A stretch of 34,881 bases of DNA. Origin: a virus. Taxonomy: Duplodnaviria > Caudoviricetes. The stretch lies in the IMG/VR virus record IMGVR_UViG_3300037461_001799, positions 1 through 34,881 of that record. One strand, 5' to 3'. The position numbers and the translations under genes were made by a program. The notes under the pieces were generated by a model. That model saw only the letters and a program-made list of their open reading frames with translations, did no database searches and was not told where the DNA came from. Shown here in pieces: positions 1-34,881 of this stretch; the first letter of the stretch is position 1; each line of letters begins with the position of its first letter.

Positions 1-1113
1 CTTTTCCTGTTTTCGGATCGGCTCCTCGTTTGTTTTATCCTTAGGGCCATCTAATGGTGCGTTATATCCTTTAAGAAATGCTTGTATCTCATCAGGAATT
101 TTTCCATGTTTCTCTTTTATTTGTTCAGCAATAGCTGTCATATATTTGCTTGGGTCGACAAGGGGTACTTTTGGTCTAGATAAAAAACTATTTATCTTCT
201 TAAGAGCACCCTTCCAATCTCCAGTCGAGAGATCAACACGATCCTCATCAACTTTGAGTCCCCCAAAAATCTTCATCCATTCGGAAGTGATGAGATTCAA
301 ATCTCTAATAGCGCTAATTTGTTTCTTGATTGCTTTAGAAACCTTGGTATCTGTAAATTGGGATGAAGTTATTTTATTCGGATTATCTTGTAAAATTTTA
401 TACGCTGTGGCGAGAATGACAAATCTATCAATTTCTTCGTTTGTTATATCTGGGACATCTTTCTCGAGATCCAAAAGAGCTTTAATTGCTTCAGGATCGA
501 CAATCTCACCCCAAGGCCCACTCATAATCGGGATCTTAATCGATTTAGGTAAATCAATGCGCATGGCAACGTCTTTTAGAGCGCTGACGATACCGGCCCT
601 TCCATAAAAATTCTTTATTTTGGCCCAAGCCTCCGGAATTACCTCACTAATGTTACCACTAACAGCGAACACATTTTTAAATCTTTCAAATGATTCATCG
701 AATGTTTCTGAAGCCTCCACAATCATGACTCCGGCCTCTTCAGCATCTGTCCTCGCCTGTCCTAATATTTCTACATATTTCCTCCGAAAACCTTTAGTAA
801 AGGCCGGACTTATTTTATTCATTTTCAGTTCAAGCTTAGATAAAATGGGTTTGATATACTTGGGGAGTTTGGCCGAGTATTTATAATTTAATGACATGTC
901 AGGATCGGCTTCAACCGGGGGTTTTATGTCAGGATCCTCCTGATCAATCCGCTTTTTCCTGTTATCATGTTTTGGTGGTCCAATAGCTGCATTATCACGA
1001 CTATGCGGCCTGTCTTTCCGACCTAACATATTCTCTTGAATATTTTTATCCTCACTTTCAAAAGAACTGATAGAATGTGTATGAATTATAGACCGGTCAT
1101 GATCATCTGTCAT
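1..1113 (-). CDS. Hypothetical protein, 3'-truncated by window edge (probable virion/head-associated)
   Basis: Not in the ORF track. Manual translation from ATG at 1113 (MTDDHDRSIIHTHS...PPKHDNRKKRIDQEDPDIKPPVEADPDMSLNYK...) stays open for 371 codons to position 1. Lies directly downstream of the portal gene. Confidence 0.8.
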   Translation of the reverse strand, partial: MTDDHDRSIIHTHSISSFESEDKNIQENMLGRKDRPHSRDNAAIGPPKHDNRKKRIDQEDPDIKPPVEADPDMSLNYKYSAKLPKYIKPILSKLELKMNKISPAFTKGFRRKYVEILGQARTDAEEAGVMIVEASETFDESFERFKNVFAVSGNISEVIPEAWAKIKNFYGRAGIVSALKDVAMRIDLPKSIKIPIMSGPWGEIVDPEAIKALLDLEKDVPDITNEEIDRFVILATAYKILQDNPNKITSSQFTDTKVSKAIKKQISAIRDLNLITSEWMKIFGGLKVDEDRVDLSTGDWKGALKKINSFLSRPKVPLVDPSKYMTAIAEQIKEKHGKIPDEIQAFLKGYNAPLDGPKDKTNEEPIRKQEK

Positions 1114-1242
1114 ACATTTAATTTTAATCAAAGGGCTGTCACATCAATCACATCAAATATACTAATCTAACAGCGCCCAAAACTTACCTGTCAATTCTTT
1201 TGCGGTCACTATCGCACTCAGCCATATATACGATGTCATGGA

Positions 1243-3051
1243 TCATTCCTTTCCAAAACGATCTCCTTCTTCTTCTATAACTCTCAAACCGATCCCACTA
1301 GCAATCTTCTTCATAACATCTGTTTTATCGGCCATGCCCTGCCCTACTTGTGTATACAGGGTCTTCAATACCTCATTGAAAGTCGAATCCTTCGGAGTGA
1401 ACATGTCTCGCTTCAACAGAAGGTGCGCATCTTCAGAATCAATGTTTAACAAGTCATAAATATAATCGATCGGCATTGACCCCTTCTGATATAGATTAAA
1501 CATGAAGTCCTGCATTTCAGTGTTATCACGCAAGGCCAAACGAGTGAACTGGAGCCTTGGGTATAAGAGCTGTCGAACTCCGAACTCGTCTTCTTCCACA
1601 AATCCCATTTTTTCTGCAACTGGTGCAAATAGTTGCTGTTCCACAAATTCCGATAACGTTTCACGATAAAGTAAATACATTGTATTCATTACATCCAGGT
1701 GAATACGCTCCCCGGAATAGGTCGACTCCCCAGTGAGCATAGACTCAGTTATACGTAGTCCAATAAACAATAATTTGTTCGTAATGTCATATTCTGACGC
1801 AAGATCAAGAAGTCTATCCCTAGCTCCAACTTCGTCCCAGTGAACCTCGAAGTTTGTAATAATAGTGAAATCTGGATCAATTAGCGCCTGATCGATCTGG
1901 TCACGCAGATCATCGACATCAGGCTGCGACATTTTATCACCCCAGATGATACGCTTTGGGGTCATCGCACGCGATGCAATCGATGTTTGAGCCTGACGCA
2001 GTTTATCCTGAAAAAGAAGCGTACGGATGCAACGCTCCAGTATTGAAACGCCGCGATCGTCATATGGGCTTCGTTTATGGGATAAATGGTAACAGAATGA
2101 CGAACATAAGAAATCATCGTATGGACTTGTATTGAGTGGGATTGGCTGACCGCTAAGCAGATTTTCTTTAATCTGCTCTGGTATACCGTCAGCAATCTTT
2201 TTGGCATCCGGGTCGTTCTGTTCAATAGCCTTGGATACAGCAAGTCTGTCTTTCTCGCTCGGAATTAACTCCATATGTACACGATTTGTGTATTGGAAGA
2301 TTTCAAGTTTAACTTGCTCCGGTGGAAGAATCTGAAGCCTTTGCCATCCTGTATACCTATCTTGTACAAATTTTTGAATGGCCTTAGACCGCTCCTTACC
2401 TTTATCGTTTGAAATCTGTTCTTTTTTAATGGCCGTTACACCGTCCAAGTTTATCTCTCCGATTTCCTCTTCAACATTGGAAATCGGTTCTGTCAGCTCT
2501 TCTGGTAGTTCTCCAGATAAATCGTGGTCCTCGCAAAAAATAAAGACATTTCCATGAAGCCAGTATTCATGAGTGATATCATATAAAACCTGAAACAAAC
2601 GAACTCTGCGACACATCTTCTCATAGAAATGTAATATTTGCTTATTACGTCTAATATCCTTTCCCTTCGGAGCCGCTAAACGGATTTTTGACATCGGAAC
2701 ATCGGTATGAAAGTCTATGGCCGCCCCGATGATTGGATGCGTGTTATACCAGAATCGAAGAAGTTCACGCTTTTCACGCTCAGACTGCGGAAGCTCAAGA
2801 AAATCTGTTGACAGCTGGGGGCTGTAAAAATTTTGGTCAGCTTGACTAATAGACATGGCGCTGGAATTCCCCATGTCCCCATAGAATGATGCTGCCATCC
2901 TGATGGACTGACTTTGCGCTTCTCGGCGGGCCTGCCGTTCAAGTTTGGTAAGTGGTTTAACAGCCATTTTTTGGCTGTTGACTGTCGTGACCGGTTTTCC
3001 ACTAACCTGTCCCGGTTTTACGCCGACTTTCTTCGACATGACTTTGCTCAC
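1243..3051 (-). CDS. Phage portal protein
   Basis: 602 aa, two small ORFs downstream of TerL. Portal-like segments RFWYNTHPIIGAAIDFH, HEYWLHGNVFIF, HLSHKRSPYDDRGVSILERC and a helical C-terminal region. Confidence 0.75.
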   Translation of the reverse strand: MSKVMSKKVGVKPGQVSGKPVTTVNSQKMAVKPLTKLERQARREAQSQSIRMAASFYGDMGNSSAMSISQADQNFYSPQLSTDFLELPQSEREKRELLRFWYNTHPIIGAAIDFHTDVPMSKIRLAAPKGKDIRRNKQILHFYEKMCRRVRLFQVLYDITHEYWLHGNVFIFCEDHDLSGELPEELTEPISNVEEEIGEINLDGVTAIKKEQISNDKGKERSKAIQKFVQDRYTGWQRLQILPPEQVKLEIFQYTNRVHMELIPSEKDRLAVSKAIEQNDPDAKKIADGIPEQIKENLLSGQPIPLNTSPYDDFLCSSFCYHLSHKRSPYDDRGVSILERCIRTLLFQDKLRQAQTSIASRAMTPKRIIWGDKMSQPDVDDLRDQIDQALIDPDFTIITNFEVHWDEVGARDRLLDLASEYDITNKLLFIGLRITESMLTGESTYSGERIHLDVMNTMYLLYRETLSEFVEQQLFAPVAEKMGFVEEDEFGVRQLLYPRLQFTRLALRDNTEMQDFMFNLYQKGSMPIDYIYDLLNIDSEDAHLLLKRDMFTPKDSTFNEVLKTLYTQVGQGMADKTDVMKKIASGIGLRVIEEEGDRFGKE

Positions 3052-3395
3052 TCAAAGATTGGTTCAGGACGCTCCGCGTCAGACACGGTATTCTCACGAG
3101 ATGAAGCGCAAGCATTCATTCTAACAATGAGTCTTTCTAAATATTGGCGCATTGGAAAAACTACGCCCAAGATTATTTTCATCCTGAGTCTTTGTGCAAT
3201 CATTAACCTGGATGAAGGGTCGCATTTCTTGATCTCCCTGTCCAAAGATAGAAGCAGATCGATGACCTGGCCAAGAACTGTAGATATCTCTAACATCTTT
3301 CCAACGATGGCTAGGTATTTGTCATAAATAGCATCGATTGGGGCCCTGTCAAACTGGCCTTGACGCACATTTGTCATATGAAACTTTACTTCCAC
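3048..3395 (-). CDS. Hypothetical helical protein
   Basis: Stop overlaps the portal start by 4 nt. Start may instead be the ATG at 3377. Confidence 0.55.
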   Translation of the reverse strand: MEVKFHMTNVRQGQFDRAPIDAIYDKYLAIVGKMLEISTVLGQVIDLLLSLDREIKKCDPSSRLMIAQRLRMKIILGVVFPMRQYLERLIVRMNACASSRENTVSDAERPEPIFE

Positions 3396-3643
3396 ACCTT
3401 TGCAATACGAGCGGCTATCTTATTGAGCTGTCGGGCTTTTAAAATATTCCCGATGCACTCATCGAGGATATCTATATGATCTCTGTTCCCCTCAATAATT
3501 TGGCGCCATAAACCTCCAGCTTTTTTGAAAAGTTTGCATATAGCAAGAATTTCCTCATCATCGATGTCACTCACTCCCCAAATATGAGTCAAGAGTTGTT
3601 CTATTACATACCAAGCAGTTGTATCTCTTATTCCAGCATTCAC
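3386..3643 (-). CDS. Hypothetical protein
   Basis: 85 aa ORF filling the gap after TerL; ends LNKIAARIAKVWK. Confidence 0.6.
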   Translation of the reverse strand: MNAGIRDTTAWYVIEQLLTHIWGVSDIDDEEILAICKLFKKAGGLWRQIIEGNRDHIDILDECIGNILKARQLNKIAARIAKVWK

Positions 3644-3666
3644 GCAATGCCCGCCTGATAACAGGG

Positions 3667-5595
3667 CTATCTTCGAGTTGGCCCTATACGCATTCGATCT
3701 GGACCGCCATGCATACGATGTCGTATACTATGATACCTATTATATGATGATGGTACAGGGGCTTGCTGAACTGGGGAAATAATGTGTCTAACACTAGTTT
3801 CCAGTACGCCAGGATGACTCTTAATATACTCGGTGGCTAGCAATACGCTCCGGACCAAAGCGTCAGACTGATCGTCATGCTTCCCCGCAGACTTCGGGGC
3901 TTCAACAACTGTTATATTTTTCCCACCAGACGTTGCCTGAAGTTCGAGCAATTCCGCAATTAAAGGAGAATGCCTCATTGTCGTTGAGTCCGATTCAACC
4001 TGCTGAGGAGTAGGATAATCATATAAACTTAGCTGACGACCAAACATGCACATCTTTGTAGTATGAAATGCATGTGATGAATCTGTAATCGAAAAATTTC
4101 GCATTTCAAATTGCTTCAGACCACGCCTATGTAATTCTTGTTCAAAAATCGGGCCTGCCCACTGATCGAATACACCTTTCTCTATGTAAAACCTAGTTGA
4201 TAAATTCTTAAACCATTCTGCAATCTCAATCATATCAAGACGTGTGACACCCTTAAGATTTTTCGCGTATTCGGTCGGGGGAACTGTAAGATGAGGATTT
4301 GAATCATACCAACTCTTTCCAGCATACCAAACTTCATGATATGCCAGTTCAATTTTCCCGTCAATAAAATGAACTATAGCTATGGAAGTTCCGTCACGAA
4401 CAATCCCAAAGTCAACCCCGGCCCAGAATAGCTCTCGCGGGCCCCCACGGATAATTGGACGCAATCCTGGTTTGATACACTCAGTAAGATCTCTTGATTC
4501 TTCAATCCACCCGCGAACACGGTCTGAGAATTCGGCTCCATGCTCTGTCATGAATGACTTGGGGTCTTTGTTGAATTCAACTTCATAATAGCTACTATCG
4601 AGAGTTGGGTTTACCTCCCAAGTGGGGGCCTGAACCATAAGCATATTTTTAGAAGCAATCCCACCGCTCGACGATGTTTGATACTGTCGGTAGAAGAAAC
4701 CGTCACGTGCATCTGGAGACGAAATCATAATGGCACGCCCGTCTGAAGGACCAATCGACTTATGCTTGTTCTTCGGATCCTTTGGAGAAAATTGGGCAAT
4801 GGATGGGTTAATGGCTCTGTAGACCTGTTCAGCTGAAGATTTTCCATCGTCCACGAAGAATGCGATCTCGTCAAGAATATAACAAATGATACCTCTACCT
4901 CGCAAACCTTTTGCAATTGAGCTTTTGAACGTGGCCGTGATAGTTGAACGACCTCCCTGACCGTATTTTTGACGGTCCTGGTCGGTTTGAAACCGCATGA
5001 ACGTCTGGGTCTGATTGGTCATCGATGATTTGAAATAATCGACATTGTCGACATATCCAGACATATCTCCGTAAACAATTGACGCCTGCTCTTTATCGTT
5101 GGCAACGCAGAGTACACGAATCTCACTGTTAACAGGGATCCCATAAAATCCTTGCGGGTTCCTACGCCGCAGAAGCTTATAAAGCTCATATGCAGCAATG
5201 ATGGCGCTCAAAGTGCTTTTTCCACTGCGACGTCCGAGAACCAGGATAAGCTCATGACGAGTGCGAGAATCTTGTACCCGAATGTTGCAACGCCCTTGAT
5301 CATATAAGTATACTAGATATTGGACTTCTGTAAATTCATGCAACACCTTAGTGTTAAATCTATCAGTTATTTTTATAACTTTCTCTGTATCATCAAGCGG
5401 AATGTTATAGTATAATTTAAGGATAAATTTTTGGACAGGAAATAAGCCATTTGGGAGTAGCTTAAAGCGCTCTATAAAATCAGTTATTGACAGAAATTCA
5501 ACGTTATCCTCATCTTTTTTCCCAACTCTTTCGTCGAGAAAACTGTCGATGACACTTATGAGCTCGCTCTTCTGTTTCTTCTCAGTACTTGGCAT
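3667..5595 (-). CDS. terL: Terminase large subunit
   Basis: Walker A LGRRSGKS, Walker B ICYILDE, coupling motif ISSP; RNase H-like nuclease motifs AGVDFG, FDQW, HDDQSDA. AAGGA SD upstream. Confidence 0.9.
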   Translation of the reverse strand: MPSTEKKQKSELISVIDSFLDERVGKKDEDNVEFLSITDFIERFKLLPNGLFPVQKFILKLYYNIPLDDTEKVIKITDRFNTKVLHEFTEVQYLVYLYDQGRCNIRVQDSRTRHELILVLGRRSGKSTLSAIIAAYELYKLLRRRNPQGFYGIPVNSEIRVLCVANDKEQASIVYGDMSGYVDNVDYFKSSMTNQTQTFMRFQTDQDRQKYGQGGRSTITATFKSSIAKGLRGRGIICYILDEIAFFVDDGKSSAEQVYRAINPSIAQFSPKDPKNKHKSIGPSDGRAIMISSPDARDGFFYRQYQTSSSGGIASKNMLMVQAPTWEVNPTLDSSYYEVEFNKDPKSFMTEHGAEFSDRVRGWIEESRDLTECIKPGLRPIIRGGPRELFWAGVDFGIVRDGTSIAIVHFIDGKIELAYHEVWYAGKSWYDSNPHLTVPPTEYAKNLKGVTRLDMIEIAEWFKNLSTRFYIEKGVFDQWAGPIFEQELHRRGLKQFEMRNFSITDSSHAFHTTKMCMFGRQLSLYDYPTPQQVESDSTTMRHSPLIAELLELQATSGGKNITVVEAPKSAGKHDDQSDALVRSVLLATEYIKSHPGVLETSVRHIISPVQQAPVPSSYNRYHSIRHRMHGGPDRMRIGPTRR

Positions 5596-5723
5596 ATCAA
5601 GTCCTTATACCCCATGACGAAGCTTAATAACGTCATCTCTCCCATTTTGATCTTGTAAATGGCGCTTTCTGGCTTCTCACATGTCGCCAAACTTCTTCTT
5701 TGGTTCTCTACTCATTGTTTTAA

Positions 5724-5921
5724 TTAAACATTATAGGAAATAGTAGGATTCCATGCCCCACATTTGAATTTTTCTTTTAAACACTTTGGGTAAAAAACTA
5801 CCGCAAAATTATCCTTATCTTTCTCGAGATAATCTAAATCAAGATAGTCCTCTGACAATTTGAATGCAAGATTGCAATCAGGACATTTGCAATCTATGTA
5901 AACGATCTTTTTATTTGTCAT
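5724..5921 (-). CDS. Small Cys-containing hypothetical protein (possible Zn ribbon)
   Basis: CKCPDC...C...C; ATG at 5921 preceded by GGGGTG. Confidence 0.45.
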   Translation of the reverse strand: MTNKKIVYIDCKCPDCNLAFKLSEDYLDLDYLEKDKDNFAVVFYPKCLKEKFKCGAWNPTISYNV

Positions 5922-6009
5922 ATAAACACCCCGCAATGACAAGTGCGTTGATGATTCACAAACTGTCTCTTATAGATAAGTATCTGCATGCCGACAGGTT
6001 TATGAAACA

Positions 6010-6591
6010 TTAACATGTTTCATTGGCTTCCATGCGCCTTTCCCATCCAATCATGTCAGCCTTCATCTGCTGAAATACAACATTTATAACTTCTGGAGAC
6101 ACACCAGATTTTTCCATAGCTTCATAGAAAAATTGCATCCATATTTTAAATATCTTTTGAAGACGTGGAGACTTCAGGTCTAAAGTTTCAGCAATGTCCG
6201 CTTCTTTTCTACGAATTAATGTTTCGGCCAAAGATTTGAGGCCATTAATACGAGCTACAGTATACTGAGCTGTGTTTTTACCCTCCTTTGTCGCCTTACG
6301 GCGTTCCCACTTCAAGTGGGATACTTCCTCTGCTATCTCAGTTAGCAGAACGTCCATGGCTTTGGAAGAACCCTCAGTCATGGCTTTCACTAACGGCTGG
6401 TCCTTTACATAGGCTACACGATCCCGCAAATCCTTTTTAATGTCTGCAGGATCTAGTAGTTCTGCCGTTGGGACCTGTCCAGAGGATCCAACAATAAATT
6501 CGACGCCAACTTCTTTGGGATCTAGGGTTTTTCCACCAGGAAAAACTATGATGTTCCCATTCTTCTCGTCATCATCAGGTGTGTCACTCAT
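6010..6591 (-). CDS. Hypothetical helical protein; candidate terminase small subunit
   Basis: 193 aa, helical/coiled-coil, close upstream of terL. TerS call is positional only. Confidence 0.5.
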   Translation of the reverse strand: MSDTPDDDEKNGNIIVFPGGKTLDPKEVGVEFIVGSSGQVPTAELLDPADIKKDLRDRVAYVKDQPLVKAMTEGSSKAMDVLLTEIAEEVSHLKWERRKATKEGKNTAQYTVARINGLKSLAETLIRRKEADIAETLDLKSPRLQKIFKIWMQFFYEAMEKSGVSPEVINVVFQQMKADMIGWERRMEANETC

Positions 6592-6616
6592 AGGTACATG
6601 AAACTGTACCTTATCT

Positions 6617-8557
6617 TTATTCTGTTACACTGTGATTTTCAAAGCAGATTTCAGGTAGGGAAAGCCTCTTATCCGGCTCCACGACAATGCTAGCTGATAG
6701 CTGATACTTTTCAACAGGGTTTTCAACTGGGGTGTCGATCTGAATCGAATTATGTTTTCTAGCCTCTGCAGCTGCAGTAATAACATCCCCTGGGATTTGA
6801 CGTATGAGATTTTTGGAATATTTTGCACACCAGCCGGGGGCGGTCTGCATTGAACAACCGGTGCATGCTTCCCCAGCCATAACATTTGGAGCTCCGATTT
6901 TTCGGAAATGTTTAGCCCCAGCAGAGCACCCTCTGCCATAATCTGGGTATGCGGTTGGATCAACAAAGTATAATCCCTGGATTCCGTCGTTTTTCGCTAG
7001 CTCCGCCCCAACCTTTGGGACTTTAACTAGATCACTACGGGAATATCGGGAGAGAATTGAATTTCGCAACGCTTTCCCACTCATTCCGGAATTCATCATA
7101 TGTGATATACTCTTACGTATTTCTTCTGCGTCAACCGATGGAGTCGAGATCGTTTCCCACTCTGGAATTGTAACCCCATGATGTGCTGTAACACGCGCTC
7201 CACCATAAGATACTTGTTGTTGCGCTGGTTTCAGCAAATTCGCCTGAGATACCAAAGCCTGCCAATTTGATTTTGATGGGGCCTTCGATGCGGCGTGTCT
7301 GGCAGCTTCAATCGAGATAGCACCGCGGTCTGACGCCCGAAGAAGGGCAGTCACAAGATGTTCTCTTTCGATCTTAGCCTCTTCAACAATCGGAGTAACA
7401 GATCTAATCTTAGCACAGGATCCATCTGACGCATCTTTACATTCAGTGCAACATGCAGACCGACGCACAACAAAGTCTGGCGCTGCATCCATTTTAGAAA
7501 TTAGACTAAGTGTCTTGCTACATCCTCCAAACGCATCCATGTCAATATATGTGTGTCCAAGAATTCCATACATTGATGCAATTTTTCGAACTTCTGGATC
7601 CGAAGATCCAGCTATAGCATCCGGGGAACCGCCAAGCATAATGTGTTTAGAAGCGGCAATAAACGCTCGGCTTAATGTTGGCACTTGTTGGGCCGGTTTC
7701 GCCAACACGGCAGCCATTTGCTGCTCAGTTACCGCCGGTTTAACTTCTTGGTCTTGATGCCTCAAAGTAAGCCCAGACATATAGTCCCGTTTAAAATTGA
7801 CTGGACTAGAGCAAAAACCATTCTTCAAAAACCGCTTCCGATCTTCATCGGACCCGTGGACAGCTGCCCCCAAGCCTTGTTTGTCTACCCTCCCCTGGCT
7901 GGCGAGCTGGACAGCATAATGGGCAAAATTTTGCCTATCATATGGAACATGTTCGACAAGTCGCTTGTGGAGGTTTGAACACATTCCGCCACGATTGTGT
8001 ACGCATCCAGTGCATTCTTGTTTAGTTAAAACAAATTTTGCACTTTTAGCTCGAGATGCAACAAACCTCTTGTCGTCACTATCTTGAGCGCATCGGGGAA
8101 AATGATGAGCGTCAATATATACGTTCCCAATCAGTCCTCGCTCTGTTAAAATAGTCTCAATCCCGCTCGAAGCATCCCGGATCTGGGACGGTGAAAACTC
8201 AAGCCTGAGTTTTTCCCCTATTTGGCGAGTGGAAAGACCTGATATCAGGTACCCAGCAACACGGTTCACAATCTCTTTTGCCATATTTCTGGCTGGCGTT
8301 CCGGGTGGATCAAGAGGATTAGTGTTCACCATCGTATGAGGCCGAAGAGGAATCAACGACGGAACGTTCCCATCATTGAACGTCAAAGCACGTTGAAGCT
8401 CTGGAATAACATCGAGATTTTGCTTAGGTAAAGCCTCGGCTTTATGATAATCGTCTGGGTCTACGTCGAGCCATGACAAATCTGATAATCCAACATTATG
8501 GAGGACGTTGGAAATATCGCCAAGACCTGACTTCCCAAACTCTATTTTCTTAGCCAT
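6617..8557 (-). CDS. Hypothetical protein with three internal Cys-rich repeats
   Basis: 646 aa; three copies of GxxGxx[YF][IV]D...C...CxxC-x7/8-C. Confidence 0.75.
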   Translation of the reverse strand: MAKKIEFGKSGLGDISNVLHNVGLSDLSWLDVDPDDYHKAEALPKQNLDVIPELQRALTFNDGNVPSLIPLRPHTMVNTNPLDPPGTPARNMAKEIVNRVAGYLISGLSTRQIGEKLRLEFSPSQIRDASSGIETILTERGLIGNVYIDAHHFPRCAQDSDDKRFVASRAKSAKFVLTKQECTGCVHNRGGMCSNLHKRLVEHVPYDRQNFAHYAVQLASQGRVDKQGLGAAVHGSDEDRKRFLKNGFCSSPVNFKRDYMSGLTLRHQDQEVKPAVTEQQMAAVLAKPAQQVPTLSRAFIAASKHIMLGGSPDAIAGSSDPEVRKIASMYGILGHTYIDMDAFGGCSKTLSLISKMDAAPDFVVRRSACCTECKDASDGSCAKIRSVTPIVEEAKIEREHLVTALLRASDRGAISIEAARHAASKAPSKSNWQALVSQANLLKPAQQQVSYGGARVTAHHGVTIPEWETISTPSVDAEEIRKSISHMMNSGMSGKALRNSILSRYSRSDLVKVPKVGAELAKNDGIQGLYFVDPTAYPDYGRGCSAGAKHFRKIGAPNVMAGEACTGCSMQTAPGWCAKYSKNLIRQIPGDVITAAAEARKHNSIQIDTPVENPVEKYQLSASIVVEPDKRLSLPEICFENHSVTE

Positions 8558-9542
8558 CTTGGAGACCTCTTACCATTTCAACGACAGAATCGACCCTGTC
8601 GCCACATTTCTTAAGCACGTCATGAGCACTCTGACTGGATGTCATGATAGAAGCAATCTGCTTCCGAATCTGAGTTAACTTTTCAAGCGATAAAGTGTGA
8701 AAATCTGTCGAAGCAGTCTTTGTTGACACTGGAAACTGATCAAGAACATCGGCTACGTGGACCCCATGACGGTGCTGAAGACACCTGATAATGTCTGACG
8801 CCAAATACTGATGATACCCGTTTTCCTGCAAAAAGGCCATGACATGACGCCGGGTGACTCCGCTCTTACCAACCTTCTTCAGAAAGTCAGAGGTGAGCGT
8901 TCCGATCAGTTCAAGGTTGGTAGCCGTCTTCTTCATGTTCAGCCCTCGCGCTGTAAAACGTTCACGCGCTGACGCGCCAATCGGAACGCTTGTGTACTTA
9001 TCAATTTCTTCAAGAGAATTATCCATCACCGGGAATGACATAGGCTGGGCCACATCGTCTAGTTCCCAGTTAGACCAGGCGTTTCCATACGCCCCAATAA
9101 GTTTGTCTAGTGTTTCTTCATTCTTTGAAGGCCCCGGCAAAGCCGTTTCCCCGATTTTCGTCTTGTCATAGTAGTCAGACCTAGCCGGCGGATTTGATTC
9201 GTCATATGGAAGCTTTGCTTCGGCTACTGACTTAATAACAGGTTGGATGATGCTATCTTCTGGTTTCTTCTTATAACGAACGGGCCTGTCACTATCACCC
9301 GGAAGAGCAGAGGAACTGCATCTTCCGGCGTCGGAAACAGGCGAATAAACATCCCCCCTGTCAGGGGCGTCCGGGTCATGCATCCTGCTTTTATATTCCT
9401 TTTGAGAGGGAAGCGATTCCCCCCGAGCTTCAAAGTCTCCTTCGTCTTTATATTCGCTCTCAATTGCCCCATCATAAGTCCCATAACCAAAGGTGTTCAC
9501 CTTCCGGTTCAGGGTATCAGTTGTGGGGAGCTGTGATGGCAT
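8550..9542 (-). CDS. Hypothetical protein (probable head-associated)
   Basis: 330 aa, overlaps both neighbours; acidic/Pro-rich N-half, helical C-half. Confidence 0.7.
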   Translation of the reverse strand: MPSQLPTTDTLNRKVNTFGYGTYDGAIESEYKDEGDFEARGESLPSQKEYKSRMHDPDAPDRGDVYSPVSDAGRCSSSALPGDSDRPVRYKKKPEDSIIQPVIKSVAEAKLPYDESNPPARSDYYDKTKIGETALPGPSKNEETLDKLIGAYGNAWSNWELDDVAQPMSFPVMDNSLEEIDKYTSVPIGASARERFTARGLNMKKTATNLELIGTLTSDFLKKVGKSGVTRRHVMAFLQENGYHQYLASDIIRCLQHRHGVHVADVLDQFPVSTKTASTDFHTLSLEKLTQIRKQIASIMTSSQSAHDVLKKCGDRVDSVVEMVRGLQDG

Positions 9543-10696
9543 CAGATTTTAACTCCATCCCAAAGAGAAACAGAATTAATCTCCAGTTCCTTTGGTTCAA
9601 TGCCAGGAGGCATATCAGGTTCACAATTAGCTTTCATCCATTCAATGTCAGATTCTGATACACCCAATCCATACCAGTTCATACTCTTTCGATTATCAGA
9701 ACCGGGAAGCCAAGAATAATTCTCCGAACGCGGTTTGACACTAGAGGACAGTCTATAGTCATCACCATCAGTTGGATATATTGCAAGCGGGAACGGCCTA
9801 GCATCAAGCAATAATTCTTGTTCTTCCATAGGATTTTGACAAGGACGGCCAGGGTATGAGCAACAATATGCATCTTCGATAATCTGGTCCTCGATGTCAA
9901 TTTTATCAGGGTCAGCTGGGCCAAGTTTTGGCATCCGGGTGCCTGGAACGTCCCAGTCAACTATATTTGGTTCACCACCTTGAAATGGAAGTTCGTCAAG
10001 TGCTCCCCCCGCCACCTTAGCAGAAGCTGTTCGAGCTTTATCAAGCATTTTTTCAAATGCAATAGCATAACGGTCATATTCGTTAACAGACGATCTACGT
10101 GAAACATCCGGAAGAAGCTGTGTGTCAGGCTCTTCTGATTCTTCAACTTCTCCTTCGTCTTCAACTTCTGGGTTCTCGGCTTTTGGATTTATAAGCGGTT
10201 CTTCTTCACCTTCATCTTCAAATTCTTCTTCAACAAAGCCTTCAGGGTTTTTCTTAACATCATGGGCGTCAGAAACGATACCTTCAATTTTTGCTTCATC
10301 TTCAACAGATGCCCAGTGTTCACCATTGATTTCATCATGAACTGTGTCAGTGAACGACGATAGAAGTTCAACTGTCGTGGATAGACCACCTCGCATTTCT
10401 TTAATACTTTGAATATACCCTCTCCCGCCGAGAAGCCCATCCGGACTAAATTCAGATGATGACATTTTTGAGAAGATTCTAAGAGCAGCTAATGCATAAC
10501 CATGCGCTCTTTGACTTGCCCACAAAATCTTAGCAAGATCTCTTAAGGAGTCAGGAGTCCATTTAAACCCCTTCACGCGCACATCACGCCGAACGGGACC
10601 TTGATCCTTAACGAATTCAATCTTCCCGCCAACACGCACATTGTGCGACTGACCGGCGACGCGTCTAGCAATGGTATACAACTGTTGCTCATTCAT
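9542..10696 (-). CDS. Acidic hypothetical protein (scaffold/internal-head-like)
   Basis: 384 aa with a central Glu-rich tract (EEEFEDEGEEE) and N-terminal IARRVA. Confidence 0.7.
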   Translation of the reverse strand: MNEQQLYTIARRVAGQSHNVRVGGKIEFVKDQGPVRRDVRVKGFKWTPDSLRDLAKILWASQRAHGYALAALRIFSKMSSSEFSPDGLLGGRGYIQSIKEMRGGLSTTVELLSSFTDTVHDEINGEHWASVEDEAKIEGIVSDAHDVKKNPEGFVEEEFEDEGEEEPLINPKAENPEVEDEGEVEESEEPDTQLLPDVSRRSSVNEYDRYAIAFEKMLDKARTASAKVAGGALDELPFQGGEPNIVDWDVPGTRMPKLGPADPDKIDIEDQIIEDAYCCSYPGRPCQNPMEEQELLLDARPFPLAIYPTDGDDYRLSSSVKPRSENYSWLPGSDNRKSMNWYGLGVSESDIEWMKANCEPDMPPGIEPKELEINSVSLWDGVKI

Positions 10697-10701
10697 GTGA
10701 G

Positions 10702-10959
10702 TCAGCCTTTCACAGGACCGTCATCATCGTTTACGAGACGCTCAATAAAATACCCATCGTCGTCATGGCCAAGACGCCAGAAATCTTTCTGTGAAATTCT
10801 AACAAGCTTATCATCAGATACAACTTCAAATCCAGCAAGCTGTTGCAGACCAGAGATTCTTACGCGACCGGAAGCTACCTTAGTAGGTTTTTCGTTCACG
10901 AAAAAATCGTCTATTGAACTCGACGAAAACCTGATATCTTCGATTTTGAAATTACTCAT
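10702..10959 (-). CDS. Hypothetical protein
   Basis: 85 aa; AAGGT SD upstream; heads the apparent operon running to 6617. Confidence 0.7.
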   Translation of the reverse strand: MSNFKIEDIRFSSSSIDDFFVNEKPTKVASGRVRISGLQQLAGFEVVSDDKLVRISQKDFWRLGHDDDGYFIERLVNDDDGPVKG

Positions 10960-10970
10960 AGTCTACCTTA

Positions 10971-10987
10971 TTGTCAGTATCTGACAA
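10971..10987. promoter_or_regulatory. Perfect 7-bp inverted repeat TTGTCAG-tat-CTGACAA (operator or hairpin)
   Basis: Seen directly in the intergenic region just upstream of the SD of the 10959 gene. Confidence 0.4.
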
Positions 10988-11017
10988 CAAGTTTATCAAA
11001 TTTTGTACATCAAGGGT

Positions 11018-11917
11018 CTACGGTCCAACTGTTAAAACAACTCTGATATCAACTGGGGAGTTTGAAGCGTTTTGTGAGGACAGTCTAATAATTTCAGTAT
11101 AATCCCCTAGGCCAAATGGAACAGCTGAACCCACAACGGATAGTGTAAAAGTTGTAGTCTGTCCAGTTGTAAGTGGGCCGGCAGACTCTGGGCTCAGAGA
11201 TAGCCACGAAACTTGAGAAACCTTAACGGCCGAAACACTCAAGAAAGATGTGCCGGGACCACTATTTGAAACAATCAGATTTTGTACGACTGGAGTTTGA
11301 TTGATTATAGACCAAACCATTGATATATCCTGTGTATTTACACTAATAGCCGGACGTGGAATAACAACAACAGAGACAGATACGGTTATAGCCGTGGATG
11401 GGTCATTTATATCACGGATGACAATATTTCCATTATATGGAGACTGAGTTGCAAGCAGAGAAGTGGGAACTAAATCGAAGCTAAAAGTTGCTGTTGTTCC
11501 TTTAGAAACACCAACAGACGATGGCGATAGAACAGTTAACCACGGAACATCAGGGACCGCAGTAACAGATAAGAAAGACCCAAAGCCTCCGTCATTCCTA
11601 ACTTGAATAGATCCAACATTCCGGCGAGGGTCCCCCTCTGTGATTCCAATAGCGAAAGATGTTTGAGTCGACAAGAGTGCCAGTCTAGGCTTCATCTGAT
11701 TTCTAACATCAGAAATGGACTGAGCCATAGCTTCGACCACATCAGACGGTAGAGGAATTGCAGCCTGGTTCATTGGCCCATATGGGGTCACAATGTCTTG
11801 AACCTGATAAATCTGTCCGGGTCCATTCAGACTAGTAGCGCCTACGGTCCATCGCCATGTTCCGCTGGTAGAGCTTATGCTGAATGTAAACCCCCCGCCG
11901 GTTGGTATAGAGGCCAT
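11018..11917 (-). CDS. Virion protein with two BACON/Ig-like domains
   Basis: Two beta-rich repeats with the BACON-type pattern (PDVPWLTVLSPSS...TATFSFDL...YNGNIVI; QVSWLSLSPES...TTFTLSV...YTEIIRLSS...PVDIRVVLTV). Confidence 0.7.
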   Translation of the reverse strand: MASIPTGGGFTFSISSTSGTWRWTVGATSLNGPGQIYQVQDIVTPYGPMNQAAIPLPSDVVEAMAQSISDVRNQMKPRLALLSTQTSFAIGITEGDPRRNVGSIQVRNDGGFGSFLSVTAVPDVPWLTVLSPSSVGVSKGTTATFSFDLVPTSLLATQSPYNGNIVIRDINDPSTAITVSVSVVVIPRPAISVNTQDISMVWSIINQTPVVQNLIVSNSGPGTSFLSVSAVKVSQVSWLSLSPESAGPLTTGQTTTFTLSVVGSAVPFGLGDYTEIIRLSSQNASNSPVDIRVVLTVGP

Positions 11918-12050
11918 GCTCTAACACGTGATAAAGGATTCAGCAATTTTGGGTGTCTTCAAGTAACGCACAGGCCGGGTAAACACAAACAATTTCAACC
12001 TGCGTCCACTTGCAAGATTTATCATTGATGTAAAGTGCATATATTGAACC

Positions 12051-12392
12051 ATGAATGAACATTATACTATCTATGACGCCGGGTGGATTATGGCCAAAAA
12101 TTTATGGCCAGAATACCAGGTATCAATCTTATGCAAGGCTGAAGTGGGTAAAAACAAAAAAGGTATTGACGCGTACTTTGACGCTTATAGAGCACTAGAA
12201 TATGAAGGTCTAACGTACAATAAGATAGATACAGATCATATATTTCTATATGATGATGGAGAACAAGAGCCTTTTTTGATTTTTGAAAGATCTGACGGGA
12301 GACGTATGGCTGTATGGGTTAGCAGTCTAACTTTGGACAGTTTGTCGAAAATAGATGATTTTATTGCAATCGAGTCCATAATATTGGAATGA
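12051..12392 (+). CDS. Hypothetical protein
   Basis: 113 aa ORF in otherwise unoccupied space; TATATT 5 nt before the ATG. Confidence 0.65.
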   Translation: MNEHYTIYDAGWIMAKNLWPEYQVSILCKAEVGKNKKGIDAYFDAYRALEYEGLTYNKIDTDHIFLYDDGEQEPFLIFERSDGRRMAVWVSSLTLDSLSKIDDFIAIESIILE

Positions 12393-12400
12393 GAGCGAAG

Positions 12401-12688
12401 CTAATGCTCGTAACAAAGGGCCGATTCAGCGGCATGGGAAAAGGCGCCCGACCCAAAACTGGCACGATGAATATGTAGAGCAACTATCCGCCGATGCTCG
12501 GCCGGGAGCGTATTCAAGCATCGGCGGATAGTGTCGACCATGCGTTGCACATCCTTACCGCAAGTTCTCACCTCACAAAGAAGCGCGTCCATCTTGCCAC
12601 TTTCGGTGAAATTTCTTACCGCTTCACCCGCGTTGTCATCGATCGGTTTGTTTAAGAGCCTTTGTTGCCAAAGATAGGTTGTTGGCAT
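12401..12688 (-). CDS. Hypothetical protein
   Basis: 95 aa; GGGGA SD-like sequence upstream; converges on the 12051 gene. Confidence 0.55.
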   Translation of the reverse strand: MPTTYLWQQRLLNKPIDDNAGEAVRNFTESGKMDALLCEVRTCGKDVQRMVDTIRRCLNTLPAEHRRIVALHIHRASFGSGAFSHAAESALCYEH

Positions 12689-12747
12689 AGTTAATCCCCA
12701 GTTTTAACATTAGGAGTGTGGTGTATTCCACGACATGGTTAACCACA

Positions 12748-13482
12748 TCATAAAGAACTAAAATCTGGTCCAGTAACAATTTTTGGCTCTAAAACCGGTG
12801 ACGCCATAGGAACATTTTCATGTGGATCTGATGGAATAGACCAGTCAACCTGGTCAATACAGCACTCAGCTAAAAAACGATTAGCTCTGCTAAAAGGCCT
12901 GGATCCAAAAAATCCGCGACTAGCACTCATTGGAGATGGATGAGAACTCATAATCAATATGTGCCGGCCATTTATAGATCCAGCTTTGCTTTGTGCATGT
13001 CGACCCCATAAAACGAAAGCCACGGGTTGTCTACGAGCACTAAGGATATTTATGACAGTATCCGTGAATGTCTCCCAACCCTTTCCCACATGAGACATGG
13101 GCTTCCCAGCGCGAACAGTCAGTGTTGTATTTAGAAGAAGTACACCACGACAGGCCCAGGCAGTTAAACAGCCATGTATCGGTGGTGTGACCCCGATATC
13201 AGACTTCAACTCTTGGTATATATTAACTAGGCTAGGCGGGATGGGAGCCCCAGGCCGGACGCTAAAAGCTAAACCATGCGCTTGTCCTGAGCCATGATAA
13301 GGATCCTGTCCAAGAATAACAACTCTCACACAGTTCAATGGAGTTTCAAACGCTGCAAGCATATGTTGATGGGGTGGATAAACCTGATAAACCCGCCGTT
13401 CATCACGAATAAATTGTTCGAGCTGTTGAAAATACGGTTTATATAACTCTTCAGACAGAGCTTCTTTCCAAGTTTCATGCAT
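12748..13482 (-). CDS. ung: Uracil-DNA glycosylase, family 1
   Basis: GQDPYH, AHGLAFSV, PPSLVNIYQEL, GVLLLNTTLTV, LWG, HPSPMS motifs. ATG at 13482 preferred over GTG 13491. Confidence 0.95.
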   Translation of the reverse strand: MHETWKEALSEELYKPYFQQLEQFIRDERRVYQVYPPHQHMLAAFETPLNCVRVVILGQDPYHGSGQAHGLAFSVRPGAPIPPSLVNIYQELKSDIGVTPPIHGCLTAWACRGVLLLNTTLTVRAGKPMSHVGKGWETFTDTVINILSARRQPVAFVLWGRHAQSKAGSINGRHILIMSSHPSPMSASRGFFGSRPFSRANRFLAECCIDQVDWSIPSDPHENVPMASPVLEPKIVTGPDFSSL

Positions 13483-13512
13483 AAGGAACACTACATCTAC
13501 TAGATTAGTATG

Positions 13513-13548
13513 CTACAGTTGCTTCGTACGTCGATCAAGACGAAATTT
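13513..13548 (-). repeat. Copy 1 of a 36-bp imperfect direct repeat (orphan duplicate of the 3' end of the 14573..16444 gene)
   Basis: 13531-13548 tcgatcaagacgaaattt is identical to 14591-14608. Minus-strand translation KFRLDRRTKQL* versus KFRLDRNIKQP* in the gene. Confidence 0.85.
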
Positions 13549-13592
13549 AATTATATATCGGAAATTCGAAAGATGGTCAAGTAGTGCCCGAA

Positions 13593-14018
13593 ATGAAGAT
13601 CATTTTTCTCGATATAGATGGAGTGATGAATTCAGGCCTCTACATTGACCCCTTAGATAAAGGGTCAATGCTTGTTGAGGAACACATGTCCATACTAAAC
13701 CGCATAGTGCTACATCCAAACGTCGGCGTTGTAATAACATCAGCGCATCGGCTTGGACGATCTTTAAAAGATCTGTCAGAAGAATTTCGTGAGGCCGGGT
13801 TCATCGGGAATATCGTCGGAAAAACACCGAGCCTAGGGGCTGGACGTCCAATCGAAATAGCTGTCTTCCTCGAAAGTCACCCATCTGTTGATTCGTACGT
13901 CATTCTGGACGATATGAACAACATGGGGAATTTATCTAATAAACTGGTGTGTACATATCCGACAGGCCTAAAGTCGGAACACATCGAGCCTGTATTAGCT
14001 CAACTTGGCTTATGCTAA
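13593..14018 (+). CDS. HAD-superfamily protein (Swiss-Army-knife RNA-repair-like HAD domain)
   Basis: MKIIFLDIDGVMN motif I, VVITSAHR motif II, YVILDD motif IV. Confidence 0.8.
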   Translation: MKIIFLDIDGVMNSGLYIDPLDKGSMLVEEHMSILNRIVLHPNVGVVITSAHRLGRSLKDLSEEFREAGFIGNIVGKTPSLGAGRPIEIAVFLESHPSVDSYVILDDMNNMGNLSNKLVCTYPTGLKSEHIEPVLAQLGLC

Positions 14019-14040
14019 TCCAATTCGTCAGTTTCCAACT

Positions 14041-14535
14041 TCAGAAAGGCTGACATCTCCTACCGGACTCTATCTTCATCGCGTTCCTTGGGTTCTTTTC
14101 ATCCGTCAACAGCTCATACGTTTCCCAAGCAAGCTTCGTGAATGCATCATGCCAGTCATACGCCCAGTTATTCATATTTTCAATCATAGTATTTGGATTA
14201 AGAATCTCCTGCCTGGAAACCCTGTCAATTTTAGACTTGACACTTGATAAGTCAGCGCCAGGAAACCTTTCCTTGACCTGCTTCAACAGAGAATTAATAT
14301 CAGCTAGTAATTCGTTCTTCAAAGACTTCAGACGCCTAATTATGAAATCTGACAGATCATATATAGATCCATGCAGCTGTTGTATGAACGCATCATGCTT
14401 TTGCATGAGCTGTTGAAATGATTCCTTGAGAGTTGGATCTAGTATAAGAAGTTTTTTAATATCCTGCTGATCCACATGATCAAATGCGCGACGAGTCCCA
14501 AACGCAACACGTCCCGCAATTCGCGCAATATTCAT
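14041..14535 (-). CDS. Hypothetical helical protein
   Basis: 164 aa, begins MNIARIAGRVA; preceded by the putative late motif. Confidence 0.65.
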   Translation of the reverse strand: MNIARIAGRVAFGTRRAFDHVDQQDIKKLLILDPTLKESFQQLMQKHDAFIQQLHGSIYDLSDFIIRRLKSLKNELLADINSLLKQVKERFPGADLSSVKSKIDRVSRQEILNPNTMIENMNNWAYDWHDAFTKLAWETYELLTDEKNPRNAMKIESGRRCQPF

Positions 14536-14572
14536 GCCAATCAGTGATCATAAAAACTAGACGGTCAGGATA

Positions 14573-14608
14573 TCATGGTTGCTTGATATTTCGATCAAGA
14601 CGAAATTT
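14573..14608 (-). repeat. Copy 2 of the 36-bp direct repeat (3' end of nuclease-Mom gene)
   Basis: Offset exactly 1060 bp from copy 1; stop codons align. Confidence 0.85.
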
Positions 14609-16444
14609 GGTTTTTGATTTCCCGAATGCCTTCACATATCCAAATTTCAGTGCGTATTCCGCTTCTTTGAGACCATTTCTTTTAGCATGATCATATAATG
14701 TCTTTTTGTGTATCACAAAACCATCTGGACTAATGTAATGGTAGTCAGCTGGAACAGTGTGAACCTGTTTCCAATTTGCTGCCTTATAAATTGTGCCAAT
14801 GTGTCCAAACGTAGAATCAGAAAAACTAATTAAAGAGTTCACATCTGGAAAAGTCATAAACACTTGTCTTGTACACCGAGATATAAACCATGATGCTAAA
14901 TTTTTCTTCTGATAATTTGGATGAATACAGAATCTGTCTAACTCTAGCACTTGTTTAGCAAACAAACCCATAGATGTGGCGGATTCATTTCGCATTGGAG
15001 AACAAAACTTGCATACACCAATAAGTGTGTCCTCGAGGAAAACCCCATAAACTACTTTCGCAGACCTTCCGAATCCTGCATAATGGAATGACTGCAAAAA
15101 TTCTTCGGCATGGGAATAATATGACTTATCAACTACCACCGACATATCCATCTGCCTAATACTTAAATCATCAAATAAGAAATCAGTCTGATGATCCGTT
15201 CCGTTATCATCATTCTCAAACAGTGCGTTAATCAGCTTATGACGAATCAAATTTGGATTGAGAAAATCCCGCTCCCACAAGTATAAAACACGATATTCCG
15301 GAAAGTAGTTGTCAATATAACTAAACTTGGCAGCGTCTCGATTTTTACGTAAAGAATGCCAATACTCTCCATTGCATTCAATTAGAATGTTGTGTGTTGG
15401 GATCAACAGATCAAATTCGAAATACCCAACAACATGATGGCGCACATATGGAATTTTAAGAGTGTCAAGCAAAGTTTGGGTAGTACGCTCAAGAATACTA
15501 TCCTTCCCATTGGCAAGCATGTTTGCCCGACTGACAGCCTGCTTCTCTCTAAAAGTATCGTCATTCCATCTCTGTTTAGATAAAGCTGAGACACGAGCCC
15601 TGTAATCTGGATTTTCCCAAGCCTTCTTTATTCCATCGACAATAGCCTTCCTGACTGATGGGTTATTCCATTGTAATTTTGCATTTTCAGATTTTAAAGC
15701 ACACAGTGCAGGGTCGGCTGCGGCTCGAGCCTGCTTATCTAAATATTCCGGATTCTTCCATAAAGCGGATACTTTAGATGATATTTCTTTCCGCAACTCT
15801 GAATTGTTAGCCCAAAATTCTTTTATCGACTCGGATATATGTTGACGGTATTCCGGGTCTTCAAACCTTTTAAGGGCAAGCTGCCGTTGCAATTCTACGT
15901 GTTCAGCTGAAGCTTTAACAGTACGTTGACGCTCAACATATTCTGGATTTTGCCACATTTTACGAGCGGCATCCATACGAGCTTGCTTTACATTAGGATC
16001 ATCAATAGCACGCTCATATTTAGCCCTAAATTCACTGTCTTCCCATAGTTTTGTGATTGTAGCAGAAGCCTGCTGCCTCTTTGCCTGATCGTCCCAAGCC
16101 TCTTTAGAAGCATTTGTTAAGTGTTGTCTGAAATCATCATCAGACCACATACTCTTGGAAATCTCGGACTGGCGTTCTCGCCGCTCTGGTGACCATGACT
16201 GAACTATTCCATCACGGTGCTTCTCTTTATAAGCTGCGTCTTGATGTTTCGCTTTCATTCCACATGATAAACATCTATAATGCCCAACACGTTTCATTGT
16301 GCGGAGAATTGAGCTGATTTTTAGTTCAGCTTCAGCACCACAAGGGCAGACGACTGTTATGACTGAATTTCGGTTATAAGGAGGAGAACCCGAATTTTTA
16401 ATAATTGAAACATGAATGCCAAATTCTTCTAAATTTTTACTCAT
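14573..16444 (-). CDS. Fusion: Zn-ribbon + W-x-[DN]-P-E-[YF]-R helical repeats + Vsr/DUF559-like endonuclease + Mom-like GNAT domain (copy A)
   Basis: CPCG...CLSC; about 10 repeats such as WQNPEYVER and WENPDYRAR; FDLLIPTHNILIECNGEYWH; FHYAG...LELDRFC...NLASWFISR...LISFSD...GTIYKAANW. Confidence 0.75.
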   Translation of the reverse strand: MSKNLEEFGIHVSIIKNSGSPPYNRNSVITVVCPCGAEAELKISSILRTMKRVGHYRCLSCGMKAKHQDAAYKEKHRDGIVQSWSPERRERQSEISKSMWSDDDFRQHLTNASKEAWDDQAKRQQASATITKLWEDSEFRAKYERAIDDPNVKQARMDAARKMWQNPEYVERQRTVKASAEHVELQRQLALKRFEDPEYRQHISESIKEFWANNSELRKEISSKVSALWKNPEYLDKQARAAADPALCALKSENAKLQWNNPSVRKAIVDGIKKAWENPDYRARVSALSKQRWNDDTFREKQAVSRANMLANGKDSILERTTQTLLDTLKIPYVRHHVVGYFEFDLLIPTHNILIECNGEYWHSLRKNRDAAKFSYIDNYFPEYRVLYLWERDFLNPNLIRHKLINALFENDDNGTDHQTDFLFDDLSIRQMDMSVVVDKSYYSHAEEFLQSFHYAGFGRSAKVVYGVFLEDTLIGVCKFCSPMRNESATSMGLFAKQVLELDRFCIHPNYQKKNLASWFISRCTRQVFMTFPDVNSLISFSDSTFGHIGTIYKAANWKQVHTVPADYHYISPDGFVIHKKTLYDHAKRNGLKEAEYALKFGYVKAFGKSKTKFRLDRNIKQP

Positions 16445-16479
16445 ACATATGTTACATCAAACAAATATAAATTTCCGCG

Positions 16480-17259
16480 TTATTCAATTGTAACAATTTG
16501 TGCATCACCACGGTCAACAAATTGAGGGAGCTGCACCTCGTGCAGTATGTTAAAGTGTTTGTCGCTTATGGCGAAGAATACAGTCCAGTATTTGGCATAT
16601 CTGGACGTGTTGATCGCCTCGTTAATAATCTCATTGATTTTTCTACGAGCGTCCTCACAGTCCAAATCTATTCCGTCTTTACGCATATACATCTGTGCTT
16701 TAACTTGCTCTTCGCGGGCTTCTTCAGAAATCAATTCTTTGATCTTGGCCAATGAACGGAAAAAACGGTGTCTAACTCTCCCCTGAGTCAGATTCATCTG
16801 TTTAGCAATTTCAGACTGACATGTGGTTTCATACATACGCCACATAATCTCTCGATCTTGATCCACAAATTTTGGGCCAAGCTCAAGCTCAAATTGTTCA
16901 TGAACTAATTCAGGAATGGTTCGCAAAAATTGGATACGTCGGATACCGCGATGTAACCTATACGACACGGCTGCTTGAGTAATACGAAATAACTTAGCGA
17001 TCTGCTCCTGTTTCATACGATCTCTGTAATATAAGGTAATGAGGTCCGCCTCCCTCGCTGGGATTCTGTCCAAGTACCCCCCTATTAAATTAAAGTTTGG
17101 AAGAGAAGCTTCACTTATTTCCTCTTCATCATCCGGGGCAAGATTTTGTTCAATAAGTTCGTCAATATCCAGTTCATCACCGTTCCATCCCAGTCTGTCA
17201 CGGTTACTGAATCTGGTAGACAAGTCATTTGGATCTTGTACTAAAATGTAGTTAGACAT
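16480..17259 (-). CDS. Transcription regulator with two tandem sigma-70 region-4-like HTH domains
   Basis: IPAREADLITLYYRDRMKQEQIAKLFRITQAAVSYRLHRGIRRI and DQDREIMWRMYETTCQSEIAKQMNLTQGRVRHRFFRSLAKIKE. Confidence 0.75.
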   Translation of the reverse strand: MSNYILVQDPNDLSTRFSNRDRLGWNGDELDIDELIEQNLAPDDEEEISEASLPNFNLIGGYLDRIPAREADLITLYYRDRMKQEQIAKLFRITQAAVSYRLHRGIRRIQFLRTIPELVHEQFELELGPKFVDQDREIMWRMYETTCQSEIAKQMNLTQGRVRHRFFRSLAKIKELISEEAREEQVKAQMYMRKDGIDLDCEDARRKINEIINEAINTSRYAKYWTVFFAISDKHFNILHEVQLPQFVDRGDAQIVTIE

Positions 17260-17373
17260 TTCTGAATACCAGCTTGGGTTTTTGTTGGTATAAAGTATGT
17301 ATATGTATCAGTATTATGTATCGAGACTCACATGAAGTGAGGCCGTTTACTGACACAGTACCAGTTTATTTAT

Positions 17374-17862
17374 TCAAATAACATCTTTGGGAGCAATAAT
17401 AATCAAACGGCGTCTGGTTAAATCAGTCTGCTGAGGCTCTTTAAAATCAAACCAAACACGATCAAATGTGTCTAAAGGGATTCGACTGAAACGTTCGTCT
17501 TTTTCAGGGTCAACTATGTAAATATACTTGTTATCCATTCCAGCAACAACTGAAAAATGCCCCTCATCGGTCGACCACCAGTTAACGATCACCGGAAGAC
17601 CTAGATCAAGGTATCTTCTCAAATCATCAAAATCAGCATCATCATGATAAAATCCACCAAGCCCGATAGCTTCAGCAGCCTTAACTAAGCCAGGAGCTTC
17701 AACACCCTCTTCAAAAGTTGAACCGGATAAATTTATTAGTTTTTCCTCCGATATATTTCTCCCCCAGTAGGAAAGAACAGCTCTCAAGGCTGAGACCCCG
17801 CAATAATTAGGGGACTGTTTATAATGGGGTACGGGTAAAACTTTAACCGATACTCGCCTCAT
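17374..17862 (-). CDS. C39-like cysteine peptidase
   Basis: KQSPNYCGVSAL (Q...C), GHFSVV (H), IVDP (D). Confidence 0.85.
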   Translation of the reverse strand: MRRVSVKVLPVPHYKQSPNYCGVSALRAVLSYWGRNISEEKLINLSGSTFEEGVEAPGLVKAAEAIGLGGFYHDDADFDDLRRYLDLGLPVIVNWWSTDEGHFSVVAGMDNKYIYIVDPEKDERFSRIPLDTFDRVWFDFKEPQQTDLTRRRLIIIAPKDVI

Positions 17863-17882
17863 GCTGACCTAAATTATAAAGG

Positions 17883-18881
17883 CTATATGGTAGCAGTCCA
17901 GTCATTGTCAAAAATCTGCGCCGGAACATCTGCTACAATCAATTTGTTGCTACTTGGCAGAAGAAAAGATAAATCCAACATTATATCTAGAGTTTTAGCA
18001 AGTTCATTGGCCATCTCTAAATCTTGCCCCATGCGTAGTGGATTAAGGATAATATCATCCTTAAGTCCAACAAGTTCCCAGTTAAGCTTTAATCTATCAA
18101 ACATTCCTCTAGCACGCTGCCTCTCTAAATCAGAGAAACCAGGCCAGTCCATATTTTTCAGTTCATCAAGCGTCAAGGTTTCCGACTCAGAAATAACAGC
18201 GGCAACTTTTTTACGCAAACGCGGTATGCCTGGAATGGTATCGGACTGGTCTCCGCATAAGGTTTTAAACATACGAACACCGGTCGCAGGCACTGCTGGG
18301 TGTTTGCCTTTCTGCAGAGTAGACCAATGTTTTTCTGAAGCCTCAGCGTCCAAAATTCTTGATCCAGAGCTTCCCGGCCTATACACGACAACTTTAGGAT
18401 TAACTAATAACTGGAAAAAATCTTTGTCAGACGATATAATTATGTGAATGTCGTCTGGGTTAGCCCGAATGAAACTAGCTATAAGATCGTCAGCTTCCTC
18501 GTACTGATCCGAATAAATTGTCGCACCCATAAGCTGCATAAAATGCGTTAGTACATCTATTGCGGATGTAACCCTTTTTCCTCCAGGTAAATCCATCTCA
18601 AATTGTTCAGCACTAACTAAAGACGGACGTGGCTCATCTCGTTTTTTATAGTTCGGATCAATAGTCCTACGTCGGGCCGGATAACCGTCCATAAACATTG
18701 ATAACGAATCAAAACAGCCAATCGATGGAAGCCAATCGGCCAAAAATTTAAGCGGACCGTAAATTAAACCTGTTGGATGTCCAGAACTTGATCTTAGCTG
18801 TTTATCCAGGTCCGGAGCTATGAAAACATGAAAAGCTCTATGTAGGATATTTCCACCATCAATCAATATATGTTTTTTCAT
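17883..18881 (-). CDS. 5'-3' exonuclease / flap endonuclease (Pol I N-terminal-like)
   Basis: LIDGGNILHRAFH, NYKKR, EEADDLIAS, SSDKDFFQL, GDQSDTIPGI. Confidence 0.9.
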   Translation of the reverse strand: MKKHILIDGGNILHRAFHVFIAPDLDKQLRSSSGHPTGLIYGPLKFLADWLPSIGCFDSLSMFMDGYPARRRTIDPNYKKRDEPRPSLVSAEQFEMDLPGGKRVTSAIDVLTHFMQLMGATIYSDQYEEADDLIASFIRANPDDIHIIISSDKDFFQLLVNPKVVVYRPGSSGSRILDAEASEKHWSTLQKGKHPAVPATGVRMFKTLCGDQSDTIPGIPRLRKKVAAVISESETLTLDELKNMDWPGFSDLERQRARGMFDRLKLNWELVGLKDDIILNPLRMGQDLEMANELAKTLDIMLDLSFLLPSSNKLIVADVPAQIFDNDWTATI

Positions 18882-18883
18882 TG

Positions 18884-19399
18884 TTACTGAACTTTTTGAA
18901 GATATATAACCGGGAAATCTATTAGCATAAGTTTAGATCTCTGACTTACATCAACAAGGACGGTCTCCCCACCTTCATGAATCATTCTTACCGTACCCCT
19001 TAGATTTTTAAATTCACCCCTGATAACGCAAACCTTGTCTCCTACAATAAATTGACATACATTCAAATCTTCCACACCTTTTCGCAAAGGAGCCAGTGTG
19101 GAGTCGTCAACTAGGGAGTAGACTATCGTTCCCCTTTCATGAGAGCATAACACCGTGCTAAAATACGACATATCTTGAAGCTTTAAGTATGGAATCCCAT
19201 CTTGATATTTAACAAAAATATATCCATCCATATAAAAAGCCGTATGGGACTCATCCCTGGCCTGCTTTGAGACAGCAGGAACGAATACTTCAACGTCTCT
19301 TCTAAGAACCCGTCTTACAGCGGTTGTAATGGTTTTAACATTAGTTTCACGTTCACCGGCGGCTGAAAGCTCAACTACAACCCACTTATCCTTAGGCAT
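18884..19399 (-). CDS. nusG: NusG/RfaH-family transcription elongation factor
   Basis: NGN-like KWVVVE...EVFVP...DGYIFVK; KOW motif FIVGDKVCVIRGEFKNLRGTV. Confidence 0.8.
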   Translation of the reverse strand: MPKDKWVVVELSAAGERETNVKTITTAVRRVLRRDVEVFVPAVSKQARDESHTAFYMDGYIFVKYQDGIPYLKLQDMSYFSTVLCSHERGTIVYSLVDDSTLAPLRKGVEDLNVCQFIVGDKVCVIRGEFKNLRGTVRMIHEGGETVLVDVSQRSKLMLIDFPVIYLQKVQ

Positions 19400-19414
19400 T
19401 TATAACTTTACGAT

Positions 19415-20773
19415 CTAACTCGCGTGACGTGGTCCCATCCTTTTTATAAAATCACGCGCAAACTCTCGATCAGACATAGGAATTAGATCCGGTTTAAATT
19501 CTATAATATTTGGCTCAGGTTCTTTGGATTCTATAATAGAAGAGGTCCCTATTTTTGTATCAAGAGTCGTCAATTTTTCACCATAAGAAAAATTGACCCC
19601 ATCAACTTCTACCTGAATTTTTTCAGGTACCGAATTAGCAATTGTGGGGGTTTTTGTAGTGTCCAAAACAGAGGCAACTGAGGACGGGGCGCCCAATGTT
19701 TTAGTAACCGGAGTTTGACTAATTTGAGTTACAACAGGTGGTGTATAAGTCGAATTTAGATATGTAGTAGAAGTTGAAATCAAAGCTGACAAGATCCCAG
19801 CACCTGTCGGCCTCTCTATCATTCCAATTTGTCGAGCAAAATCAGACCATCGACGAAGACGTGTTTGAAAGAAAGTTGTTGAGATTGGGTAAGATGGACC
19901 AGCCCCAACATCAACACGTAAACCACTCGAAACAGCCAAAATCATCGCATCCCGAACCCATACCGCACCTTCACGATCAACAAGTGAATCGAACATTTCG
20001 ATCGCCAATTTTGGCTGATCGTCTATACGTGCCAAAATTTTGTCCACTAATTCATAACTGTCAAAACGCAGAAATTTTCTTGCGGCCTGAATATCCACGG
20101 GTCCACTAACAGAAATTGTTTCCACAGCCCTATAACATATCCTAGGACAATTTTTCGACAATTGTGCGATCAAACGCAAAGCAGATTGGTCATACTTAAT
20201 TTTCTCCAATTCACAGATTTGTGCAAGACGGGCAACCATTACATCAATTGATGGAGCTGACACTGGGTATTCTTCAACGCGGGATCTGATGGAATCTCTG
20301 ATCTTGTGTGGCTCAGTTGTGCACATTATCATGATGATGGAACGGTCTTCTACCGCCTTCAACATTGCATCCTGTGCTGCCTGCGTCAACCTCTGAGCCT
20401 CGTCAAGAATGTAAATATTCCCTATCCCACCCGGGACTTCATACTCCGAATCGTGGATCATGCCACGAATTTTGTCAACGGTTCCCTGGGAAGCAGCATC
20501 AAGCTCTTCCACAGCCACTGAGTTTTCATTCAAAACTGCAGTGCAAGCACCGCAGTTTCCACATGGCTCTCCATCCAATTTGTCAACGCACACTGCGGCC
20601 ATGGCCACAATTCTTGCAAGAGTTGTCTTTCCTGTACCCTTTGGACCCCCGAAAAGCATTGACTGCTCAGTCAAAGTTCCAGTGTGACTACGCTTGAGCA
20701 AAAGCTGGACAACACCTTCGTTCCCAAGAACTTCAGAAAATTTCCGTGGTCTATATTTTAGATCGAGTCTCAT
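19415..20773 (-). CDS. dnaX: DNA polymerase III gamma/tau (clamp loader)
   Basis: KYRPRKFSEVLG, GPKGTGKTT, C...PCGNCGAC Zn module, ELDAAS, ILDEAQ, TTEPHKI...IRSR. Confidence 0.92.
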   Translation of the reverse strand: MRLDLKYRPRKFSEVLGNEGVVQLLLKRSHTGTLTEQSMLFGGPKGTGKTTLARIVAMAAVCVDKLDGEPCGNCGACTAVLNENSVAVEELDAASQGTVDKIRGMIHDSEYEVPGGIGNIYILDEAQRLTQAAQDAMLKAVEDRSIIMIMCTTEPHKIRDSIRSRVEEYPVSAPSIDVMVARLAQICELEKIKYDQSALRLIAQLSKNCPRICYRAVETISVSGPVDIQAARKFLRFDSYELVDKILARIDDQPKLAIEMFDSLVDREGAVWVRDAMILAVSSGLRVDVGAGPSYPISTTFFQTRLRRWSDFARQIGMIERPTGAGILSALISTSTTYLNSTYTPPVVTQISQTPVTKTLGAPSSVASVLDTTKTPTIANSVPEKIQVEVDGVNFSYGEKLTTLDTKIGTSSIIESKEPEPNIIEFKPDLIPMSDREFARDFIKRMGPRHAS

Positions 20774-20826
20774 GGAACTCCAGGGATTCTACTGATTGTT
20801 ACCTGTAACACTTGAGACAAATCTCA

Positions 20827-22524
20827 CTAAATATGTTCAGGGTCCAAAAAGATCCTTCGGATTGGTCTATCAAGCCTGAATTTCGTTTTTTCTTTACCCA
20901 TAACTCGGTTATACCCGAATTTTTCTGCATAGTCACGTTCTCGCATCCCCATGCGAGAGGCATGACCATACAACGTCTTTTTGTGCATCATCCATCCATC
21001 CTGATTTACATAGAAGTAGTCTGGGGCAATTACTGAAACCTGTGTCCACCCACAAGACATGTATATTGTGCCACGGTGTCCATATGTTGCATCTGCAAAT
21101 GAAACCAGAGTTTCAACTTTAGGATAGACGCTAAAAATTGTTTTGCAACATCTACTAATAAACCAAGAAGCAAAATTTTTCTTATGTCGATTTGGATGAA
21201 TGCACATTCTATCAAGTTCCAAAACTTGACCAAATGATAATCCCATAGAAGTCGCCACCTCTTTACGAATCGGCGCAGAAAATTTACAAACAGCGATTAA
21301 CTCGTCGTCGAGAAAAGCTCCGCATATGTGCTTCGCTGCACGGCCGAACTGCCCATAATGAAATGACGACAAGAACTGTCGAGCTGCAGAAACTTCAACG
21401 TTCCGAGTCACTATATGCGAAAAATCAAAATCGTTAAAGTTAACACTATCGAGAGTCCCATATATTACTTGAGACAACTTTTGTCGAATGCATGCTGGGT
21501 TCAAAAAGTCTCTTTCATGAAGATATAGTATCTTAAGGTCTGGACGCGCCTTTTCTGTATACGAGAATTTCGACGCGTCGGCACGCTCAGCTTTTGGCCG
21601 AGCATGCCAGTATTCACCTTGAACTTCAATCACAACGCCATGATCGGGTAGTATAAAATCAAATACATATGGTCCGATGGCCACTTGCTCTTGATACCGT
21701 ATACCCATAGAATCTAAGAGATTACCGGTTACTAGCTCCAAACTGGAACGACGTTTACCAGACAAGAATTCAGACCGCATTTTAGAGAAATCGGTCCTGA
21801 ATTTCTCGTCCTTCCATGGTATTTTTCCAGCGTCAGACAACTTCTGACGATATGCTGGATCCTCGAGCAAGGATTGTAAAACTTGCCTGAACCCGGTATT
21901 CTGGCGTGATCTATACTCTGGATCTGACCATAACGATAAAGCCCGCTGTCGTTTCCGATCTCTGTCTACAGAACTGGCCAGCTTCTGTCGCATTTCCGCC
22001 CCCCAATCAGATTGCCAACGCTCTAACATAAATTTGGACAATAGTGGGGCGTTTTTCGCGTTGGAAGCCGTTATTCGTTTACGAAATTCATCATCAGACC
22101 AAAGCTGACACATAGCTTCTTTAAATTTAGCAGAGAATTGATCATCTTGATGTTTGTCGAGCATAATTTCGGACATCACTAAGCGATGATGTGGAGTCGC
22201 CCACATTTTACGACTCCTTAGACTTTGTCTCTCCTTTGCTTCAGGTTCAGCCCAGTATCGAATACATCCAGAGGCCTGACGTTTTCGATATTCAGGGTCT
22301 TGCCATCTATCCCGAGAAGATTCAGAAATCGGCGTAGCTTCACTGCGTCTACACTCTGCGCACAGGCAATTTCCAAAGGATCGAACTGCGCGCTTTACAC
22401 ATCTGAATGTCGTGATACGTTGTTTTTTACAGGATGGACAAGTTGTGAAGACCTTCGATTTGTCCGTTACTGGTCCAAACTCAGCTAGCGTGTCGGGGAG
22501 GTCTATATACGCCTCAAAATCCAT
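20827..22524 (-). CDS. Fusion: Zn-ribbon + W-x-D-P-E-Y-R repeats + Vsr/DUF559-like endonuclease + Mom-like GNAT domain (copy B)
   Basis: CPSC...CLCAEC; WQDPEYRKR, WSDPEYRSR; FDFILPDHGVVIEVQGEYWH; FHYGQFGR...LELDRMC...NFASWFISR...LVSFAD...GTIYMSCGW. Colinear with copy A. Confidence 0.75.
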   Translation of the reverse strand: MDFEAYIDLPDTLAEFGPVTDKSKVFTTCPSCKKQRITTFRCVKRAVRSFGNCLCAECRRSEATPISESSRDRWQDPEYRKRQASGCIRYWAEPEAKERQSLRSRKMWATPHHRLVMSEIMLDKHQDDQFSAKFKEAMCQLWSDDEFRKRITASNAKNAPLLSKFMLERWQSDWGAEMRQKLASSVDRDRKRQRALSLWSDPEYRSRQNTGFRQVLQSLLEDPAYRQKLSDAGKIPWKDEKFRTDFSKMRSEFLSGKRRSSLELVTGNLLDSMGIRYQEQVAIGPYVFDFILPDHGVVIEVQGEYWHARPKAERADASKFSYTEKARPDLKILYLHERDFLNPACIRQKLSQVIYGTLDSVNFNDFDFSHIVTRNVEVSAARQFLSSFHYGQFGRAAKHICGAFLDDELIAVCKFSAPIRKEVATSMGLSFGQVLELDRMCIHPNRHKKNFASWFISRCCKTIFSVYPKVETLVSFADATYGHRGTIYMSCGWTQVSVIAPDYFYVNQDGWMMHKKTLYGHASRMGMRERDYAEKFGYNRVMGKEKTKFRLDRPIRRIFLDPEHI

Positions 22525-22533
22525 GCAGGAACT

Positions 22534-22998
22534 TTACTTATTTACCAGACACTGCCGTATTTCAGAAAGGCTATCATTCCAACATCCATGGCGCTCAGCC
22601 ACCTCTGGAAATTCCTGAACCTCGGGTGGCCTTAGGCTCCACTTCATCTCTCCAGTTTGCTCATCTTCGGTACCAACGCACTTACTAAGTAAATGATCCA
22701 CAAGTGCGCAACGTTGACTTGGCTGGAGACCGTTCCAACAGTCCAAAGCAATTTCAATCACAAAATCAGACTCTGTCAAAAATTTCACCCACCCACTCGG
22801 CTTGTAGATCTTTCCAGGAACTGGTCTTCCACCGGATTTTACCGCCTTATTACGACAAAGAAACTGGAATCTAGCAGTAGCTAACTCTGGATGGTATTTT
22901 GGAATGAGATTGTCAGCAACATCCTTGGAATTATCATGATGATCATGCAAGATCGGTTCAGGCTTAAATTGAGTCGACTTCTTCTTTGATTGATCCAT
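22534..22998 (-). CDS. Putative phage metallopeptidase-like protein, degenerate active site
   Basis: DFVIEIALDCWNGL...ALVDHLLSKC...PEVQEFPEVAERHGCW resembles the family pattern but has HLLSK in place of HExxH. Confidence 0.6.
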   Translation of the reverse strand: MDQSKKKSTQFKPEPILHDHHDNSKDVADNLIPKYHPELATARFQFLCRNKAVKSGGRPVPGKIYKPSGWVKFLTESDFVIEIALDCWNGLQPSQRCALVDHLLSKCVGTEDEQTGEMKWSLRPPEVQEFPEVAERHGCWNDSLSEIRQCLVNK

Positions 22999-23801
22999 TA
23001 CAACCTCCCAATCAGGTTCGAAAAAACCTTGGTAAACCGCTTATCCCCAAGAGCCTTCCAGACTTCATTTACATCTTTACACCTCTCACCTTTAGCATTT
23101 TTGATATCATATTTAACATCTCTAACAGAAGGCCCTCCGGACATTTTCAAGCACATGGTGTCAACACCGTCACGCCCAGCTCTATCCATATCCAAAATCA
23201 GCACTACCTCGTCAACAAACCTTTTGAAGAATCTGGTTTGACCGTAGCCAGACGTATTGGTGGTTAGTCCCACAGCATTTGGTGCCACAAGCCGCTCGAA
23301 AACCAAATGATCAAAAGGGCCTTCCGTCACAAAGACCTGCTTCCGAGCCCATATAGTATCCATATTTGGCGCGACGCCGAAAAAATACCCTTCTGGCCTT
23401 CTGGCCAAAGAAAAAGAGTCGAACTGCTTGCCTGTTATCGAACGCGTTTGGAACCCAACGACGGCCCCGGAATAGGCCGTTAAAGGCATAACGACACTCC
23501 CGATGTTTTTTCGACCAACTAACTGAGTCTTCTTTTGTCCTTCATCCCCATCCCAAACAGATGACCACCGAATCATACGACACGTGTCACACCATTTATG
23601 ATGAGCATCCCTGTTATTGCAGACATTGGAGTGCGCTGGATCGGAAGATGGATCGGGAATAAAATCACCAATAACATACCCAATTCTATGCTTAATCCAC
23701 TGGTCCTTAGAAACACCACGACTCAAAAGGTATTCTTGCGCCGTGTCAACCTGCATTAAACCAGAGTGGGCCCATTCAACAAATCGGTCCACAATTGTCA
23801 T
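22998..23801 (-). CDS. DnaG-like primase (catalytic core/Toprim)
   Basis: AQEYLLSRGV, VVGFQTRSI, VFVTEGPFD, LILDMDRAG (DxD), KDVNE. ATG 23801 forms an ATGA overlap with the upstream stop. Confidence 0.85.
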   Translation of the reverse strand: MTIVDRFVEWAHSGLMQVDTAQEYLLSRGVSKDQWIKHRIGYVIGDFIPDPSSDPAHSNVCNNRDAHHKWCDTCRMIRWSSVWDGDEGQKKTQLVGRKNIGSVVMPLTAYSGAVVGFQTRSITGKQFDSFSLARRPEGYFFGVAPNMDTIWARKQVFVTEGPFDHLVFERLVAPNAVGLTTNTSGYGQTRFFKRFVDEVVLILDMDRAGRDGVDTMCLKMSGGPSVRDVKYDIKNAKGERCKDVNEVWKALGDKRFTKVFSNLIGRL

Positions 23802-24376
23802 GTGCAGAAAGCCATGCCTTTCTTCACATTGTGTAAGAGCAATGACACAGCCCCATTCAGAAATCGAGTATATAGCCCAACCATGTCTGGCTTTGATAAG
23901 AAGCAAACAAAAGAAACTGGCGCAAAAATTATCCGACAGTGTTTCCCATATCTTAGGACACCTTCATCATTTCCACACCCAAATGTTCTTTCAATTTTAT
24001 CCTGGCCCCAAGAATCCGGGCAAAGACATACATGCGGTTGTACAGGAACACAGCTAGTTTTTTTAATATAACTGAAAGCTGCCTTAATTTCCTGTGACCC
24101 GAAAACATTTGGCCATTTTTCCGCTATAGAAAGATTCAAAGCGGCATTCAACATCGGGGCTATTAGCCCGTCAATCTTTATCAAATCATACTTAAAAACA
24201 CCAATACGGATGCGATTGTCCCCAGTAAGTTTTCGAGAAATTAAAAACTCCCCTGCACTATTTGACACAATGGACGGTAAGAACTCCGGTATAGCCGGAA
24301 CTTCAATAATCAATGGGGCCGCTGTCTCACTCCTAGATCTATGCAAGTCATTTTCCAGAATTTTCGTCATCAACAT
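23798..24376 (-). CDS. Hypothetical protein
   Basis: 192 aa, tightly coupled to both neighbours. Confidence 0.65.
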   Translation of the reverse strand: MLMTKILENDLHRSRSETAAPLIIEVPAIPEFLPSIVSNSAGEFLISRKLTGDNRIRIGVFKYDLIKIDGLIAPMLNAALNLSIAEKWPNVFGSQEIKAAFSYIKKTSCVPVQPHVCLCPDSWGQDKIERTFGCGNDEGVLRYGKHCRIIFAPVSFVCFLSKPDMVGLYTRFLNGAVSLLLHNVKKGMAFCT

Positions 24377-24377
24377 G

Positions 24378-24932
24378 TCACCATAAATCTCCGGGAATGT
24401 CTTGCTCTACCTTTCCAGAAAGCAATTTTGGCTTGTGCAATCTATGTTTAACACTGTCAATCCATAGCAATAGTTTACTCCACACCGATAGCCTGTCCAG
24501 ATGGATTCTATGATCGATGACCCACTGTAGAGCAGCTATATCTTTATAGTTATCATACACATATTTATCATCAGCCATGAGCGCATTAAATTCTCCGATA
24601 GTTTCAGCTTCGGTTCTCTTAGACTGAAAAAACCTGCAGCCTTGGGCCATTTCATCACTGTCGCATATATCCCCCGGCCATTCAGCCGGGTTATCAGCCC
24701 CATACATACACAAACGAATCTTCTGATCAGGCTGAATTACAACAAGAGATGTTACAGTACGTGGGGCACGCTCAAATTCTGCAGGAATCTCAGCTTTTCT
24801 GGGTTGTGGAGTGTGTTCATGGTTAAACACGCAATTGTCTGGTTTCTTGCCTCTGGCAAGAAGACAATGCTTACGCAGGTACCTGGACCTGAGTTTATTC
24901 AGGCGTCGTAGAATTTCGTCTTGTGATTTCAC
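24378..24932 (-). CDS. Hypothetical Cys-containing protein
   Basis: 184 aa, NCVFNH...LCMYG...DICD...GCRFF; GTG start overlaps the upstream stop. Confidence 0.65.
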   Translation of the reverse strand: MKSQDEILRRLNKLRSRYLRKHCLLARGKKPDNCVFNHEHTPQPRKAEIPAEFERAPRTVTSLVVIQPDQKIRLCMYGADNPAEWPGDICDSDEMAQGCRFFQSKRTEAETIGEFNALMADDKYVYDNYKDIAALQWVIDHRIHLDRLSVWSKLLLWIDSVKHRLHKPKLLSGKVEQDIPGDLW

Positions 24933-25552
24933 GTGTCACCCATAGACCTACGCTTGTATAGCTTAAGGGTCCCCTCTTTTCGACCTTCATAAGCTGTATG
25001 GGCGTGATTTAAAAATTCTTCGTTATGCGTCACCATCAAAATATTTATCCCGGTCTGTTCTGACAACTGTCGCATGAACGACGCCGCAGCCGGAACATAT
25101 TTGTTGGCAAGCGCATGCATTGACTCATCAAGCAAAAGTAAGTTCCCCATGCCAAGTCTGGACATAATGGCAAGTCTAAGAATCAAAGAAGCAGTCAAAA
25201 CAGCACCCCCTCCAAAGGAGGACATCGGATCACCTTCAATCCCTCCGTCTTCTATTGCAAACCGCATGAATAACCGATTAAATTTCATCTCTTGTTTAAT
25301 TTTAAAGGTTAAAACCTGATCATGAATTATATGCTGAAGACCTGTTGTTACCAGGTCACTTATTGCTCCAACATTCTGTCGTAAAGAATCATCAAGCCAT
25401 TCCTTAAACACATCAGACGATCGTTGTAGTAGGTCTGACCGCTTTTTCAAATGATCAGCACGAGATTTTGAAGTCTCAAGCTGAGTCTGCAGTACGCTTC
25501 TGTACGCGTTAAGCTTTGCAACACCAGCCTGTATTTCTTCAAGTTTACTCAT
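24929..25552 (-). CDS. SbcC/Rad50-like ABC-ATPase, C-terminal half only
   Basis: Short coiled coil, signature-like SFGGG, Walker B LLLLDE, H-loop MVTHN; no Walker A. Confidence 0.85.
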   Translation of the reverse strand: MSKLEEIQAGVAKLNAYRSVLQTQLETSKSRADHLKKRSDLLQRSSDVFKEWLDDSLRQNVGAISDLVTTGLQHIIHDQVLTFKIKQEMKFNRLFMRFAIEDGGIEGDPMSSFGGGAVLTASLILRLAIMSRLGMGNLLLLDESMHALANKYVPAAASFMRQLSEQTGINILMVTHNEEFLNHAHTAYEGRKEGTLKLYKRRSMGDT

Positions 25553-26658
25553 CTGCCCCTCATTGTATGCAAATAATGGTAAACCTGCATTATGTCTTCA
25601 TTTACATTTGACATTTCCAAAAGTGTTGGGTGATCCGGATGACCAAATCTCATGAGAATGTTGTCAGAATCCAAATGACTGGTTATTGATCGCAAATATT
25701 TTGCTGGCATATCAGCCTTAAAACCAGTTCCTCGGTTAAGGGAAACAGGAATGCTAAATATTTCTCCTCCGTTCGACATCTTCATTTCTCTCCCGTTTAC
25801 TTCACAAGATAGTCTTTGAGTTCCGTTAAGAGCAGCGAGGGCCCATTCGAGGCCATCAATGAGGTGACTTCTATTGATCAGGATTTCGATCCCAAAGTCC
25901 TGTGTTGGAGCAGCAAAGCTTGAACCAGAATAGGCAACTCTCCCCATAACAAAGACAGATTCTGTCTCCAAATCCACTACATAAAGACGATTCTTGTCAT
26001 GATATAGCCCAACATTTCCAGATAGCTTTGAACAGAAGGACCTGATCAACGGAATGTCCGACCCAACAATCGAAATATCTAGTGCCATTCCATCAAGTTT
26101 GACCATAGACGCGTGGTATCTGGCATTTGATGAGGCGCAATTCAATTCTGGGTTGAAATGCACTTGATTAACACGCATTTCCTCTTCGGTTTTTGTCTCT
26201 TTTACGAGGGCAGAGCACCCAACCACACGTAAAAGTCTAGCAAATTCACCAGCATCGACTTCCGACACATTTCCCCATCGAAAAACGGGGATTGTATTAC
26301 GTCTGAGCGATTCAATCCGTCTTTTGACGGTCGCTTTCTTGGTTTGTCCACCCCCCATGGCACTTATTGTCAAAGCATTTTCCACGATTGAAAACACAAC
26401 GGAGTCTAAGTCAGCATCTAAGAGTGCAATTTTACTTATCGGAATGAAAAACTCGTCCGATTTCCAGTCAGACGGAATGTCTGGCTTCTCCGTGGCTTTC
26501 ACGTTCACAAGACACATGTGACGTTTATCCGCGGAGAATAACGACATCCCAAAAGGCGTAAACTTAACAGCGAAATCTCCAGAAGACGGCTTAACTATCT
26601 TCACAAGGGCTAAGCCTTTCTTCAAACTCTGCGCAGAAAATGTGAATTTCGTTACCAT
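25549..26658 (-). CDS. dnaN: Divergent DNA polymerase III beta sliding clamp
   Basis: 369 aa with three-domain periodicity (FSAQSLKKGL / VDAGEFARLL / INRSHLIDGL), C-terminal AKYLRSI...NILMRFGHPDHPTLL...LHTMR; dnaX nearby. Confidence 0.7.
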   Translation of the reverse strand: MVTKFTFSAQSLKKGLALVKIVKPSSGDFAVKFTPFGMSLFSADKRHMCLVNVKATEKPDIPSDWKSDEFFIPISKIALLDADLDSVVFSIVENALTISAMGGGQTKKATVKRRIESLRRNTIPVFRWGNVSEVDAGEFARLLRVVGCSALVKETKTEEEMRVNQVHFNPELNCASSNARYHASMVKLDGMALDISIVGSDIPLIRSFCSKLSGNVGLYHDKNRLYVVDLETESVFVMGRVAYSGSSFAAPTQDFGIEILINRSHLIDGLEWALAALNGTQRLSCEVNGREMKMSNGGEIFSIPVSLNRGTGFKADMPAKYLRSITSHLDSDNILMRFGHPDHPTLLEMSNVNEDIMQVYHYLHTMRGR

Positions 26659-26934
26659 CTATCCTTTAATCTCTTCCAACATTGGCTTCATAATCCGTTC
26701 TGCTTCATTTAACTCCGCTTCTAAGTTGTTAAGTTTCAGGGAAAGAACCTCTTCACTCCTACGAATGTCTTCTTTCAAATTGTTTGGATTATACCCTTCT
26801 TTCTTTGCAGCTTCCATCTGGGCACGTAAGGCCCTCTTGCGGGCTTCAAGTTCTGCCTCAATTCGAGTCTTGTGTTGATTCAGTAAGTCTCTACGCTTAG
26901 AGAGACGCTTGTATTTTTCATCTAGGTCTTCCAT
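26659..26934 (-). CDS. Small coiled-coil protein
   Basis: 91 aa, heptad-rich; GGAGG SD. Confidence 0.75.
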   Translation of the reverse strand: MEDLDEKYKRLSKRRDLLNQHKTRIEAELEARKRALRAQMEAAKKEGYNPNNLKEDIRRSEEVLSLKLNNLEAELNEAERIMKPMLEEIKG

Positions 26935-26949
26935 TGCATTTCCTCCACA

Positions 26950-27783
26950 TCAGGTTACATTTTCCAGATTGAATATTGACCCCCCAATACGCCCGCCGTT
27001 CGCTACGCGACGCGAAGCTAGGTATCTTGTTCCGTCAAGGCATACAGAACAAAATTCACATCTATGACAGTCGCCAGAAGGCGTTGGGCTGAATTTTCCT
27101 TCAAGGATGGATGTTGCTATTGAAAAAGTCCGATTCAAAGTATCCCGTAGAGCCTGTTCATCATACATGATCCATTGTATCGGATCATCCGGAAAGCGAT
27201 AATGCAGAAAGCCAAGCCGTGTTGGGGTAACATGGTATTTAAAATAATGAAGAAGAGCATACCAAATGAGTTGTTCAGAATCTAGAAACTTCTCGCGATG
27301 AACGCTTCCTTTCCCGTCTATTATCCAAACAGGTTTTGGGCCGTGTATGAAATCAGCCCTCCCACCCATTCGAATAGACATCCCATCTTTCAAATAGTCA
27401 ATAGTTAGGTCCACCTCGGACCTACTAGATTTAGTTAGAAGTTTATGACCCCTTATCGATTTTACGGCTAAGGGGACAAATTTTCTTATATCCCGGCGTA
27501 AGTCCCTGATAAAATCGGGGTGACTGGATCGATTAAATTGCTTCTCGTCAAGGACGATATCTATCGCTAAATCAGATGATTCCAAGCATTTTCGTTCTGG
27601 ATTTTGTGAAGTCCAGAATTTCTTATTATAAAACCATTCAAAGATCTTACCCATTACGAGCCCAAATATGGCTTTGCGTGGATCATCAGTAACTTTATGT
27701 TTCCTTATATATTTAAACCAGTATTTTTGTGGGCAGGTTATATATGTTTTACGCCCTGTGTAACTAAGGTATAAATCAGGCAT
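26950..27783 (-). CDS. PD-(D/E)XK exonuclease, Cas4/AddB/RecB-like with probable Fe-S staple
   Basis: LSYT...CPQKY, GRADFI, IIDGKG, QLIWYAL, CHRCEFCSVC. Confidence 0.85.
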   Translation of the reverse strand: MPDLYLSYTGRKTYITCPQKYWFKYIRKHKVTDDPRKAIFGLVMGKIFEWFYNKKFWTSQNPERKCLESSDLAIDIVLDEKQFNRSSHPDFIRDLRRDIRKFVPLAVKSIRGHKLLTKSSRSEVDLTIDYLKDGMSIRMGGRADFIHGPKPVWIIDGKGSVHREKFLDSEQLIWYALLHYFKYHVTPTRLGFLHYRFPDDPIQWIMYDEQALRDTLNRTFSIATSILEGKFSPTPSGDCHRCEFCSVCLDGTRYLASRRVANGGRIGGSIFNLENVT

Positions 27784-28781
27784 TATAGCTCCTCTTGCCC
27801 GGCCTCTGCAGCTTCGAAGATTTCTCTAACAGTCATTTTTTCATCGTTAGAGAAATCTTCGGATTCTAAAAATTGATTCAACCGGCGTCTAACATCAGAT
27901 TTCCCAATCATCGCTGCATTTGACCGAAGCTTATCAAGAAACACAGTCATAGATTGTTGACTGGTCTCAATCACTTGCTTTCTGTCTAAATCAAAGATAA
28001 CGTTCGCTTCTTCATGCGGAACAACCTCTTCTTCAACGGAAACTCCGGAACTGTTAAATTTCATCAGAGCTATTTTTGGCTTACGGTCCAGGTTTTCAAC
28101 AGTCAAAGCCCCACGAGCTATAGCCCCGAGATTCACAAACTTTATCCCCATGTGTTCCTGAACAGATTGGTCTTTATGATAATGACCAAATACGTATACA
28201 TCCGGACACCCAGGGAACACGAGGTCTCTGTAATCCATTATTTCTTCATTAAAGAATGACTGCGTTCTTTGGGAGGGAGACATTTCAGCTAAGGCATGAA
28301 CGACTGCAACGGTATATGTGTGTCCTTTGCTGGTTACTGCCTTAATTAGTTTCTCAGTATTCATGTCAGGGTCATACTCAATGCCTACAACTCTGACGCT
28401 CATTGTTCCAGATTCAAAAATCTCTTCGGTTAAATGTGTGAAAGTCTTGGACTCAAAGAGAACACCGAGAGGCTGTCTGATTAAAGTTGTTGGATCCCCA
28501 TATACCATGTCATGGTTACCAGCCACAGCATATGTCGGACATGGATATGCTCTATGGATAGCCATAACATTAATAATGGTAGCCATTGATGTCCGGTCGG
28601 CTTTTTTCACATGAAAAAAGTCCCCTCCACGTAAAACAGCATCAGCCCTAAATTTTTGGGCTATTTCCCCCTGCCAACGAAGCTTTGAAAGGATAGATGC
28701 CCGATAGTCATCCTTTCGGAATGCTGGCGTTTGATCAGATAGATGTTCATCAGAAGATGTTAAAAAACGGATTTCCGACAT
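27783..28781 (-). CDS. sbcD: SbcD/Mre11-like metallophosphoesterase nuclease
   Basis: SDEHL, GGDFFH, AGNHD, VVHA, FGHYH motifs. Confidence 0.88.
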   Translation of the reverse strand: MSEIRFLTSSDEHLSDQTPAFRKDDYRASILSKLRWQGEIAQKFRADAVLRGGDFFHVKKADRTSMATIINVMAIHRAYPCPTYAVAGNHDMVYGDPTTLIRQPLGVLFESKTFTHLTEEIFESGTMSVRVVGIEYDPDMNTEKLIKAVTSKGHTYTVAVVHALAEMSPSQRTQSFFNEEIMDYRDLVFPGCPDVYVFGHYHKDQSVQEHMGIKFVNLGAIARGALTVENLDRKPKIALMKFNSSGVSVEEEVVPHEEANVIFDLDRKQVIETSQQSMTVFLDKLRSNAAMIGKSDVRRRLNQFLESEDFSNDEKMTVREIFEAAEAGQEEL

Positions 28782-28798
28782 TGCCTAGCATATTACAT

Positions 28799-31018
28799 TC
28801 ATGATAATATCAAACCAGACAGATTTGAGTTCCTGATTGTTTCACGGTCATTTTCAACTGCAAATTTAAATGCTACCGGATCCCCAAAAATGAATACCTT
28901 CTTTTTCGCCCTAGTTATAGCTGTATAAATTAGGTTTCTGTACAGCATAACACCATATTCCGTAGTCATTGGCATGACTACATAGTCAAATTCTTGTCCT
29001 TGACATTTATGAACAGTGCAAGCATACGCAACCTTCATCATAGTTCGCGCTTCTTCGACCTTAAAGGTAAAAATCTTGTCGACATAACGCGGAACTCGAG
29101 ATTCAGCATCAAACCAATTAAAGATCCGAACTTCTACTTCATCCTGTTTAATTGATATGCGTTGTACTTTCCCAACATCTCCGTTGAATATCATTCGATC
29201 ATAATTATTCTTAGTGATCATGATCCGATCACCTTCGTATATATCGACCTCTCCGTGCTTGATTTTTCTTGTGTTTTCCGCAATAAAATCGTTGTTCAAA
29301 GTCTTCCGAAGTTGTTTGTTCAACTCATTCACACCAAGACTTCCGTTATACATTGGGGCAATAACTTGGAAAGTTAGCGCATCAGCTGGATGAGCATCTG
29401 CTCTTGACTTCATTAAAGAAGTCAATTTTATAACTTCTTGCATAACAGACCCAGAAGAGACAGGAAGAAATATAAATTCTGATTTTTTTCGAAACGATGT
29501 GTCCACATCGTCACCACGCAGCACGGCGTGAGCCATTTCTACTATATCAGAACACCCTTCTTGTCTATAAATACGTGTCAACGATACACGTGGAACGTGT
29601 TCGCAACGCATAAGTTCATGAAGCACATATCCGGCTCCGACTGATGGAAGTTGAGCAGTGTCACCAACCAATACAACAACAGTCGTCGGAGGGAGCGCGG
29701 TTATTAAATGATAAAATGTAGATGCATCAACCATACTCATTTCATCAACGATAACGGCGTCGACAACGTATTTATTAGCAGCGTTAAACTCCCAGTTTCC
29801 GTCTTGATCACATCCGAGCGCTCTATGGATGGTATACGCAGGTTTTCCTGTCACTTGAGACAATCGCTTTGATGCAATTCCTGTTGGGGATAAAAGAATA
29901 TAGTCAAGGTTCATATGTTCGAAAATGTGCACAAATGCTGACACAAGAGTTGTTTTTCCGGTACCAGGATATCCAGAAATAACACACATACGTGAATTTC
30001 TAAGTAAGCTAAGTGCAATACGTTGCTCATCGGATAGCGTCAATTTCTTTGAAGCCTCAAATTCAGAGATAAGCGAATTAATATCTATGTCAGTTCCTCC
30101 TTCGTTCAACATAGCAGAAATCTGTTTGGCTGATTCTGACTCATGCAACCAATGATGCGGGAGGTACAAATTCGAATCATTAGCGATTACGTCTTTATCG
30201 GCTTTCATATTTGAAAGCTCTATATAAAATAATGGCTCAGATATGTATTCACTATGAGAAAAAGGTTCAATGTTATTTCTTTTAAAAACTTTCTTGGCAT
30301 GTTCAAAGATTTGACTGGAAGTTACATAAACATGTCCTTCCGATTTAGCGAGGTCTTCCATGAGAAAGAGTATTATAGCCCTCAATCGCCTCTTATCGTC
30401 TGCTTTAACCCCAAGCTTTCTGGCTACCTGGTCTGCTGTAACAAATCCTATCCCCGGACATGTGCTTAAACTATAAGGGTTTTTTTCAATAATTTTGCGA
30501 ACATCTATGCCAAAAACAGTCAAAATCGACTTCACCTGAGAATTGCTTAAGCCAAGATCTGTTAGAAAGATGGTGGTAGTCCTTGCCGCAGAGGCGGTAT
30601 TCCACTCTAATAATAGTGAAGTTATCTGTGTTCTAGTTAGGAACGGAATTTCCTTAATTCTATCCGGCTCCTCATCTAGGACACGCAGTAAATCATCTCC
30701 GAATGTATCATATAACCTAGATGCGGTTACTGGCCCAACCGATTTAACATGATTAGTTAAATAAGTTATGACTCCAGTTTTTCCTTGCTCAGGAACGACC
30801 TCACACATGACAGCATGAAATTGCCTCCCATATGTAGGGTTATCCTCATACTTTCCCTTACATTTTAGTTTAAGTCCTGTACTGATGTTTAAGCCAAGAA
30901 CACTTCCTCGAACGGTGACCTGTTTATGCGATCCATCCTGGATTGCTTTCAATACGAAGAATCCAGTCTGCCTATTCACAAATACGATGTTAACAATTTT
31001 GCAAATCAGCTCTTCCAT
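28799..31018 (-). CDS. recD2: RecD2-like SF1B helicase
   Basis: N-terminal OB/HhH regions (GIGFVTADQVA), GYPGTGKTT, VDEMSMVD, GDTAQLPSVGAG, AYACTVHKCQGQEF, YTAITRAK. Confidence 0.93.
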   Translation of the reverse strand: MEELICKIVNIVFVNRQTGFFVLKAIQDGSHKQVTVRGSVLGLNISTGLKLKCKGKYEDNPTYGRQFHAVMCEVVPEQGKTGVITYLTNHVKSVGPVTASRLYDTFGDDLLRVLDEEPDRIKEIPFLTRTQITSLLLEWNTASAARTTTIFLTDLGLSNSQVKSILTVFGIDVRKIIEKNPYSLSTCPGIGFVTADQVARKLGVKADDKRRLRAIILFLMEDLAKSEGHVYVTSSQIFEHAKKVFKRNNIEPFSHSEYISEPLFYIELSNMKADKDVIANDSNLYLPHHWLHESESAKQISAMLNEGGTDIDINSLISEFEASKKLTLSDEQRIALSLLRNSRMCVISGYPGTGKTTLVSAFVHIFEHMNLDYILLSPTGIASKRLSQVTGKPAYTIHRALGCDQDGNWEFNAANKYVVDAVIVDEMSMVDASTFYHLITALPPTTVVVLVGDTAQLPSVGAGYVLHELMRCEHVPRVSLTRIYRQEGCSDIVEMAHAVLRGDDVDTSFRKKSEFIFLPVSSGSVMQEVIKLTSLMKSRADAHPADALTFQVIAPMYNGSLGVNELNKQLRKTLNNDFIAENTRKIKHGEVDIYEGDRIMITKNNYDRMIFNGDVGKVQRISIKQDEVEVRIFNWFDAESRVPRYVDKIFTFKVEEARTMMKVAYACTVHKCQGQEFDYVVMPMTTEYGVMLYRNLIYTAITRAKKKVFIFGDPVAFKFAVENDRETIRNSNLSGLILS

Positions 31019-31027
31019 AGTATGTCT

Positions 31028-31843
31028 TTAAAAGAATTTTTTATAAGTCGTGATCCCATCCAAAATTCTTTTTAAATCCGAACCGCTTATGGATGGGATT
31101 CCGTAAGCAGCCGCTCGTTTACTTTTAGAACTTGAGCTGTTTGCGTCGTCACAAACCAAGAAGGATGTATCCTTTGATACACTGTTAACGGCTTGTCCCC
31201 CAGCAGTTACAATCATTTTCTGCACGGCCTTCCTCGGAGCCCATATATCACCGGTTATACACACTTTTTTGCCACTCAAGGGGCCCAAACGGGTAGACTT
31301 GATATCAAGCACTGAGGCCAGATCGATTAAAACATCTTTTTTTGACGATAAACCAAGGTACACTTGTTTGGCAGTTATCTCTCCCACATTCTGAACAGAC
31401 ACAAGTTGACTTATTGTAAGAGATAAGACTTTATCTATAGTGTCATGGCCAGCTTTTACAATGTCTGTGGCAGTGGTAAGCCCCAAATTTGGGATGTTCA
31501 TTCCAGCGAGAACAACTTCAAGAGGAACTGACATGTTATCGTGAAGTGCTTTCCAACACTTCACAGCCATTTTATGGCCAGAACAATGATTCGCCAGGTC
31601 ATCTATAGACATCTTATATAAGTCAGCTACGGACTTGACTGAATTTGGTTTATCTGAATCGGTAATGGAATCAATGAGCGCATCGCCCCAATGGAGTAAA
31701 CCAAGACGGTCAACCCATGTTTTTACTGCCCCAAACAGTCGAGTCGGGCAGGACTTGGACCGACAGTATAAAAAATCACCATCTATGAGAAGAGAACTAG
31801 AACAAACGGGGCAAGCAGACGGAACACCGAAGTATTCTTTCAT
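31028..31843 (-). CDS. ligA: NAD+-dependent DNA ligase, C-terminal half (Zn finger, HhH, BRCT)
   Basis: CPVC...C...C Zn finger, SVADLY, IPNLG and VQNVG HhH motifs, BRCT LSGKKVCITG...GGQAVNSVSKDTSFLV...SKSKRAAAYGI. Confidence 0.9.
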   Translation of the reverse strand: MKEYFGVPSACPVCSSSLLIDGDFLYCRSKSCPTRLFGAVKTWVDRLGLLHWGDALIDSITDSDKPNSVKSVADLYKMSIDDLANHCSGHKMAVKCWKALHDNMSVPLEVVLAGMNIPNLGLTTATDIVKAGHDTIDKVLSLTISQLVSVQNVGEITAKQVYLGLSSKKDVLIDLASVLDIKSTRLGPLSGKKVCITGDIWAPRKAVQKMIVTAGGQAVNSVSKDTSFLVCDDANSSSSKSKRAAAYGIPSISGSDLKRILDGITTYKKFF

Positions 31844-31848
31844 GACGA

Positions 31849-31855
31849 AAATTAC
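31849..31855 (-). promoter_or_regulatory. Putative -10 box (G-TAATTT) 5 nt before the ATG of the ligase C-half; leaderless type
   Basis: Member of a recurring G-TAnnnT-N4..8-ATG motif; no SD present. Confidence 0.5.
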
Positions 31856-31867
31856 ACTGTGTCATGA

Positions 31868-32464
31868 TCATTTCTTTCCTTCTGCTTTCTCGTCGCCTTT
31901 GCTTTTACTCTTTTCCGATTTTTTATCCTTTTCGACTTCACCCTCTTCTGGCGTCTCAAACTCTTCCGGCTCCGGTCCCTCACCCTCTTCTGGCGTCTCA
32001 AACTCTTCCGGCTCCGGTCCCTCACCCTCTTCTGGCGTCTCAAACTCTTCCGGCTCCGGTCCCTCACCCTCTTCTGGCGTCTCAAACTCTTCCGGCTCCG
32101 GTCCCTCACCTTGCTCACCTGCCGAGAAATCAAAGTCCTCAGCGGTCGGTTCTAACCCGGGTGAAAGTTCAGTTCCCTCATTACCAAATTGCTCCTTCTT
32201 ATCCATAGAAAATTCACCGCTGGTGAAAGATTTAGAAAATCTAGATAATGCTTGACCAACATCTCTAACTTTCGTAGAGATACTGTCAAGCTTTACCAAC
32301 TCCGATCCGGCAAAGTCCCCTCGAAGTCTTGCCAGCTTGGCAAACAAGACGTAACTGTCCTTCAAGACATCAGCAACGTATGAGTTGACGCGCTGCCATT
32401 CAGCATCTTCATCAACGGCCGCCACACGTACATCGGTTTCAAAGTCATAATTGGAACGAGCCAT
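31868..32464 (-). CDS. Hypothetical protein with acidic tandem repeat and basic tail
   Basis: 198 aa; AGGAG SD; (EGPEPEEFETPEEG)x4. Confidence 0.8.
   Translation of the reverse strand: MARSNYDFETDVRVAAVDEDAEWQRVNSYVADVLKDSYVLFAKLARLRGDFAGSELVKLDSISTKVRDVGQALSRFSKSFTSGEFSMDKKEQFGNEGTELSPGLEPTAEDFDFSAGEQGEGPEPEEFETPEEGEGPEPEEFETPEEGEGPEPEEFETPEEGEGPEPEEFETPEEGEVEKDKKSEKSKSKGDEKAEGKK
31938..32110. repeat. Perfect 42-bp tandem repeat, 4 copies plus 5 bp
   Basis: Unit tcaccctcttctggcgtctcaaactcttccggctccggtccc starts at 31938, 31980, 32022 and 32064. Confidence 0.95.
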
Positions 32465-32515
32465 ATGAAGTCTCCTGTTATGAAAATTAAGACAAAGAGC
32501 CTAAATCGTTCAAGC

Positions 32516-32522
32516 GTAAAAT
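32516..32522 (+). promoter_or_regulatory. Putative -10 box (G-TAAAAT) 6 nt before the ATG of the ligase N-half; leaderless type
   Basis: Same recurring motif; no SD present. Confidence 0.5.
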
Positions 32523-32528
32523 TCAAAC

Positions 32529-33644
32529 ATGAATGAAGAGGCAAAATTGTTGGCTGAGGAATTATCCACGTATCGGGAAGCTTATTATAACTTGGAGCCA
32601 ATAGTTCCTGATGATGTTTATGATAAAAAACGGGATAGGTTAAAACAACTGTGCCCGGAACATTTTGAAGTCAAGGCCGTCGGCGCACATCCATCAGTTT
32701 TATCAATTTGGGAAAAAGTCCAGCATGAAATCCCCATGGGATCTTTAGATAAAGTTAAATCCCATGAAGAATTTGACAAATGGGTTGCTAAAATTGGTAT
32801 GACAGATCAAAGTGATTTTGCTATAACCCATAAAATTGACGGTGCTTCACTTGAACTCATATATCAAAAAGGGGAACTTGTCAGAGGGGTAACCAGGGGA
32901 GACGGGTACATCGGCGAAGATATTACATGCAATATCAAAAATATTGCATCAATTCCACAAAAACTGTCGATTGACAATAAACTTCAGCCAATCAATGCGA
33001 CAGTCAGAGGCGAAATTGTTATGCTGAAGGAAATATTCGACCAAAAATATGCAGACAAATACGCAAATCCACGCAATACAGCTTCATCAAAGATGCGGGA
33101 GAAGAAAAACAAAGGGTCTGCCTGCAAAGATATGGAATTTCTTGCCTATTGGATCAAGTCTAATGATAAAATAGATTCAATGGAACTAATGTTTACCTAC
33201 TTAAAACAAATTGGGTTTCAAACGCCCCCGATTTGTCAAGGGCCGGTTAAAATAATTAAAGAGAATTTCATTCATACTGCAATAAATAGAGCATCCCTAC
33301 CGTATGAAATTGACGGGGTGGTAATATCAGTTGCCAGTATACCATTACTCGAAGAATTGGGTGATGTTTCAATGAGACCGAGGGGTCAAATAGCTTGGAA
33401 GTTTGAATCAGAAAAAGCAGAGTCTAGGATACTTGACGTTGTATGGCAAGTTGGATTAACGGGCCGCGTTTGTCCAGTGGCAAAAATTGAACCAACAAAG
33501 ATTGGGGGAGTCACAATTGAAAGTGTATCTTTACATAATTTAAAGATGTTTAAAGAACTGAAATTATTTCGCGGATGTCGTGTGTTAATTGAACGCAGAA
33601 ATGACTGTATTCCATATCTTGCTGAAAATCTAGACAGTGAATAG
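32529..33644 (+). CDS. ligA: NAD+-dependent DNA ligase, N-terminal half (Ia, adenylation, OB domains)
   Basis: AYYNLEPIVPDDVYD, HEIPMGSLDK, HKIDG (KxDG), TRGDG, RGE, NPRN, EIDGVVI, AWKF, QVGLTG, SLHN; ends after RRNDCIP. Confidence 0.93.
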   Translation: MNEEAKLLAEELSTYREAYYNLEPIVPDDVYDKKRDRLKQLCPEHFEVKAVGAHPSVLSIWEKVQHEIPMGSLDKVKSHEEFDKWVAKIGMTDQSDFAITHKIDGASLELIYQKGELVRGVTRGDGYIGEDITCNIKNIASIPQKLSIDNKLQPINATVRGEIVMLKEIFDQKYADKYANPRNTASSKMREKKNKGSACKDMEFLAYWIKSNDKIDSMELMFTYLKQIGFQTPPICQGPVKIIKENFIHTAINRASLPYEIDGVVISVASIPLLEELGDVSMRPRGQIAWKFESEKAESRILDVVWQVGLTGRVCPVAKIEPTKIGGVTIESVSLHNLKMFKELKLFRGCRVLIERRNDCIPYLAENLDSE

Positions 33645-33893
33645 CTACTCAGATTTCCCAAACGCCGCTTGAGCAGCAGCGTACATATTTTCCATATTTT
33701 CTAGAGCCTCGAACGAGATCATAGTCATACGAACTTTTTTCCCAACAAGACTTCTTAAAGCCTCTTGTGGATTAAATATTTCTTCATCTTCGTCAACAAG
33801 CTCATATACACCAGTCTGGTTCAAACGAACCATTCCGTCAACGACAACCCCGGCATCGTATCCATAGGCAAATCTATCTCGGTCATTATCCAT
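33645..33893 (-). CDS. Hypothetical protein
   Basis: 82 aa; overlaps the end of the glycosyltransferase gene and abuts the ligase stop. Confidence 0.65.
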   Translation of the reverse strand: MDNDRDRFAYGYDAGVVVDGMVRLNQTGVYELVDEDEEIFNPQEALRSLVGKKVRMTMISFEALENMENMYAAAQAAFGKSE

Positions 33894-34881
33894 TGGTTAA
33901 TCCTTTCTGTGTTTTCCCCGTCCATTGACAGCATTTTTCAACTGCCAGGATATCTGTCGTTGGAGGAAGTGACCTCCATGCAGAGTCAAAGACTGCAGCC
34001 ACCTCCTCCCATCCATTATTTCTAAGATATCGAGCAAGATGGGCAAGTGACTCAGGTCTATGTGGACGAAATTTATGAGCTGTTAAGTAAGCAAATGTAA
34101 CAATAGATATCGGATGACCAAGCCTCTCGTGAAGTTTAGCCGCCTCAAGTGAGGCAGACCACCTCTCTTGATCCCATCCTCCCATGCCCATGCGTTTCAG
34201 GTATAGATCAAGAGCTCTAGCTAAGTTATTCGCATCGCGATGACTCTGAGCGGCATAATGCACCCATCTTGGGTTTGAGGGGTCTTCCTCCATTTCCTTT
34301 TCAAGAAAGGTAGCATCGTCCCAACTTCTGCGCCCACTTCTGTGTCTAACGCTGTCTTGACGATACACCATCCAGATGTCGTCCAAAGGCCCTTCTATTC
34401 TAGCATTTCTACATTCAGGATATTCATGCGTTTTTCCTTTATAAACCCATGGTTTATCAGCTTTAAAAAGTAAAACCTGTGCTTGCTCTTCTTGAAAGAC
34501 GCCGCCAGGACGCTTAACCCTAATATAATAAGCGTCTGCAGACCTCTTCGCATCCGGCCAACTGAAACCTGAACTGATTTCAAGTGTATCATCCGCGTCT
34601 AAAAAGAAGATCCAGTCGGCATCGACTTCCTTGGAATAAATTGCTTCCCTAGCAAGTTTCAAGGCTTCTGTTCGATTGTGTCCAAAATCGACCCACGGTC
34701 TCTCAAAAAGTATGCCCGGTATCCCTCCCCAAGCCTCTCGTGCAAGGCTCTGTGATCCATCAGAGGACCCGGTGTCAATCATACACCATCCGTCTGCCAT
34801 TTTTCGCACAGAATCGACCATACGGCAAATAGTATTGGCTTCATTCTTCATCATCGTTAAAATAACGCATTTTCCTGACAT
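33886..34881 (-). CDS. Glycosyltransferase family 2 with TPR-like C-terminus
   Basis: MMKNEA, IDTGSSDGS, DFGHNRTEAL, FLDADD (DxD), THE. Start lies at the window edge. Confidence 0.85.
   Translation of the reverse strand: MSGKCVILTMMKNEANTICRMVDSVRKMADGWCMIDTGSSDGSQSLAREAWGGIPGILFERPWVDFGHNRTEALKLAREAIYSKEVDADWIFFLDADDTLEISSGFSWPDAKRSADAYYIRVKRPGGVFQEEQAQVLLFKADKPWVYKGKTHEYPECRNARIEGPLDDIWMVYRQDSVRHRSGRRSWDDATFLEKEMEEDPSNPRWVHYAAQSHRDANNLARALDLYLKRMGMGGWDQERWSASLEAAKLHERLGHPISIVTFAYLTAHKFRPHRPESLAHLARYLRNNGWEEVAAVFDSAWRSLPPTTDILAVEKCCQWTGKTQKGLTNG

What the first reader, a model, noticed from the sequence alone, without database searches (positions are those of the whole stretch)
14573..16444. 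Endonuclease fused to a Mom-like DNA-modifying GNAT: candidate self-protecting cut-and-modify element (copy A)
Seen: Zn ribbon, about 10 W-x-[DN]-P-E-[YF]-R helical repeats, a Vsr/DUF559-type motif (D...IECNGEYWH), then HY...GVCKF...ELDR...N.ASWFISR...ISFSD...G.IYKAANW...Y...DG...H. Known: that C-terminal pattern matches the phage Mu Mom family, a GNAT-fold adenine-hypermodification enzyme that protects DNA from restriction. Similar helical repeats and Vsr-like nucleases occur in free-standing homing endonucleases. Inference: a single-chain restriction-modification-like or homing element that marks its own genome and cuts unmodified host or competitor DNA, with the repeats acting as a DNA-binding spacer. 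Similar proteins may already be annotated as Hef-like homing endonucleases, so novelty needs checking.
Basis: partly seen in the sequence, partly recalled or inferred. Interest (0 to 1): 0.75.

Follow-up and report, generated by a model that had tools for sequence, protein, structure and literature searches.

The report
Hef-type homing nuclease with Mom domain
An uncultured jumbo phage carries two copies of a gene joining a DNA-cutting domain to a relative of phage Mu's DNA-modifying enzyme Mom; related phages have or lack it at fixed sites, as selfish homing genes do, and it likely marks its own DNA against its own cut, an idea already in print but untested.

Summary
The ORF is real: Zn ribbon, about 10 loose helical repeats, an EDxHD/Vsr-type nuclease (4 of 4 I-Bth0305I active-site residues) and a Mom-family GNAT (Pfam E 2e-24; top fold match Mu Mom 8BV8; 6 of 8 tested Mom residues kept). 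It behaves like a free-standing homing endonuclease. At the site after the sigma-like gene it is present in 15 of 53 non-redundant related loci, scattered over the tree. Two loci hold stumps and six hold unrelated HNH-AP2 nucleases. Complete relatives carry 0 to 13 copies. Hef-like genes of cultured phages share the Vsr+Mom module. The fusion and the cut-and-protect idea are published (PMC7824862), and this scan has met the type before (24 notes, at least 23 genomes). Homing is well supported; the Mom domain's job is untested. Self-protection by adenine modification is my best guess (about 45%): the Mom residues are near-invariant, the same Mom clade is also fused to HNH nucleases and survives without any nuclease, and three rival nucleases at this site bring a methylase-like gene. 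A new member of a known kind and a good test case.

The parts
14573..16444 (-). Copy A, 623 aa: Zn ribbon + helical repeats + EDxHD/Vsr nuclease + Mom GNAT
16247..16363 (-). Zn ribbon, residues 28-66 (C33, C35, C58, C61)
   Evidence: sequence; conservation
15512..16246 (-). Helical repeat array, residues 67-311; fastest-changing region; predicted DNA-binding or spacer role
   Evidence: role inferred
15215..15508 (-). EDxHD/Vsr-type nuclease, residues 313-410 (E319, D345, N358, H363, D370)
14591..15166 (-). Mom-family GNAT, residues 427-618 (H454, Y455, R504, S518, D543, Y553; helical insertion about 571-600)
16480..17259 (-). Conserved sigma-70 region-4-like gene; copy A starts 35 nt after its stop; anchor of the insertion site and candidate target
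   Evidence: target role inferred
20827..22524 (-). Copy B, 565-aa paralog, 34% identical, between the metallopeptidase and DnaX-like genes; also optional in relatives

Best explanation
Copy A is a Zn ribbon-repeat-Vsr-Mom fusion gene that related phages have or lack at one fixed site; it likely spreads as a free-standing homing endonuclease, and its Mom domain would modify adenines at the carrier's own target so that only unmarked rival genomes are cut. Shown: the domains, the conserved active-site residues, and the patchy, site-bound, multi-copy distribution. Inferred: (1) the Zn ribbon and repeats bind a long site near the gene, probably in the sigma-like gene; (2) the nuclease cuts that site in a co-infecting phage lacking the gene, and repair copies the gene across (about 85%); (3) the Mom domain is an active adenine acyltransferase, by analogy with Mu Mom using aminoacyl-tRNA (about 60%); (4) the mark serves as immunity against the fused nuclease (about 45% overall).
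For: Homing. Of 53 non-redundant loci with the sigma-like gene, 15 are filled, 2 hold only a 5' stump, 6 hold HNH-AP2 nucleases and 30 hold none of these. Presence needs 12 changes on the sigma tree (shuffled mean 13.3; at least 8 forced by starred branches), so it is not clustered. A relative with a 79%-identical sigma lacks the gene (L017). Complete relatives G001, G002 and G003 carry 13, 1 and 0 genes. Hef-like genes of Campylobacter phage Los1 and of E. coli phage N2 (between nrdA and nrdB) align over both domains (prob 99.3 and 97.9). Exchange of HEG classes at one site is described in PMC10448857. Active Mom. H454, Y455, R504, S518, D543 and Y553 (Mu H58, Y59, R111, S124, D149, Y159) are kept in 115-119 of 120 homologs. 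21 of 22 paralogs from four relatives keep the H, R and D positions (read by eye). pN 0.08-0.25 against pS 0.63-1.07 in 7 divergent pairs. Link to cutting. 29 of 30 Mom hits in 15 relatives lie in frames of 478 aa or more. The Mom clade holding copy A (98/94 support) includes two HNH fusions and two repeat+Mom proteins without a nuclease. 3 of the 6 HNH-AP2 occupants are followed by a methylase-like ORF.
Against: No activity has been measured. Two residues important in Mu Mom are not kept: R151 (essential) aligns to T545, which is T in 110 of 120 homologs, and W181 aligns to V577. This is softened because stand-alone Mom-like proteins show the same D-S-T-x-G-H motif, but those are untested too. 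The 120 homologs were chosen by similarity, which inflates conservation. The presence pattern cannot tell gains from losses, and the HEG and sigma trees are too poorly resolved to prove transfer; HEG identity tracks sigma identity moderately (rho 0.44-0.57). No target site was identified. One enzyme that both cuts and protects could also protect the rival's site; how that race is biased is not shown. The N2 Hef has N at the D149 position and one paralog (L040) has lost H and R, so some members may work without Mom chemistry.
Confidence: 0.45

Rival explanations
1. Homing endonuclease whose Mom domain is active but works as cargo: it modifies many adenines at a short motif, as Mu Mom does, and shields the phage from host restriction, which helps the selfish gene persist.
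For: Same conserved active site. The closest nuclease-free Mom proteins share the D-S-T-x-G-H motif. Anti-restriction is Mu Mom's known role (PMC13219725, abstract start and passages).
Against: One copy would suffice, yet 21 of 22 paralogs keep the residues, up to 13 per genome. Two of five complete relatives have no Mom hit. The domain almost never stands alone in these phages (29 of 30 hits in long frames).
Confidence: 0.2
2. Homing endonuclease in which the Mom fold is non-catalytic and only binds DNA, flips a base or dimerises the protein; immunity comes from target sequence or from timing.
For: R151 and W181 equivalents are missing. The N2 Hef has D149 replaced by N, and L040 is degenerate. 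Mu Mom is a dimer with a DNA-binding cleft.
Against: The invariant positions are those that line Mu Mom's active site. Repeat+Mom proteins persist without any nuclease (P0143, P0150). No sequence signature of immunity was found in 7 flanking genes (low power).
Confidence: 0.17
3. A single-chain restriction-modification weapon kept for the phage's benefit: it marks the phage genome and degrades host or superinfecting DNA broadly (the reading of PMC7824862).
For: Stated in print for jumbo-phage Mom-REase fusions. Both active sites are intact and the gene lies among replication genes.
Against: Absent from 38 of 53 loci and from complete genomes; stumps and replacement by HNH-AP2 genes at the same site. 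A long, variable N-terminal array and an I-Bth0305I-type nuclease point to a long single target rather than a frequent one.
Confidence: 0.12

Closest known systems
Hef (T4-like phage U5) and Hef-like free-standing homing endonucleases (PHROG 3339, 559)
   Same: Variable N-terminal arm + Vsr-type nuclease + Mom-like tail; intergenic, optional, multi-copy.
   Different: Only 25-28% identity. Its Mom domain falls in another clade, nearer to stand-alone Mom-like proteins, and passes Pfam's Mom cut-off, which the two Hef-like proteins tested do not. The arm is W-helical repeats, not zinc-finger arrays. Hef's own paper could not be read here.
Mom-REase fusions of jumbo phages (Iyer et al. 2021, PMC7824862)
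   Same: Same fusion and same cut-and-protect proposal.
   Different: That paper frames them as restriction systems against host or superinfecting DNA; the site data here favour homing.
Phage Mu Mom (PDB 8BV8; PMC13219725)
   Same: GNAT fold with helical insertion; H58, Y59, R111, S124, D149, Y159 kept.
   Different: About 20% identity; R151 and W181 not kept; fused to a nuclease. Y28 and W48 were not mapped.
I-Bth0305I, EDxHD homing endonuclease family (PDB 3R3P; PMC3239194)
   Same: D196, N208, H213, D222 correspond to D345, N358, H363, D370; repeats lie N-terminal to the nuclease.
   Different: I-Bth0305I is intron-encoded, 266 aa, has NUMOD repeats and ends at the nuclease, with no Mom domain.
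Single-chain Type IIG/IIL restriction-modification enzymes (recalled, e.g. MmeI)
   Same: The proposed logic: one polypeptide cuts unmarked sites and marks its own.
   Different: No SAM-dependent methylase; a GNAT instead. Phage-borne and homing-like. A functional analogy only.

Membership tests
Mom family (PF25680) | Profile and fold match | tested here: met
   86.6 bits against cut-off 27.1; 8BV8 top Foldseek hit
Mom family (PF25680) | Active-site H58, Y59, R111, S124, D149, Y159 | tested here: met
Mom family (PF25680) | R151 (essential in Mu Mom) and W181 | tested here: not met
   T545 and V577. Stand-alone family members also lack R151, so this separates it from Mu Mom, not from the Pfam family.
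Mom family (PF25680) | HTH-like insertion needed for activity | tested here: met
   Aligned; two helices at 580-589 and 594-600 in the model
Mom family (PF25680) | Modifies adenine in dsDNA using Gly-tRNA | not testable with these tools
   needs biochemistry
EDxHD / Vsr-like homing endonucleases | Catalytic D196, N208, H213, D222 of I-Bth0305I | tested here: met
   D345 119/120, N or Q or D at 358 118/120, H363 118/120, D370 117/120
EDxHD / Vsr-like homing endonucleases | Structural match of the nuclease domain to 3R3P or Vsr | tested here: inconclusive
   Sequence match E 1.2e-5. The listed Foldseek hits were all GNATs, and the VIA-align search did not run.
Hef-like free-standing homing endonucleases | Vsr + Mom-like module homologous to Hef-position proteins | tested here: met
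Hef-like free-standing homing endonucleases | Optional intergenic gene at a fixed site, with empty and alternative alleles | tested here: met
Hef-like free-standing homing endonucleases | Co-conversion or target polymorphism in flanking genes | tested here: inconclusive
   Best column p_perm 0.02 in 1 of 7 genes; synonymous sites saturated
Hef-like free-standing homing endonucleases | Site-specific cleavage and biased inheritance in mixed infection | not testable with these tools
   uncultured phage; needs experiment
Type IIG/IIL restriction-modification | SAM-dependent methylase fused to the nuclease | tested here: not met
   No methylase hit; the modifying domain is a GNAT

The most novel reading that the evidence does not exclude
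Hef-type genes are homing endonucleases with epigenetic self-immunity: a repeat array steers both a nuclease and a tRNA-dependent adenine acyltransferase to one long site, so the carrier is protected by a chemical mark rather than by a changed target sequence. The Mom module can be moved between unrelated nucleases and left behind as an orphan shield, which would also make it a naturally targetable DNA acyltransferase.
Probability: 0.35. Interest if true: 0.75.

Novelty: new member of a known kind. Interest (0 to 1): 0.33.

Why it matters
Hef-like modules occur in hundreds of phage records (416) and are annotated only as nucleases. If their Mom domain writes a protective mark, homing and restriction-modification would be joined in one protein, phage DNA would carry site-specific hypermodifications that bulk nucleoside analysis could miss, and a targetable DNA acyltransferase would be available. 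This subfamily suits the test because its Mom domain is closer to canonical Mom than that of classic Hef and natural nuclease-free versions exist. The architecture and the idea are not new.

Tried and rejected
Target or immunity signature: per-column association of presence with flanking DNA. Sigma (14 filled vs 36 empty after thinning at 90%) gave one wobble column, nt 45 (10 of 14 vs 4 of 36; 4 of 200 permutations as low), which the window itself does not share. Six other genes gave permutation fractions 0.10-0.71. Rejected as not robust over 7 genes; power is low.

HEG tree against sigma tree on 13 loci: mostly unresolved; only L116 differs between starred sets; no AU test was run.

dN/dS: mostly undefined because synonymous sites are saturated; where defined among divergent pairs, 0.06-0.11.

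Repeat-region homolog search returned 7 proteins, none informative about other nuclease partners. NCBIfam gave nothing over a cut-off. The GerD and STI1 hits on the repeats are below cut-off and treated as helical look-alikes. The BFVD search found nothing specific for the repeats.

Reads: no contig skips copy A or B in 4 runs. An RNA library holds 99%-identical contigs over the gene and its neighbours, which does not show transcription. Runs X3 and X4 hold small shares only.

The wide structural search did not run, so the nuclease fold rests on sequence and motif. PMC3763549 turned out to be an unrelated paper. The Hef paper (Sandegren 2005) is not held. No complex prediction was run, as no binding claim is made.

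Full report
Observation. The ORF at 14573-16444 (minus strand, 623 aa) is intact. The window is a fragment of a large uncultured phage: portal, terminase, sigma-like factor, DnaX, primase, RecD2 and ligase genes. Its terminase is 44% identical to an uncultured 485-kb phage and 26% to the nearest cultured one. Complete relatives are 362-436 kb. A paralog, copy B, lies at 20827-22524 and is 34% identical.

Domains. Residues 28-66 hold four cysteines conserved in at least 90% of 52 aligned proteins. AlphaFold2 predicts a chain of about 15 kinked helices (mean pLDDT 85; pTM 0.45, so domain packing is undefined). This arm is the fastest-changing part: mean identity 39% among same-site orthologs, against 66% for each catalytic domain. 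Residues 313-410 match I-Bth0305I (3R3P, E 1.2e-5), with D196, N208, H213 and D222 (PMC3239194, passages) present as D345, N358, H363 and D370. Residues 427-618 are a Mom-family GNAT: Pfam E 2.4e-24, and 8BV8 is the top hit by sequence and by fold for a model of pLDDT 92. Of the 8 activity-relevant Mu Mom residues I could map from PMC13219725 (section 13 read whole), six are kept and near-invariant in the 120 best of 173 homologs (115-119 of 120). R151 and W181 are not kept. W48 was outside the alignment. Stand-alone Mom-like proteins also lack R151: 3 of 3 from cultured phages, and the nearest nuclease-free group reads D-S-T-x-G-H like copy A. The paper's main supplement, which aligns active Mom homologs, could not be read; it may bear on whether R151 is needed outside Mu.

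Distribution. I collected loci by the neighbouring sigma-like gene, independently of copy A. I kept those at 48% identity or more with enough downstream DNA (87 rows), and removed duplicates to 53. Fifteen, the window included, carry the Vsr-Mom gene directly after the sigma stop. Two carry only a 5' stump (L084, L085). Six carry unrelated HNH-AP2 nuclease genes, three of them followed by a methylase-like ORF (below Pfam's N6_N4_Mtase cut-off). Thirty carry none of these. Presence needs 12 changes on the sigma tree, no fewer than chance (shuffled mean 13.3). Copy B's site is filled only in the window and two other contigs (L022/L078, L084/L167). By protein search, complete G001, G002 and G003 hold 13, 1 and 0 genes. 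By the Pfam model, five complete relatives give 8, 1, 0, 0 and 5 hits; this model misses classic Hef tails. Optional presence at fixed intergenic sites, decay and replacement by another nuclease class are the pattern of free-standing homing endonucleases (PMC2988022 and PMC10448857, passages). Against this: gains cannot be told from losses, the HEG and sigma trees are too weak to prove transfer, and no target signature was found.

What the Mom domain does. It is not a relic: 21 of 22 paralogs from four relatives keep the H, R and D positions (read by eye), and non-synonymous change is far below synonymous change. It is tied to nucleases: 29 of 30 Mom hits in 15 relatives lie in frames of 478 aa or more. 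In a 37-row tree (2 candidate rows missed by the pattern, one added back by hand), copy A's Mom clade (13 rows, support 98/94) contains Vsr fusions, two HNH fusions and two repeat+Mom proteins without a nuclease. A modifying domain that is conserved across unrelated nucleases, outlives them, and is paralleled by methylase-like genes behind rival nucleases at the same site is most simply a protective mark. This is inference. From memory, not from any call: the Hef paper reported that Hef cuts hef-containing as well as hef-less DNA in vitro, which would fit immunity by modification; that paper is not held and I saw only its title in reference lists.

Comparison with what is known. Phage searches return Hef-like homing endonucleases of Campylobacter phages over both domains. 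The Los1 module finds 416 phage records. An E. coli phage N2 gene between nrdA and nrdB, the position Hef's paper title implies (it replaces mobE), aligns to this family over both domains. Six literature searches found no experimental test of a nuclease-fused Mom domain; the library lacks most subscription papers. PMC2993671 and PMC3296691 (passages) list Hef-like genes as a HEG class; PMC2790892 gave only a reference hit. Earlier notes of this scan report the same gene type 24 times in at least 23 genomes, none on this genome or sequence. I read them after writing down my reading, and they are not independent evidence.

Verdict. The feature is real and the domains were read correctly. It is a new member of a known kind: a Hef-type free-standing homing endonuclease with an unusually canonical Mom domain. 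Homing about 85%; Mom catalytically active about 60%; self-immunity as its purpose about 45%. Interest 0.33; 0.75 if epigenetic self-immunity is shown.

Noticed in passing
L022:10855-13199, L092:6822-9166, L138/L149 (site after the sigma-like gene): A double HNH-AP2 nuclease gene followed, with overlapping stop and start in L022 and L092, by an amino-methylase-like ORF occupies the same site as copy A: a second nuclease-plus-modifier cassette.
   Followed up: partly
L032:1483-3126 (-), L035:418-2049 (+), genome G001: Mom domains of copy A's clade fused to tandem HNH nucleases instead of Vsr.
   Followed up: yes
P0143, P0150: Repeat array joined directly to a Mom domain with no nuclease between; candidate orphan protective enzymes.
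   Followed up: partly
L084:6846-7298 and L085, after the sigma-like gene: 5' stumps of the copy A family without nuclease or Mom.
   Followed up: partly
G001-G015: Copy number is clumped (Pfam Mom hits 8,1,0,1,5,0,5,0,6,0,0,2,1,0,1; ten genomes incomplete). This could reflect cross-protection among copies or a general tolerance of homing genes.
   Followed up: no
window 31028-31843 (-) and 32529-33644 (+): An NAD-dependent DNA ligase is in two ORFs on opposite strands (adenylation+OB; HhH+BRCT), with another gene between them.
   Followed up: no
window 31868-32464 (-): An acidic protein with about four exact 15-residue tandem repeats.
   Followed up: no
window 12051-14535: A variable cargo stretch after copy A (uracil-DNA glycosylase, HAD phosphatase, unknown ORFs) without matches in the related loci.
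   Followed up: partly
L017, L005, L002, L022 (terminase and neighbouring genes): TerL and other conserved genes are interrupted by 1-2 kb inserts in several relatives, suggesting introns or further mobile genes.
   Followed up: no
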